Below the pieces are notes generated by a model. The model ran no database searches, had not been told where the DNA came from, and saw nothing but the letters and a program-made list of their open reading frames with translations. Made by a program: the position numbers and the translations under genes. Shown here in pieces: positions 1 through 64,000 of a stretch of 64,000 bases of DNA. Every line of letters begins with the position of its first letter. Position 1 is the first letter of the stretch. The DNA lies in assembly GCA_048885925.1 (NCBI GenBank), contig JBHLLG010000001.1:3105-67104 (forward strand), read 5' to 3'. The stretch comes from Candidatus Hermodarchaeota archaeon. Lineage in GTDB: Archaea > Asgardarchaeota > Lokiarchaeia > Sigyniarchaeales > SOKP01.

Positions 1-520
1 ATATCTATTTTTGGTAGAGTTGTATCATCATCCACTAGACTAATCTTAGTCGTTATAGTGGTTGTTAATGAATCACCTGGTCTATCATTATCATTGTCTG
101 TTGCGCTAAAAGTAAAATCATGTGTTCCTAAACTATTAGGTACTGGATATATTCCAGTTGGATCAGCAAAAAGTCCTGAAGCATCTGAAGCTGATACTAC
201 AAGGGTTCCAGGATTTCCGTCAGTACCATCTCCAGTATAGCTAATATCTATTTTTGGTAGAGTTGTATCATCATCCACTAGACTAATCTTAGTCGTTATA
301 GTGGTTGTTAATGAATCACCAGGTCTATCATTATCATTATCTCTTGCAATAAATGCAAAAACATATGTTCCTAAACTATTAGGTACTGGGTATATTCCAG
401 TTGGATCACCAGAAAGTCCTGAAGCATCTGAAGCTGATACTACAAATGTCCCAGGATTTCCGTCCGTACCATCTCCTGTATAGCTAATATCTATTTTTGG
501 TGGAGTAATATCATCATCAA
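1..520 (-). repeat. Coding tandem repeat, period 243 bp (81 aa), at least 2 full copies, truncated by window edge
   Basis: atatctattttttgg-type anchor recurs at 1, 244 and 487; unit DDDTTLPKIDISYTGDGTDGNPG...ATDNDNDRPGDSLTTT. Confidence 0.95.
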
Positions 521-2375
521 TTATATTGATTGAACTAGATTTCGAACTTGAAAGAGGTTTCCTTGGATGAGTATTTTTAAGTTCTACCGATATAGTATGA
601 AAACCTAAAGTATTTGGAACATTGTAAACACTTAATAAGTTTCCTGCTAAAATTCCATCAATTATAACTTTAATAGAACTTTCATCAATGCAACATATAT
701 CCTCCTCGGCTGAAATTTTCCATCTTCCAGGATTTTCATCTGTTTGGGCTCCATTAAGATAATCAATGTTGATAACTGGAGGTGTTGGATCTTCGATAAA
801 AATAAAATATAATTTTATAGAGATCCATGAATCTTGACCTTCTACTTGAGCTAATTTTGGTATTGGATCTTTATAAGCGTCTTGAGAAGTTACAAAAGCT
901 TTTACAGTATGTTCTCCAGGACTAAAAAAACCTATAAGATCAACTTCAGTTTGAGGAATAAAATTGCGAAAATAGCTGCCAGTTTCTGGGGAAGGTTTAG
1001 CGAATTGGCAATTGCTCATATCAAATTCCCATGTCTTAGTTTCTCCCCCTTGAATTGTTACATCACCTCGAACTTGGCCAACGCCTATTCTTTCAACTCC
1101 AATAGGGTCTCCTATATCATCTAAAGCGAAATAAACAGCTCGTAGATATGGATCATCAGGATCACAATATGCTGTAATTTGCATTCGACAATACCTAGAT
1201 AAACATGGTATTTTTATGTTTGTTAAAGCAGGATGGTCTGCGTTAGAAAATTCATGTTCAAATACATCTAAAATGAATTCATCATATAGAAAAAATAATT
1301 TTACAGTAATCCATGAATCTTGGGTTGCTCCTTTATAAATATCTTGAGAAGTTACAAAAGCTTTTATTGTGTGTTCTCCAGGACTAAAAAAACCAATAAA
1401 ATCATCTTCAGTTTGAGGAATAAAATTACGAAAATAGCTGCCAGTTTCTGGGGAAGGTTTAGCGAATTGGCAATTGCTCATATCAAATTCCCATGTCTTA
1501 GTTTCTCCTCCTCGAATTGTTACATCACCTCGAACTTGGCCAGCACCTATTCTTTCAACTCCAATTGGATCTCCTATATCATCTAAAGCGAAATAAACAG
1601 CTCGTAGATATATATCATCAGGATCACAATATGCTGTAATTTGCATTCGACAATACATTGGAGTAGTTGGTATATTTATACTTGCTAATGAAGGATGGTC
1701 TGCATTAGAATATACATGGTCTAGGACACTAACCACAATTTCCTTAAAAATAAAATGTAGTTTAATAGTGATCCATGAATCTTGAGTTGCTCCTTTATAA
1801 CTATTTTGAGAAGTTACAAAAGCTTTTACAGTATGTTCTCCAGGACTGAAAAAACCAATAAAATTTTCTTCAGTTTGAGGAATAAAATTACGAAAATAGC
1901 TGCCAGTTTCTGGGGAAGGTTTAGCGAATTGACAATTGCTCATATCAAATTCCCATGTCTTAGTTTCTCCTCCTCGAATTGTTACATCACCTCGAACTTG
2001 ACCAGCACCTATTCTTTCAACTCCAATTGGATCTCCTATATCATCTAAAGCGAAATAAACAGCTCGTAGATATATATCATCAGGATCACAATATGCAACA
2101 ATTTCCATTATGCATGATATTGGTTCACCAGGTATTTTTATAGTTTTTATGGCTGGATGTTCTGAATTAGAATATTCATGATCAAATATAATTATAGTAT
2201 GATCTTTATTTTCATAAGTATTAGTTGAGAGTATATCTTCTGCTATTTCATCATTATTATTTTGTTCATTCATATATATTTCTACAGGATTGAATTCGAA
2301 TGTTGATACTAATAAAAGCAAAGAAACAGTTGAAATGAGTAAAATTGTTTTTATTTTAATTCTGCAATTAAACAA
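1..2375 (-). CDS. Large secreted/cell-surface repeat protein (>791 aa, runs off window start): signal peptide, 3x154-aa domains, then Ig-like acidic 81-aa repeats
   Basis: Manually translated open frame from TTG at 2375, preceded by GAGGTGA; N-terminus MFNCRIKIKTILLISTVSLLLLVSTF is signal-like; no stop before the window edge; absent from the ORF track. Confidence 0.9.
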   Translation of the reverse strand, partial: MFNCRIKIKTILLISTVSLLLLVSTFEFNPVEIYMNEQNNNDEIAEDILSTNTYENKDHTIIIFDHEYSNSEHPAIKTIKIPGEPISCIMEIVAYCDPDDIYLRAVYFALDDIGDPIGVERIGAGQVRGDVTIRGGETKTWEFDMSNCQFAKPSPETGSYFRNFIPQTEENFIGFFSPGEHTVKAFVTSQNSYKGATQDSWITIKLHFIFKEIVVSVLDHVYSNADHPSLASINIPTTPMYCRMQITAYCDPDDIYLRAVYFALDDIGDPIGVERIGAGQVRGDVTIRGGETKTWEFDMSNCQFAKPSPETGSYFRNFIPQTEDDFIGFFSPGEHTIKAFVTSQDIYKGATQDSWITVKLFFLYDEFILDVFEHEFSNADHPALTNIKIPCLSRYCRMQITAYCDPDDPYLRAVYFALDDIGDPIGVERIGVGQVRGDVTIQGGETKTWEFDMSNCQFAKPSPETGSYFRNFIPQTEVDLIGFFSPGEHTVKAFVTSQDAYKDPIPKLAQVEGQDSWISIKLYFIFIEDPTPPVINIDYLNGAQTDENPGRWKISAEEDICCIDESSIKVIIDGILAGNLLSVYNVPNTLGFHTISVELKNTHPRKPLSSSKSSSINIIDDDITPPKIDISYTGDGTDGNPGTFVVSASDASGLSGDPTGIYPVPNSLGTYVFAFIARDNDNDRPGDSLTTTITTKISLVDDDTTLPKIDISYTGDGTDGNPGTLVVSASDASGLFADPTGIYPVPNSLGTHDFTFSATDNDNDRPGDSLTTTITTKISLVDDDTTLPKID
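805..2190 (-). repeat. Coding tandem repeat, period 462 bp (154 aa), 3 copies
   Basis: ttgagaagttacaaaagc recurs at 882, 1344 and 1806; cores are near-identical and junctions diverged; boundaries approximate. Confidence 0.95.
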
Positions 2376-2552
2376 CTATTCACCTCTTACAATGGTGGAT
2401 TTTCTTTTTGTAATTTAGATATATAGTTTTAAGAAAGAACATTATTTAAAAATTATAATATTTTTTTTAGAAGCGAATAATCTATTATCTAAGAAGTCGA
2501 AAAATATTAAAAGTTGTATTTAAATAATGAATAAAATACTGCTTTATTAAGA

Positions 2553-2915
2553 ATGAAGAAATATATCAATGAAATTAAACATAACAAAATAATGTTAGGA
2601 TTAGGAATTTTTATAATTATTATTTCTGGAATCCTTATTATTTTATTCTCAATTGTAGTGATTTATCAACAAACAATTATGAATGAACAAAGACAAATTA
2701 TGGATGAAAATAGACAATGGGTAGAAAAAATTCCTTTTTATGAGGTTACAGGCGGATTAGGAGACCAAATCATTGAAGGTGAAAAAATTTATAATGAAGC
2801 CCTCGCAAAATATTCAGCAGCACTACAAACACAAATTCTGGCAATTTTATTATTAATATTACTTTCTATAACTCTAATTACTACTATTGGTTTTCTAATA
2901 ATTAAATTTTCTTAG
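2553..2915 (+). CDS. Hypothetical membrane protein (2 TM)
   Basis: Two hydrophobic segments flanking a polar helix. Confidence 0.65.
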   Translation: MKKYINEIKHNKIMLGLGIFIIIISGILIILFSIVVIYQQTIMNEQRQIMDENRQWVEKIPFYEVTGGLGDQIIEGEKIYNEALAKYSAALQTQILAILLLILLSITLITTIGFLIIKFS

Positions 2916-3159
2916 ACTTTATTAATTTAATTCAATATTCATTCAATTGTTCTTATTTAATCGATCCTTATTAACTTTAAAGCAAAATAATGTTACACTG
3001 TATTTCTATACGTCAAATTATTTTGACAATTAAATTGAAATGCAAAATTCTATATAAGTAAATGTTTATTATACCAATTTAATCGGTTGAAACGATTAAT
3101 CCTTACGTTTTTTGAGATTAGAAATCTAAAGTTAACAAAAAAATAATTTTTAAAAAAAA

Positions 3160-4023
3160 ATGAATTCGACTTTTTTAAAAAAAAATAAAAAAATAATTTT
3201 AATCTTAGCATTTGTAATTATTATTCCATCAACTATAGGTATCATCTTCGCAATCTATATCTTTTCTAATGATGACTTGCACCCACCAATACAAATTGAA
3301 TCTGATGCTGATTTTATCCATTATGATTTTCCGGGAAATGGAACACAAGAGAATCCATATATCATAGAAGGCCTTAAAATTAGTGCGAGTGGTAGTTCGA
3401 CTGTTGGAATTAGTATACGAAACACAGATAGTTTCTTTATAATTAAAAATTGTCTTGTCTACTCTGATTATTTGGGGATTAGTCTAATCGAGGTAGCTGA
3501 GGGAACCTCATGGATTATTAATAATACATGCATTTCAAAATCTGGTGATGGTGGTGGAATCGTTTTAAACCAAATGTCAAATAGCACTATTGTGGGTAAT
3601 TTATGTATTAATTTTATGCAAGGAATTCATATTAATCATGTTTCACATTGCTTAATTAAATTAAATATCGTAGAAGACAATAATTATCAAGGCATTAACA
3701 TTCGCTATTCAAGTAATAATATAATAACCAATAATACAATAAAAACCTCCCCAGAGCACGGAATAGCTCTTGTAGGGGATGCTAATTGGAATAAAATATA
3801 TAATAATATTTTATTTGAGAACGCTTATTCAGCAACTTATAATGTTGATGGAAGACTAATGGGATTGATTAATAGTCAAGCATTTGATGAAGGAAATAAT
3901 AATACTTGGTATGATGATATAAATAATAAAGGTAATTATTGGTCAGATTATCAAGGAATTGGAAATTATTCAATTGATGGACCAGCAGGAACGGAAGATA
4001 TATACCCCCTAGAGATTAATTAA
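3160..4023 (+). CDS. Membrane-anchored right-handed beta-helix (NosD/pectin-lyase-like) protein
   Basis: N-terminal TM, GNGTQENPYII motif, repeated GI-x-x..SNN.I..N.I units, GNYWSDY and DIYPL C-terminal motifs. Confidence 0.85.
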   Translation: MNSTFLKKNKKIILILAFVIIIPSTIGIIFAIYIFSNDDLHPPIQIESDADFIHYDFPGNGTQENPYIIEGLKISASGSSTVGISIRNTDSFFIIKNCLVYSDYLGISLIEVAEGTSWIINNTCISKSGDGGGIVLNQMSNSTIVGNLCINFMQGIHINHVSHCLIKLNIVEDNNYQGINIRYSSNNIITNNTIKTSPEHGIALVGDANWNKIYNNILFENAYSATYNVDGRLMGLINSQAFDEGNNNTWYDDINNKGNYWSDYQGIGNYSIDGPAGTEDIYPLEIN

Positions 4024-4331
4024 GACTTTTATTATTATCAATTATATTCATTTTTTTATCATTCCTTGGAATAATTGCATCATAAAGGAATATCCTTTTT
4101 GAAGAATAATAAGATTGTAAACCTCGATCTACATCTATGAATTAATTTTTATTATTAATTAAAACATAGATTTTTAATAAGGGAAATCATACCCTTGATA
4201 ATTTGTTTTTAATGGGTAATTTTTTATTGTTTGCATTGCTATTTAAACAAAAGTCTATTTAAATAAATATCAATTATAGTCATTCATTACATTAACGTTA
4301 CAATTAAGAAGATTGAGGACATTAACTGAAA

Positions 4332-5522
4332 ATGATTTTGAGTTTCCCTAACATGGGCCCGAATTGGGTCGCGTTTAAAACATTATTTGAACAGCTAGAT
4401 CCATCTATAAAAGTGATCTTACCTGACCCCACTAACAGAGAAGCAATTAAAATCGGTGTAAAATATAGTCCAGAGTTTGTATGTTTCCCCTTTAAGTCAA
4501 CTTTAGGCGATTTCGTAAGTGCTATTAAAAAAGGTGCTGATACTTTAGTTATGGCTATTGATTGTGGACCATGTCGCTTCGGATTTTACCATGCTGTCCA
4601 AGAACGGCTTTTACATGATATGGGATACAAACACGTAACTGTTATTCCTTTGGATCAAGCAGATCTGCTTGAATTTCATTGGGTTAAAACTCTCCAGGAA
4701 GTTAGTGGTAAAAGCGGTCTTTTTGCTTATCCAAGATTTGTTAAAGCTGTTATTTTTTTCTTGAAAAAAGCAAAATTGTTAAGTGATATTCAAACTGCCG
4801 AGGGTTTATTTCGTGCATATGAACGCAATCAGGGGGACACTACAGATGTATTTAATAGTATTTTAAATAAATTAGATCAAGCTAATACCCTTAAAGAACT
4901 AAGAAATTTTAAAAAAGTTATCAAAGAAGATTTTGGTAAAATTGATATTGATAAAACTCGAACTCCTTTACGAGTTGCCATATTTGGAGAGATTCATATA
5001 AGTTTAGAACCATATGTGAACGTAGATATTAGACGTAAATTTGGAGAGATGGGTGTAGAGATACATCAAAATTTAAATTTGTGGGATTGGGTTTCACATA
5101 AATTTCATTTAAATTTCCACCGAAAATGGTTAGAGCATTTAGCTCGTCCATATATTCCTATGGATATTGGGGGTGAGTGTCAATGGGTTTTGGGCGAGTA
5201 TATAGACCGTGCTAATAGCGGATTTGACGCAAGTTGTCATGTTTATCCATTTACTTGCATGCCCGAAGTTACTGCTAGGACGATTATAACAAATAAACTC
5301 AAGAAAATTTATGATCTCCCTATAATTTTCTTTTCCTTCGACGAACATAGTGGTACTGAGGGAATGCGCACTAGACTAGAAGCTTTTGTCGACTTAATGG
5401 AATCAAGACGTAAATATAAATTGGAAACTGAAAAAATTTCACTTGAGAATGATAAGAAGAGTTTTTATAGTTCCATTGGATCCCATTTCTTTCAAGAATG
5501 TTATCAATTAATTCAATCATAA
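4332..5522 (+). CDS. 2-hydroxyacyl-CoA dehydratase-related protein (CoA-activase partner)
   Basis: SPEFVCFPFK, GPCRFGFY, PFTCMPE and FDEHSGTEGMRTRLEAFVD motifs; adjacent to an activase. Confidence 0.85.
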   Translation: MILSFPNMGPNWVAFKTLFEQLDPSIKVILPDPTNREAIKIGVKYSPEFVCFPFKSTLGDFVSAIKKGADTLVMAIDCGPCRFGFYHAVQERLLHDMGYKHVTVIPLDQADLLEFHWVKTLQEVSGKSGLFAYPRFVKAVIFFLKKAKLLSDIQTAEGLFRAYERNQGDTTDVFNSILNKLDQANTLKELRNFKKVIKEDFGKIDIDKTRTPLRVAIFGEIHISLEPYVNVDIRRKFGEMGVEIHQNLNLWDWVSHKFHLNFHRKWLEHLARPYIPMDIGGECQWVLGEYIDRANSGFDASCHVYPFTCMPEVTARTIITNKLKKIYDLPIIFFSFDEHSGTEGMRTRLEAFVDLMESRRKYKLETEKISLENDKKSFYSSIGSHFFQECYQLIQS

Positions 5523-5537
5523 CATAGGTGAGTTAAA

Positions 5538-6560
5538 ATAGTACAAGTTTCTGATAAAATTGTCAAAGATGATGGAAAGAATGATGCTTTCCTCGGAATT
5601 GATATAGGAAGTGTTACATGCAAATTTGTTTTAATGGATATAAATAGTAATGTCCTTACCAGTGTATTTTTACGTAATAGAGGTTCTCCTATAGAATCTG
5701 CTAAAGCAGGCATGGAAGACTTGCGATTAAAAATTGAAAATAATGAACAATTACAAGAATATGCAATAAGATGTTGTGGAACTACAGGTTCAGCAAGATA
5801 CTTAACTAAAGCAATTGTGGGTGGAGATCTTGCTAAAACAGAAATTATTGCTCATGCGGTTGCTACTCAATCTTTATACCCAGATGTTCGAACAATCTTG
5901 GAGATTGGAGGACAAGATTCAAAGATTATAATTTTACGTGATGGTATAATTGTTGATTTTGCTATGAATTCTGTTTGTGCTGCAGGTACTGGATCTTTCC
6001 TTGATCATCAAGCAGCTAGGTTAGGAATACCAATTGAACAATTTGGAGATTATGCTGTGAAATCGAAAAATCCAGTAAGCATAGCAGGGCGATGTACTGT
6101 ATTTGCAGAATCAGATATGATACATAAACAAAATGCAGGGTATTCGAGAGAAGACATTATTGCGGGTTTATGCGATTCCTTAGTTAGAAACTATATGAAT
6201 AATTTGTCGAAGGGAAAGGAATTAGCAGAACCCGTTGTTTTTCAAGGGGGAGTATCCTATAATAAAGGAATTATTCAAGCTTTCGAACGACATTTAGGAT
6301 GCCAAGTAATTGTCCCGAAATATAATGTTTTGATGGGAGCTTTAGGGATGGCAATTCTTGTTAGAGATCACTATTTAGATCATCCAACCGAAACCTTATT
6401 TCGAGGGCTTCATGTGGGGGATTTAGAATTTAAAACATCAACATTCCACTGCGGGGATTGCCCTAACAATTGTGAGATTGTCCAAGTTCGCCTTAAAGAG
6501 GAAGAGAATAAGGTTATTGCCCGTTGGGGTTCAAGATGTGGAAAATGGGAAGTTTTTTGA
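5538..6560 (+). CDS. Acyl-CoA dehydratase activase (HgdC/BadG-type ASKHA ATPase, Fe-S); probable ATA start
   Basis: GIDIGSVTCK (upstream of the ATG at 5634), TTGSAR, EIGGQDSK, CAAGTGSFL, RCTVFAES and C-terminal CxxCxxxC motifs. Confidence 0.9.
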   Translation: MVQVSDKIVKDDGKNDAFLGIDIGSVTCKFVLMDINSNVLTSVFLRNRGSPIESAKAGMEDLRLKIENNEQLQEYAIRCCGTTGSARYLTKAIVGGDLAKTEIIAHAVATQSLYPDVRTILEIGGQDSKIIILRDGIIVDFAMNSVCAAGTGSFLDHQAARLGIPIEQFGDYAVKSKNPVSIAGRCTVFAESDMIHKQNAGYSREDIIAGLCDSLVRNYMNNLSKGKELAEPVVFQGGVSYNKGIIQAFERHLGCQVIVPKYNVLMGALGMAILVRDHYLDHPTETLFRGLHVGDLEFKTSTFHCGDCPNNCEIVQVRLKEEENKVIARWGSRCGKWEVF

Positions 6561-6583
6561 AACTTTGAGGTGTTAAAACTAAA

Positions 6584-6778
6584 GTGGCAGAATTTTTAAA
6601 ACAAATAAAAGAATTAGGAGAGGAATTCCTTGAAACTCTTCAACATAAGACGAAAATATCGACGATTTTTGATATTCTTTTAGGAAAGGTTATTCCCACT
6701 TTTGTTTCAGAAAAAGACTTAAAAAAATATTATGAAAAGAGAATGGAAGAGGTTAATGATTTTATAGATAAATTATAG
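6584..6778 (+). CDS. Small hypothetical protein, probably co-transcribed with the activase
   Basis: GAGGTG RBS before GTG start; helical, charged composition. Confidence 0.65.
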   Translation: MAEFLKQIKELGEEFLETLQHKTKISTIFDILLGKVIPTFVSEKDLKKYYEKRMEEVNDFIDKL

Positions 6779-6937
6779 ATTTTTAACTCACTATATTTTC
6801 TATTCTTCAGTTTAAGTTATTCTAAAAGTTTTTCAATTTGTATTTTTAATTATTTCATTAGAGTTCAATAATTTTAAAGTGCATGATGACTTCTTCTAAA
6901 TATTCCAATAAATATATTATAAAAGCATATTATTAAT

Positions 6938-7399
6938 ATGACTGGACAAGTTCAAGACGAATTTATCTATAATGGAGAAAAGTATGATGTCCTAGGTGTT
7001 AAAGGGAGAGAAATGTATACTCTAAAGGAATTTGGGTTGATTCCTTCCTCTTTTACTACTGCTTGTTATCGGGGCTTTATCATGAGATATAAGATTACAA
7101 GCAATCACCTATTTTTAGATAGACTTTATATTACAGCAGAAAATCCCCCTATGATAAATAATATTAAACCAACGATTATCTCAAAAGAGAATAAAGAATC
7201 ATGGATCGAGGATATGTTCAAATATAAGTATTTAAATCTCCAATTGAAAGTGCCATTTAGCGGAGAATTCTTGTTGGGAAAAGATTTTGATCGTTCTAAA
7301 GACACACATATGGGATATCCGCCTATAAAAGCATATCGAACGCGTTTAAAAATTAAATTTAAAAATTCTGAAATAGTTAAAATTGAAATTAAATCCTAG
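6938..7399 (+). CDS. Conserved hypothetical protein
   Basis: MTGQ..D start, TACYRG motif, FSGEFLLG. Confidence 0.75.
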   Translation: MTGQVQDEFIYNGEKYDVLGVKGREMYTLKEFGLIPSSFTTACYRGFIMRYKITSNHLFLDRLYITAENPPMINNIKPTIISKENKESWIEDMFKYKYLNLQLKVPFSGEFLLGKDFDRSKDTHMGYPPIKAYRTRLKIKFKNSEIVKIEIKS

Positions 7400-7578
7400 A
7401 AATTAAAGATGTAGTGAGAATTTTAGAGTTTTTAGGTTTTCCAAGTAATTACTAGATCTATAGCGTTTTTTATAATATGATATTATATCTCTTTTTTTAC
7501 TAAATAAATAACTTAGATTAAAGAAGTTTTATATTAATTAGAACTTTATTTAACATTAACTATAAAATTACATATTCT

Positions 7579-8292
7579 TTGGCAAAGAAAATGAGTGAAA
7601 TTGAAAGTCCGGAAGTAAAGCCAGAGGGAGATAAATTAAATCCGAAAGTAATCGCTACTGATATTTTATATGGTGCGGTTAAAGGATTTAGTGGTTTATT
7701 TTTTAAAGCGTTCATGGATTTAAAAATTGAGGGTCAGGAAAATATTCCAATAAGAGGAAAAGCTATTTTAACAACTGTAGCGAAAAATATTATCCGAGAT
7801 ATGCTAATTATCAGCCAGGTTACAGGGCGTAAAATACATTTTATGCTTGATCCAAAGTTAATGAAGCATCAAATTGCTGGACCGGTTTTAAAAAGCCTTG
7901 GTATGATTCGAGGAACTGAAAGTAAAGAAGATACAGAGCCAATTGATAAAGTTTTTGAGATATTAAATGAAAAAGGTGATCTTGTAGGGATGACACCTGA
8001 ATCAAGACATGATCGAGAGGTACAGGTTAAATCAATGGCAGCTATTATTAAGTTTGCTGTTGCTGCAAGTGCTCCAATCATTCCTATAGCAATTACCACT
8101 GGAAAAACTAAGATATTAAACATGTTTACTGGAGATGGAATAAAAGTTAAGGTTGGAGCACCCTTGAAAGTCGAAAAGAGATTAACTAGAGAGAAATATC
8201 GTGCTGAAAGATATGAGCTAGCAGAGGATATAATAAATATTATAGAAAAACTTGGGGAAAAATCTGAATTTGAAGAAACAGACAACTTCTAA
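7579..8292 (+). CDS. PlsC-like lysophospholipid acyltransferase fold, catalytic motif degenerate
   Basis: IEGQENIP, IHFM, APIIPIAI and VKVGAPL match the PlsC layout; HxxxxD and FPEGTR are altered. Confidence 0.75.
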   Translation: MAKKMSEIESPEVKPEGDKLNPKVIATDILYGAVKGFSGLFFKAFMDLKIEGQENIPIRGKAILTTVAKNIIRDMLIISQVTGRKIHFMLDPKLMKHQIAGPVLKSLGMIRGTESKEDTEPIDKVFEILNEKGDLVGMTPESRHDREVQVKSMAAIIKFAVAASAPIIPIAITTGKTKILNMFTGDGIKVKVGAPLKVEKRLTREKYRAERYELAEDIINIIEKLGEKSEFEETDNF

Positions 8293-8307
8293 ATTGAATT
8301 TTTTGAT

Positions 8308-8931
8308 TTAATTTTTTATCTTATTATTCCAATGAATATATATTGACCATTCGAATTTTTTACCTTTATATTTTCCATCACATGTAGCGCCTAATTCAAA
8401 TCCAATATGTTCATGCCAACGAGCAGATGCTTTATTTGCCAGAGGAGCTTCAACTATAAAAGCAACGATAGGTAAATCATTCTCCTTTAAGATTTTTTTA
8501 AAAATTGCTTTTCCTACTCCTTTTCGTTTATATTCAGGGATTACACTAATTTGATCTAGATAAACAAATTTAGAATCTTCCAAAGTTAAGAATTCTCTTA
8601 TACTTATGTCATTAGTATATAAATTATCTAATGTAGTACGAAAATTGTAAATACTGCATTGATTTTTATAAATACTCGCGAATGCGATTACATCTCCTTT
8701 CATATTTTTTGCTACATAGATATCTATAGTTGGATCTTGTATAAGTTGCTCATAATATTTTGTATCTACTTCCTTTCTTAAAAAGCCATGATTTTCTAAG
8801 TATTGTCTTTGCTTTTGAGGGATTTTATCGAAATCGTGTATCTCAATTAGATTTTGCTTAAGAGCATTATTTACTCCTGAAGCATCCTCTAATTTAGCTA
8901 TTTCAATATTAATTTCGATATTATCTTCCAT
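8308..8931 (-). CDS. GNAT family N-acetyltransferase
   Basis: LDQISVIPEYKRKGVGK acetyl-CoA motif and N..S..WHEHIGF; ATG start at 8931 preferred over the TTG at 8973. Confidence 0.9.
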   Translation of the reverse strand: MEDNIEINIEIAKLEDASGVNNALKQNLIEIHDFDKIPQKQRQYLENHGFLRKEVDTKYYEQLIQDPTIDIYVAKNMKGDVIAFASIYKNQCSIYNFRTTLDNLYTNDISIREFLTLEDSKFVYLDQISVIPEYKRKGVGKAIFKKILKENDLPIVAFIVEAPLANKASARWHEHIGFELGATCDGKYKGKKFEWSIYIHWNNKIKN

Positions 8932-9090
8932 TTTTGAATAATATCTCCATGTTAGTAAAATGTTTTGTCCCAATAAGAATAAATTTTATATTCTGTTTAA
9001 TTTAAAAAGTAATAATTATAGGTTTAATAAAATAAGATTATTTTAAATGTTTGAGAAAAAAATCTATATTCAAACTAAAAGGAAATAATT

Positions 9091-10494
9091 ATGACTTATT
9101 CAAAAGCAGAAGAAGAATATACATTTAAAGTGACACTTGTGTTTTGGAAATTTTATGAACTAGGCAAGTACTTTGAATTGCCCACATTAAGAGAATATCT
9201 TGAAAATGAGAGTTCAATGAAATTATATGACAAATACCACTGTCAACTGAAGCATCCAGTAACAGGAGAAAAATGCCATCAGCCTTTAAAATGGATCTCT
9301 AGTCAATCTCATAATTATGCACCAGTCTGCTTTAAAATCGAAAGATCACAAGGATTTTCATCTGCAATAAATACTAATATTACTGGCAAAATTCGATTAG
9401 AAGGACACATTCATTATGGCTCTGTGCTTGTCATCCATTGTGAATTGAGATTTGACAATTATCATACCATCGAAGATTTTATAGAAATTTCACAACCAGA
9501 AAATATAATTCTTGAAAATACTTATAAACCTATTACTGAACAATTTATTGAAATAAGAGATAATATAATCAATCTTCTCGCTAGGGGAAATTTTCCAGAT
9601 AAACCGAAATTGGAATCGGTTTTGGAACCTTGGCATCATACATGGATAATATGGGATGCTAAACCAGATTTTAATAAAGCTGATTATCGCTTTATTGGAA
9701 ATGATATAGGAAAAAATGCACACTATTCGATTGGACTCACTTTAAGAACCGATAAATATCGTGAATTAGATCCAATTGCATATCGAGATCAGATTAAGCT
9801 TAAAAATCTTTCACCCTATAAAGATGAGTTTGTCATGATTACACATGCGGGAAATGTAATTATTCCTGGTCCTGGATTATTAGATCCCGATTCTATGAAA
9901 AACTTATTCATTGACACCTTATTTGCTCCAGAGATAGGAAATGTACAAAGATTCCTAATTTTAATGCATATGGAAAATATTTTAGTTGTAGCTGAAAAAT
10001 TCGATAAGATTATTTCAGAAACTCGAGCAATGGAAGAAACCCTAACTTTGAAGGAAAAAATTGATAAACTTGAGGAACTGGAAACAGAATTAAATAGAAT
10101 AATACTTGAATTAAATAAAGATGTAATTATATCAAAAATTACTAGATTACTTTTCACTAGCACGTTTAAAACAAGTATGTTCAGTGAACAAATTGATAAA
10201 CTTGATGGATTCACCTTTTCAAAAGCAACTGATGATGTAATTTCTAGAATAAGAAAAACTTTGAATAGGCAGAGAAATACGCTTAATACCAAATCCGCTG
10301 CAATAGAAAATAAATTTCTGGCAATCCTCAATTATCTAGCTCTTTTTGAACTAGCCACGCTAGTAATTTCATTAGCTATAGGAGATATTTTCGCTGAGGC
10401 TGTACCGGGTATTGGAATAATTCAGATTATCGTTGCAACTTCTATTGTTATAATAGCAATTATATTATTAAGAATGCAGGAGAGGAAGTTATAA
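9091..10494 (+). CDS. Hypothetical protein with long helical region and 2 C-terminal TMs (CorA/RMD1-like architecture)
   Basis: Alpha/beta N-terminus, coiled region, two terminal hydrophobic helices; no GMN motif. Confidence 0.6.
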   Translation: MTYSKAEEEYTFKVTLVFWKFYELGKYFELPTLREYLENESSMKLYDKYHCQLKHPVTGEKCHQPLKWISSQSHNYAPVCFKIERSQGFSSAINTNITGKIRLEGHIHYGSVLVIHCELRFDNYHTIEDFIEISQPENIILENTYKPITEQFIEIRDNIINLLARGNFPDKPKLESVLEPWHHTWIIWDAKPDFNKADYRFIGNDIGKNAHYSIGLTLRTDKYRELDPIAYRDQIKLKNLSPYKDEFVMITHAGNVIIPGPGLLDPDSMKNLFIDTLFAPEIGNVQRFLILMHMENILVVAEKFDKIISETRAMEETLTLKEKIDKLEELETELNRIILELNKDVIISKITRLLFTSTFKTSMFSEQIDKLDGFTFSKATDDVISRIRKTLNRQRNTLNTKSAAIENKFLAILNYLALFELATLVISLAIGDIFAEAVPGIGIIQIIVATSIVIIAIILLRMQERKL

Positions 10495-10563
10495 AAATTA
10501 TACAAATTATATCTTTTTATAGTTTAGGTATAGATGGTAATACAATTTAGGGAATGAAAAACA

Positions 10564-11712
10564 ATGGTCGATTATATTAGAATTAAGGGCAATCCGAGTG
10601 AAAGAGGAACTCAACAGGGACAAAAATTGAAGGAAAAAATCCAAAATATGTTTGATGTGGTTTTTCATTCAAAAATGTTTTCAGAAGTAACATCTAAATT
10701 AATCCCCCTCTCAATTGTTAAGCTTGGATTAGGTCTTATGGGTAAAAAGAATATAAAAAAACCTTTAGAAGAACTCCTCCCCAATCAATATCAAAAAATG
10801 TTAGCGATAAGTAAATCAGCAGAAGTAAAAAAGTCAATTGCATTCGGAGCTCATTTTATTGAAATAATGTCAGGCGATCCGAAATCTATTTATAAAAATC
10901 CACCAGTTCAAGCATGTTCAATGATATTTGCCCTTCCAGAAGCTACTTCTAATAAATCAATGATTTTTGGGCGGAATTATGATTTTCCTAATGTTCTTCA
11001 GCCATTCCAAGTAGTTCGGGAGGAATGGCCTGATGATGGTTTAAAAAATATAAATTTTACTCAATATCCTCTTGCGGGTTGTCATATGGGTTTGAATGAG
11101 GAAGGATTAGCAATAGGATACAATTATGGTCGTTCATGGAAAAAAAATCCACTTGATTTTCGGTTAAAAGGTGTTCCTGGTACTTTTATAGTTCAAAAAG
11201 TTTTGGAAACCTGTGCAACTACCCAAGAAGCTATTGACTTCATTACTAAATTTACTGCACGCGCGAATGGATGTCATTATGGTCTTATAGATGCTTCTGG
11301 AGATACATGTGTCATTGAAACTACAAGTACTCGGTATGGTATCCGTCGACCTAAAAATGGTATACTAGCTCATACCAACCATTATCAAACTGAAGAACTT
11401 AAAGATGCTAATTTACCTGATTATGTACGGTTTAAGATGGATGATATGGATATTTCACCAATAGAATCTCCGATAAGACGTTACAAAAGAGAAATGGAGC
11501 TATTAACAAAATATAATGGTGAAATTTCCATGGATTCTATTAAGAGAATTTTAAGTGATCATGATAATAGAGAACCAGATGATTTCACTGTTTGTACACA
11601 TGGATTCTCTGCTGGTACTCTGGCTTCTATAATCATTCTTCCATTAAAGAAAGAATTTTGGGTGGTTAACGACCATCCCTGCATAGCAGAATATGAAAAA
11701 TTCACTTTATAG
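10564..11712 (+). CDS. C45 family peptidase / Ntn hydrolase (acyl-CoA:6-APA acyltransferase-like)
   Basis: A|CS cleavage site, GRNYD, GLNEEGL and HTNHY motifs. Confidence 0.88.
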   Translation: MVDYIRIKGNPSERGTQQGQKLKEKIQNMFDVVFHSKMFSEVTSKLIPLSIVKLGLGLMGKKNIKKPLEELLPNQYQKMLAISKSAEVKKSIAFGAHFIEIMSGDPKSIYKNPPVQACSMIFALPEATSNKSMIFGRNYDFPNVLQPFQVVREEWPDDGLKNINFTQYPLAGCHMGLNEEGLAIGYNYGRSWKKNPLDFRLKGVPGTFIVQKVLETCATTQEAIDFITKFTARANGCHYGLIDASGDTCVIETTSTRYGIRRPKNGILAHTNHYQTEELKDANLPDYVRFKMDDMDISPIESPIRRYKREMELLTKYNGEISMDSIKRILSDHDNREPDDFTVCTHGFSAGTLASIIILPLKKEFWVVNDHPCIAEYEKFTL

Positions 11713-12068
11713 GTATATAAGGAATATGGCTCTTTTAAGACGAGAATCAATCATTAATAGAAGGATTTTTTATAATGAATGAACATGAACGTGAAAAGGA
11801 AGCAGAAAGAAAATAACCTATTGAATTTCTGGAAAGATTAAAAAGTAAATTTGATTAGGTAGGTTCAAGGAATTGCAAGATAAAAATAAGGGTTATGAAG
11901 GTGATTGCGGAGGTCCTTAAAAATGTCAAGTTTTATATTAGTATTGTTTTAATTTTATTATTTTAAAAAAGAAAGTAAGAAATAAGGATTACAAAGACTT
12001 GATTTAAGATCCAAAAAGTTTTATAAAAAACAAAAAAGGTTAATAAAGAATGAAAAAGTCTTTGTTTT

Positions 12069-12410
12069 ATGTATATGGTATATACTGGTCGGTTTAAAGA
12101 ATTTAAAGCTTTAGCTTTTAGAAATTGGTTTATTAAGGAAGAGAATATACAGAAATTAAAAGATGCACTTCCAAAAGGAGTTAGATACCTCAATGCTTAC
12201 ATTGTTATCCTTGGAACAGCAGAACATGATTATGAAGTATGGTATAAGTTAGATAATTGGGCAGCCTTAGATGTTTGGCATGCTCACACAAAATGGGATG
12301 AATTTTGGGAAAAAGAAATTGGTGTTTTTGATGAAGGATCGCCAAAAATTAAATTTCTTCGGGGAATGCAGGAAGTTATAATTTTAGAACCAAAACCATC
12401 TGAAGATTAG
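12069..12410 (+). CDS. Hypothetical protein, possible dimeric alpha+beta barrel
   Basis: LPKGVRYL..Y...YEVWYKLDNWAALD pattern. Confidence 0.65.
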   Translation: MYMVYTGRFKEFKALAFRNWFIKEENIQKLKDALPKGVRYLNAYIVILGTAEHDYEVWYKLDNWAALDVWHAHTKWDEFWEKEIGVFDEGSPKIKFLRGMQEVIILEPKPSED

Positions 12411-12481
12411 AATCCTACTCCTTTTCACATTTAGTTTAACCTCCAAAGTTGTACAATTTAAAAATAAGAATAAAAAATAGT

Positions 12482-12970
12482 TTAATAGCGCGTTCGAGTT
12501 GCTTGAATTCGTAGTTTTGCTTTAGTATTTTCTTTTTCATCTTGTAAAATGACATATTGAGTTTTTGATGGTAGTTTTATTTCAAATTCTTGTTCTGCAA
12601 TCTTCTCATCTTTTTTCAAATGATCCTTTTCCCTTAAAATAACCTTAAGTTTTTCTATGGCGGTTTCTCCGGTTCGAACGGTTTTAAATTCGCTCCAGAG
12701 TGACATATCCGCCCGTGAAGTAAATTCTTGATTTTTCTGGAGTTTAATAGTTCCCTTATTCGGAAATCTCGCCTTAAATACCTTCGGTCCGTCTACTTTG
12801 AAATAAAATTCCCCACGCCATCCCATTATATCATAATCTTTCAGAGTTTTCAAACTCATTAAATCTATACTGATCAAATAACGTTCTTTCTCTTCTCCAA
12901 CTTGATCTTGGGTAAAACTTTGATCTTTAGCATATGTCTTTTTTCCTTTAGCATAATATCTCCTACTAAT
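12482..12970 (-). CDS. Stand-alone C2-domain-like protein; probable ATT start
   Basis: KDYDIMG..GEFYFKV and LKVILREKDHLKKDEKIA resemble C2 loop motifs; frame open 31 codons upstream of the TTG at 12877, up to an ATT after AGGTGA. Confidence 0.6.
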   Translation of the reverse strand: MSRRYYAKGKKTYAKDQSFTQDQVGEEKERYLISIDLMSLKTLKDYDIMGWRGEFYFKVDGPKVFKARFPNKGTIKLQKNQEFTSRADMSLWSEFKTVRTGETAIEKLKVILREKDHLKKDEKIAEQEFEIKLPSKTQYVILQDEKENTKAKLRIQATRTRY

Positions 12971-13158
12971 GGCAATTCACCTATTCTTTCAAATTCAAGA
13001 TTTTTTTTATATCTATTATAGTGTGTTACTATATATGTTTTGTTAAGAAGGATTATTAAAAATTTAATAGAAGTATTTGAATAAAAAGCTAGCACGCATA
13101 AATATTAAATAGAGATTTAACACATTATTATTAACTACAATTCTCAATAATTATAAAT

Positions 13159-13905
13159 GTGAATTTTATGTCGGTTGTTGAGCTACATTTGTCTGGTGTT
13201 CTTGGTTTTCTGGCTGTTTGTATAGCATGGCTATATGGTGGGATTGTTCTTTATAAATATATTAGATCGAAGGAAAAAATTTTATTCTATTTCTTTTTAG
13301 CGATAATCTTTACAATGTCTCCTTGGTATCCAAGTGGTTTAGGATATATATATTGGTTAATTACTAGTGAGGAAATAATTTATCCCGTTTATGTTTTGTT
13401 GGGAACTATAGGTGTCCCCATAGCTTTATTATCATGGATCCAAATATATATGCCAGCATTACATCCAAACCAAAAAAAATTGGTAACTGTTATAGCATTA
13501 GGTTTTTCAATAGTGTTTTATGTCTATATTATTTTTTTCCTATTCATTGCTCCAGGAGCACCTGTAGTAGAATTAGTTGGTATAAAAAGAAGCGCAATAG
13601 ATATTGATTATAAAGGTTTATTATTGGGATTCCTTGCATTCTCTCTTTTAATTAGTACAATTACTGGTAACGATTTTGCTATAGCTTCTCTTAAAGTAAA
13701 AGATAATCCTGCAATTCGATGGAAAGGTAGATTCTTGATAATATCATTCAATTTATTTGCAATAGGCGCAATTGGAGACGGATTTATTCCATTATCACCG
13801 GCGACATTAATAATTTTTAGAACCTTAATGATGCTCTCTAGTACTTTTTATTATATTGGTTTTATACTTCCAAAATGGTTTCGACGCTTAATTAAAGTAG
13901 AGTAA
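13159..13905 (+). CDS. 7-TM membrane protein without output domain
   Basis: About 7 hydrophobic helices; basic RWKGR loop before TM6. Confidence 0.8.
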   Translation: MNFMSVVELHLSGVLGFLAVCIAWLYGGIVLYKYIRSKEKILFYFFLAIIFTMSPWYPSGLGYIYWLITSEEIIYPVYVLLGTIGVPIALLSWIQIYMPALHPNQKKLVTVIALGFSIVFYVYIIFFLFIAPGAPVVELVGIKRSAIDIDYKGLLLGFLAFSLLISTITGNDFAIASLKVKDNPAIRWKGRFLIISFNLFAIGAIGDGFIPLSPATLIIFRTLMMLSSTFYYIGFILPKWFRRLIKVE

Positions 13906-13925
13906 AAATAATCATAACTCTTTTT

Positions 13926-14855
13926 TTATTTATAATTTATAATAAGAACGGCGATTATAACAACTATTCCACCAAAAATATTCCATAAAACGATTATTTC
14001 ACTTCTTTGAAGTAATAATGAAAAGAACAATGTTAGAAACGGTTCAATATACAAAAATGAGGAAACTTTAGATGATTTTAACTTCTTTTGTGAGTTTTGC
14101 CAAATAAAATATCCAAAGACATAACATCCAAATCCTAAATATACAGCAGAAATGAATAAAAAAACATTTAGAAAGTTTTTAATGAAAATGATGATTTCAC
14201 CGTTGAATAGAACAAAAATGAGTAACTCAAATGTACCAAAATAGGCTATATACTTATTCATGAGGTTGCTTGATCTTGTTTTAGATAATTTCTTAGTTGC
14301 TGTAGAATAAATCGCCCATAATAAAGGTGTTATTAAGGCAAATAAATATCCTAAAAAATTGGGAGATTTTGGTGTAAGTGTAGTGATATCACCCCCTGTT
14401 ACAAGTAAAAATCCACCAATTGTAGCAATTATGAAGCCCATTATTTTTAATGCATTTAATTTTTCATTAAAAAAGATTAAAGCAAGAATTGTAATAATAA
14501 CAGGAGTAATAAGACAGACAAATAATGCAGGAAGAGAAGGACCAATAATTTCAATAGCGGTATACTGAGCAAGAAAAAACAATGATACACCGGTAAAGCT
14601 AGAAATAATTATTAAAATCCATTCATTTTTTGAAAAAGACCTTTTTATATGCTTGTGATTAATCTCATGATCTTGCTTATTTTTCCTATTGATCATAAAA
14701 TAAATATCAATTATAAGAAACGATATCGAAGCAATAATGAAACGATACAAGGCAATACTTAAGGGGGGAATGAATTCAACAGCAATATCGACTACAACAA
14801 ATGAAAAACTCCATAGAATAATCATAAAAATTAATTCTAAATAAATTACCAGCAT
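13926..14855 (-). CDS. DMT/EamA family transporter
   Basis: LWSFSF, IPPLSIALYRF, FFNEKL and LWAIYS motifs; 10 TM in two repeats. Confidence 0.92.
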   Translation of the reverse strand: MLVIYLELIFMIILWSFSFVVVDIAVEFIPPLSIALYRFIIASISFLIIDIYFMINRKNKQDHEINHKHIKRSFSKNEWILIIISSFTGVSLFFLAQYTAIEIIGPSLPALFVCLITPVIITILALIFFNEKLNALKIMGFIIATIGGFLLVTGGDITTLTPKSPNFLGYLFALITPLLWAIYSTATKKLSKTRSSNLMNKYIAYFGTFELLIFVLFNGEIIIFIKNFLNVFLFISAVYLGFGCYVFGYFIWQNSQKKLKSSKVSSFLYIEPFLTLFFSLLLQRSEIIVLWNIFGGIVVIIAVLIINYK

Positions 14856-14956
14856 TTAAAATCTAACTTTTATCGATAATAACTCTAAATATAATCAAAT
14901 TAATCCATGAAAATGATTTATTAATTATAGTAAATTAACAACAATAATAATTATTT

Positions 14957-15556
14957 TTGGAAAGAAATTTCTTGAAGAAAGTTAGTTATAGCTTAAGAAT
15001 AGGAATTGTAGGAAACATTGAAACCATAAAAGAGACTTTTTTTGAAAGTCTAAGCAAATCTGCTATAAAATCTAATCTTACTGATAGAAAGTATGAATTT
15101 TTACTAGTTTTTAATCAAGTTCCAATCAAATTTAGATTTTTCCTTAAAAAAAATTTTGATGATCTTCTATATGATTATGAAAATATACAGAATCTTGATG
15201 TTTTAATTCTTACTCTAAATCTATATCAACCGGATTCGCTTGAGCTTATTAAGAAACAAAAATTAGAAGAATTTGTTGAGACATTTTCATTTCAGGGAAT
15301 TTCTATATTAGTTGGAATGGATATACCTCACATCTCTAATAAACCTCCTCCCAATAAGTTTAAGATAAGTCGATTTCAATTAGAAAAAACTACAAAAGAT
15401 CTAAATTTTATCTATTGTTTTGAGATTTTGAATAAAAGTAAAGATATAAACGAGATTTATTATGTGATTTTAAATGATTATATTCTCAGGTTTCAATTTT
15501 CAAATCCAGAATTATTTGAACAAGCAAAAGACTATGGAAAAAAACTCATAAATTAG
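14957..15556 (+). CDS. Degenerate Ras/Rab-like small GTPase fold protein
   Basis: LRIGIVGN, DVLILTLNL...SLE, SILVG and CFEI...DINEIY follow Ras strand order; G1/G3/G4 motifs lost. Confidence 0.6.
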   Translation: MERNFLKKVSYSLRIGIVGNIETIKETFFESLSKSAIKSNLTDRKYEFLLVFNQVPIKFRFFLKKNFDDLLYDYENIQNLDVLILTLNLYQPDSLELIKKQKLEEFVETFSFQGISILVGMDIPHISNKPPPNKFKISRFQLEKTTKDLNFIYCFEILNKSKDINEIYYVILNDYILRFQFSNPELFEQAKDYGKKLIN

Positions 15557-15709
15557 TATAAAAATGCAAGAAAAAGCCTAAAAATTAATTTTTCTTAATA
15601 TAAAACAATAAATAAAGAAAAAAAATTGAAAAAATCGAAAAGTTATAAAAAGAATATAATACAAAATAAAATATAAACAATAAAATGCTTTTTATAAAGA
15701 TGGGGTAAA

Positions 15710-15904
15710 ATGGGAGAAGAACCAAGTGGTTTATTAACAATTGAGAGAGATGAGGGGCGCAGGAAATGTCCCAGTTGCGGGGAAGAAAATAAAAATATGA
15801 TTCATGAATCTACAGATAAAACAAATATTATAAGTGATTATCCGAGAGTGTACGGCCGAAAGTATCGGTGCGGACGCTGTGGTCAGGAGTGGCGCGAAAA
15901 ATAA
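15710..15904 (+). CDS. Small zinc-ribbon protein
   Basis: CPSCG...CGRCG pairs; homologous to the C-terminus of 60682..61479. Confidence 0.85.
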   Translation: MGEEPSGLLTIERDEGRRKCPSCGEENKNMIHESTDKTNIISDYPRVYGRKYRCGRCGQEWREK

Positions 15905-16074
15905 CTAAAGTCTAGATTTCTTAACTATTTCATTTTTTACTTTTTACATTTCTCTAAATTACGTGTTATTAATACTAATAACAACACTAAATCACAAATT
16001 TTTAAATCAAAAAATGATAATATAAATAAGATATCTTAATATCTCTTTAAGGATAAAGGAGACTTGTATTTATC

Positions 16075-16767
16075 ATGGATTTTGCGAGATTTGTCCAAAT
16101 TTACATCATTCAGGGTTTATTTGCGCTGTTTTTTCTTTATATGGCATTTAGGGTATTAAGAAGAGGAACAAAAAGATTAAATATTTATCTAAGTAGCTTT
16201 TACCTTTCAGTTACAATTGGGGGTATAATAAATATGATATATGCGACTATTTTTGATCCAACTATTGTTTTTATAATGCATTTTATAACATATTATCTTT
16301 TTTGTTTTTCTATGGCGTTTCTTCTGATCTTTGTACTAATTCTCATGAAACCAGGAAAACAGATTAAATTTGAAATACAACTTTTTATCTTAATAATTTT
16401 TGGACTGCTAGTTTTAAGTCTCTTATTGATTCCAAATGGAATAAAAATCAATGATAATACAAATTGGAAACCTGATTGGTCGTTGAATTTTTTAATCTAT
16501 TCCATGGTAGTTTGCAGTATTATGGTTATTATACCAACCGTTTATTATTCGCAAAAAATCTATATAAAGTTTGAAAATGAATATTTAAAAAAAAAATGGA
16601 AATACTTTTTAATTGGAATATATGCCTATTTCTTTCTCTATTATGGAACCTCGATTTCCAACACATTAAATAATGATTCATTCAGGTTTATATGGTCATT
16701 AATTTCCTTACCTACTCTTATTTCACTCTATTTGATATATTATGGCGTAGGACGCCAACTTGAATAG
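16075..16767 (+). CDS. 7-TM membrane protein (HisKA_7TM-like sensor, no kinase), paralog 1
   Basis: 7 hydrophobic helices; KRLN, KKWKYF and GVGRQLE shared with the next gene. Confidence 0.85.
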   Translation: MDFARFVQIYIIQGLFALFFLYMAFRVLRRGTKRLNIYLSSFYLSVTIGGIINMIYATIFDPTIVFIMHFITYYLFCFSMAFLLIFVLILMKPGKQIKFEIQLFILIIFGLLVLSLLLIPNGIKINDNTNWKPDWSLNFLIYSMVVCSIMVIIPTVYYSQKIYIKFENEYLKKKWKYFLIGIYAYFFLYYGTSISNTLNNDSFRFIWSLISLPTLISLYLIYYGVGRQLE

Positions 16768-16917
16768 AATTCCTCCTAAAATCTTCTTATTATAACAATT
16801 AGATTTCTTTGTATTTTTTCTATTAGGAAAAAAACAACAATAATAAATATAGAATGATAAATTGTTACATTAATTAAATAATTTTAAAAATAAATTAAGG
16901 TTTTATATGGTTTTATT

Positions 16918-17646
16918 ATGACGTTATTACAAATGTCAATAACAAGAGCATTAACAGTGTATGTTGCTCAAGGACTTGTATGCACTTTTTTTATATTTTT
17001 AGGATACAAAATCCTTAAAAGAGACAGAAAACGATTAAATATCATCTTTTCTGGATTTTATTTATCTGGTGCATTTGGATTACTTATTAATTTCATTTAT
17101 GCTCCCCTTGATCCCGTGGAATTTGAGCCGGTAATTTTATTTCTGAATTATTTAACAAATTTCGGGATTTTCTACTCACCAGTATTTCTCTTAGTTTTTG
17201 ACTTAATACTGTTAAAATCAGAGAAAGTTATTACTCCCTTCAAACAACTAGCAATTCTTATAATTTATGGAATCGGAATGTTTAGTATGATTTTTTTTGT
17301 TTACGTTGAAGGATGGGGTGTAGAAATTGACGAAGTAAGTTGGAGTCCCATTTGGAAGCTTCCATTCTTCCTATACCTGTTAATTATTGAATCTATCGTT
17401 ACTGGTCTTGTTTTTTATTTATCATTTCAAATATACAAAAAATTCGAAGATGAAGCTTTAAGAAGAAAGTGGAAATATTTTATATTTGGGACTGCTGCTT
17501 TAATAATATTTATGTATGGAATTTTTGTATCAAATTATCTGAATGATGCTACATTTAGATTGGTAATGGGAGCAATAGGTTTAATTTTAGCAATTGCGGG
17601 AGGATACCTGATGTATAATGGAGTGGGACGTCAACTAGAAAAATAA
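16918..17646 (+). CDS. 7-TM membrane protein, paralog 2
   Basis: 7 hydrophobic helices; KRLN, RKWKYF and GVGRQLEK. Confidence 0.85.
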   Translation: MTLLQMSITRALTVYVAQGLVCTFFIFLGYKILKRDRKRLNIIFSGFYLSGAFGLLINFIYAPLDPVEFEPVILFLNYLTNFGIFYSPVFLLVFDLILLKSEKVITPFKQLAILIIYGIGMFSMIFFVYVEGWGVEIDEVSWSPIWKLPFFLYLLIIESIVTGLVFYLSFQIYKKFEDEALRRKWKYFIFGTAALIIFMYGIFVSNYLNDATFRLVMGAIGLILAIAGGYLMYNGVGRQLEK

Positions 17647-17782
17647 CTTCCAATTTTTTTTTTATTTTTAACCCATCTCAAATTTTATTTTGACTAATTA
17701 ACATTATAATATATAGTTAGTATCGAAATTAGCTTTAAATCGAGAAATTTAGCAGAAAATATTTTACTTTTAACCATCGAAA

Positions 17783-18142
17783 TTGTGTTTTTCTATGATA
17801 GAGGAACTAATACGAGTGAGAGGTATTGGTCCAATTGCTGCGGAACGATTAGTAATTGCGGGAGTTAAATCGATTGAGGAAATTGCAAAATCTAAGCCCG
17901 AAGAATTAGCGTGGATTAAAGGTATAGGTATGATATCTGCTTATTCTATTATTAACAATGCCAAAGAATTGATTAATTTAGAAAAAGGGATACAAAAAGT
18001 ATTAAATTCAATTAAAGAAAATTTTGCTAAAAGCTGCCCTAAATGTGGGGGAGAATTAAGTGAAAGATTAATAATTTTAGGTCCTGAAAGGCGATTAAGA
18101 GCTAATCAATGCAATTTATGTAAATTTTATTTACCCATATAA
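17783..18142 (+). CDS. Helix-hairpin-helix DNA-binding protein with C-terminal Zn ribbon
   Basis: VRGIGP and IKGIG HhH motifs; CPKCG...CNLC; start may be the ATG at 17795. Confidence 0.85.
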   Translation: MCFSMIEELIRVRGIGPIAAERLVIAGVKSIEEIAKSKPEELAWIKGIGMISAYSIINNAKELINLEKGIQKVLNSIKENFAKSCPKCGGELSERLIILGPERRLRANQCNLCKFYLPI

Positions 18143-18239
18143 CTATTATAATTGTAAGTTAAACAATGTTAGTTTGGTATAAATAAAAAAGCAAATCTTC
18201 AAAATTATTCTATTAATGAATGAATAATGGTTATGATTT

Positions 18240-19220
18240 ATGTTAAAAGAAGACGAAATTTATAAAGAAGATAAAAAAGGAATAAAATTAATTTGTCCAA
18301 AATGTAATGCGGTAAAATTAGTGCAAATACCTAAAAAATTAGTTGAAGATTCTAAAACTCTTTTGACAATTTCTATTCCTACAAATTATGTCTGTGAACA
18401 TGGTTTTCAAGCATATATAGATAGATGGTTCTGTGTTAGAGGGTATCACAATGCTGATCTTGATCTAAAAAATCTTGAAATTTATGAAACTGGAAGCAAA
18501 AAAGTTGATGATGTTGTTACATATGCTGTATCTTTAGTTATAAAAAAAATTATTAATAATTTAAAGAAGCATAAGGAAGATGGAGTAATTTTGGGAGGCT
18601 CTTTAATTAATCAAAAAGGAGACGTTTTATATTTATCCCTACCTGATGAGATATTTCTTAATATGATAGATCAAGTTGAACTTCAAAAAGTAAATCGTGA
18701 ATTTAAACTAAAAAAAATGATTATTGAATTGGAAAATAGTCAAAAAGTGTTTTCTGAATTTCTAAAAGTGGAAGATTCCACTTTAACTATTGTTATTCTT
18801 TTTCCCTCTGTGGTTAGTATCACTGATGCAGAATCCTATCTAAATGTTTTTAAAAAATTTGTTATGGAATATGAGGATCCTATAGAATTAAAAAGGAAAG
18901 AGCAATTAAGAATGAAGAAAATAGAAGAAGCCCAAAAACGGAAGGCTAAACGGAAAACACCATCAAAATTTTGGGTTTATTCTAAAATAACCAGTGAAAC
19001 ACCTTTAGAAGAATTAACGAGTATTTACATTGATATATTAGGGATTGAAATTGATAAAAAGAACATCTTAAATATAGAAGAAATTATAGAGATTAGTAAA
19101 ATAAAACCGTTTGAAGGAAAAATTTATTTTTCTAATAAATTCGTTAATTTAATGGAAGGTTTAGCGTTGACAATGAAAGATGCGTCAATATTGTTAAGTA
19201 AGTTAAATAAAATGCCATGA
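18240..19220 (+). CDS. Zn-binding N-terminal domain protein with roadblock/longin-like middle region
   Basis: CPKC...VCEHGF..YID..F.VRGY; ILGGSLINQKGDVLYLSLP. Confidence 0.7.
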   Translation: MLKEDEIYKEDKKGIKLICPKCNAVKLVQIPKKLVEDSKTLLTISIPTNYVCEHGFQAYIDRWFCVRGYHNADLDLKNLEIYETGSKKVDDVVTYAVSLVIKKIINNLKKHKEDGVILGGSLINQKGDVLYLSLPDEIFLNMIDQVELQKVNREFKLKKMIIELENSQKVFSEFLKVEDSTLTIVILFPSVVSITDAESYLNVFKKFVMEYEDPIELKRKEQLRMKKIEEAQKRKAKRKTPSKFWVYSKITSETPLEELTSIYIDILGIEIDKKNILNIEEIIEISKIKPFEGKIYFSNKFVNLMEGLALTMKDASILLSKLNKMP

Positions 19221-19243
19221 TAAGAATTGCTTCTTTATATAGT

Positions 19244-20218
19244 TTAAACTCCTATCCAGAATGAAAAAAGAAAAACATAAGACAGGAAATAAATAGAAAT
19301 AAATAGAAATCCTGCCCTTTTATCTATTTTTCTTCTTGCAGCAATTGTTATAAAAACTATAAAGCTTGCAATTAAAGTATATAAAACAGTTGGGATTGCT
19401 AATGCTGCGGTTATATAATTAGGATTTCGATTAAATACAACTTGGCCTATACCAATTGAAAGTGTTGAATCTACTATACAAGAGCCTACGAGATCTCCAA
19501 TAGCGATTTGGTGGTGTCCTAATCTTAATGCATTGATATCAACAGCCAATTCTGGCAGTGAAGTCCCAACTGCAACTATAAAGAAACTAATGATATATTC
19601 GTGAATCTTTAAAACACTTGAAATAATTATAACAGATTCAACTATCATAAAAGCTCCTAAAGTTACACCACCAAATCCTATTGCTGCTATTAAGAGATGT
19701 AATTTTTTACTTTTAGGAGATTCTATTTTCTCTATCATTTCTACTCTTTGTAAAATGCTCTCCTTATTAGCATTATAAATCAACCATATGTAAATTGCTA
19801 AGCAAGAGACCATTAAAATACCGTCTAATCTGGTAACAAAGCCTTTCTCAATAATAGTAAAGATTAATACTAATGATAAGATTTCACAAGCTCCAAGAAT
19901 AATTATATCTTTTCTATGAATATAAAACATTCCACAAGCAAATGGTAAAATTCCAAAAACTAAGGTAAGTTGTGTTAAATCTGAACCTACAGAATCACCA
20001 ATATCAATATCTGCATGGCCTAATGCACAAGATACGAGAGAATTAAAGATTTCTGCAATATCTGTTCCTATAGAAACTAAAGACACTCCAATGACTAAAG
20101 GCGAAATACCTAACGCAGCAGCTAAAATAGCAGAATGTTTTACAGCTTTCATACTAGAGTAAATAATAATAGCTATTCCACCAATAAGTGTTAATATAGC
20201 TAATACTAGTTCTGTCAT
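19244..20218 (-). CDS. Sodium:calcium antiporter (CaCA/YrbG family)
   Basis: SIGTDIAE and AVGTSLPE alpha repeats; GD.VGS motifs. Confidence 0.92.
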   Translation of the reverse strand: MTELVLAILTLIGGIAIIIYSSMKAVKHSAILAAALGISPLVIGVSLVSIGTDIAEIFNSLVSCALGHADIDIGDSVGSDLTQLTLVFGILPFACGMFYIHRKDIIILGACEILSLVLIFTIIEKGFVTRLDGILMVSCLAIYIWLIYNANKESILQRVEMIEKIESPKSKKLHLLIAAIGFGGVTLGAFMIVESVIIISSVLKIHEYIISFFIVAVGTSLPELAVDINALRLGHHQIAIGDLVGSCIVDSTLSIGIGQVVFNRNPNYITAALAIPTVLYTLIASFIVFITIAARRKIDKRAGFLFISIYFLSYVFLFSFWIGV

Positions 20219-20475
20219 TTCCGGATTAAGTTTTTTTATTATAGAATTCTTTTATTTTATTCAAAAGGGAGTTTAAGTATTTTACTAAGGAGATTTCTTA
20301 ATTATACTATTTTGGATGGTCTTTTAATAATCTAATAATGTTTACGGGTATTCAATTCTCCAGTTTTTATAGATATTAACTTATATATAAAATTATCCAT
20401 TTACAATCCGAAATTGTCCATAGAAAATCCAAAAAATAGTAAACTTATTATAGAAAAATATAAAAAAAATAACTA

Positions 20476-20631
20476 ATGGATAACGAAAAACACGAATTTC
20501 ATATTTCTCTAGAGAGAGATTTATTCGATAAATTGGAATATATTAAAGATTATCACGGAATTAAGAATATCACAGAAATAGTTAGATTCTTGATAACTAA
20601 AGAATATAGAAAAATCAAAAAATCTGAATGA
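20476..20631 (+). CDS. Ribbon-helix-helix (CopG/Arc-like) protein, 51 aa
   Basis: Manual translation MDNEKHEFHISLERDLFDKLEYIKDYHGIKNITEIVRFLITKEYRKIKKSE; below the ORF-track cutoff. Confidence 0.75.
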   Translation: MDNEKHEFHISLERDLFDKLEYIKDYHGIKNITEIVRFLITKEYRKIKKSE

Positions 20632-20665
20632 ATTAATCTATTAATTATAAATTCTAAAATTTATA

Positions 20666-21421
20666 TTAAGATTTTATTAATTTAAGCAATTCCGTAAAAA
20701 TCTCACCAGCACTGCCTTTTAGAAAAACATCAGCTATATCATCCATAATTGTGTTTTCTCGATTTATAAAAATGAGCTGAGCACCATACTGTTTTGCAAT
20801 TGATGGCATAAAATTGGCGGGTGAAATTAATAGAGAGCTTCCTACAACAATTAAACAATCTGCATTAGTGCATTCATTCATTGCACCTTCTAAAACACCA
20901 TGAGGAAGAGATTCACCAAATAAAACAACTTTAGGTTTTATATATCCCGAACACTCACATACAGGATAATCCACACTTTTAGTATCAATCTCTTCATAAT
21001 TAAATTCTCTATGACATTTAACACAATGGAGTTTCCCATATTCTCCATGTAGCTGATAGATATTGGCACCAAATTTACCACTTCCTGCCTTTTGATGCAA
21101 CATGTCGATATTTTGGGTAATTACGGCTTTTACTTTACCGATTTTTTCTAATTCAGCAATAGCTAAATGTGCTTGATTAGGAGCTGCAATCCCCACTAGA
21201 TCTTCTACTTCCTTATGCATTTTCCAAAAAAGAGAGGGATCATGTAAAAAATATTGATAACTCGCATAAATATTCGGTTCGTAGCGACTCCAGAGACCTC
21301 CAGGACTACGAAAATCATCAATTCCAGATTCTGTAGAAATACCTGCTCCTGTAAATACAACAATATAATTAGAATTCTTAATTATGAGAGCTGCTTCAAA
21401 TAATTTTTCTTGATCTATCAT
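20666..21421 (-). CDS. cobB: NAD-dependent protein deacylase, Sir2 family
   Basis: TGAGISTESGI.DFR, TQNID.LH, HG, CxxC..CxC, KPKVVLFGE and VGSSL motifs. Confidence 0.95.
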   Translation of the reverse strand: MIDQEKLFEAALIIKNSNYIVVFTGAGISTESGIDDFRSPGGLWSRYEPNIYASYQYFLHDPSLFWKMHKEVEDLVGIAAPNQAHLAIAELEKIGKVKAVITQNIDMLHQKAGSGKFGANIYQLHGEYGKLHCVKCHREFNYEEIDTKSVDYPVCECSGYIKPKVVLFGESLPHGVLEGAMNECTNADCLIVVGSSLLISPANFMPSIAKQYGAQLIFINRENTIMDDIADVFLKGSAGEIFTELLKLIKS

Positions 21422-21472
21422 TTATTTCATAAAGGCCATTTATTAAGCTAAATACTAATTTATTCATTAATT

Positions 21473-21868
21473 TTACTTCTTAAAAAAAAAGTTTTCATTT
21501 AATTGATAAAATCCAAAACTGATAGGAATAAATAATTCATTTTCTTCAAATTCTTTAATCAAATTATCGAGAAAATCTTGTTTTTTTATTAAAAAATAAC
21601 TAAAAATATATATAAAAGTAAAAAGGAGTAGTATAATAAAATAGTTCCAAAATTCATGGAAATTTAATGTAAAACCTGTTTGACGCAAATCTCTCTTGTG
21701 ATGTACATAACAATCAATTAGAGTATATAAGAACCAAATTACTAAGATTGAGATTACCATTGTTAATTTCAATTTTTTTAATAAAACTTTGGTAAGGTAA
21801 CTTAAATTTAAATTACTTAATGATTTATCATCTCTGATTTCTTTAGAATTCATATTAATACTTATCAT
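21473..21868 (-). CDS. Hypothetical membrane protein (2 TM)
   Basis: ORF with two hydrophobic stretches; very AT-rich. Confidence 0.45.
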   Translation of the reverse strand: MISINMNSKEIRDDKSLSNLNLSYLTKVLLKKLKLTMVISILVIWFLYTLIDCYVHHKRDLRQTGFTLNFHEFWNYFIILLLFTFIYIFSYFLIKKQDFLDNLIKEFEENELFIPISFGFYQLNENFFFKK

Positions 21869-22198
21869 TGTTGAATAAAATTAGAGGTAAAGTTGAATAG
21901 GTTAGTTAGAAAATAAAAACCTCCTTATATATTAGATATTTAATTGATATGTCGAAGTGTTAAATCTGTAATAATAGAGTTTTATATATATCTTTTTAAA
22001 TAGTTAAACTATACATTCTAACTTCACTATAAACTACAATTATATTTAGAAAATGATATTATTCATTTGAAATATCTATAGAATATCATCCTTGAATTCA
22101 ATATATGTTATATTCTAAAAATTTAATAATCTAAAAAAACAAAAATTAATTTTCATTCTTGATGCAATCTCAAAAATTATTATTAAATATGTGTAAAA

Positions 22199-22828
22199 AT
22201 GGATATTTTTGAAAAAATAAAAGAACTAAAACTTATACCAGTTGCCGTTATAGATTATGCAGATAATGCGGTTCCTTTAGGGAAAGCATTAATTGAAGTG
22301 GGACTTCCAATTATAGAAATAACATTTAGAACTGAATCTGCAGCAGAATCTATTAAAAAATTAACTAAGGAATTACCTGTTATGTTGGTAGGTGCTGGGA
22401 CAGTTCTGAAAGTTGATCAAGTAAAGAATGCCACTATAGCTGGAGCTAAATTTATTGTAACTCCTGGCTTTAATCCAAAGGTTGTTGATTATTGTATACA
22501 GGAAAAAATTCCAATAATTCCTGGCGTAAATACACCCACAATCGTAGAGTGGGCACTAGATAGAGGTTTAACTGTTGTAAAATTTTTTCCTGCTGATCTT
22601 TCAGGCGGACCGAAAATGCTTAAAAGTTTGGCAGGACCTTACCCAGATATGAAATTTGTGCCTACAGGAGGGATAAATGCAGATTCATTGAAAGGTTATC
22701 TAGAATTACCTAATGTTATTGCGTGTGGAGGAAGTTGGATAGTGAGTAAGGACTTAATTTCAGCGGGTAAATTCGAAGAAATCAAAAATTTAACAAAAGA
22801 TGCACTTAGAATTATTAAATCGAATTAG
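22199..22828 (+). CDS. eda: KDPG/KHG aldolase
   Basis: EITFRT, GAGTVL, FIVTPG, KFFPA and PTGGI motifs. Confidence 0.95.
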   Translation: MDIFEKIKELKLIPVAVIDYADNAVPLGKALIEVGLPIIEITFRTESAAESIKKLTKELPVMLVGAGTVLKVDQVKNATIAGAKFIVTPGFNPKVVDYCIQEKIPIIPGVNTPTIVEWALDRGLTVVKFFPADLSGGPKMLKSLAGPYPDMKFVPTGGINADSLKGYLELPNVIACGGSWIVSKDLISAGKFEEIKNLTKDALRIIKSN

Positions 22829-22847
22829 GACTACTAAATTTTACATT

Positions 22848-23774
22848 TTAATTGATTTTTTCAAGCCAGGGAATTATTCGAGTTAAAACTTCTTGAATAT
22901 TTTCTTGAAAAATCAAATGCGAAGCATCCTTCAAGATCTCTAGACTTTTATTTTTACATATTAATCTATTGTATATTTCTTTCATATATTCTATACTAAA
23001 CAAAATATCTTCATCGCCATTTATTATCATTATTGGAACATCTATTTCTTCTATAGGTTTTGGTAAAGGATCTTTCATCTGAGTTCTAAGAGCTGTAAAT
23101 GTATACTTAAGACTAATTAAAGAGTCCTTCAATAGAATGTTTATTCGCTCTATAACCTTTTCAGTTTTGGCTAAATTTTCAAAATCCAAATATAAAGTGG
23201 TGCTTATTTTTAATTTTGGCGCAATTTTAGCGGCTATGGGTATTAGATGGATTAATAACCTTAAGATACCGCGTAGCTTAATAATTTTTTTGTAAGCTTT
23301 TTCATTGAATATTGCAACATTATGGCATATTGCACCGTTAAATCTATTATCATAAGCTACAGAATATAGAGTATTAATCCCTCCTAAACTTGAACCCATA
23401 AGAAAATTCTTATTACCATAATTTTCAATAACGTAAGAATGTACATCATATACTATCTTCTCAAATTGATTCATAGTAAAATGGCCCCTAATACCTTCGC
23501 TTAAGCCGTGCCCCATCATATCAGGTGCAATAACTCTATAACCTTTATTAAAGAGGTTATATAAAAACTCAGCATAGAATCTACTATATACAGATGTACC
23601 ATGTAGGAATATAACATTTCCTTTAAATGGTTTCTCTTTATCGTCGTAAATATCTAAATGAATTTTTAATCCTTGAGATAATATATAATCCTCTTTAATA
23701 AGAGTCTTAATCTTCTGGGGATCTATCTCAAAACAATAGTTAAACCAGTAATCATTGTATTCCAATTTGAGCAT
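22848..23774 (-). CDS. Alpha/beta hydrolase (lysophospholipase/monoacylglycerol lipase-like)
   Basis: LHG, GHGLSEG.RGH, GSSLGG nucleophile elbow, GDED, SH; ATG at 23774 follows a GGTGA RBS. Confidence 0.9.
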   Translation of the reverse strand: MLKLEYNDYWFNYCFEIDPQKIKTLIKEDYILSQGLKIHLDIYDDKEKPFKGNVIFLHGTSVYSRFYAEFLYNLFNKGYRVIAPDMMGHGLSEGIRGHFTMNQFEKIVYDVHSYVIENYGNKNFLMGSSLGGINTLYSVAYDNRFNGAICHNVAIFNEKAYKKIIKLRGILRLLIHLIPIAAKIAPKLKISTTLYLDFENLAKTEKVIERINILLKDSLISLKYTFTALRTQMKDPLPKPIEEIDVPIMIINGDEDILFSIEYMKEIYNRLICKNKSLEILKDASHLIFQENIQEVLTRIIPWLEKIN

Positions 23775-23778
23775 CAAA

Positions 23779-24804
23779 TCACCAACGCCAAAAGATATCC
23801 TCAGCATGACCTAGCATATCTTTAATATAAATTTTCTCACCATTATCTAACACAATTTCTCCAATATATAATCCATGAAGTAGAGATGAATTTAGATAAA
23901 TAAATCCAAAATTAATTTTCTCTCTATGTGGAATGAGCGGCGTTAAAACCATATTAAATCTATTATCATTACTTGTGAATTTCCAAGGCTTAGTAGGATC
24001 ACGATTTTCATGGTGAAAAGTTACCTCATCGATTTTATGAGCCTTTCCATTGTAAAAAATAATGTTTTCTGTGTGAGTTGATAAATCTCCAAATCCATAG
24101 CCAATATTGAAAGCAATGGGTATTCCATTTATTATTCCACAAGCAGAACCCCACAACCAATGAGTATGATAAGGCCAAATTCCACGCCCCCAATCCATAA
24201 GTCCAAAAGAATTTTCAGGTTCAAATGTGTATGATTTATCACCAATTATCATTTTACCTTCAGCAGGCATATAATTTATTTTGTGGTTATAGTAGAATAA
24301 TCGTGGATCTTCTTTATAACCTGTAACAACTACAGTGTTATCCATTTTCGGGTCATCTGTAAGCATTATGTTTCCTTTTAATCCTTTATTTTGAAAGGTT
24401 GGATCATCAATCGAAATAATCCGTTTATTTTTACTTTTTGTTATAGTTGCTTTAAATTTTTTATTTGGAAACTCAATAAGACTATCTTCCTGGGAACTTA
24501 TTGGTAATAGCTTCGATTTGGTGAAAAATTTAAAGAACCCCTTACCATCTCTTTTCTTGTTCTCGAAATCAAGCCATACATAACTCATCTGAGTAAGATA
24601 TCCAATATCTCCGATTGTAAGCTGAAATCCAAATTGTTTATTAAGGATAGAATAATGATCCCACTCTTTAATACGAAGCCATCCTTTTCCAATATTTTCT
24701 TTATTATATTTTAAGATTGGTTTTCTTGCCCAACCTCGTTGAATCAGTGAGCCATCTTTATTAAATAGGTTTGAAGGTTCTGTAATTTCGTTTTGATCTC
24801 CCAT
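23779..24804 (-). CDS. DUF2804 family protein
   Basis: GWARKP, RIKEWDHY, MDWGRGIWPY, FNIGYGFGD, TEN and terminal W. Confidence 0.88.
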   Translation of the reverse strand: MGDQNEITEPSNLFNKDGSLIQRGWARKPILKYNKENIGKGWLRIKEWDHYSILNKQFGFQLTIGDIGYLTQMSYVWLDFENKKRDGKGFFKFFTKSKLLPISSQEDSLIEFPNKKFKATITKSKNKRIISIDDPTFQNKGLKGNIMLTDDPKMDNTVVVTGYKEDPRLFYYNHKINYMPAEGKMIIGDKSYTFEPENSFGLMDWGRGIWPYHTHWLWGSACGIINGIPIAFNIGYGFGDLSTHTENIIFYNGKAHKIDEVTFHHENRDPTKPWKFTSNDNRFNMVLTPLIPHREKINFGFIYLNSSLLHGLYIGEIVLDNGEKIYIKDMLGHAEDIFWRW

Positions 24805-24896
24805 TTTTAATCTAATATATAAATTATGCTGAATTGATACTTTTTAAAAGATTTGAAACAAAATAAAATATATGATAAGAAATAAAAAAGAATGAA

Positions 24897-26168
24897 ATGA
24901 ATCAAATGCCATCAGAATTTGAAAAAAATTTAGAAAGATATGCTGAAATTATTGTAAAAATTGGTCTTAATATTCAACCAGGGCAACGTTTACTTATTGG
25001 TGGTCCCACTGCATTTAGTTGTGGAGCACCAATTGAACTAGCCCCCCTAGTACGATTGATTACGAAAGAAGCATATAAAGTTGGAGCTAGATTTGTTGAA
25101 GTCATGTGGGATGATGACCAATTACGACTTATACGATTCCAATATGCCCCCCGAAATTCTTTTGAAGAATTTCCTATCTGGCGAACAGATTGTCAATATG
25201 ATTATGGCAAAAGAGGTGATGCTATTCTCATTTTCTCTGCATTTAACCCTGATTTACTTAAAGGTCATGATCCTGATTTAATGGGAATTACATTTAACAC
25301 ATATCTTAAATATAGACAGAATTTTAGTGATTTAATATCAGCAAGCGCTATGAGTTGGTGTGCAATAGTTGCTCCCATTGATGGATGGACAGAAAAATTA
25401 TTTCCTGATATTCCACAGGAGAAACAGAAAGCTAAATTTTGGGATATAATTTTTGAGATATGTCGGGTAAAAAGTGAAGATCCTATTGCTGCTTGGGAAT
25501 CTCACATCAAACAACTTAGTGCAAGGAGTGCCTTTTTAAATCAAAAACGATATATTACATTAAAATTAAATGGTCCTGGTACAGATCTTACAATAGGGTT
25601 ACCTAAAGGACATATTTGGGGAAGTGCGAGATTTAAAACCCAAAATGGGATAGATTATGTAGGAAATATACCTACAGAGGAAATTTTTACAGTACCACAT
25701 AAACATAAGACGGAGGGTACCGTAACAACGACAAAACCTCGTGCTCTTGATGTAACTATTGAAGATATGAGTCTAACTTTTTCCAAAGGGCAAGTAATTG
25801 AAGCAAGGGCCAAAAAAGGTGAAGAAATGTTAAAAAAAATCCTTGAAATAGATGAAGGTGCAAAAAGATTGGGGGAAATTGCTCTTGTTCCTCATAGTTC
25901 ACCAATCTCTCAATCAAGTTTGCTTTTCTATAACACTCTTATTGACGAAAATGCATCATCTCACATTGCATTAGGCAAAGGTTTTAAGTTTGCTTTGGAA
26001 AATGGTAAAGAGATGTCAGATAAGGAATTTTCTTCCGCTGGTGGAAATCTTAGCAAAACTCATATTGATTTCATGATTGGATCAGATAAAATGGATGTTG
26101 ATGGGATCTTGAAGAATGGAAAATCCGAACCATTAATGAGGAATGGAGAATGGGCTTTTAGAGTTTAA
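24897..26168 (+). CDS. ampS: Aminopeptidase T/S (M29 family)
   Basis: YA..IVKIGLNIQPGQ, NIPTEEIFT, GEIALV, DENASSHIALG and HIDFMIG motifs. Confidence 0.95.
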   Translation: MNQMPSEFEKNLERYAEIIVKIGLNIQPGQRLLIGGPTAFSCGAPIELAPLVRLITKEAYKVGARFVEVMWDDDQLRLIRFQYAPRNSFEEFPIWRTDCQYDYGKRGDAILIFSAFNPDLLKGHDPDLMGITFNTYLKYRQNFSDLISASAMSWCAIVAPIDGWTEKLFPDIPQEKQKAKFWDIIFEICRVKSEDPIAAWESHIKQLSARSAFLNQKRYITLKLNGPGTDLTIGLPKGHIWGSARFKTQNGIDYVGNIPTEEIFTVPHKHKTEGTVTTTKPRALDVTIEDMSLTFSKGQVIEARAKKGEEMLKKILEIDEGAKRLGEIALVPHSSPISQSSLLFYNTLIDENASSHIALGKGFKFALENGKEMSDKEFSSAGGNLSKTHIDFMIGSDKMDVDGILKNGKSEPLMRNGEWAFRV

Positions 26169-26171
26169 AGC

Positions 26172-27578
26172 TCATTCGATTTTTTGGCATATATTATCAA
26201 TTTTTTGAATTGTTTTATCAATTATTTCATCTGTATGGAGCATGCATGTGTAAAACCGACTTCCAGCTACAGAAATTAATTCCTGATCAACTAATGCTGC
26301 TCCCATCTCACCCATAAAGTCTCTTCGAACCGGAATTTGACCTGATTGCGATGGATCACTTAAATTTAGACCGAATACACAACTTGTTTGAAAATGAACT
26401 GTTCCTCCAAAATTGTATGAAAACCAAGGTAAATTATATTTATCAAATACGTTATTTAATCCCGTGGATAAACGAGTTGCTGCATGAATAGCTTTTTCTG
26501 TTGCATTTGTTTCTTCTACAAATTTGATTGCCCAATAAGCTGCTGCGCATGTTAATGGATTTGCTGCTATAGTACCCCCGGTATAAGCTCTTTTACCGCC
26601 AGTAACACCTGCGCCACAGACTGCCATAACATCCGCTCGACCTCCAATCGCAGCTGCAGATGGAAAACCGTGTCCTACTATTTTCCCAAATACAGAAATA
26701 TCCGGAGTATATCCATAATAAGCTTGTCCTCCTCCTACATGTAATCTAAAAGCACAAACAACCTCATCTGAAATCAATAATGCTCTATTTTCATGACATA
26801 ATTCTTCAACTTCTTTATTGAATCCCGGTCTTGTTGGAATAGCACCACTTTCCCCACCCATTGGTTCAATAATAACTGCAGCAATTTTACGTTTCTCTTT
26901 AAAAACCTCCCTTAACGTTTCAATTTCATTCGGAGGAACTGATTCTGTGAATTTAAACACATTTTTCGGTATCCCATGAGATTCTAGTAATTTCGTACCA
27001 GGAATATGCATATCATAAGTAAGTTGGTCACTCCATCCATGGTATGATCCTCCTATTTTTATAATCCATTTTCTATTTGTAAATGCTCTCGCAATCCTTA
27101 TTGCAAGCATATCAGCTTCAGTTCCCGTTTGTAGCCAACGAATTATTTCACAAGAAGGAAAATGTTTTTGTAGCTGCTCAGCTGCTAAATATTCATATTC
27201 GTGTGTTATTCCATGACAAGGTCCAATATTTTGAATAACCTCAACAACTTTTTGAATTAATGGAGGGTATTGATGACCAAGGATAATGGGAGCGCCACAC
27301 ATAAGATAATCTGTTAGTACCACATCATCCACGGTTTCCATATAACAATCATACACTCTTTTACTTGCTAAAGGAAATGGATGATTAAATGCCAGATTAT
27401 GCTCCACTCCACCAGGAATAATTTTAAGTGCTCGTTCAAATGCTTTTTTTGATTTTACATGGTTTTTTTGGTACCTTTCAATTATTCCTTCTAATTCCTT
27501 TGGTTTAAATTGTCTTAAAGGATTATTAACGATGGTATCAATTTTTTGCTTTATTTCTTCATATTTCATAGTACACAT
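26172..27578 (-). CDS. Class III PLP aminotransferase (glutamate-1-semialdehyde aminomutase-like)
   Basis: IPGGV, GTEA, YHGW, IIEP, DEV, FGK and GT motifs. Confidence 0.88.
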   Translation of the reverse strand: MCTMKYEEIKQKIDTIVNNPLRQFKPKELEGIIERYQKNHVKSKKAFERALKIIPGGVEHNLAFNHPFPLASKRVYDCYMETVDDVVLTDYLMCGAPIILGHQYPPLIQKVVEVIQNIGPCHGITHEYEYLAAEQLQKHFPSCEIIRWLQTGTEADMLAIRIARAFTNRKWIIKIGGSYHGWSDQLTYDMHIPGTKLLESHGIPKNVFKFTESVPPNEIETLREVFKEKRKIAAVIIEPMGGESGAIPTRPGFNKEVEELCHENRALLISDEVVCAFRLHVGGGQAYYGYTPDISVFGKIVGHGFPSAAAIGGRADVMAVCGAGVTGGKRAYTGGTIAANPLTCAAAYWAIKFVEETNATEKAIHAATRLSTGLNNVFDKYNLPWFSYNFGGTVHFQTSCVFGLNLSDPSQSGQIPVRRDFMGEMGAALVDQELISVAGSRFYTCMLHTDEIIDKTIQKIDNICQKIE

Positions 27579-27711
27579 AATACTCTTAGTTAATGTTTAT
27601 TTTGGTAACTAAATTAAATATTGAAATATAACATTAAAAATTAAGTTTATTTTTTGGAGGAAAAGAAGTATTTTAACTCTTAACTGAGTTAATTTAGTTA
27701 TCTTATTAAGT

Positions 27712-29895
27712 TTAAGCGCCAATTGGAATGATCAATTTATGATTTATAAGAGCTTCAAGTGCGTCAATTATTACATCTTCATCTTTTACACCAAATTCTT
27801 CAATTAAAGTCATTAATTTAAAAATACCCCTTTCTTGTGAAAATTTAAAAAGGATGTTAATCATTCGATATTCTTGTTTAGATAGATTTGTCTCTTTTTT
27901 GATCCTTTGAAGCTCTGATTGTTCAATTGCAATTTTAAAGAAGTCTTTATAATATAAATCAAAATACTTGTTTAGAAGAGGCGGGATTTGCACCTTAAAT
28001 ACTTGCAAATTATTATCCCAGTCTTTTAATATTTCAGCATTCTTTAAATAAACGTCTAACGTAAAATTAAACATTTGTTGTTTTAATCTTTTAGATGATT
28101 TATTTTTAAGAATAAGTACAGTACGAATCTCCTCGATATCCAAAATTAGACAATAGAAATGTTTAAAATCTAATTCAACAATCTTTTTTGGACTAAGCTC
28201 GGCTCCTGATTCAGTAGGTTTGGCTTTGTATGATTTTTTATTACTTATTTCATCACCCACAATAGAAATCGCTTGAATAAAGCCTGAGAAAAGAGTATTT
28301 TTATTTTCCATTATATCAGAATAATTTCTGGTAAACATTGGAAGACCACTTTCACTATGAATGAGTAGTATCCCTTGAATATTATCAGCATCCTTAAATT
28401 TTTGCGTCCTTAAAAGTAAATTCTTTTTTTTCTTCATTTTATGCGGTATAAAAAAATAAGATCTTAAACTTAAACTGGTCAATAATGCAATAATTACAAA
28501 TAAAATAATCAATACTATCCAAATTATATAGTAGGGAAAGGATTCTTCTTGAAATATTGTATATGAAATTGTAAGATAAACATCGTCAATAGAAAATATA
28601 AATCGCTTATCTAATTCAAAATCTTCTGCTAAATACAATACAAACGTTATGGAAATATTAAAATTTGGAAATATATAAGGTTTTATATCATCTGCTCCTA
28701 AATTTATCTCTTGAAATGTTAGTATAAAATCTTTTAATTTAATTGGTTTATAAATTTCGTGATTATTAATGATAACCTTTAATTCTGAGTAATCAGATAA
28801 TGATCCGGACCAAATAATGTCAGTTTTATATTTAAAATCTAACACTGCATCTGTTATTTCTATATTATTCCCAGTTACAGTTTTTCCAATCTGGTTCCAT
28901 GAAACAGAAGTATATTGATTTATTTTTTTCTCCATTGTGAATGTTAAATTAACATATTTTATGTAGATTTCATCAAAATAATCAAGATCCCAATAATTTG
29001 CAACATTATCTTCAATATGTAATGTAATTCCAAGGGTAAGCGTAAAATTGGAATTATCTGTACTTAAAACAGATGTAAGAGAATAAATTAAATCTTCTTG
29101 AGGGACGCTGAACATATTTGTGTCATATAAATGATCTTTACCAGGAGGGTCACCATTTCCAACCTGTTCGGTTTGAAAATGAGCTATCTCATAAACTCGA
29201 TTCTTTTCCAAATCTGAAACCAATATATAATATTGAATAAAATCTCCAATACTATATGTGTCCACAATCCAATTTGGGTTCAGCCTTGCCAAATCTCCGG
29301 TTAAGTAATCCTCTAAACGATCAAGATTTTCATCTACAGTTGCATTAACAATTGCCTGAATAGAAGCTGATTTAATTACGTAATCTGACATATCAACTGG
29401 CAAAGATATGTTTTGATCCCAATGTACACTCGGTTGCTGAACAGCGGTTATATCGTCAAATTGATGAGACACTCTACACCCTTCAGAGGTAATCTCATCA
29501 ATATCGGGGCGATCAGGCAAATGAGGATTATTCACCTCAGTCCAATCTAAATCAAGAGGAGGATCTGCTACTAATGAGAAAATTCTCGTCTCTCCTAAAA
29601 TTTCGAAATTAGCTTGCCCAGAATTTATAGATGCATTTACATCTGATGAATCACCTGTAAAAGTAGATGTCCAATATTCTATACCAGAATCAAAAGATGG
29701 ATTTTTGACCCATTGTGTTGTATTTTTTATATCAGCTGATATGGGATTTCTTTCAAATTGAAAGTCTTTTAAGTTAGTTGGTAAAAAGGTAAGTGGTTTT
29801 ATAAATATCCAACTTGATGATATTAGGATTAAAATAAAGACTATAATTATAATTTTTTTAACAATATTTCTTAAAGAAATAGATAAATCCTTCAT
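27712..29895 (-). CDS. Single-pass membrane protein: extracellular beta-rich region, TM, cytoplasmic longin-like domain, winged-helix-like tail
   Basis: N-terminal signal/TM, NPSFD.G...W, TM near aa 455-480, IQGILLIHSESGLPMF...LFSGFIQAI. Confidence 0.75.
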   Translation of the reverse strand: MKDLSISLRNIVKKIIIIVFILILISSSWIFIKPLTFLPTNLKDFQFERNPISADIKNTTQWVKNPSFDSGIEYWTSTFTGDSSDVNASINSGQANFEILGETRIFSLVADPPLDLDWTEVNNPHLPDRPDIDEITSEGCRVSHQFDDITAVQQPSVHWDQNISLPVDMSDYVIKSASIQAIVNATVDENLDRLEDYLTGDLARLNPNWIVDTYSIGDFIQYYILVSDLEKNRVYEIAHFQTEQVGNGDPPGKDHLYDTNMFSVPQEDLIYSLTSVLSTDNSNFTLTLGITLHIEDNVANYWDLDYFDEIYIKYVNLTFTMEKKINQYTSVSWNQIGKTVTGNNIEITDAVLDFKYKTDIIWSGSLSDYSELKVIINNHEIYKPIKLKDFILTFQEINLGADDIKPYIFPNFNISITFVLYLAEDFELDKRFIFSIDDVYLTISYTIFQEESFPYYIIWIVLIILFVIIALLTSLSLRSYFFIPHKMKKKKNLLLRTQKFKDADNIQGILLIHSESGLPMFTRNYSDIMENKNTLFSGFIQAISIVGDEISNKKSYKAKPTESGAELSPKKIVELDFKHFYCLILDIEEIRTVLILKNKSSKRLKQQMFNFTLDVYLKNAEILKDWDNNLQVFKVQIPPLLNKYFDLYYKDFFKIAIEQSELQRIKKETNLSKQEYRMINILFKFSQERGIFKLMTLIEEFGVKDEDVIIDALEALINHKLIIPIGA

Positions 29896-30128
29896 TATTA
29901 TCTATCTTATTATTTAAATTATACCTAATTTTCCTTATACCTATTTATCTAAGAATAAATATAGTAATGTTGAGTATATAATATTTTTCAAATTTGTCGT
30001 CATGATCATTTATTTTAGAGTTGATTTACAAAAATTATTTAGTTATATTAATAGAATTATCAATCCCTCTTTTATGAAGATTTTTCATCAGAAAATCTTT
30101 ATTTACTCTTATAACATTAATATAAAAT

Positions 30129-31754
30129 ATGTCTAATTCACAAAGAAAATATATTCTAGCAATAGATCATGGTACTGGTGGTCCTAAATCAGCTATAGTA
30201 TCAACAGAAGGAGAAATTCTTGAATGGGCTTTTCAAGAGGTGCCTTTACATGTATCTAAAGGGGGAGCGGTAGAACAAAATCCTGATGATTGGTGGAATG
30301 CAATCATTAAAACATCAAAGAAAGTAATCGAGAGTGGAAGTGTATCTGTTGATGATATAGTAGGTGTGTGTAATACAAGTCAATGGAGTGGAACAGTTGC
30401 GGTTGATAAAGATGGAAACCATTTAATGAATTCAATAATTTGGATGGATACAAGAGGAGCAAAATACATCAAGCAATTTCATAAAGGATTATTAAAAGTA
30501 TCAGGATATAACATACGAAAAATGTTAGCCTTACTAAAAAGAGTTGCAGGAGGACCAGCTCATCATGGGAAAGATCCAATTTCTCATATTTTAGTATTAA
30601 AATATGATTTTCCAGAGATTTATGATAAAACCTATAAGTTTTTAGAACCACAGGATTATATTAATTTAAGGTTAACTGGGAAGTTTGCTGCCTCAATTCC
30701 CTCTATAGCACTTCATTGGATCGCCGATATCAGAGATCTTATGAACGTAAAATTGTCTAAAAAGTTAATACGAATGTATAAGGTCGATCGTAATAAATTT
30801 CCATCAGATTTAAAAAACTCTATAGACATATTAGGTCCAATTAAGAATGATGTCGCAGATGAGATCGGTTTAAATAGAGGGATTAAAGTGGTTATGGGGG
30901 CTCCTGATGTTCCCTCAGCTAATATTGGATCTGGAGCAGTTCGGGATTATGAGACTCATATCTATATTGGTACATCTGATTGGATTGGATGTCATATACC
31001 CTTTAAAAAGGTTGATATTTTTCATAATATGGCAAGTTTACCTTCAGCAATTCCAGGGAGATATATATTAGCAAATGAGCAAGAAATAGCTGGTGGAGCT
31101 CTTTCCTTTCTTAGAGATAAGATTCTTTACCATAAAGATGAACTTTTAAAAGAAGAAGCTGTTCCTGACGTATATAAAATTTTTGATAAGATAGTAGAAA
31201 CTGTTCCTGCTGGTTCAAATAATCTTATTTTTGCACCATGGCTAATTGGTGAGCGAGCACCGATTGATGACCCTACTATTCGCGGAGGTCTTTATAATAT
31301 CTCATTAGAAATGTCACGAGAACATTTAATAAGAGCAATATTTGAAGGAGTGGCTTATAACATTAAATGGCTATTCATATATGTAGAAAAATTCATCCAA
31401 AAAAATAAAATCAAAGTAACGCCAGGAATGACGAAAAAAGATATTGTCATTCCAGAAATCAATATTATTGGTGGTGGTGCTCAGAGTAACATATGGTGTC
31501 AAATCTTTGCTGATGTTCTAAATAGAAAAATAAAGCAAATAAGAGATCCTATTCAGGCAAATGCTCGTGGAGCGGCTTTTATTGCCTCAGTAGCTTTAGG
31601 ATACCTTAATTGGGATGAGATACATAGATGCTGTGAGATATCAAACATTTTTACTCCCAATCCCGAAAATCGGAAGATATATGATAACCTTTTTGAAGAA
31701 TATCTGAATATATATAAGATTATGAAAAAAACCTATAAAAAATTAAATGGATAA
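30129..31754 (+). CDS. FGGY family carbohydrate kinase (xylulokinase-like)
   Basis: AIDHGTGGPK, EQNPDDWW, IIWMDTR, GERAP, RAIFEGVA and GGGAQS motifs. Confidence 0.93.
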   Translation: MSNSQRKYILAIDHGTGGPKSAIVSTEGEILEWAFQEVPLHVSKGGAVEQNPDDWWNAIIKTSKKVIESGSVSVDDIVGVCNTSQWSGTVAVDKDGNHLMNSIIWMDTRGAKYIKQFHKGLLKVSGYNIRKMLALLKRVAGGPAHHGKDPISHILVLKYDFPEIYDKTYKFLEPQDYINLRLTGKFAASIPSIALHWIADIRDLMNVKLSKKLIRMYKVDRNKFPSDLKNSIDILGPIKNDVADEIGLNRGIKVVMGAPDVPSANIGSGAVRDYETHIYIGTSDWIGCHIPFKKVDIFHNMASLPSAIPGRYILANEQEIAGGALSFLRDKILYHKDELLKEEAVPDVYKIFDKIVETVPAGSNNLIFAPWLIGERAPIDDPTIRGGLYNISLEMSREHLIRAIFEGVAYNIKWLFIYVEKFIQKNKIKVTPGMTKKDIVIPEINIIGGGAQSNIWCQIFADVLNRKIKQIRDPIQANARGAAFIASVALGYLNWDEIHRCCEISNIFTPNPENRKIYDNLFEEYLNIYKIMKKTYKKLNG

Positions 31755-31811
31755 TAATTGAGACGAAATAATAAATAGAATTTGTTCTATTGATTCATTT
31801 TACATTTTTAT

Positions 31812-32687
31812 TTAATCTTTGATCTTTTTAGATAAATCCGGAGAGAATCTTCTATAAATAAATTCTTTGATAGCATTAACACGATCTTTAGTAATAGTAG
31901 AAGTAAGAGAACTTTCAGTTAATTTTTTAGTTAAATCTTTTTTAGAGATTTTATTAACAGTCTTTAGGATCGATAATGTTTGATCAACATCCTCTAAGAA
32001 TTTTGTAATATAATAATTTAAATTTTTTATATGATTATTTTGCCGCTTAGCATTTAAAACAGTATTAATAATTGACTTTTCTAATTCTAAGCCTGTATTC
32101 CAAGGCATTTGAACAATATGTTTCTTGGGATTCATTAAAAAGGCACTTTTTTTTTGGTTTTTGACTAAAGTATAAAAATATGAAACTGTAGGAAAGACAT
32201 AGCTACTATATCGAACAATTTTCAAACTTCTTGTGTTTTTATACACATCAGGCATGATTTCATCGAGAACTTTATTTATATAGTCTAAATTGACTTTATC
32301 TTTTTCTTCTATAATAAGATATAATGGGTAATTAAATAATTTTGCATGAATTAGCCCAGAAACACACCTGAATCCAAGAATATCAATAAATCTCTGTAAA
32401 TTTATTTGATCTAGATCCTCTACATAACTATCTTCTTTATGTGTTCCTTCAGTAGAACTTGAAATCGATAAATCTATCTTTTCATATCCAAGAATTCTTC
32501 CCTCTACATCTAAAAATACAACAAATACATGATTTTGACATACGGCACCTTGAGGAACTTGTACTTTTATATGGCCGTATTTCTTTCGAGAAAATAATTG
32601 TTCAGGGACACGTATAACCTTTTCTTCACCACACTGTGGACACGCTACATCTATTGATTTATATAGTACTTGCAAAATCAACCCCAT
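31812..32687 (-). CDS. Zn-binding N-terminal domain protein, sharing that domain with 18240..19220
   Basis: CPQC...VP...VCQNHVF..FLD....LGYE. Confidence 0.75.
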   Translation of the reverse strand: MGLILQVLYKSIDVACPQCGEEKVIRVPEQLFSRKKYGHIKVQVPQGAVCQNHVFVVFLDVEGRILGYEKIDLSISSSTEGTHKEDSYVEDLDQINLQRFIDILGFRCVSGLIHAKLFNYPLYLIIEEKDKVNLDYINKVLDEIMPDVYKNTRSLKIVRYSSYVFPTVSYFYTLVKNQKKSAFLMNPKKHIVQMPWNTGLELEKSIINTVLNAKRQNNHIKNLNYYITKFLEDVDQTLSILKTVNKISKKDLTKKLTESSLTSTITKDRVNAIKEFIYRRFSPDLSKKIKD

Positions 32688-32986
32688 TAAAATTAGTAAA
32701 TACGAAAAAATGTATGCAACTCATGAAAATATACAAATATAAATTTAACTTAATTATCAATTTTTGTTCTTTTTAGGAGAAATACATTTTAACTTTAATC
32801 ATAAATTATTCTAAAAAGAATGAAATATAATAATTCCCATATTATAAAGGAAATATATCGTATCTTCGGTTTTTTGTATAAATCTAATGAAAATCTGTAT
32901 ATAAAACATTAATTTAAAAACCTTAAAATTGAAATTGAGATGAAATTTCGAAATAATAAAATCCTTATTTGAGGAGAACTTAACTA

Positions 32987-33511
32987 TTATCTATTTTCTT
33001 CTTTCTCGTGGTGGAGCATAACAACAATACCCAATATCAAAATTGCCATATCATCTGAAACATCAGGCTGTATTTTCACTCCATATGTCCCTTTAATTTT
33101 AAACAGTTTTTTACTTATCTCAGCAATTTCTTTTCCTTCTTGTAATATTTTGTACTTTAAAGCCCAAATATTCCCTTTCATGGTAAATATTTTCTTTTCA
33201 TTAGGATCTTCGAACCAATAATTTGGTTTAACTGATACTAATTTTCTTTTTAATTTACCAATCAATTTACTATCGTCATCTTCCCCTCCATCATAAAATT
33301 TGTAAGAAGAACGCATTTAAACTATTTTTTCATAAACTGTTATTATCGGATTTTCTTGAAGATCTCTCAAACGATAAATATTTCCAATTTTTATAATCTT
33401 TCCTTGAAAATAACCGAGTTCTTCTCTATTAGGAGTCATTACCTTAACTTTATCTCTAAAAGATACTAATTTTTCTTGTAACAAAAATTCTCTTTGCTTT
33501 TTAAGTTCCAT
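32987..33511 (-). pseudogene. LURP-one/scramblase (tubby C-terminal-like) gene split by an in-frame TAA
   Basis: The two ORFs are in one frame (gtt TAA atg); QEKLVSFRD, GNIWALKYKI, IAEISKK and TYGVKI match the LURP-one pattern. Confidence 0.8.
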
Positions 33512-33627
33512 AAAAATGATAAGCTCTTTTTCTAATTGAAATTTTATTAAATTATTTTAATTCGAGTTTAAAAGTTTAAACAAATGGATAAATATTAAAA
33601 AAAATAAAAAAGTAAAAAAATCGGGAT

Positions 33628-35487
33628 TTATCCTTTAATTGTTTTTCCCTCTTTAAGTTTATCTTTATCTTTTTCTTGAAGTTCACGTCTTTGAACTTTA
33701 CCTGTAGCACTAACTGGCATCTTTCTGACGAATTCAATGTATTTAGGACTTTTCCACTTTGCCATGTTTTCTCTTGCCCATTCTTTTAATTGTTCACTAT
33801 TGATATCACGATCAGCTTTAAATCCCTTTTTAAGTGTAACCCATGCTTTAACGGCCTCTCCAGTCATTTCATCAGGGATTCCTGCAACTGCAACCTCATC
33901 AACAGCCTCGTGATGACCAAGTAACTCTTCTACTTCTTTTGGGAATACAGAATGACCAGAAACCTTTATTAAAGATTTTTTACGATCTCTTATCTCAACC
34001 CAACCATATTCATCCATAAACCCTATATCACCTGTAAGTAACCACCGTTTCCCACTCCAATATTTAAGATTATCTTCTTGTTCTTTTTGTATTCCTAGAT
34101 ATCCTAACATAATATGGGGACCTGCTAGACAAATTTCTCCAGTATTTTCGATTCCAAAACCTCCTCTCTCTTTAGTTCCATCACAAATAGGACCTGCCTC
34201 AAAACTATCAGAAGGAAATATAGCCCAATCTGCACCTGGAATTGGCAATCCTAGTTTTCCATCCTTAGTTGGCCCCCAAAAAGGAGCAATACTATGTACA
34301 GGTGAACTCTCCGTTAAACCATAACCAGCGCGTATTGGGCAAAATACTGACTCAAAAGGCTCTTGTACATAAGAATGTAATGGACCTGCTCCTTGTGTGG
34401 CATATTTTAGTTTCTTCCAAAAATCAAATTTCTTTTTAAATTCATCAATACCCATTTCTTGTACAAAATCTGTAAACCTTTTAAACCACATTTCGACACC
34501 GGTATATATCATTCCTTCTGGAGCATCGATTCTATTTACTGCTTCGCATAAAACATCATCTGAGGGTGGTTTTGGGAAGAGAAGCATAACCATTCCTATT
34601 CCAAGAGCAGCATTCATGACACATGTCATACCAAAACTATGAAAAAAGGGTATAATACCTAAAGTCACCACACCAGCTCCTATACCTGCCCAAGGTTTAA
34701 TCATATGTAGATTAGCACATAAATTAGCATGTGAAAGCATCGCAACTTTAGGTAGTCCAGTTGTACCACCAGTCATGAGATATATAGCAGGATCTGTCCA
34801 TGGATCTATCTCAACTTTAATGTCTTCTGGTTCGGTTTCCTTTATAATCTTATCCATCCAATACACTTTATAATGCTCTGTTTCATTTGGTATTTTGTCT
34901 CTAGCATTTGGAATGCCCAATTTCTCAATAGTGCCCTCATCAGCTGTCAGGAAATCCACAAAATTAGATGGTATTACAAATTTTACCTCCGTTTTTGGAA
35001 GAATGTCTTTAGGACCTGCAATATATAACATATCCATCATAACAAAAACTTTTGCTTTAGTCATAGTTAAAGAATGTAAAAGCTCCATCGGTCTATAGGT
35101 AGGATTGATCCCTTGTGCTATTGCACCAATATATTGACACCCCATATAAGCAACTACAAAATTGATCGAATTTGGTAGATCGATTCCAACAACATCGCCC
35201 TTTCTAATCCCTAGATTTTTATAGAGAAAAGTCCCAAATCTTTTGGCATATTCAAATAAGGTTCTTAGCTTTACACGTTCTATGTAAGGTCCATAGACAA
35301 ATATACATATATCATTATCCCATGTCCCATATAAATCTGCAGATTTCAAAAAATTTTCCCACAATGGTAAAATTTCCACATTTTCAACATCTTTTAATTG
35401 TTTCGGTACACCTTCAGGCCAATAACCTCCAGTAAACCAAACTTTATTTTCATCTACTAAAAATTCTGGATCATTTAAACTCGGCAT
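33628..35487 (-). CDS. Long-chain acyl-CoA synthetase (AMP-binding enzyme)
   Basis: TGGTTGLPK, GYGLTE, TGDIG, DRKK.LIK.SG and TGKVQRR motifs. Confidence 0.93.
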   Translation of the reverse strand: MPSLNDPEFLVDENKVWFTGGYWPEGVPKQLKDVENVEILPLWENFLKSADLYGTWDNDICIFVYGPYIERVKLRTLFEYAKRFGTFLYKNLGIRKGDVVGIDLPNSINFVVAYMGCQYIGAIAQGINPTYRPMELLHSLTMTKAKVFVMMDMLYIAGPKDILPKTEVKFVIPSNFVDFLTADEGTIEKLGIPNARDKIPNETEHYKVYWMDKIIKETEPEDIKVEIDPWTDPAIYLMTGGTTGLPKVAMLSHANLCANLHMIKPWAGIGAGVVTLGIIPFFHSFGMTCVMNAALGIGMVMLLFPKPPSDDVLCEAVNRIDAPEGMIYTGVEMWFKRFTDFVQEMGIDEFKKKFDFWKKLKYATQGAGPLHSYVQEPFESVFCPIRAGYGLTESSPVHSIAPFWGPTKDGKLGLPIPGADWAIFPSDSFEAGPICDGTKERGGFGIENTGEICLAGPHIMLGYLGIQKEQEDNLKYWSGKRWLLTGDIGFMDEYGWVEIRDRKKSLIKVSGHSVFPKEVEELLGHHEAVDEVAVAGIPDEMTGEAVKAWVTLKKGFKADRDINSEQLKEWARENMAKWKSPKYIEFVRKMPVSATGKVQRRELQEKDKDKLKEGKTIKG

Positions 35488-35629
35488 AATAATCTCATTT
35501 TTTCTATCTTCTTTAATATCTTTTAGTAAAAAATTTGTTAAAACCTTATTTATTATAATAAGATTGATTTGTTATTATATAATAATTTAACTTGATTTAA
35601 GTATTAATTCATCTCAATATAATTTACAT

Positions 35630-36496
35630 TTGGGTAAAATGGGTTTTAAAGATAAAGTTAAGGAACGATTAAAAGGAGAATTAACCGAGAAAGAATTCTC
35701 ATTGCTCCCTCGAGGTTTTCAAACCTTAGGACAGGTTATGTTGTTAAAACTAAATCCAAAACTTTTTGAAAAGAAAGAGCTTATTGGAAAGATTTGTTTA
35801 GAAATTTTTCCTAATTTTAAATCGATATACATTAATAAAGGTAAAATAACAGGAACTTTTAGAGAACCAGAAAATATTGAATTCATTGCAGGAATAAAAA
35901 ATCCTATTGTAGAACATAAAGAGCATGATGTAATTTATCGATTTGACATAACAAAAATCATGTTTAGTAAAGGAAATGTCAATGAAAGAAAATATCTCAC
36001 CACTCTTATAAAAAAAAGTGAAATTATAGTTGATATGTTTGCTGGGATTGGATATTTTTCATTACCGATTGCTAAACATTCTCCTGCGGCAAAAATATAT
36101 AGTATTGAGCTTAATCCCGAATCTTATAACTTTTTAATTGAAAATATTAAGATAAATCATTTAGAAGATAAAATTGTGCCTATCAATGGTGATTGCAAAG
36201 TTGAAGTTATAAAACTTAGTGAATCTGGGATTAGAGCAAATAGAGTAATCATGGGTATATTTCCAGCGCCAAAAGAATATATTACTGAGGCGTTAACCTT
36301 AGTAAATAATAATGGAACAGTATTTCATTATGAAGGGGTGGTTGAAAAAGATAATTATATTGACTTATTTGAAGAATTTAACGAAATCGCTCTTAATGAA
36401 AGCTATAAATGCGAGTTAAAATCGCATAGATTTGTAAAAAGTTATGGACCAAATTTATATCATGTAGTTTTAGATATTCTAGTTCTAAAAATGTAG
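35630..36496 (+). CDS. Trm5/TYW2 family tRNA-modifying SAM enzyme (Taw2-like)
   Basis: MFSKGN..ER, VDMFAGIGYF, RVIMG and VKSYGP...HVVLD motifs. Confidence 0.85.
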   Translation: MGKMGFKDKVKERLKGELTEKEFSLLPRGFQTLGQVMLLKLNPKLFEKKELIGKICLEIFPNFKSIYINKGKITGTFREPENIEFIAGIKNPIVEHKEHDVIYRFDITKIMFSKGNVNERKYLTTLIKKSEIIVDMFAGIGYFSLPIAKHSPAAKIYSIELNPESYNFLIENIKINHLEDKIVPINGDCKVEVIKLSESGIRANRVIMGIFPAPKEYITEALTLVNNNGTVFHYEGVVEKDNYIDLFEEFNEIALNESYKCELKSHRFVKSYGPNLYHVVLDILVLKM

Positions 36497-36595
36497 ATAA
36501 TTTTATTTATAAAATTGAAGAAATATATCTTATAAGGAAGTAAAAAGAGTGTAGCTATTATTATTTAAATTAATAATTTATGAGAGTGAGTTAAA

Positions 36596-37855
36596 TTGAT
36601 AGTTAACGCTGTTATTGGTTTAGATTATAGTCATAATAATATTTTAACATTAGAATCTTCTAGTTTTGGTGAATTTACTCAATTTTTATTCACTTCAGGA
36701 TATAAATTGGGCAAAATTGAAGCTGGTTTTTACTCTTTAGATAACTTAAAAAAATATAACATAATTATCCTTTCTACACCAAAAAATATTAATTTGAACC
36801 CAAAAGAGATAGAAGTTCTTGATAGTTATGTGAAAAACGGTGGTAGCCTTTTAATAATCAGTTCTAGCGGAGGAGATTACTCCAATAATACAAACTTAAA
36901 TGAATTAACACGAAAATTTGGATTTGAATTTGTATTTGATGAGATTTTTGATTCTGTGAACTATGTGAATCTTCAGAGAAGACCAATTTTAACAAAATTT
37001 AAACCTCATGTAATAACTGAACAAATAAAAAAAATTGTATTTTCTAGTTCATGTTCGATTAAAATCTTGGATTTTATCGAAGATGAAAAAAATGTAAAAA
37101 TAGATTGGTTAGTAAAATCAGGTTTAAATAGCTGGCATAAGTATTATAATGGAGAACAATGGATTGAAGACGATAGTCCTAAAATTCCTTTAATGGTTGT
37201 TGTTGATTATTATAAAGGAAAAGTAGTAGGATTTGGTAATCTCAGTATATTTTCATCTTTAGCCCGTGAATATGGTTTTTCTGCTTTAGATAATGATATC
37301 TTAATAGCTAATATTTTAAGTTTTTTAATAGGAAGTCTAGATTCAGAAGGAAAAGCCATAACAGTCGAACTAAATCTGGATTTATATCATTGGGCAGAAC
37401 AAATTGTTAATAAAGAGAAATGGGAAAGTATTTCAGATTTTATTAATGTAAGTTTAAAATATTTCAAAGATAATTATAACGAAATTATTAAAGAAATCCA
37501 ACAATTAAAATCAGAGAAATTGGAGAAGAGAAAAGAATATGAAAAAGCAAAAAAGGAAGAGATAAAAAAAGAAGTAAATAATGATAAGATTCTTGAAAAA
37601 CTTCCTGTTGTTGAACCAAAGAAAGAGGATCTTGTAGATATCATGAGTGCTTTAGAAGAGATTACAGGAGAGAAGTATGAGTTCTCTATAGAGTTAGATG
37701 AGGAAACATCAGAAGAACCTGAGGATAAGTCATTATTAGATTATGATGACGATGATATACTTGAATTTGAAGAAAAATTTCCTAAAAAAGCAATTTGGCA
37801 GGGAAAAGAAACAAAAGCGTTTAAAAGATGGTTAAAAGAAAAAAATAAGGAATAA
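36596..37855 (+). CDS. GldG/IFT52 (GIFT, DUF4350-like) domain protein with RHH-like segment and charged tail
   Basis: DYSHNN, EIEVLDSYVKNGGSLLI, NLNELTRKFG, GKVVGFG and DNDILIAN motifs. Confidence 0.75.
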   Translation: MIVNAVIGLDYSHNNILTLESSSFGEFTQFLFTSGYKLGKIEAGFYSLDNLKKYNIIILSTPKNINLNPKEIEVLDSYVKNGGSLLIISSSGGDYSNNTNLNELTRKFGFEFVFDEIFDSVNYVNLQRRPILTKFKPHVITEQIKKIVFSSSCSIKILDFIEDEKNVKIDWLVKSGLNSWHKYYNGEQWIEDDSPKIPLMVVVDYYKGKVVGFGNLSIFSSLAREYGFSALDNDILIANILSFLIGSLDSEGKAITVELNLDLYHWAEQIVNKEKWESISDFINVSLKYFKDNYNEIIKEIQQLKSEKLEKRKEYEKAKKEEIKKEVNNDKILEKLPVVEPKKEDLVDIMSALEEITGEKYEFSIELDEETSEEPEDKSLLDYDDDDILEFEEKFPKKAIWQGKETKAFKRWLKEKNKE

Positions 37856-37933
37856 TCTTATATTCTTTTATGTTCCCAAAAAAGATATTGAATCTTATAT
37901 ATATTATTCCTTAAGAATAAATTTATTTTAATT

Positions 37934-39340
37934 ATGGAAAGATTTTTATTTGTACTAGGATCCAATTGGCAATTATCTTTAGCAGAATTAGATAATTATT
38001 TAAAATATTCTCAAAATAAGGGAAAGATAATAGATTATTCTGCTAATATAGCAATAGTAGAATTTGAAAAATTGCATTTGAATAAATATTATGTTAATAA
38101 ACTTATGGAAATTCAATTTATTTTAGGTGGATGTCAAAAAATTGCACGAATTCATGATTTTATTGATAACAATACTATCCAAGAAGCATTTCCAGCTGAA
38201 ATTCACCAATTTAAATATGTGAAACGTACGAGAGAGAAGATTTTGAGTATTTTAGATAATGCTCTCGTTGGAGAAGAGAAGATCTTTCCAAATGTTTTTG
38301 AAAGTATGTTTTATGCTGTTTCTATATACCCCAATCTTTATGATGATAAATATTACACTGAAATTTTAGTAAAGCATTTTTTATCATTTTTAAATAAAGA
38401 GATAATGGAATTACTTATGCAAAGGGGAGCAAAAAAAGCATTATATTATCAATATCCTGAAGAAAATATAAAATCAGGATACTTAAATCCAATCTTTCCT
38501 CATCATATAATTACATATGACCTATTAAAAGAAAATAGAGCAGAAATTATCTTTGGTTTTACAGAGGAAGGAGTATACATTGCTAGAACATTCACTACAG
38601 ATGATCCAAATTTTAAGAAGCAAATTGATGAAGAAAGACCATTTAAAGAATTTAAAAGTGCTATTTCACCAAAATTATCACAGATAATGTTAAATTTTTT
38701 AAACTTATTTGAGAATAGAGAGAATAAAAAAATCCTTGATCCATTTGTTGGGAATGGTACTATCATACTATTTGCTCTAGTCCAAGATTTCCAAATTTAT
38801 GCAACTGATATTGATGAAATTAAAGTTCAGAACACAATACGTAACATAAATTGGCTACAAAATTTATTAGAAGAAGAAATACCTCCACTTATAAATAAAA
38901 GAATAATTAAACATGATGCAAGAAATTTATCTCGTATGTTTGAAGATTATTTTTTTGATGGAATTTGCACTGAACCTGATTTAGGTCCTTTTTTCACGGA
39001 AAAACCCTATTATATTCAGGCTAAAGAATTAATAGATACAAAATTAGAGCCATTATACGATGAATTCTTCAGAGAGGCTTATAAAATTCTAAAACCAAAT
39101 AGTAGAATAACATTTATATCTCCGATTATTAGCATAGTAGATGGAAACGATATTCAGGTAAATATTGAGAAATTAGCTTTAAAAAATAAATTGAAAATTG
39201 TTCCATTTTTGGATCTCAATAGAATTGTCAACAAATCTAATCAAAAACTAAAATTTCGTAAACAAAACGTAAAAACGATGATTGATGCGAAAAAGGAGCA
39301 GATTATAAAGAGAAAATTATATATTTTAGAAAAAAAATGA
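37934..39340 (+). CDS. Trm11/TrmG10-like RNA methyltransferase
   Basis: LSLAEL, RPF....ISPKLS..MLN, LDPFVGNGT, DAR and TEPDLG motifs. Confidence 0.8.
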   Translation: MERFLFVLGSNWQLSLAELDNYLKYSQNKGKIIDYSANIAIVEFEKLHLNKYYVNKLMEIQFILGGCQKIARIHDFIDNNTIQEAFPAEIHQFKYVKRTREKILSILDNALVGEEKIFPNVFESMFYAVSIYPNLYDDKYYTEILVKHFLSFLNKEIMELLMQRGAKKALYYQYPEENIKSGYLNPIFPHHIITYDLLKENRAEIIFGFTEEGVYIARTFTTDDPNFKKQIDEERPFKEFKSAISPKLSQIMLNFLNLFENRENKKILDPFVGNGTIILFALVQDFQIYATDIDEIKVQNTIRNINWLQNLLEEEIPPLINKRIIKHDARNLSRMFEDYFFDGICTEPDLGPFFTEKPYYIQAKELIDTKLEPLYDEFFREAYKILKPNSRITFISPIISIVDGNDIQVNIEKLALKNKLKIVPFLDLNRIVNKSNQKLKFRKQNVKTMIDAKKEQIIKRKLYILEKK

Positions 39341-39343
39341 AAC

Positions 39344-40021
39344 ATGACGAATTACAAAGAATTATTAGATAAAATTGAAACTCAATTGGAGGGAGAAGCT
39401 CACTTAGACGAATTAGCAAGGGAAAAGCAGGATCCTTTTAAAATTCTAATATCTACAATATTATCAGCAAGAACCAGAGATGCAAATACAAGAATTGCAA
39501 CTGATAGATTATTTTCTAAATATAGAACTCTGAAATCCATTGCTGAAGCAGATGTTGAAGAAATTGAACAACTCATCAAATCTTCGGGATTCTATAAGGT
39601 TAAAGCTTCGCGTATAATAGAAGTATCAAAGCAATTAATTGAAAAATATAATAGTAAAGTTCCCGATCAATATGAAGATTTGGTAAATCTACCAGGTGTT
39701 GGAAGTAAAACTGCAAATTGTGTATTGGTTTATGCTTTTAAAGTGCCAGCAATACCCGTAGATACACATGTGCATAGAATATCGAATAGATTAAGATGGG
39801 TGAAATCGAAAAGTCCACTACAAACAGAAAAAGCATTAAAAGAGAAAATCCCGAAGGAACTTTGGTTACAAATAAATAGGTTATTTGTTACATTCGGACA
39901 ACAAATTTGTTTGCCGATTCGGCCAAAATGTGATACTTGTATAATTGCAGAGACTTGTCCGAAGGACTTTTCTATGGAATTAACAATTAAAAATAAAAAA
40001 AAAAAAGGAAAATTAGCCTAA
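39344..40021 (+). CDS. nth: Endonuclease III
   Basis: DPFKILISTILS, LPGVGSKTA, VDTHVHR and C-x6-C-x2-C-x5-C motifs. Confidence 0.95.
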   Translation: MTNYKELLDKIETQLEGEAHLDELAREKQDPFKILISTILSARTRDANTRIATDRLFSKYRTLKSIAEADVEEIEQLIKSSGFYKVKASRIIEVSKQLIEKYNSKVPDQYEDLVNLPGVGSKTANCVLVYAFKVPAIPVDTHVHRISNRLRWVKSKSPLQTEKALKEKIPKELWLQINRLFVTFGQQICLPIRPKCDTCIIAETCPKDFSMELTIKNKKKKGKLA

Positions 40022-40065
40022 TTGCTTTAATAAAATCCTATTTGAATCTTTTTTTCAAAACTATT

Positions 40066-40653
40066 TCAATAAGTAAGTCTATGTTTTCTTTTGTGAATAT
40101 AGAAGATATAACCGAAAAAAAATCCACCTAATAAACCAAATATATGAGCCCAATAATTAATACCGGGCATAAATGATGTAATTATAAAAAAAGCTAAATA
40201 AAATAGCGAAAAAAGTAAAAGAGGGGGATAATCAGTAGCTATAATTAAAAAGGCTACTCCAATTAAGCCAAAAATAGCTCCAGAAGCACCTAAACTAATA
40301 GTGTCTAATGGGAGAAGTAATAATGTAAATAGATTACCAATTAAACCAGATAAAAAATAGATTAGTAAAAATTGTATTTTTGAAATATCATGATTATTTT
40401 CCACTGTAGCTCCAAATAGTAAAAGTGCAATCATATTTGAAAATATATGAATGGGATCAAAATGAATAAAAAGAGATGTAATAAGCCTCCAAATTTCATA
40501 TTTATATATAATATTTCTATTAATTTGCACAAATAAAAAGAAAGCATCATCAGGCAGAATAAAAGTGAACAAAAAAAAACACATTACATTAATAAAGATT
40601 AAAGTTAACGTAACTTTAGCATCTTTTAGATCTTCAATATTTAAAACCATCAT
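40066..40653 (-). CDS. Rhomboid intramembrane serine protease
   Basis: WRLITSLFIH, HIFSNM, GASG and AHIFG motifs. Confidence 0.95.
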   Translation of the reverse strand: MMVLNIEDLKDAKVTLTLIFINVMCFFLFTFILPDDAFFLFVQINRNIIYKYEIWRLITSLFIHFDPIHIFSNMIALLLFGATVENNHDISKIQFLLIYFLSGLIGNLFTLLLLPLDTISLGASGAIFGLIGVAFLIIATDYPPLLLFSLFYLAFFIITSFMPGINYWAHIFGLLGGFFFGYIFYIHKRKHRLTY

Positions 40654-40749
40654 ATGAGAAGTTCTTTATTGAAATAATTAATAATTATTATAATAAAGTA
40701 TAATAAGATGTTTTTATATTATTTTGTTAACAAAAAAAGTTGATATAGT

Positions 40750-41973
40750 TTGGACAGAAACGAAAGATTTCAAGAAAAATTAAGATTAAAAAAAAAGAGG
40801 TTAATAGATGCCTTAATTTTAAATGAAATCTTAAAAGATAAACGATTAATAGAAGCTTTTATGGATGTTCCCTTAGAGAAATTTATTCCAGAGAAGCTTA
40901 TAAATTATGTAAAACTATATGAAGATGTACCTAATTTATTTTATTATGATGAGCAGAATCCTCATAATTATAGAACTATTTCTGCCCCCCATATGATAAC
41001 TATAATGCTTCAAGGTCTTAGCTTAAACGAGAATGACGATTTATTAATTTTAGGGGCAAAAAGTGGTTACATTGCTGCTTTAGCGCGTAAGTTAACATCT
41101 AAGGGAGAAATAGTAATAATAGAAGCAAATTCAGACATAGCGAAAATAACGTTGGATAATTTAAAGAATCTAAGATTAGATGAAAATATTTCTATTATTG
41201 TTAAAAATCCTCTTGATGGGATGACAGAATTAAGCCCATGGCAGAAAATTTTGGTAACTGGTGCAATCGAAGAATCAAAAATTCATCCCCTATTACTGCA
41301 ACTTGATGAAAATGGAGGAGTTCTATTTGCTCCTATTGGGCAAGAATATATCCAAATGTATACTCAGATCTTAAGACAAGATAATGAGTTTTTTGGAAAG
41401 AAACAATTACAAGTAAAATTTTCTCCGTTAATTACACAAATTGAACTGAATGAACTAGAATTAATTACTGATATCGATGAGTTAGGGAGTATAGAGATCT
41501 CTAATCAAAATGAAAAATCTTTGAACAATTTTGCAAGAAGAATCAATATAAAATATACTTCAAATATACTTGATGATCTAGGTTCAGAATCACATTTTGA
41601 ATTAGATTCTATAGATAAAAAACAACAAGAATTAGTATTAGCATATTTGATGAGTATTGAACTGCTCTTTAAAAATTTGAAAAAAGAGGAAAATATTAAT
41701 AAGTGTTTTTCAATCGTAGAAAGTATTGAAACTAAACTTGATGATCTAAAAAAATATAAGAAATTATTTCAAATTAAGATAAAAAGAATGCAAAATATAT
41801 TAAATCAAATAAGATCGTATAATATTATAAGGAAAGAATTAGAAAAAAAGAATGTATCGGACACAGAGATTATTGAAAAAAAAATTGAAATAATTAATAA
41901 ACAAATTGAACAGGTAAATATTTTTTTAGATATTCTCAAAGAAGATATAATTCGAGTTAAAAGTTTATATTGA
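40750..41973 (+). CDS. Protein-L-isoaspartate O-methyltransferase-like domain plus ~180-aa coiled-coil extension
   Basis: AFMDVPLEKFIP, TISAPHM, GAKSGY, PWQKILVTGA, QL..GGVL.APIG and VKFSPL motifs. Confidence 0.8.
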   Translation: MDRNERFQEKLRLKKKRLIDALILNEILKDKRLIEAFMDVPLEKFIPEKLINYVKLYEDVPNLFYYDEQNPHNYRTISAPHMITIMLQGLSLNENDDLLILGAKSGYIAALARKLTSKGEIVIIEANSDIAKITLDNLKNLRLDENISIIVKNPLDGMTELSPWQKILVTGAIEESKIHPLLLQLDENGGVLFAPIGQEYIQMYTQILRQDNEFFGKKQLQVKFSPLITQIELNELELITDIDELGSIEISNQNEKSLNNFARRINIKYTSNILDDLGSESHFELDSIDKKQQELVLAYLMSIELLFKNLKKEENINKCFSIVESIETKLDDLKKYKKLFQIKIKRMQNILNQIRSYNIIRKELEKKNVSDTEIIEKKIEIINKQIEQVNIFLDILKEDIIRVKSLY

Positions 41974-42008
41974 AAACCCTTGATTTTACTTTTGATTTAA
42001 TCTTATTT

Positions 42009-42527
42009 TTAACGATTAAGAAAGCTTAATACAGCTTTCATGAAATCAGGCAAATCGCTCGGCATACGTGATGTAATCAAATTATTGTCTATTACAACTG
42101 GGGAATCCTCAAAAATAGCCCCTGCATTTACCATATCATCTTTTATAGCAAAATAACTTGTTGCCTTTCGATTATCTATGATTTTAGCTGATATTAAAAC
42201 CCATCCAGCATGACAGATAGCTCCAACTAATTTTCCTTTTTCATTAATTTTAGCTACAAAATTCAAGATATCTTTTTCTCTTCTTAGATAATCTGGATTT
42301 TTTGTGCCTCCAGGAATAATAACACCATCATAATCATTAGGGTTTGCTTCTCTTATCAGCTTATCAGGTTTAATAGGATATCCGTGTTTTCCTATTATTT
42401 CTCTCCTGTGTAAACTAATTAGTTCAGTTTCATATCCCGCTTCAATTAATCTAAGTCGGGGATAGTGAAGTTCTAAATCCTCATATCCATCAGTTGCAAC
42501 AATAGCTATTCTTTTCTTCATTTTCAA
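42009..42527 (-). CDS. pfpI: PfpI/DJ-1 family intracellular protease/deglycase
   Basis: YEDLEL, IIPGG, AICHAG and ITSR.P.DL motifs; GGAGGT RBS. Confidence 0.93.
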   Translation of the reverse strand: MKMKKRIAIVATDGYEDLELHYPRLRLIEAGYETELISLHRREIIGKHGYPIKPDKLIREANPNDYDGVIIPGGTKNPDYLRREKDILNFVAKINEKGKLVGAICHAGWVLISAKIIDNRKATSYFAIKDDMVNAGAIFEDSPVVIDNNLITSRMPSDLPDFMKAVLSFLNR

Positions 42528-42654
42528 ATACCTCCTTAACTTATTTTAATAATCTTTGATAATTTTGAATTTATTAACAGATTCACTTTTATATTAGAGA
42601 GTTTTCCCTTTTTATTTTATAGGTTATAGAATATTTATGAATTTAATAATAGCT

Positions 42655-43293
42655 CTAATTCATATTTAAAAAGCCCACATACACAATAACAATAGTTATA
42701 ATTATTAAAAGAATATTTAGTGGAGTTGGTATAATACGATTTGGAGCTTTTTCTTTATAATCTTCATATTTTTTACCATATTTCGGAATTAACATTAATT
42801 TTTCTTCAATTATAGCATTTATTTCTAAGATGATGAACATTAAGGGGCTAAGTATCAATGATATTAATGAATCTGAGATAATGGCTGCTCCTAAGAAAAT
42901 AATCCCCCAAGCTGAATACCTAGGATGTCTTATTAACCTAAAAATTCCATGAGTAATTAATTTAGAGTTGTTGGCGTCTGTAGGTTTAACCCTATACATT
43001 TGTCTTGCTCTTTTAGAAAAGTTTATACCGACAATTATGAATAAAATTCCAAGTAATGTAAAATAGATCCAATAATCTTGAAAATAACTATAATTATTAG
43101 GAAAAAATAATCGTAAAAAGCTTGAATTAATAATGGGTATTGGAACTATGGATAATGTCCATATTATTGGAAATAGTTTATTGAATAGTCTTACTATTTT
43201 TATTTCTTTGTTTTTTATTCTGAGAAATAACAGCCAATATACAATAAGATTGATCATGAAGATCAAGAATAAAATGATACTTATTGCTAACAT
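42655..43293 (-). CDS. Isoprenylcysteine carboxyl methyltransferase/PEMT family membrane protein
   Basis: LITHGIFRLIRHPRY and EEK.L...YGKKYEDYK motifs. Confidence 0.88.
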   Translation of the reverse strand: MLAISIILFLIFMINLIVYWLLFLRIKNKEIKIVRLFNKLFPIIWTLSIVPIPIINSSFLRLFFPNNYSYFQDYWIYFTLLGILFIIVGINFSKRARQMYRVKPTDANNSKLITHGIFRLIRHPRYSAWGIIFLGAAIISDSLISLILSPLMFIILEINAIIEEKLMLIPKYGKKYEDYKEKAPNRIIPTPLNILLIIITIVIVYVGFLNMN

Positions 43294-43367
43294 TTTATTA
43301 ATTGAAGGGAAATTAAAACTATTATAATGAATCTTTAATAGATTTTATAATTTCTGGTCTTTAGTTA

Positions 43368-44444
43368 TCAATATTTTCCATATTTATTTACAGCTTTCAT
43401 GAAAGTTCTTACATTTTTAAGCGGTATCTCCTTAAAAATTACTGTGCTTGGGCCGATAATAAAATGTTTATTTTCCTTTAAAATATTCATGAGTTCTTTT
43501 ACATGACTTTCAACTTGCTCTTTATTTCCATAAGGAAGGATATAACTAACATCCCCAAATCCAATAATCACAAAATCGGGAAAATTATCATTAATATATT
43601 TAGGATCAGCACCTCCCTCCCAACCTTGCAAACCTTGAAAGCCTGCCTGCTGAAAAGAAGAAATTAATTCTGTTGGATCACCATCAGTATGGATCTGAGG
43701 AATCATATTAGAATCCCGGATGATTGAATTAATTTCCTTATAATAAGGTAAAAAATCTTGGTTCCATCTATCTTTTGATATCATGGATCTCCCCTTAAAA
43801 GCAACATCATCTAATATTGTAACAACTTTTCCTCTTTCTCCTGTAGCATCTATTAAACCTTCAATATTTAACTTTGTTAATTCAGCATAGAACTTAATTA
43901 ATTTTTTGTAAAGTGGAGTATTTTTCCGAAAATTTCGACTGAAATTAGCCATTCCCATCCCCTTCCATACCCTATCAAATATACCGTCTATTGTTAATAC
44001 TGGAAAAATAAATGGAGCTAACTCTTCATACTGCTTTATAATCTTTTTTATATTTTTGCTATTATCAATTTGTTTTAAGTTTGCCCATAGTTGATTTAAT
44101 ATTTCAATGGAATCGATATATCCTCCTTCATAATAACTTGATTTATGTTTTATTGATTGCCCATTTTCCTTAATTGAAACCAATTTTCTGTTATCCTCAT
44201 AAATCTTAATCAGTTTAATTTTGAAACTTGATGGAAAGGGAGCAAAGACTGAGTCAAATCCTAATATGAAAGGTATATCAAAATATGGATTATTGAGCAA
44301 TAAGCCATTATAATTAAGTAAAATTTTCTCTTTATATTTTAAAATAAATTCATCTCTTATATATTGGACATGAGTTGGAACTTCTTCCAACATTTTTCTC
44401 ATTTTATAGTCAAAAACTGCCAGATATCGATCTCTAGCATTCAT
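43368..44444 (-). CDS. Uroporphyrinogen decarboxylase family protein
   Basis: MNARDRYL, DDVAFK, HTDG, LPYG..EQV and IPLKNV motifs. Confidence 0.85.
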   Translation of the reverse strand: MNARDRYLAVFDYKMRKMLEEVPTHVQYIRDEFILKYKEKILLNYNGLLLNNPYFDIPFILGFDSVFAPFPSSFKIKLIKIYEDNRKLVSIKENGQSIKHKSSYYEGGYIDSIEILNQLWANLKQIDNSKNIKKIIKQYEELAPFIFPVLTIDGIFDRVWKGMGMANFSRNFRKNTPLYKKLIKFYAELTKLNIEGLIDATGERGKVVTILDDVAFKGRSMISKDRWNQDFLPYYKEINSIIRDSNMIPQIHTDGDPTELISSFQQAGFQGLQGWEGGADPKYINDNFPDFVIIGFGDVSYILPYGNKEQVESHVKELMNILKENKHFIIGPSTVIFKEIPLKNVRTFMKAVNKYGKY

Positions 44445-44555
44445 TATTTTGTTTAATAGTTTAATTTTAATCTCTTTTTGTTAAATTCAATAATTATTTC
44501 GGATTAACATACATTTAAAACTTAAGTCTTAATTTAAGAATATTATACAAAGATA

Positions 44556-44927
44556 ATGATGTTTAAAATGGAAGAGGAAGAAGAAGGAAATAAATTAAGC
44601 AAGCAAGAACTAGAGTTATTCTATGAAGTGTTGTTTAAAAGGATACTGGACATAATGAAAAAACCAGAAATGGAACAAGACCCTTTTGGAGAAATGATAA
44701 ATAGACTTTCTGTATTATCGGGGATCTTTAGTTTTAGAGCTATGACTTCTTTGATTCCTGAGTTAATCGCAGCTGCTGTAAAGTATGGAATGATGATCGA
44801 ACAAGCATATGAAGAAGAACAATTAAATTTAGATGAAGATATACAAGGTTTTGATGAAGAGGGAGGGATACGAAAACGTATTTCTAAAATTCAGGAAGAT
44901 GTTGATAAATTAAATATTTATTTATAG
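44556..44927 (+). CDS. Acidic helical hypothetical protein
   Basis: 123-aa ORF with protein-like composition filling the gap. Confidence 0.75.
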   Translation: MMFKMEEEEEGNKLSKQELELFYEVLFKRILDIMKKPEMEQDPFGEMINRLSVLSGIFSFRAMTSLIPELIAAAVKYGMMIEQAYEEEQLNLDEDIQGFDEEGGIRKRISKIQEDVDKLNIYL

Positions 44928-45026
44928 AACTAAATTTCACTTAGGTAATTTTTTTTATTTTCTAATAATGGACTAGTTCTAATAAAAAGGAAAAAAATGA
45001 ATTAGTTTTAAATAAATATATAAAAA

Positions 45027-47144
45027 TTACTGATATTTGCTTTTAAAATCCTTTAATTTGTTCATTACTTGATCATATAAGGGGCCAACAATGATCTTTT
45101 CTCCAAGAGCTTTTAACTCTTTTGCGTAGGCTAAAATTTGGTGAAGAACTGGTCCAGGTGGAAATTGATCTCTTTTACTTTCTAACAAATTTCCTAAAAC
45201 TTCACTTTTTGGAGCTCGATCAACAACCTTATATAAATCAATAAATAAATCATGTAATTTTCCTGCTTGAGAACTAGCAACGTGAGCTTTTGGAACCTCT
45301 GTACTAGTAGAGGCGCCTCCAGACATACCTGTTGCTTCAGAACTTCCTCGACCTAGAACCAGAACTTGGGGTTCAGACCTAGGATAATCACCAGTACCAG
45401 AACAATTATAGTTAATACTTATTGAAGAACCTCCTTTTACTTCTGGAATTTTTATCTGTAATTCAGATTCATCACCTGTTTGTATAACTTCATGTGTTGC
45501 CCTTGGAGGTGGAGTAAATTCTGTTAAACTAAATCCAGAAGGTATGAGATCTTTAACAATTAAATTTTCTAATTCCACATCTCCTTTGTTTTCTACTCTA
45601 ACAGAAATGCTGAATTCACCTTCATTCAGTCCTGGTTTAATACTTTTAAGTGTTTTAAGTTTACGTTTTACATATCTAACCTTTAACTCAGGCTCTACTT
45701 CTGAAACTCTTCGAAGAGATTTACCTTCTATAGGGCTGTTAATTTCTATTTTCAATGGTGTCATATATTGAGTTTCTGAGGGTGGACGTGGATTTCTTGC
45801 CAATAAGGGATATGAAACAATCAGCTTTTTATTAGGAAGAAATTCATTTGAAAGATTAAATAACTCAACATAAATCTTATGCATTTTAGAGAAATCTTGA
45901 TCACCCGGATCTATTAGTATTTTTTGAATATATTCATTTCTAGAACTTATATCAGCTTCTCCTAAATTGATTTTAATTTCCTTAACTAATGGAGGTACAA
46001 AATCAGCTGGAATTTCATCTAATAAAAAGCATTTTTCAATATTAGAAGACCCATTGTTTAGAATATTATTTGTTATTGTCATTTTTGTATTAGCATAGGC
46101 ATCTACTTCTGCAGGATCTATTAACTTTTCAACAGAAGCACTTAAAACAGTGTATAGAGAAGATTCTTTCGTTATTTCACCTACAACTCTTGGAATTATA
46201 ACATATAATGGTGTAAATCCAATTTCAGAGCTCAATTCTGGAATATCTTTTGCTTCTACCTGAAAACTAAAATACCATGAGTCCTCTGGATTTAAAACCC
46301 TATCAGGAGTCTGGGAAACTACCGTTTCAGTACCAGTTGTAATTTTTTGTGAGACTTTTATATCTTCAAGCTTTACTTGAAATTCAGACTCGTTAATAAA
46401 TTCAATATTACAATCCCACATTCCTGGTTGAGATCCTTCATCTCGATCGATCCCACTCATAGAATCTGTGTCTCCACGAACTTCTGGATTTATCATGGTT
46501 AATTTATAATTATTAATCATATAAGTCACATTTAAAATACCAAGTGCTTGTTCACTCCTTTCTTTTATATTAACCGTAAAATAGATTTCTAATTCAGCCT
46601 TATTGTTTCCCTCTAATGAAGTAACATCCCAAGATAAAATTCTTTTTCCTTCCTCTTCTTTCAATGTGGCTTCACCTAAGCTAGGTTTTCGGAACTCGAT
46701 TTCTTGAATAAATTTAGGTATCTCCCTAGTTACTTTAATATCTAAAATAGGTAAATTTAAAGGATTATTTAGAACAATTTTTAGGCTACATTTATTATCG
46801 CTTTGAAAATGGAATGTATTATTTACTATTCCAGGGAGAGAAACATCCGTATCAAAGATTTCTTCGATATTTAAACTTGGTCCTTTTAAATCTTTAATTT
46901 CATATTCTTGTATAAATTCTTGAGTAGGATTTAGAGCTCCAACAGTTAATTCTTTTGTCCCGATAGATGTATTCACAGTTTCTTTAAGATTACAAATCAA
47001 ATTCCATAGTCTACTTCTCTGTGAAGGATTTTTTATGACTAATTTTCCATTTCCAGTAATATTTTTTAAATTCGATAAACCATCTAGAATTATTTTTTCA
47101 TAGTCTGTGATATCTACAACTATATTTTGCAACATTGTTATCAA
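45027..47144 (-). CDS. Cytoplasmic multi-beta-sandwich protein with putative N-terminal mu-homology-like domain and C-terminal helical bundle
   Basis: 705-aa ORF, no signal peptide or TM; repeated N.G...L.N....D.IP Ig-like motifs; start may be the ATG at 47135. Confidence 0.8.
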   Translation of the reverse strand: MITMLQNIVVDITDYEKIILDGLSNLKNITGNGKLVIKNPSQRSRLWNLICNLKETVNTSIGTKELTVGALNPTQEFIQEYEIKDLKGPSLNIEEIFDTDVSLPGIVNNTFHFQSDNKCSLKIVLNNPLNLPILDIKVTREIPKFIQEIEFRKPSLGEATLKEEEGKRILSWDVTSLEGNNKAELEIYFTVNIKERSEQALGILNVTYMINNYKLTMINPEVRGDTDSMSGIDRDEGSQPGMWDCNIEFINESEFQVKLEDIKVSQKITTGTETVVSQTPDRVLNPEDSWYFSFQVEAKDIPELSSEIGFTPLYVIIPRVVGEITKESSLYTVLSASVEKLIDPAEVDAYANTKMTITNNILNNGSSNIEKCFLLDEIPADFVPPLVKEIKINLGEADISSRNEYIQKILIDPGDQDFSKMHKIYVELFNLSNEFLPNKKLIVSYPLLARNPRPPSETQYMTPLKIEINSPIEGKSLRRVSEVEPELKVRYVKRKLKTLKSIKPGLNEGEFSISVRVENKGDVELENLIVKDLIPSGFSLTEFTPPPRATHEVIQTGDESELQIKIPEVKGGSSISINYNCSGTGDYPRSEPQVLVLGRGSSEATGMSGGASTSTEVPKAHVASSQAGKLHDLFIDLYKVVDRAPKSEVLGNLLESKRDQFPPGPVLHQILAYAKELKALGEKIIVGPLYDQVMNKLKDFKSKYQ

Positions 47145-47170
47145 TTTTTTTTAATTCTTAATAAATTTAG

Positions 47171-47262
47171 TTTATATAAAATTTGTTATAACAAATTTTT
47201 TCTAAATAATAAAAAAATAATAAAGTGGATATTTAAATATCTTTTTAGATAAAAAGATATTT
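47171..47262. promoter_or_regulatory. Divergent promoter region with TATA box and perfect inverted repeats
   Basis: TTTATATAAA at 47171-47180; 22-bp palindrome AAAATTTGTTATAACAAATTTT at 47178-47199; 12-bp arms at 47235-47246 and 47251-47262. Confidence 0.5.
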
Positions 47263-47331
47263 TAAATACAATTCTTAAATGATAATCAATTTGACCAATA
47301 AAGATTAGGGATATCATAAAATAAAATAATT

Positions 47332-48144
47332 GTGGTTAAAATAAGATTTTGGAATATTGTAGAAAATTATAATAATTTAATGAGTTCTGCAATCGAGGGA
47401 CCAAATTGTAAAATTGTTTGTAATGGTGATTGCTGTTCAATTACAATCGATGTCCCCAAAATTTTAGCAAAAGAATACATTAAACGAGGATTTGCTACCA
47501 AGGATGATTTCATAAGAAGTAATGTTTTTAGTTTTAAATTAAGATTCGACGAAAATAAACGAAAATGTTTCCTATTTGATAAATCTATTAATGGATGTAT
47601 AGTTCATAATTCAGGTATCAAACCTCCACAATGTTGGATTTATCCTACTAATTTTTCAAATCCAGAAAATAAGGATATAAGTTGTAAAAAAGTTAATGGT
47701 TGGAAAATAATAGATACACAAAAAACTAAAGAAGCTGAAAAATTATTAAACTACTATGTTTTTTTATGCCAGCTCGAGGCCAAAAAAGAAATCAAACAGG
47801 TTCAGAATAGATTATCGATAAGCATATTTGAAAATTCTTTAAAAACGATATTAAAAAGCACTATTCCTCATCAATTGGCTGGATTTAAAGATACATGGGA
47901 TAGGATAACAATTCTCTTAGCACAAGGTATATCCTTACAAATAGAAAAATTTTGTAAAAAATATAATAAAACATGCGATTATATTAAGAATCATAACTTT
48001 TTAGATTGTCAATCCATTTGTGAAAAAGTATCACAAGGATTATTAGAATTTCTAGAACAAAAATTATATAAATATATACAAAAACATCCAAATGGTGAAG
48101 GAGAATATCCCTTATTTAAATTAGATGAATTAGATCATAGCTAA
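47332..48144 (+). CDS. YkgJ-like Cys-cluster (zinc/iron-chelating) protein
   Basis: CxxxCxxxCC, C.LFD....C.VH and KPPQCWIYP motifs. Confidence 0.85.
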   Translation: MVKIRFWNIVENYNNLMSSAIEGPNCKIVCNGDCCSITIDVPKILAKEYIKRGFATKDDFIRSNVFSFKLRFDENKRKCFLFDKSINGCIVHNSGIKPPQCWIYPTNFSNPENKDISCKKVNGWKIIDTQKTKEAEKLLNYYVFLCQLEAKKEIKQVQNRLSISIFENSLKTILKSTIPHQLAGFKDTWDRITILLAQGISLQIEKFCKKYNKTCDYIKNHNFLDCQSICEKVSQGLLEFLEQKLYKYIQKHPNGEGEYPLFKLDELDHS

Positions 48145-48299
48145 TTAATATTTTTTTATTCAAATTAGGAAATAATTATTTTTATTTAAAGTTTTATTGA
48201 TTTTATAAAAGAAGATATAATGCGTATTCTCTACGTAATATACCAGCTTAAATAATATTTGGATCATTATTCAAATAATATTCAAATAATATCACCCCT

Positions 48300-48677
48300 T
48301 TGTATTCAATGTCATTAGGAAATAAAAGTCTAATAGAATTAACGAGAAATGTTTTTTCCGAAAAATATGATTTTATTAATGGTCCAATACAATATAAAGG
48401 AAAATCAGGCAAGTTCTGGACTTTTGATGCAATTGTGAAAAATAAAAGTAATGCATTTGGGATCTTTATTCGTGATTGGAAAAGAGAAATTTCAATCACA
48501 CAATTAAGGCAACTTCATAAAGCCTGCCTTGATACAAAATTAGTAGGGGGAATCATGATTTGTAATGTTATTACAGACTTTTCTCGTGAATACAGCTCAC
48601 AGTTTGGAATTCAATTACTCTCAAAAGGCCATCTTATATCAACATTACGAAGAAGGAGAGTTCAAGACGATTTTTAA
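48300..48677 (+). CDS. Mrr-like restriction-endonuclease-fold protein
   Basis: GKSG..WTFD, GGIMIC and ..SSQFGIQLL patterns; start may be the ATG at 48309. Confidence 0.7.
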   Translation: MYSMSLGNKSLIELTRNVFSEKYDFINGPIQYKGKSGKFWTFDAIVKNKSNAFGIFIRDWKREISITQLRQLHKACLDTKLVGGIMICNVITDFSREYSSQFGIQLLSKGHLISTLRRRRVQDDF

Positions 48678-48892
48678 AGTCACTCTTTCTAATTTACTTT
48701 TTTACAAAAATAAATTTGTTTTATTGTAATTTTATATATTTAAAAGTTTGACTTTATATGAATAAGGGATTTTCTATTCTTAGAATTCTTAAAATATCTT
48801 TAAATTCATAGATTTAAAACGTTAAAAATTTATAAGGGAATAAGATAGAATATTATAATAAAATACAAAGAAGAAATTCAATCGTTTCAATT

Positions 48893-49186
48893 TTGATATT
48901 TGTTTACCAATTTAAGGAAGAATTACAAGATTTTGAAGAAATCGAAGTAAAAGAAAATGTACCCTTATTTGAATTATTAAATTCAGATAAAATTCTCCTT
49001 TTTGTAAATCAACATGATCAGAAAGTTTGGATGTGGGAGGGAGCAAATACAAATCCAAGAATGAAGTTTATAGCAGCACAAGCAGCTCCACATGTAAGAG
49101 ATAAGCATGATATAACTTTTACTATTACATCTGTTGATGAAAACAATGAGACTGCTGCTTTTAAAATACTGGTAGGACTCATTTAA
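48893..49186 (+). CDS. Single-domain gelsolin-like protein
   Basis: LNSDKILLFV, VWMWEG, KFIAA and SVDENNETAAF match the gelsolin repeat consensus. Confidence 0.85.
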   Translation: MIFVYQFKEELQDFEEIEVKENVPLFELLNSDKILLFVNQHDQKVWMWEGANTNPRMKFIAAQAAPHVRDKHDITFTITSVDENNETAAFKILVGLI

Positions 49187-49446
49187 CAGTTTGTTAGAAA
49201 ATCGAATAATAGATTCAATGTGAATCTCAAAATTTATTAAATAACCTCTCTTAGATCATTTTTTAGTTTAAAATTTCAAAATATAATTAATTTGATTAGA
49301 ATCATCTTATTATAATATTTGAAGATTCAACATTTTTAATAAAAAGAAATATAATAAAAATAAAGAAAAAAAACATTTCAGATTCCTCGGCCTAGAACAA
49401 ACGGTTTTTGAAAAATTCTAAAGTTAATTAAAAATGCAATAAAATT

Positions 49447-51582
49447 TTGAGCGATAAGAAAGATAAAAAAGAAGAAGAATACATATTCGAATTTTATGAT
49501 AACGATTATGTCGTATCATTAGAGGATAAATCATCAATTCCAAAAGAAAAATATAAGGACATAAATTTTATCGAAGATTTAAATGAAGAACAACTTCAGA
49601 TTGTTAATAATATCAATGGTCCAATGTTAGTAATTGCAGGTGCCGGAAGTGGTAAAACAAGAACTATTGTTTATTCCGTCGCAAAGTTGTTACTTTCTGG
49701 GATAAGACCTAGTGAGATCATGTTAGTTACTTTTACAAATAAAGCAGCGAACGAAATGATTAAACGAGTAGAAACTCTTCTTGGAAAACGTCCAAAAGGA
49801 ATATGGGCAGGAACATTTCATTCTATAGCTAATCGTTTTATCCGTAGATATGCTCAAATGTTAGGTTTAAAAACTAACTATACTATAATGGATGAAACAG
49901 ATGCAAAAACATTAATGAAACTCGCAATTGAAAAAGCAAATGTAAAAGAAATTGAAGTTCGTTTTCCAAGTTCGAGAATGGCAAAAGATGTTTTATCTTA
50001 TTCCATCAATTGTAATAAGTTAATTCGAGATGTTATATTATGGAAGTATAACCAATTTGATAGTGAAATAATTATTAAAAAGTTAGAAGAAGTATTTAAG
50101 ATTTACAAAAAAAAGAAGGCTCAAGATAATTTGGTAGATTTTGATGATTTATTAATATACTGGAATCTGTTATTGGATGAACGAGCAGTTGCTCAATTAA
50201 TTGCTAAGAATATAAAATATATTCTTGTAGATGAATATCAAGATACAAACTACATACAAGATGAGATAATCTATAAAATTGTAAAACAAAATCCAGGACA
50301 TAACATTATGGCAGTAGGTGATGACGCTCAAAGTATATATGCATTCAGAGGAGCTAATTTTCAAAATATTCTGAATTTTGAATCAAAACATAAGGATTGT
50401 TCGAGGTATAAAATAACTTATAACTATAGAAGTGTTCCTGAAATTTTAGATTTGGCAAACGACTCAATAGAACATAATAAAAATCAATTTAAGAAGTCAA
50501 TGCGCACCACTCGCCCTAAAGGAATATTACCATTCCAAGTTAATTTGGGAGATGATACGGATCAAGCAAGATTTATAGCAAATCAAATTTTAAAATTAAG
50601 ATCAAATGGATTTACTTTAAATGAAATGGCGATACTAATTCGAGCAGGATCTCATTCACTTAAAATAGAGCTTGAATTAAAAGCTAGAAATATACCATAT
50701 GAAGTTCGAGCTGGAGTTGCATTTTTCGAAAGAGCTCATATAAAAGATATATTAGCTCATTTAAAGATAATTGAGAATCCACATGATGAAGTTTCATGGT
50801 TTAGAATCTTTTCAATTATTCATGGGATTGGAACTTCCTCTGGTTCAAAAATTTTTGAAGCAATTTCAAATATAGAATATCCAATTGATTCTTTAATCAA
50901 TAAAATGTTTTATGCTGAAAAATTAAAGAATTCTCGGATTTCTAACGAAGGTTTAAAAAATTTAATCTCTTATGCAAAAAAATTGATAGATTTTAATCCT
51001 GAAGATAATCCTTCAGAAGTAATCAAAAATTTAATTGATATCTTAGAAGATCATTTAAAATCTAAATTTGATAATTGGCAAGAACGTGTAGAAGATATAA
51101 TTCAATTAAGTGTATATGCTCAAAATTTCCCAACAATTAGAAGATTCTTAGAAAATTTAAGTTTAAATTTATCTTCTTTAGAGTCTAAAACCGTGCTTTC
51201 AGCTGATCAAACCGAAGAAGAAAAACCATTAATATTATCTACAATACATAGAGCAAAAGGGCTTGAATGGCGAGTTGTATTTATTCCTATGTTATATGAA
51301 GGAGCATTCCCATCAAGTAGAAGTATAGATGATCCAGATGCTTTAGAGGAGGAACGTAGAGTTTTTTATGTTGCATTAACACGAGCTAAAGATCAGCTAT
51401 ACCTTATAACTCCCTCTCTTAAAAATACATATCGGGGTCCACAAATTGTAAAACCATCCCAATTTGTCTCTGAATTAAATCCAAAAGTATATAAAAAATC
51501 TTCAGTCCAATTCAAATCTAAGAAAGAAAAAGGGAAAGTTGATAAAAAAGATTTATTCAAATCAGCAATAGATCTTTTATAG
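49447..51582 (+). CDS. uvrD: UvrD/PcrA superfamily 1 DNA helicase
   Basis: AGAGSGKT, TFTNKAA, DEYQD, VGDDAQSIY, NYRS, TIHRAKGLE and EERRVFYVALTRAK motifs. Confidence 0.95.
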   Translation: MSDKKDKKEEEYIFEFYDNDYVVSLEDKSSIPKEKYKDINFIEDLNEEQLQIVNNINGPMLVIAGAGSGKTRTIVYSVAKLLLSGIRPSEIMLVTFTNKAANEMIKRVETLLGKRPKGIWAGTFHSIANRFIRRYAQMLGLKTNYTIMDETDAKTLMKLAIEKANVKEIEVRFPSSRMAKDVLSYSINCNKLIRDVILWKYNQFDSEIIIKKLEEVFKIYKKKKAQDNLVDFDDLLIYWNLLLDERAVAQLIAKNIKYILVDEYQDTNYIQDEIIYKIVKQNPGHNIMAVGDDAQSIYAFRGANFQNILNFESKHKDCSRYKITYNYRSVPEILDLANDSIEHNKNQFKKSMRTTRPKGILPFQVNLGDDTDQARFIANQILKLRSNGFTLNEMAILIRAGSHSLKIELELKARNIPYEVRAGVAFFERAHIKDILAHLKIIENPHDEVSWFRIFSIIHGIGTSSGSKIFEAISNIEYPIDSLINKMFYAEKLKNSRISNEGLKNLISYAKKLIDFNPEDNPSEVIKNLIDILEDHLKSKFDNWQERVEDIIQLSVYAQNFPTIRRFLENLSLNLSSLESKTVLSADQTEEEKPLILSTIHRAKGLEWRVVFIPMLYEGAFPSSRSIDDPDALEEERRVFYVALTRAKDQLYLITPSLKNTYRGPQIVKPSQFVSELNPKVYKKSSVQFKSKKEKGKVDKKDLFKSAIDLL

Positions 51583-51737
51583 ACTACAAAATTAACTAAG
51601 TCTTTGAACTTTATATAATAAAACCGTTATAACATTCAAAAAACAATAAACGAATATAATTTTGTATTAATATAATTTTTTATTTATTTAGAGTGAATAA
51701 TAATATTAAATAATAAGAAGTAAGAGTAAAGATAAAA

Positions 51738-53486
51738 ATGATAATTAGAATAAATTCTCTCGAAAGTACAATAGAGATTTTTTATGAAAAATATATCCAT
51801 CTTCATGGTTTCATAAAACTAGAAGCTAAAGATGAAAAAGAAAAGAAAGAATATACAATAATTATTCAAATTTTAAATGAACAAACAATCTCCGATTATG
51901 TTTTAACACGCCAGAAGTTAAAAAATGTAAAAATTACAGATTATATTACAGCTGAATTAGAGACCGAATTACAATATGTAATTCAAGGACGTCCAATTAT
52001 TTGTACAGAATTAGATACAAAATTAAACAAAAAGACTGATCATACGATAAATGTATTTTTTATTATTGAGGATTTGATGGAAAAGGAGATATTAAAACCT
52101 CATTCTATGAAAATTTCAGAAACTCAAGATGATAGATCAGCATATTTAAAAAAAATCTTTAATCCAGAAGGAATTTTCATGGGAAAATTAGCATCAGAAG
52201 AAAGAGTTAATGTGTTTTTTCCCTATAAATATTTAATGTATCATTTTTTTATAGCCGGGGCGACAGGGATGGGAAAATCAAACTTAAATCAAGTTTTTAT
52301 AGATGGATTACTCCAACATAATGCGGAAGTAATTCTGAAGGGTAAGGGAACGAAAACTTCAATGTTAGCAATAGATATGCATGATGAATATGCACTTGGT
52401 TGTATAAAGCATGGTGTTAATGATATATGTAAAGCAACTCAGTATAATAAGAATCTATTTGGAAAATGGTTTTATCTTTACCCAAATAAAGGAATTCCTC
52501 CTGCTGAAATAAAAAGTATGGCAGAGCCCTGTATTATTAATTATCAAGAAATTAAACCAGAAGATCTTTTTGCAACAGGATCTTTTAATGATCTACAAGT
52601 AGGAGCGATTTATTCGGCTTATAGAAGTGATTCTGAAAATTATATAGAGAATTTGTTATCCGATGGCTATAGGCCACCAGGAGGTCATGATGATAAAACT
52701 ATGGCAGCAATTAGGAGAAGAATGCATTGGTTAGAATTTTCTGATATGTTTCAATCCTATGCAAGTAGTAAATTACCAAAAATTGTAAAGAAATTAGAGA
52801 AAGGTGGTTTGATCATATTTAACTCTTCAATGATATCTGATTTAGAACAATTTTTATTCAATAGTGTTTTAGCAAGAACACTATTTGATATCAGAAAATC
52901 TCTTAAATCATCAACAGACCTGCCAATGTTGGAGAAAAAATTTGAACAAACTTTACCTAAGAATTTCTTTAACAATTATAAAGCTAATGTTAAAAATATC
53001 TATGTAAAAACAGGTAATTCGATAAAAGAACCAACAGAGATGCCAATAATTATTTTCACTATTGAAGAAGCTCCAAGTATTTTACGGCCAGAGTTGATGA
53101 AGTATAACAATGTATTTAAGGATATATCACGCCAAGGCAGAAAATTTAATTTAGGTTTAGAAGTTATATCCCAACAATACTCCCCTATTGATGATACTAT
53201 TTTATCAAATATGAATACAGTGATTAACCTCCCTTTAAGATCTGATACAGAAAAAGCTATTGCTGCTAAAATATTAGGTGGTGGTATTCAATATAGTGAT
53301 CTTGAATCATTAACTGGAACGAGAGGAATTGCTTTAATCTCTGGTATTTGGCTCACTAATTTTCAGAAATTAAAAATTCCATTATATGATGATTATTTTA
53401 ACTTAGTCTCAAAAAAATTCTATGAAGAATTCGCAAAAAAGATGGCATCTCAAGGTAATAAACCCCCTCCAACAGGATTACCATAA
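51738..53486 (+). CDS. herA: HerA helicase/ATPase
   Basis: HFFIAGATGMGKS, IDMHDEY, IEEA, RQGRKF and SQQ motifs; operon context. Confidence 0.92.
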   Translation: MIIRINSLESTIEIFYEKYIHLHGFIKLEAKDEKEKKEYTIIIQILNEQTISDYVLTRQKLKNVKITDYITAELETELQYVIQGRPIICTELDTKLNKKTDHTINVFFIIEDLMEKEILKPHSMKISETQDDRSAYLKKIFNPEGIFMGKLASEERVNVFFPYKYLMYHFFIAGATGMGKSNLNQVFIDGLLQHNAEVILKGKGTKTSMLAIDMHDEYALGCIKHGVNDICKATQYNKNLFGKWFYLYPNKGIPPAEIKSMAEPCIINYQEIKPEDLFATGSFNDLQVGAIYSAYRSDSENYIENLLSDGYRPPGGHDDKTMAAIRRRMHWLEFSDMFQSYASSKLPKIVKKLEKGGLIIFNSSMISDLEQFLFNSVLARTLFDIRKSLKSSTDLPMLEKKFEQTLPKNFFNNYKANVKNIYVKTGNSIKEPTEMPIIIFTIEEAPSILRPELMKYNNVFKDISRQGRKFNLGLEVISQQYSPIDDTILSNMNTVINLPLRSDTEKAIAAKILGGGIQYSDLESLTGTRGIALISGIWLTNFQKLKIPLYDDYFNLVSKKFYEEFAKKMASQGNKPPPTGLP

Positions 53487-53512
53487 TAAATTATATAAAT
53501 GTTTGAAGGTGA

Positions 53513-54718
53513 ATGAATATTTCTTTCAATTTTGAATTAATATCTCTGGAAAAATCTTTTGAAGGAAGACCTGAAAGATCAATAGATGATGAAGTTAAAA
53601 AGTTTAAAGAATATATTCAAGAGAGAAGAGTTAAGTGGACAGAAGAAGAAAAGATTGAATTAGAAACAGATAAATTTGACAATGATGAGAGCCTTAAAAA
53701 TACAAATTCCTTATTTGCTGAAATGCCATATAAAATAATTCAAGGTGAATTAAAGGATTTTATCAATGACGATTACAAAATTGTTGGTTTTGACGAGAGT
53801 TCCAATACATTTAGTGGTACCTATGCCAAATTGGCGTCTTTCAAGTTTGGAGAGTGTCAAATCATGCTTAAAAATGGTAAATATGATAAACAGAAAATTA
53901 TGTATAAACCTATAACTGCTTATATCGAAGACAATGAACATAAGCTCATCATCTATAAAACCGTAATTGAAAATTTTATAAAAGCTATAAAGGAAGAGTT
54001 TTATAGAGATAATTTAAAGGATAAGGTAGATAAGCTTATTAATTGGTATGAATCTACCTACAAACAAAAAATAGAAGATCACGTCAATGCTCATGATTTC
54101 TATTATCCCACCTTAGGACATGTTATAGATAGAATAAGAACTGCTGATGAAATTTTAAAAAGCCTTATTAGAATTAAGGATGAAAGTGATTGGGGAAAAA
54201 ACAAAAATGTTGTATTCCTTGGGGATGGAATACAAATGTTCCGCCAACATATTTTTCCTCCTGGGGCTTTCACTGAATTTTTTTATAGATTTATTGAAAC
54301 TTATGATATAAAATATTATAGTTTTTCAAAAACATGTCGTTTACGTGATGCTCAAGGGAATTTTATATTACCTATATGGGCAGAAATCTTGGATAAGCAA
54401 AATTTTTTAGTTGAATTACCTGATCTATCAATCTATACTAAAAGTAAAGCTTATATCACAAAATTACAGGAAGAAAGTTCTGCTCTTAGATTTGATATTT
54501 GTGATTATTTAGATACTAAAGATGCAATTTATGCTCTTAAAAACTTAATTCCTTATTCTCCACGAGGATACCCCTTGAGTTTAAGTGGTGCGCATGAAGC
54601 TAGCACATTATTAGTATCAGAATATAACAAATTAGAGACTGCTTTTTTAGAACTTCAATTTAATAAAAAAACCGAGAAATATGCTCAAGAATGGAGGAAA
54701 AAAGTTTTAGGAGGATAA
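53513..54718 (+). CDS. nurA: NurA nuclease
   Basis: GFDES, LGDG, SFSK and GYPLSL..AH motifs; lies between herA and mre11. Confidence 0.85.
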   Translation: MNISFNFELISLEKSFEGRPERSIDDEVKKFKEYIQERRVKWTEEEKIELETDKFDNDESLKNTNSLFAEMPYKIIQGELKDFINDDYKIVGFDESSNTFSGTYAKLASFKFGECQIMLKNGKYDKQKIMYKPITAYIEDNEHKLIIYKTVIENFIKAIKEEFYRDNLKDKVDKLINWYESTYKQKIEDHVNAHDFYYPTLGHVIDRIRTADEILKSLIRIKDESDWGKNKNVVFLGDGIQMFRQHIFPPGAFTEFFYRFIETYDIKYYSFSKTCRLRDAQGNFILPIWAEILDKQNFLVELPDLSIYTKSKAYITKLQEESSALRFDICDYLDTKDAIYALKNLIPYSPRGYPLSLSGAHEASTLLVSEYNKLETAFLELQFNKKTEKYAQEWRKKVLGG

Positions 54719-54761
54719 ATAATATTCATTATTAGAAAAGATAAAAATAAAGGTATTTAAA

Positions 54762-56072
54762 ATGGTTAAGATAATTCATACGGCTGATACGCATCTTGGT
54801 TATAGAGCAAGAAGAGGGACTATTAATAAATGGGCAATTGAAAATTATTCAAAACCATTTGAACAAGATATTTATGATGCATTTTTACAAATAATTGATG
54901 AAATTTCTCACAGGAATGATATTGATTTTTTAGTTCATTGTGGGGATTTATTTCATCATCCATCCAATTTGAGTTCTTATCCTCCTCTTGAACCTGCGAG
55001 GAGAGTTTTAAAACAAGGTTTAGATATGTTCTTTAATGTTACAAATAATCAAGTTCCATTTATATATATAGAAGGAAATCATGGTATATTTAGGGGATAT
55101 GAATATACTCCTATTGAATCTCATATAAATAAAGAACAATATCCTAATTTATTTTACTTCAAAGAGAGAGATTTATTAGAAGCAATTAAGTTAAATAAAT
55201 CTTTATCCTTAGAATTTCCGGATAAGAAAGTTAAATTTTATTTATTTCCTTATTTTGAGTTCAAAACATTCGAAACTTATAAATCAGCTTATGATAATTG
55301 GATAAAGAATCAACAACCTAATATTAATGATGGATATATCAATATTGCTGTAGCTCATGGTTCTATAGGTGATGAAACTTTACATAATAAGGTTAATTCC
55401 GATGATTTTGGATATGATTATGTTGCTTTAGGTCATGAGCATGGATTAAAGCAATTATCAAGAAATCATTTCTATTCCGGAAGTTTATTACCTATGAACT
55501 TTAAAGAAAGATATGAAAATCAAAGCTATTTGATTGTTGAAATTGATGGAAATACTAAAAAATTGACTATTGAGAAGCGATTCACAGATAACTTATTAGA
55601 AAGACCTTTTGAGATTATACAAATTGATACTAATCCAAAACAATCCACAAAAGACTTGGAAAACCAAATTTATAGGGAATTAGATAAATTCATAACAAAA
55701 GAAGGTTTTAATTCGAAAACATCTGCGAGGCTAAAATTAAGTTTTGTAGGCGAAATAACATATGAGAAAAATTGGCAGATAAATGAGCTAATATCTAAAA
55801 TAAGAAGGGATTGTTTTTCTCAACCTGAAAAATATAACATATTACAATTAATCTGGAAAATATCTGATATATCTGAAAATTTTGAGCATGATATAAGTGC
55901 AGGAATGATCCAAGATTATATCTTGGAAAAACCTGATGATGAATTTAAGGAATTTGTGCAAGAAAAATTAAGAGAAGATAAAACTCAATACAATTTAGAT
56001 AAATTAAGCGAATTTGGTATGAAAGCAATTAAAAAAGCACTAAAAATAATGGAGAAGGAGAAAGAGGTTTGA
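54762..56072 (+). CDS. mre11: Mre11 nuclease
   Basis: ADTHLG, GDLFH, GNH, AHG, ALGHEH and YSGS motifs. Confidence 0.93.
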   Translation: MVKIIHTADTHLGYRARRGTINKWAIENYSKPFEQDIYDAFLQIIDEISHRNDIDFLVHCGDLFHHPSNLSSYPPLEPARRVLKQGLDMFFNVTNNQVPFIYIEGNHGIFRGYEYTPIESHINKEQYPNLFYFKERDLLEAIKLNKSLSLEFPDKKVKFYLFPYFEFKTFETYKSAYDNWIKNQQPNINDGYINIAVAHGSIGDETLHNKVNSDDFGYDYVALGHEHGLKQLSRNHFYSGSLLPMNFKERYENQSYLIVEIDGNTKKLTIEKRFTDNLLERPFEIIQIDTNPKQSTKDLENQIYRELDKFITKEGFNSKTSARLKLSFVGEITYEKNWQINELISKIRRDCFSQPEKYNILQLIWKISDISENFEHDISAGMIQDYILEKPDDEFKEFVQEKLREDKTQYNLDKLSEFGMKAIKKALKIMEKEKEV

Positions 56073-56079
56073 AAAAATC

Positions 56080-58176
56080 ATGCTAATCACCAAAATAACT
56101 TTTAAGAATTTTATGGGGTATAAACAATTGAATTTACCAAGAGGAAATGATGAGTTACCTGAAGGTCTAATATTAATAAGTGGTAAAAATTCACATGGAA
56201 AATCAACAATTTTAGAAGGATTATTATTCACATTTTTTGGTCCCAAAGTTTTCAAAGGGCGAAATGCTGCTTCGTTTATAACCTATGGTGCTCAAGATAA
56301 AGCGGAAATTTTTATTTATTTTACTCTAGATAAAGAGAAGTACTATATTTATCGAAAATGGGGAAGAACTGGAAGTGTCTCTACTAAATTATTCCAACTT
56401 AATAAAAATAAGAATATTTATCAAGAAGTTAAACAATTTGATGTAGAAGATTTTTTTGAAATTTCAGCTGAGCAAGCGTTAAGTACTGTATTTGTAAGGC
56501 AAGGTGAAGTAGAAGAGTTAGCTAATAAAAAAGGAGCTGAATTAAGAGATATGATTATTGATTTGTTTAGATTGAATATAATTGATGATGCCCTTTCTTA
56601 TTTAGATAATGACTCAAAAGCAAAAAGACATGAAAAAGAGAAATTCGAAAAGTTAAGAGTACCAATCGAGAGAATCGATGAAGATATTGACCGTATTAGA
56701 AAGGAAAATGTTCAATTAGAAAAGGCATTAACAGAAAAAAAAAATAAAAAACAGGATTTTGAACAAAGAATTAGAAATTTCCCCTCTAATGAGTTAATTT
56801 TAGAATTGGAAAATTTATATAATCAAAATGACATTATAAAGAATAAATTTTTATCATATAAAAAAGACTTTAAAACCAAATTTAAGAATACTGATCTACA
56901 GATAGAAGATTTTGATTCCCAAGATACAATTAAGAATAAAATAAAAAAACTTAATAAGGTTCAAAAAAATGTAGAAGAGAAATTAAATGAATTAGATAAG
57001 AAAAGGCAAGCCACGTTTAAAGGCTTAGGAAAAACTAAGGGGAGAGTTGAAGAGATTAAAAAAACCATAAATAAAATGGAAAGAAGTTTAAAATTTACTA
57101 AGAGAGTAGAAGGAAGGGAAATTGCTCAATGTCCTACTTGCCAGAATGAATTAACAAAGGAGCATTATGATGAAATGATCAACAATTACAATAAAGATAT
57201 TAAGATAAATCAAGAGAAAATTAATTCTATCTCCAAAATAATATCTGATTTTGATATTGAAATTAGCTCAATTCAAAAAGAATTAGACAATATAAAAAAA
57301 AACATCACAATTCACCAAGGATTGAAGGAGGATTTTGAAAATTATAAGAAATATGAGTCAGAATTAAAGAAAATAGAAAATGAATTAAACAATTTCCTTT
57401 CAAAAAATAGAACTAAGTTTTTAGATTCAAGTTTAGAAGGCGTTAAAAAATTGTCAATTGAAAAAGAAAAATTATCAACAGAATTAAGATCGATAAATGA
57501 TGAATTAAATGAAAAACAAGAGAAAATGAAGAAAAATCAAGGTAGGACGGAACAATTACAACATGAAATTCAGAAAATGAAAGAGTTAGCAAAAAAGATA
57601 GCGGAACATGAAGTAGATATTGATCATATTAATAAAGCAAAGGAATTTGTACGTAGATTTGTAACTGAATACATGGTAGTAAAACGCCTAGTCAAAAATA
57701 TTGCTTTAACCACCAATAAATATATTAAAGATTTTACTACAGGACAATACAGCGATCTATTACTTGATTTAAGTGGAACTAGAAAAACAGGTTTATCTCT
57801 AAAAATTAGAGATAATTTTAATGGTGAGTATGAATCCACGGAAGTTTTATCGGGAGGTGATTGCACTGCTTTAGGGATCGCTTTACGTCTAGCCATATCA
57901 GAATTAATGAGTTCAATTCGACCTACAAAAGAATCACCGAAAAGAAACCCTAAAATTGACTTTCTCCTATTAGATGAGCCCCTAGCTGCATTAGATGAAA
58001 CTCGAAGAGAAAGAATACTTAAACACCTAATAAAATCAAGGTCATTTTCTCAAATATTCCTTATAACTCATACTGCCATTCCCCAAGATATTCCTGCTAA
58101 TAAAATAGTTGTTGAAAAGGATTTAAGTACAGGAATTAGCCATGCAAGATTTGAAAAACCTACACTAAAAATCTAA
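56080..58176 (+). CDS. rad50: Rad50 SMC-like ATPase
   Basis: NF, GKNSHGKST, RQGE, CPTC hook, LSGG, LLDEP...LD and ITH motifs. Confidence 0.93.
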   Translation: MLITKITFKNFMGYKQLNLPRGNDELPEGLILISGKNSHGKSTILEGLLFTFFGPKVFKGRNAASFITYGAQDKAEIFIYFTLDKEKYYIYRKWGRTGSVSTKLFQLNKNKNIYQEVKQFDVEDFFEISAEQALSTVFVRQGEVEELANKKGAELRDMIIDLFRLNIIDDALSYLDNDSKAKRHEKEKFEKLRVPIERIDEDIDRIRKENVQLEKALTEKKNKKQDFEQRIRNFPSNELILELENLYNQNDIIKNKFLSYKKDFKTKFKNTDLQIEDFDSQDTIKNKIKKLNKVQKNVEEKLNELDKKRQATFKGLGKTKGRVEEIKKTINKMERSLKFTKRVEGREIAQCPTCQNELTKEHYDEMINNYNKDIKINQEKINSISKIISDFDIEISSIQKELDNIKKNITIHQGLKEDFENYKKYESELKKIENELNNFLSKNRTKFLDSSLEGVKKLSIEKEKLSTELRSINDELNEKQEKMKKNQGRTEQLQHEIQKMKELAKKIAEHEVDIDHINKAKEFVRRFVTEYMVVKRLVKNIALTTNKYIKDFTTGQYSDLLLDLSGTRKTGLSLKIRDNFNGEYESTEVLSGGDCTALGIALRLAISELMSSIRPTKESPKRNPKIDFLLLDEPLAALDETRRERILKHLIKSRSFSQIFLITHTAIPQDIPANKIVVEKDLSTGISHARFEKPTLKI

Positions 58177-58237
58177 GCATAAAAGATTCTCAACAAGAAA
58201 TATAAAATAAAAAAAAATGATTTTTAAGCAAGAAAAT

Positions 58238-58447
58238 TTACAAATCTCTTGCTTTTACGGTCTTTCGGTTGTTTGCTTGCGCTCGTTTTACAGCGTTATC
58301 AAGCATTTCCATAATAATTTTATTTAAATCGTCCCCATCAAGGACTCCGCTACTTGTATTACAACCTTTCCCTTTAATATATTCCCTTACCTTTGACTTT
58401 ACAAACAAGGGTTCTGTTTTACCAGATGAAGCCGCTTTTTTTGCCAT
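58238..58447 (-). CDS. Histone-fold protein (alpha3-truncated type) with short Lys-containing N-tail
   Basis: LFVKSKVREYIK and AVKRAQANNRKTVKARDL; ends right after RKTV..RDL; GAGG RBS. Confidence 0.9.
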   Translation of the reverse strand: MAKKAASSGKTEPLFVKSKVREYIKGKGCNTSSGVLDGDDLNKIIMEMLDNAVKRAQANNRKTVKARDL

Positions 58448-58868
58448 TTGAATCTTCCTCTTTTACAATTTTTTTAATAATTTTATTTAAAATCGGATTT
58501 AAAATTATTTTTAATTATTTTTTTGTTAATTATTATTTTTCTAACTGTATTATTAAATGTTTCTGATTTTAACGAAAATTCTTGGATTCCTCTTTATCCT
58601 ACGATAAAATTGAATAAAATTCACATTTTGATATTGTAAAAATGTTTATTAACAAGCAAATACCTCCTAAATTAATAACTCATTAATATATATCTTTCTG
58701 TTCTTCCTTCAAAAATGCAAATTTCTTCGATAAGTTTTGTATATCTAATTTTTTATCTAAATTTATCAGAAATCCAAAACCATCTATCTCAATTTGAAGG
58801 ATATAAAATAATAAAAAAAAGAAAGGTTGTGTTATTTTAGTTCAGTGCAGAAGAGTTAATTTCAAAGT

Positions 58869-59153
58869 TTATTTTGGAGGAGCCAGTACAATTTCAATGC
58901 TAGAAACATTGTTATTTTGCCCATTTTCTCCTTCTAATTGTTCTGTGCTTAGTTTGATGTCCTTATATTCTGTACCTTTTAAGAATCGATTTCGCAAAAT
59001 TTCACACACATCAACGGCATGAGAAATAGCTCTTCCTCTAGCTTTTACAGTACATTCTTCGCCTTTATTAAGGATCATCATGGTTGCCATCACATAATTC
59101 ATAGTAGGACGGCGCCCGACAAATACAGCGTTTTCTTCTTTACTTTTGCTCAT
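58869..59153 (-). CDS. albA: DNA/RNA-binding protein Alba
   Basis: P.MNYV, KARGRAIS.AVDV.E and VSSIEIVL motifs. Confidence 0.95.
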   Translation of the reverse strand: MSKSKEENAVFVGRRPTMNYVMATMMILNKGEECTVKARGRAISHAVDVCEILRNRFLKGTEYKDIKLSTEQLEGENGQNNNVSSIEIVLAPPK

Positions 59154-59404
59154 CTTTATTTTCCTCTTTAGTTTTATTTTTTTATTGTATTTCTTTATTT
59201 TTTTGTTATTTTGTGTTTATGTATTATGTATTCAATTTTACGTAATTTAATTTTAAAATTACGATAATAACATTTTGTTGAAATTTTAGAAATGTTTTAA
59301 ATTTTATTATCAGATTAATAGGGAATTTTAATTTTCTAAAACGATCTTAATCAGGTGGAACATTTACTAAAAGTAATAAAGAAAAAAAATTGAAATTTAA
59401 AAAA

Positions 59405-59635
59405 TTATATACCCTTAAATTTTATAGCTAGAAAAAATAGAAACCATGAAAGAAATAGTACAATAAAAGCAATAAGCAACCATGTTTGGAAAGGGCTAAA
59501 ATCAAAAAGTGTAAATGTAGGTAATAGAGTGTCGCTCCAGAATAAAACTCCTTGGTCTAATATAATGAATAATCCAAATAGCCATAAAAGACAGGTTATT
59601 ACTACAATAAATTTACTTGGTGGAGTCCATGCCAT
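59405..59635 (-). CDS. Small membrane protein (2 TM)
   Basis: MAWTPPSK start, two TMs, KGI end. Confidence 0.7.
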   Translation of the reverse strand: MAWTPPSKFIVVITCLLWLFGLFIILDQGVLFWSDTLLPTFTLFDFSPFQTWLLIAFIVLFLSWFLFFLAIKFKGI

Positions 59636-59753
59636 GTTTTCTCACGTTTTTTTTTACCTTTTCTTAATTTGTAATTTAAAAGATTAGAATAATTTAAAAT
59701 ATAATAAAATAAGATAAACTCCTTTTTAAAGAATGTAGATAAAAATTTAGAAT

Positions 59754-60464
59754 TCAAGATTCAAATTCTTCATGTTTAGTATAATCTAATTTAATTTCTT
59801 CTACTTTATCATCTTCTAAATATTTTTGATCAAATATTTCTCGATGCTTTTCTTTTTTTTTATCTTTATCATTTTCATCCTTTTTTACTATATCCCATAT
59901 AATACTAACTATAAGCAAACCAGAAACAATAACTAAAAGTGGGATAAGTAATCCAGAATCTGTAAGTACAATTTTTACCCACCCAATATATGGGATCCTT
60001 CCTACAACAACTCCCAGAATATGGTCTTCTGGAACCCAAGCTTCGTCAGGAAACGGATTCGCATCTCCTTTTGTAAGAAAAAACCAACCATTATCATACA
60101 TTTTATCAACAACTCTATGAACAATTGGGTCACCAGGAGCATGTATCCAAATCCCATGAGCGTTAAAGACAATAATATCACCTTCCTTTCCTTCAATTGT
60201 GCCATTCTTAATTGTAGCAGGATTTTTTCCTTTCAGAAACAATAAATCACCTTTGAGCAAATTTGGCTCCATGGAACCAGAGACAACCACCACCATGGGT
60301 GTTTTTGTATTTAGAGTTATTTGCATGATAAAATAGATCAAAAAAGAGCCAGAAAACGCAAAAATTATAAGTATAACTGCAATAATTATTTTTCTTTTTG
60401 AAGATTCTTGTTTTTTCTTTGCCTTTTTCTTACTAAAAGTCTTTTTTAAATCTACTTTTTCCAT
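59754..60464 (-). CDS. sec11: Signal peptidase I (Sec11 type)
   Basis: VVSGSMEP, GD, PIVHRV, TKGDAN and IPYIGW motifs. Confidence 0.95.
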   Translation of the reverse strand: MEKVDLKKTFSKKKAKKKQESSKRKIIIAVILIIFAFSGSFLIYFIMQITLNTKTPMVVVVSGSMEPNLLKGDLLFLKGKNPATIKNGTIEGKEGDIIVFNAHGIWIHAPGDPIVHRVVDKMYDNGWFFLTKGDANPFPDEAWVPEDHILGVVVGRIPYIGWVKIVLTDSGLLIPLLVIVSGLLIVSIIWDIVKKDENDKDKKKEKHREIFDQKYLEDDKVEEIKLDYTKHEEFES

Positions 60465-60681
60465 AACAAAAAAACCAGATATCCTATGTTCAAAATAAAT
60501 AAAATTAAGAATAAAAATTTTCTTAAAAAGGGGAATGAAATATGGATTGTTGAAATTTTTAAGAAAATAAATATGAATGTGAGTATATCATAAGAGTAAC
60601 ATTTTAAATTTAAAAAATCTAGAATAAAATTATCCAATTAGAATGAACAAATAGAGGATTATTAGGGTTAAGGATATTAAA

Positions 60682-61479
60682 ATGGTTGAAAGAAATCATT
60701 CATTAGAATTACGAGATAAAAATTTTAATGATGTTCAAAAAATAATGGAAAACGTTTTAGAAAAAAGCTTTTCTTTAACAACTGCCTCTAAAAGATTGGG
60801 AAGTTCATTACTCAGAATAAGTTATTATGATAGTAAATTTGAAAATGAACCACAAAAAGATAATAGAATTACAATTTTACAGGAACCCAATAATAGAGTT
60901 TATATTCAAATAAAGGGAAAATTGATGGATTCTCAAATAGGAAGATTATGGGATGAACTTGAGAAAAATTTAAATAATTCCACATATAAACCAAAAATAG
61001 TAAAGCTTTTGCCATCAAAAGAGGAAATCGTTCAAGTGATCAAGGATCTTATTGATAGTAGGGGGTATATCGTAAAGAAAGAAGAGGTTCAGACATTTAT
61101 AGAGAATTTTGTAAAAGAGTATAATAGATTACCAAAAAAAGATGAATATGATTCTATTGTAAAGGGTTACATTATAATGACAAACGAAAGAACCAGCTTC
61201 GATTCTAATACTACAAGCATAATCAATAGTGAATATAATAATAACTTACCAGAACCTTATAGAGAATCGCAATCCGCTGATAAATCACTCGAATCTTCTG
61301 GAAGTGATGTCTTACCTGTAAAAGAAAATATTGGGCGAAAAAAGTGTCCGATTTGTGGAAATGATGGATTAATTCACGAAATGGATGATAAAAGTGTGAT
61401 TTTATTTAATTCTTCGCCTAAAATCTTTGCGAAGAAAAATTGTTGTACACAATGTGGACATGAGTGGAGAGATCATTAA
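60682..61479 (+). CDS. Hypothetical protein with C-terminal Zn ribbon homologous to 15710..15904
   Basis: GRKKCPICG...IHE..DK...CTQCGHEWR. Confidence 0.8.
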   Translation: MVERNHSLELRDKNFNDVQKIMENVLEKSFSLTTASKRLGSSLLRISYYDSKFENEPQKDNRITILQEPNNRVYIQIKGKLMDSQIGRLWDELEKNLNNSTYKPKIVKLLPSKEEIVQVIKDLIDSRGYIVKKEEVQTFIENFVKEYNRLPKKDEYDSIVKGYIIMTNERTSFDSNTTSIINSEYNNNLPEPYRESQSADKSLESSGSDVLPVKENIGRKKCPICGNDGLIHEMDDKSVILFNSSPKIFAKKNCCTQCGHEWRDH

Positions 61480-61624
61480 ATTTATAGAAAATTATTTTTG
61501 TTATTAATCAAAAATTTATGATTAAATCTCAGAATATTCTAAAAAAAATAATTTTATATATTACATTATTTAAAATACTGATTAATTACTTTTGTAATTT
61601 TTAAAAATTCGAGCTGAATTAAAA

Positions 61625-62590
61625 ATGGAAGATCACGCAATTATTTATAATCCTGAGGCGGGTAAGGGAAAGGGAGCGATAAAAGATATTCATTTTATGG
61701 AAAAATGTCTTAAAGAATTAAATGTTCCTTATAAGTTATTTGAAACGGAGTATATGGGACATGCTACAGAACTGGGTAGACAATTAGCCAAGGATGGATA
61801 TAGAGTAATAGGGGCTGGAGGAGATGGCACTTGCAATGAAGTTATGAATGGAGTTATTACCTCTAATACCAATGCGTTATGTGGATTCATTCCTATGGGA
61901 TCTGGAAATGATATTCCTGCCGCTATAGGGATCCGTCCCGACATAAAGAGAGCATGCGAGATAATTGCTGAAGGAAATACTAGTAAATCAGATATAGGCT
62001 ATGCAAAAACAGATACTGGAATTGAACGGTTTTTTTTAGGTATTGGAAGTCAAGGATTTGATGCAGATGTAACTTACCGATTTAATAAAGCAAAAAGAGG
62101 AAAAAGCTATGTCACTCAGACACTAAAAGCCCTATTACCTTGGAAGAATAAGCAAATCAAAGCAACTATGGATAATGATGTTTATGAAGGATATGCTAAT
62201 TGTTTGGCTTGTGCAAATGGACCAAGTTATGGGGGTTTTATGTATATATGTCAAAGAGCGCAGGTGAATGATGGTCTTTTTCATGTAAATATTGTAGATA
62301 TAGGTAAATTTAAGTTACTTAAACACTTTAATCGAATGTATAAAGCTACTCTTTTACCTCATCCAAATATCTATGAATACACGAGTAAGAAAGTTAGAGT
62401 CGAAATGTTGAATTCTGATGAACCAAAACCGTATTTATGTCAAGTTGATGGAGAGATTTTAGATTCACTACCTGTTAATTATGAATGTCTTAAAGATGGA
62501 TATGAATTTATTCGCCCTAAGATAGATGAAGTAGCAGAAGCATTTAAAAAAGAACATGGAAGATATTTTTGGGAATGTAATTATGACTAA
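61625..62590 (+). CDS. Diacylglycerol/lipid kinase (YegS/DAGK family)
   Basis: IIYNPEAG, GGDGT..EV.NG, PMGSGND, GFDA, GG and QVDGE motifs. Confidence 0.93.
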   Translation: MEDHAIIYNPEAGKGKGAIKDIHFMEKCLKELNVPYKLFETEYMGHATELGRQLAKDGYRVIGAGGDGTCNEVMNGVITSNTNALCGFIPMGSGNDIPAAIGIRPDIKRACEIIAEGNTSKSDIGYAKTDTGIERFFLGIGSQGFDADVTYRFNKAKRGKSYVTQTLKALLPWKNKQIKATMDNDVYEGYANCLACANGPSYGGFMYICQRAQVNDGLFHVNIVDIGKFKLLKHFNRMYKATLLPHPNIYEYTSKKVRVEMLNSDEPKPYLCQVDGEILDSLPVNYECLKDGYEFIRPKIDEVAEAFKKEHGRYFWECNYD

Positions 62591-62605
62591 TACTTTTTTT
62601 AATGA

Positions 62606-63241
62606 TTGAGAATATTTATGCCAGATTGGGATGCAATATTTTCTGAAAAAGGAAAAGTATTCTTAGAACCTCATCCAGAATTGGAGCGGATAATTAAAAT
62701 CTTTCATGAGAGAGGTGTAAAACGGATTTTAGATCTTGGATGCGGAACAGGCAGGCATTTGATATTTCTATCAAAAAAAGGATTTAAAGTCTACGGAATG
62801 GATGCTTCGCCTAAGGCTTTACAAATTGCACGAGAATGGCTTAAGGAAGAAAATCTAGAAGTAGAGGTAGTTTTGAATAGAATGGAACATCAATTTCCAT
62901 ATAAAGATTGTTTTTTTGATGCCATTATATCAATACAAGTAATTCATCATAATCTAATGAAAGATATCATATTTACAGTTAATGAAATCAGCAGAATTTT
63001 AAAACCTAAAGGGATAATATTTATTACATTCCCAAAATTAGAAGGGTCTTCGAGATTAGAGGAGTGGGAATTAAAAGAAATAGAGAAAGGGACTTACATT
63101 CCTCAAGCTGGCAAAGAGAAGGGATTACTCCATCATTTTTTTACTATCGAAGAAATTCATCAAGTATTTAGTTCTTATAATCTTTTAGAGATTTCTTTGG
63201 ATAGGGCAAATCATAGAGCAATTTTAGGAATAAAGAAATAA
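62606..63241 (+). CDS. Class I SAM-dependent methyltransferase
   Basis: ILDLGCGTGRH, GMDAS, FDAII and RILKPKG motifs. Confidence 0.92.
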   Translation: MRIFMPDWDAIFSEKGKVFLEPHPELERIIKIFHERGVKRILDLGCGTGRHLIFLSKKGFKVYGMDASPKALQIAREWLKEENLEVEVVLNRMEHQFPYKDCFFDAIISIQVIHHNLMKDIIFTVNEISRILKPKGIIFITFPKLEGSSRLEEWELKEIEKGTYIPQAGKEKGLLHHFFTIEEIHQVFSSYNLLEISLDRANHRAILGIKK

Positions 63242-63257
63242 CCTAAAAAGAGTCTAA

Positions 63258-64000
63258 TTAAGAATTCTCCACTTTTTCTATAAAAGGTTTCTTTATAATT
63301 ATTAATATTACTATAGTGATTGCAATGATTATAATAATTGAAATAATAGATATTAAGAATTCTAAAGAGGGTTTATTAATATCCTTAACCCAAGGATAAT
63401 TACCTTTATAGAGATTATTTGGATCTTCAAAAAAGTTATTATAGATAAATTGCTCAACTGTTTTTCCTGTTGTTTCAAGACTAATATCTGAAATATGAGA
63501 AATATTATCTTGAATAGTATGATGATAAGGCCAATTTGGATTATCCCAAAAATTTATAATTAAGTCTGCTGCAGGGATTCCTTCATCTACAAACACCTTA
63601 TGATCATCTAATATGGATCTTCTTTCTGCATTTGATGGAAATTGAGAAGTATAACTTAATTTCCTTCCAATTAAAAACAACTCATCTAATAATGAGGATG
63701 TAGAATATTGTTCATTAATAAATTGAAGGTTAATTCCTCCAACCATATCTAATAAAATCATACAATCAAAATCTTCTATAGCTGAATCATAAAAACTATT
63801 AATTTCATTTACAAATACTTGAGATCCTTCGCACCAATCCCATCCATCGATACCATTCGCATTATCTCTTCCTTGATCTTCAGCATCAAAAAATAAAAAC
63901 CATATTTGGCATGATAAATTATCTTTTTGAGAGTATAAAGTTCTTGCAAGCTCAATAAGTACAGCACTTCCACTTGCTGCATCATTAGCACCTGGAACTG
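63258..64000 (-). CDS. M28 family peptidase (glutaminyl-cyclase-like) with C-terminal TM anchor; 5' end outside window
   Basis: Frame open to the window edge: PGANDAASG, FFDAED, GS, LLDMVG, DDH..F and YHHT..D motifs. Confidence 0.9.
   Translation of the reverse strand, partial: VPGANDAASGSAVLIELARTLYSQKDNLSCQIWFLFFDAEDQGRDNANGIDGWDWCEGSQVFVNEINSFYDSAIEDFDCMILLDMVGGINLQFINEQYSTSSLLDELFLIGRKLSYTSQFPSNAERRSILDDHKVFVDEGIPAADLIINFWDNPNWPYHHTIQDNISHISDISLETTGKTVEQFIYNNFFEDPNNLYKGNYPWVKDINKPSLEFLISIISIIIIIAITIVILIIIKKPFIEKVENS

Follow-up and report, generated by a model that had tools for sequence, protein, structure and literature searches.

A gene with a predicted mu-homology domain in an Asgard archaeon encodes a soluble protein of five modules

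The locus described here raises the question of whether a gene on the minus strand of a 64,000-nucleotide stretch of Asgard archaeal DNA (the window) encodes a relative of the medium subunits of eukaryotic vesicle-coat adaptors. The initial annotation had proposed, from segments in the first ~220 residues, a mu-homology domain (MHD) resembling those of adaptin mu and delta-COP, with generic DUF11/Ig-like folds as the alternative. AP complexes, COPI, muniscins, and TSET all share the MHD, which serves them in binding cargo and partners. The open reading frame is a real gene, whose close relatives carry the source names Promethearchaeota and Lokiarchaeia, in support of an Asgard origin, and its extent is as follows.

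45027..47144, minus strand: whole open reading frame, 705 aa from TTG, stop codon within the coordinates
47135 (ATG), minus strand: probable true start, giving 702 aa

The ATG is the likely start because 83 of the 85 aligned relatives having a residue in the column of aa 4 carry Met there; a relative that is 99% identical (P0002) is likewise 702 aa long. The gene product is soluble, acidic, and built of five modules, namely an MHD, a pilin-type Ig domain, a DUF11 Ig domain, a disordered tether, and a basic helical bundle. The whole-protein AlphaFold2 (AF2) model is all-beta over aa 8-596, followed by a low-confidence linker and four helices within aa 624-704, bearing out the beta-sandwiches, Ser/Gly/Ala linker, and helical bundle anticipated from the sequence, and the segments quoted in the initial annotation sit where it had placed them. 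Its expectation that there would be no signal peptide also held: a simple hydropathy test on the protein found no transmembrane segment, signal-peptide-like N-terminus, or hydrophobic terminus (maximum Kyte-Doolittle 19-residue window, 1.10; mean of the N-terminal 30 aa, 0.13).

The identity of the N-terminal region was addressed with the isolated AF2 model of aa 4-331, which was predicted with high confidence (pLDDT 96.5, pTM 0.87). The domain that it defines, on the combined basis of the AF2 model, structure searches, PF00928, and PDB profile matches, is the following.

46161..47135, minus strand: mu-homology domain with both subdomains, aa 4-328

A wide VIA-align search of the N-terminal domain model against 48,161 PDB representatives returned MHDs at every one of ranks 1-10 (AP-1/2/3/4 mu, delta-COP, SGIP1, and Syp1), with Z scores of 12.7-16.1, rmsd of 2.7-4.0 Å, and 210-228 residues aligned to targets of 242-285 residues (one chain, 428). 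The highest score was obtained for mu2 (Z 16.1, 228 aligned), to which the model aligned end to end (model 1..325 on mu2 169..435), followed by mu3A (16.0), mu4 (15.9), and mu1 (15.1), and then by bovine delta-COP (14.7), SGIP1 (14.4), yeast delta-COP (13.3), and Syp1 (12.7). The first non-MHD chain, at rank 11, reached Z 11.4 over 121 aligned residues, and non-MHD folds in general aligned 100-140 residues at Z ≤ 11.4. Foldseek with the isolated model gave MHD chains for 40 of 40 among the matches listed, and VIA-align with the whole-protein model gave MHDs for 35 of 50 among the matches listed. In one rigid-body superposition, the model covered 85-92% of the residues in the solved MHDs, which represented eight distinct protein types; the outcome named beforehand as refuting the idea, simple tandem Ig domains lacking the two MHD subdomains, was thus not what the model showed. 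These results support a complete, confidently predicted MHD of two subdomains at aa 4-328. The MHD-like region proposed earlier was therefore recovered by structure comparison, with its extent revised from ~220 aa to aa 3/4-328 by the structural alignments.

Sequence profiles pointed in the same direction. The Pfam family PF00928 (Adap_comp_sub) matched aa 97-216 against profile positions 104-226 of 259 with an E-value of 8.8e-7 and 29.0 bits (30.7 bits in a six-frame search), below the gathering cut-off of 31.6. Among 67 diverse relatives, a subset of our 92-row alignment, 30 matched PF00928 at E ≤ 0.01 (best, 1.9e-10) and 37 gave no match at that threshold; P0002 carries a precomputed PF00928 record, the UniRef name of relatives is "MHD domain-containing protein", and none of 14 control genomes contained a match. 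Profile matches to the PDB fell on MHD chains in 22 of 25 cases (best E 0.0014) and formed two colinear patches, in which profile positions 10-62 corresponded to the start of the MHD (AP-4 mu, delta-COP) and positions 144-247 to its end (AP-3 mu 293-396). Taken together, the Pfam, PDB profile, and structural ranges are colinear with the MHD from first to last strand. A PDB search with the single protein sequence (phmmer) returned nothing useful. Identity to solved MHDs in the VIA-align superpositions is 8-14%, so that the case for deep homology rests on profile and fold, by which the domain is truly, if remotely, related to the MHDs that AP mu subunits, delta-COP, and muniscins contain.

The remainder of the protein consists of four modules, located as follows.

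45666..46145, minus strand: second beta domain, aa 334-493, with a Gram-positive pilin/adhesin Ig-type fold (whole-model VIA-align)
45354..45659, minus strand: DUF11-type Ig-like domain, aa 496-597 (PF01345, TIGR01451)
45276..45353, minus strand: flexible Ser/Gly/Ala/Thr-rich linker, aa 598-623, with pLDDT <50 for 601-618
45030..45275, minus strand: C-terminal four-helix module, aa 624-705, with AF2 helices at 624-642, 647-656, 665-679, and 687-704

The second beta domain superposes on Sgo0707 (4igb_B; Z 14.4, rmsd 2.7, 138 aligned) and shares its fold with BcpA (3rkp), SpaD (4hss), and PilA (8wxd), all at Z ~14, rmsd 2.4-3.0, and 136-140 aligned residues. An isopeptide bond was considered for this domain and dropped, as the conservation list holds no conserved Asn/Asp near the last strand. 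The DUF11 domain exceeds its cut-off (PF01345 over aa 510-578: E 2e-7, 31.8 bits against 24.6; TIGR01451: E 5.5e-6) and is matched in 65 of the 67 relatives. The generic DUF11/Ig alternative therefore holds for aa 334-597 and fails for the N-terminal 328 residues, which adopt the MHD fold. Because DUF11 and pilin-type Ig domains usually signal a surface protein, and because Foldseek with the whole protein ranks multi-Ig arrays first, the protein might be read as a cell-surface adhesin or envelope protein whose MHD likeness arose by convergence of stacked Ig sandwiches. We regard this as highly improbable: no sortase motif or membrane anchor was found in the protein, adding to the hydropathy results, whereas pilin/DUF11 surface adhesins carry such features and here the Ig domains lie mid-protein in what is probably a cytosolic chain; the MHDs align over far longer ranges than the non-MHD folds; and the PF00928 signal in relatives and the MHD chains among the PDB profile matches are independent of the model.

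The four-helix module is basic (pI 9.19) and present in the organism's own order, and is absent from most other classes, in which orthologues measure ~593-626 aa, with matches that stop close to profile position 618. No second copy of the bundle was found in this genome, and an ESM Atlas search with it gave no usable match. A two-copy complex prediction for aa 612-705 scored 0.00 against a mark of 0.42 in a run without controls and carries no verdict.

The archaeal MHD also differs from its eukaryotic counterparts in size and surface. It is ~80-100 residues longer than eukaryotic MHDs, and the surplus appears to house the most conserved block of the family.

46239..46439, minus strand: most conserved family block by alignment conservation, aa 236-302 (E236, P240, W243, C245, F249, N251, S253, F255, W290, P302)

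This placement is suggested by the alignment ranges because aa 1-216 correspond nearly one to one to PF00928 positions 1-226 and the C-terminal ends still align. For the tyrosine (Yxx-phi) pocket of mu2, formed by D176, K203, W421, and R423, a register was drawn from the alignment end points (residue n of the protein to mu2 n+165). Assuming ungapped terminal strands, this register places Asp at position 11 in 26 of 92 family rows, Lys at position 38 in 32 of 92, and no conserved Trp/Arg at 314-316. Under the same assumption of ungapped strands, the own-order group shows D11 in 16 of 17 sequences, K38 in 17 of 17, and Tyr/Phe at 314 in 17 of 17, with no Arg. Judged from these aligned residues, the Yxx-phi pocket does not appear to be a family-wide trait. 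The mu2 MHD bears basic lipid-binding patches, while the archaeal MHD is acidic (pI 4.63), which makes direct membrane binding by the MHD doubtful.

Asp11 and Lys38 are kept in the own-order group, as is an aromatic side chain at 314, which raises the possibility that this group constitutes a self-contained, muniscin-like, single-chain adaptor for sorting cargo or partners, in which a newly gained basic bundle on its flexible tether could place the protein at a membrane. Muniscins (FCHo/Syp1/SGIP1) consist of an N-terminal F-BAR/membrane module, a long linker, and a C-terminal MHD. The archaeal MHD similarly has a disordered linker tying it to a helical module, and it has the same fold as the MHDs of SGIP1 (5awr_A) and Syp1 (3g9h_A), as well as delta-COP (4o8q_B, 5fjw_A), at Z 12.7-14.7 and 215-219 aligned residues. 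Unlike in muniscins, however, the order is reversed, with the MHD N-terminal, the helical module C-terminal, and two Ig domains between them, and the helical module is a bundle of ~80 aa rather than an F-BAR domain; a Pfam search found no BAR-type match in the protein. We consider a sorting role quite unlikely, but if it were true, the protein would offer a living model of the MHD as it was before eukaryotes, not yet joined to a longin domain.

Membership in an AP or COPI coat was weighed against the architecture and the gene content of the genome. The archaeal MHD superposes over its whole length on AP-1 to AP-4 mu (9fiw_M, 2pr9_A, 4ikn_A, 4mdr_A, 1w63_M; Z 15.1-16.1, rmsd 2.7-3.5 Å, 210-228 aligned), yet it is ~100 residues longer, acidic, and only 8-12% identical to them. 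No longin domain is present in the protein, and none would fit upstream, as the alignment to MHDs already begins at aa 3-4; three further modules follow on the C-terminal side. This arrangement agrees with the earlier remark that the architecture is unlike that of eukaryotic mu subunits, given the missing longin domain and the Ig domains and bundle that follow the MHD. The small-chain family PF01217 (sigma/zeta) gave no match in the genome, which is 95% complete, in a search that matched no control genome either and thus carries no information. The adaptin-type large-chain family PF01602 gave four weak matches of HEAT type in a search that also picked up 3 of the 14 control genomes, Bacillus subtilis among them. 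No coat-type gene was found as a conserved neighbor of the MHD gene across the loci compared. Given the missing longin domain, a Yxx-phi pocket that does not appear to extend across the family, and the failure of these searches to turn up an AP-like sigma chain or a specific large subunit, the protein is most probably not an AP/COPI medium subunit.

The idea of an Asgard MHD is already in print as a domain listing. Eme et al. (2023, Nature 618:992; PMC10307638) detected the mu C-terminal domain in Asgard archaea, unfused to other AP domains, and reported all five AP domain types there, none fused to another and all sparsely distributed. Their Table S3 lists Adap_comp_sub (PF00928) candidates among eukaryotic signature proteins as Pfam/InterPro entries only. 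Among these, rows 14, 25, 31, and 33 (Lokiarchaeales, 703-712 aa), compared by eye, share with this gene the length, the N-terminal strands, and the W-D-C-x-x-E-F-I-N-x-S-x-F block, by which they appear to be close orthologues, and ~6 of the 38 rows examined look unrelated to the MHD family. The published Alpha_adaptinC2 candidates form another family, of ~330-aa zinc-ribbon proteins, that has no relationship to the DUF11 domain of this gene. The five AP domain types, the complete predicted MHD fold, and the HEAT-repeat reading frames touching PF01602 would fit a primitive AP/COPI-like coat in which this protein is a true medium-subunit equivalent and the other subunits are encoded elsewhere. 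The lack of a longin domain, the generic nature of the PF01602 matches, the absence of a conserved coat-type neighbor, and the variable pocket positions render this distinctly improbable.

The initial annotation had suggested following the family through Asgard genomes: members turned up in 279 of the 300 genomes sampled and in 66 of 70 genera. In our tree, the gene clusters with orthologues from its own order (support 97/99), and the two paralogs fall outside the 20 core rows; this places it in the core orthologue group of a family that almost every sampled Asgard lineage possesses. Its immediate neighbors on the divergent side are the following.

47332..48144, plus strand: divergent neighbor c2, 270 aa, with a weak PF03692 (CxxCxxCC) match (E 0.0011) in the L023 member only
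48300..48677, plus strand: neighbor c3, 125 aa, no family match

Among seven loci representing other genera of the taxonomic family, six have c2 beside the MHD gene, with c3 following it in the same six; c2 keeps this position within that family only. On the other side, a convergent reading frame of 123 aa (44556..44927) was compared with c11, a small convergent gene of other classes, and was found to be unrelated (BLASTP E 0.39); it is absent from beside the MHD gene in all 19 loci examined.

Of 12 loci outside the taxonomic family, 8 carry a Lactamase_B_3 gene (229-267 aa) directly upstream, on the same strand and ~70-90 nt away. The MHD orthologue of other Asgard classes is likely co-transcribed with this small metallo-beta-lactamase (MBL)-fold protein, which is likely its ancestral partner. 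This association invites the reading that the protein is a non-catalytic targeting or regulatory partner of an MBL-fold hydrolase whose gene moved elsewhere in this lineage. Remnant synteny involving a HerA-like gene suggests positional orthology between the window gene and the operonic MHD genes, and the genome holds a single Lactamase_B_3 gene of comparable length (L042:1489-2136; E 8.8e-9 against an operonic gene, Pfam E 2.8e-24). However, an adjacent MBL gene was found in none of eight own-order loci (seven of the taxonomic family and L029) nor at the window locus, and reciprocal searches in five genomes retrieved the gene next to the MHD gene as the top match in only two, as the second in two, and not at all in one. 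The L042 gene is therefore not a secure orthologue of the operonic genes and, on sequence comparison, is probably a paralog. We hold a partnership of this kind to be unlikely.

The reading that we favor, at a probability of roughly 60%, is that the protein is a stand-alone cytosolic interaction scaffold rather than an AP/COPI mu subunit. As such a scaffold, it would present its MHD as a platform for a partner protein or a short peptide motif, by analogy with eukaryotic MHDs; the rigid Ig array may act as a spacer, and the basic bundle on its tether could serve as a docking or membrane-proximal module.

Literature searches found no study addressing the structure or function of MHDs from Asgard archaea. 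To the published domain listing, our analysis adds a fold-level test, correct domain limits, and the full architecture, together with a far wider distribution than the "sparse" one described, the MBL-fold operon link in other classes, and the order-specific C-terminal bundle. A bona fide MHD family that is near-universal in Asgard archaea bears on the origin of vesicle-coat adaptors.

The MHD gene, whose product carries a predicted mu-homology domain (MHD; PF00928, Adap_comp_sub), occupies a single open reading frame:

45027..47144, minus strand: MHD-protein ORF, 705 codons

The true start is most likely the ATG at 47135, because a 92-member alignment of the family shows Met at the column of aa 4 in 83 of the 85 rows that are ungapped there, and because P0002, a database protein with 99% identity to the MHD protein, is 702 aa long. 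The gene is solitary in the window, with the flanking genes of both sides on the opposite strand. The protein lacks a transmembrane segment or signal-like N-terminus and is acidic as a whole (pI 5.07) and in its MHD (pI 4.63), with a basic C-terminal bundle (pI 9.19).

AlphaFold2 modeling of the whole protein with the 92-row alignment (mean pLDDT 94.3, pTM 0.73) predicted an all-beta region at aa 8-596, a low-confidence linker at 601-618, and four C-terminal helices at 624-704, in agreement with the linker and helical bundle described in the initial annotation. That reading, made from sequence alone, proposed an MHD in the N-terminal region and named simple tandem Ig domains as the outcome that would speak against it. 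When the whole model was searched with Foldseek, generic multi-Ig arrays came first and the mu2/mu3 MHDs appeared from rank 16 on. VIA-align of the same model paired residues 3..328 with the complete MHD of mu2, 168..435 (Z ~15.3, rmsd 3.2-3.6 A, 218-229 residues aligned), with MHD chains making up 35 of the 50 matches listed; residues 334-493 resembled Gram-positive pilin/adhesin Ig-type domains (Z ~14). Folded alone, aa 4-331 reached a pLDDT of 96.5 and a pTM of 0.87, and this model was compared with 48,161 PDB representatives without the Foldseek prefilter. Ranks 1 to 10 were all MHDs: AP-2 mu2 (Z 16.1, rmsd 3.5, 228/252 aligned), AP-3 mu3A (Z 16.0), AP-4 mu4 (Z 15.9), a mu2-FCHO2 chimera (Z 15.7), the AP-2 core (Z 15.2), AP-1 mu1 (Z 15.1), bovine delta-COP (Z 14.7), SGIP1 (Z 14.4), yeast delta-COP (Z 13.3), and Syp1 (Z 12.7). 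Rank 11, Mfa5, aligned over just 121 residues (Z 11.4), and all further non-MHD rows covered 100-140 residues, equivalent to one sandwich. Foldseek with this domain returned MHD chains in 40 of the 40 matches listed. The tandem-Ig outcome was thus absent, and comparison with mu2 and delta-COP bore out the MHD assignment, which the predicted model supports strongly at the fold level and the sequence adequately.

At the sequence level, PF00928 scored just under its Pfam cut-off (E 8.8e-7, 29.0 bits vs 31.6), aligning aa 97-216 with profile positions 104-226 of 259, and DUF11 scored above its own at aa 510-578 (E 2e-7). A six-frame PF00928 search of the whole genome returned the MHD gene as its sole match (30.7 bits), with matches in none of 14 control genomes. 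Single-sequence phmmer of the protein against the PDB gave no useful match. With a threshold of E<=0.001, a word-indexed search recovered 245 relatives; its best 120 were ~700 aa long and 57-99% identical, those with names being "hypothetical protein" entries from Promethearchaeota/Lokiarchaeia-type MAGs. Exhaustive HMMER against 1.84 billion cluster representatives yielded 311 relatives at E<=0.001, of which 209 passed E<=1e-10 and 60 passed E<=1e-30; from these the 92 alignment sequences were chosen. The resulting profile matched 25 PDB sequences at E<=10, including 22 MHD-bearing chains (AP-3, AP-4, AP-2 mu, delta-COP; best E 0.0014) in two colinear patches, profile 10-62 with the MHD start and 144-247 with the MHD end; the remaining three were a gamma-adaptin ear, a fimbrial subunit, and a designed protein. 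Among 67 diverse members scanned singly, PF00928 was found at E<=0.01 in 30 (best 1.9e-10) and DUF11 in 65.

The DUF11-type domain (aa 511-605, window ~45330..45614) also showed faint matches to Ig sandwiches of the adaptin-appendage type: AP3B1_C (E 0.012 in the MHD protein, and matched in 4/67 relatives), Alpha_adaptinC2 (1/67 relatives), and the gamma-adaptin ear 1gyv_A (E 0.072). These probably reflect generic Ig-fold similarity.

The initial annotation had placed the MHD within the first ~220 aa, a limit that proved too short: the domain spans ~325 residues, in contrast to ~250-270 in eukaryotes. Residues 1-216 correspond almost position by position to PF00928 1-226, and the C-terminal strands of the domain remain aligned to the C-terminal ends of every MHD. 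From this we infer that the surplus lies between ~aa 217 and 300, a placement taken from alignment ranges, not coordinates. The most conserved block of the family falls within this region (E236, P240, W243, C245, F249, N251, S253, F255, W290, P302).

A longin domain upstream of the MHD was considered and rejected, because the MHD begins at residue 3-4 and leaves no room for one. PF01217 (sigma/longin small chain) had no match in the genome, a result of little weight since no control genome matched either, and PF01602 gave four weak HEAT-type matches, with three control genomes, including Bacillus subtilis, also matching. The end points of the structural alignments set protein residue n equal to mu2 n+165, a register consistent with mu1, mu3A, and mu4 by their own alignment ranges. 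The mu2 tyrosine pocket, which we take to be D176, K203, W421, and R423, appears by this register not to be conserved family-wide, with Asp at 11 in 26/92 rows, Lys at 38 in 32/92, and neither Trp nor Arg conserved at 314-316 in the 92 rows. Own-order orthologues carried D11 in 16/17, K38 in 17/17, and Tyr/Phe at 314 in 17/17, with no Arg; the apparent retention of pocket positions there offers a lead only.

A check of distribution, in which the profile was run against 300 genomes sampled evenly across the phylum, found the MHD family in 279; the figure was 79 of 90 for high-quality genomes and 66 of 70 by genus, and two small-genome families had none (0/4 and 0/3). The window's genome holds three members. 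In a 22-row maximum-likelihood tree, the window gene grouped with its own-family and own-order orthologues (support 97/99), and the two own-genome paralogs fell outside the 20 core rows on long branches, a position subject to the long-branch caveat. The 668-aa paralog, on contig C14, is found directly downstream of the end of a cheA-type gene with H-kinase_dim, HATPase_c, and CheW domains (L003:1297-3303 and L003:58-1239). Judged by orthologue lengths, the linker and helical bundle are an addition of the window's order, because orthologues of other classes are ~593-626 aa long, with alignments that end near position 618 of the profile. No second copy of the bundle was found in the window's genome.

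The window neighbours of the MHD gene are unrelated housekeeping genes (HhH-GPD glycosylase, rhomboid, PCMT, DJ-1, PEMT/ICMT-like methyltransferase, URO-D-like, UvrD, and a HerA/Mre11/Rad50 cluster). The features compared across 19 fetched loci were as follows:

47332..48144, plus strand: c2, 270 aa, divergent from the MHD gene, Cys-rich motifs, family-restricted
48300..48677, plus strand: c3, 125 aa, divergent from the MHD gene, no family match, family-restricted
48893..49186, plus strand: gelsolin-type ORF, 97 aa, single gelsolin-type domain
51738..58176, plus strand: HerA-like ATPase (DUF87), 401-aa protein without family, Mre11-like phosphoesterase, Rad50-like ATPase

Genes c2 and c3 accompany the MHD gene in 6/7 other genera of the family and nowhere outside it. 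A relative of c2 weakly matched a CxxCxxCC zinc/iron-chelating domain (E 0.0011). Outside the family, a Lactamase_B_3 (metallo-beta-lactamase, MBL-fold) gene of 229-267 aa directly precedes the MHD orthologue, ~70-90 nt upstream on its strand, in 8/12 loci (L032-L035, L037-L039, and L041, from other Asgard classes). It adjoins the bundle-bearing own-order orthologues in 0/8 loci, nor does it adjoin the MHD gene of the window, the one similar MBL gene of this genome lying ~205 kb from the MHD gene. The orthology of that gene to the MHD-adjacent ones is not secure, because the MHD-adjacent gene was the best reciprocal match in just 2/5 genomes. The HerA/Mre11/Rad50 cluster lies 4.6 kb from the MHD gene, and a HerA-like/Metallophos cluster adjoins the MBL-MHD pair in five loci of another class (L034, L035, L037-L039); a HerA-like gene nearby in both suggests a remnant of old synteny rather than function.

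Actin regulators built on gelsolin-type domains are already known from Asgard archaea. The 97-aa ORF, 1.7 kb from the MHD gene and not beside it in 19 other loci, matched the solved 94-aa "Gelsolin-like domain-containing protein" 7c2f_B (E 8.6e-5) and also 2DGel3 7c2h_G, with Pfam Gelsolin at E 0.0013 (19 bits vs a cut-off of 21).

Eme et al. 2023 (PMC10307638) reported Asgard homologues of all AP/COPI-subunit functional domains, "albeit sparsely distributed", and gave 44 rows under Adap_comp_sub/PF00928 in Supplementary Table 3. Among rows 2-39 of that table, rows 14, 25, 31, and 33 (Lokiarchaeales, 703-712 aa) are by eye orthologues of the MHD gene, and about six (3, 4, 5, 8, 27, 32) look unrelated to this family. 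Two Heimdallarchaeum relatives carry the UniRef name "MHD domain-containing protein". In the relevant passages, a 2021 preprint reports a mu/sigma longin-type domain, not an MHD (10.1101/2021.04.02.438162), a 2026 Nat Microbiol article just mentions adaptor-protein homologues as patchy (PMC12962969), and a 2026 preprint does not treat the MHD (10.64898/2026.10.28.762692). Keyword searches of the literature found no structural or functional study of Asgard MHDs. The idea of an Asgard MHD is thus already catalogued.

The proposal of an MHD stands, but the protein is most likely not an AP/COPI subunit, the MHD starting at residue 3-4 with no longin. Its ancestral link was probably to an MBL-fold protein, a link lost at the window locus. 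We infer that the MHD protein most likely functions as a stand-alone cytosolic interaction scaffold.
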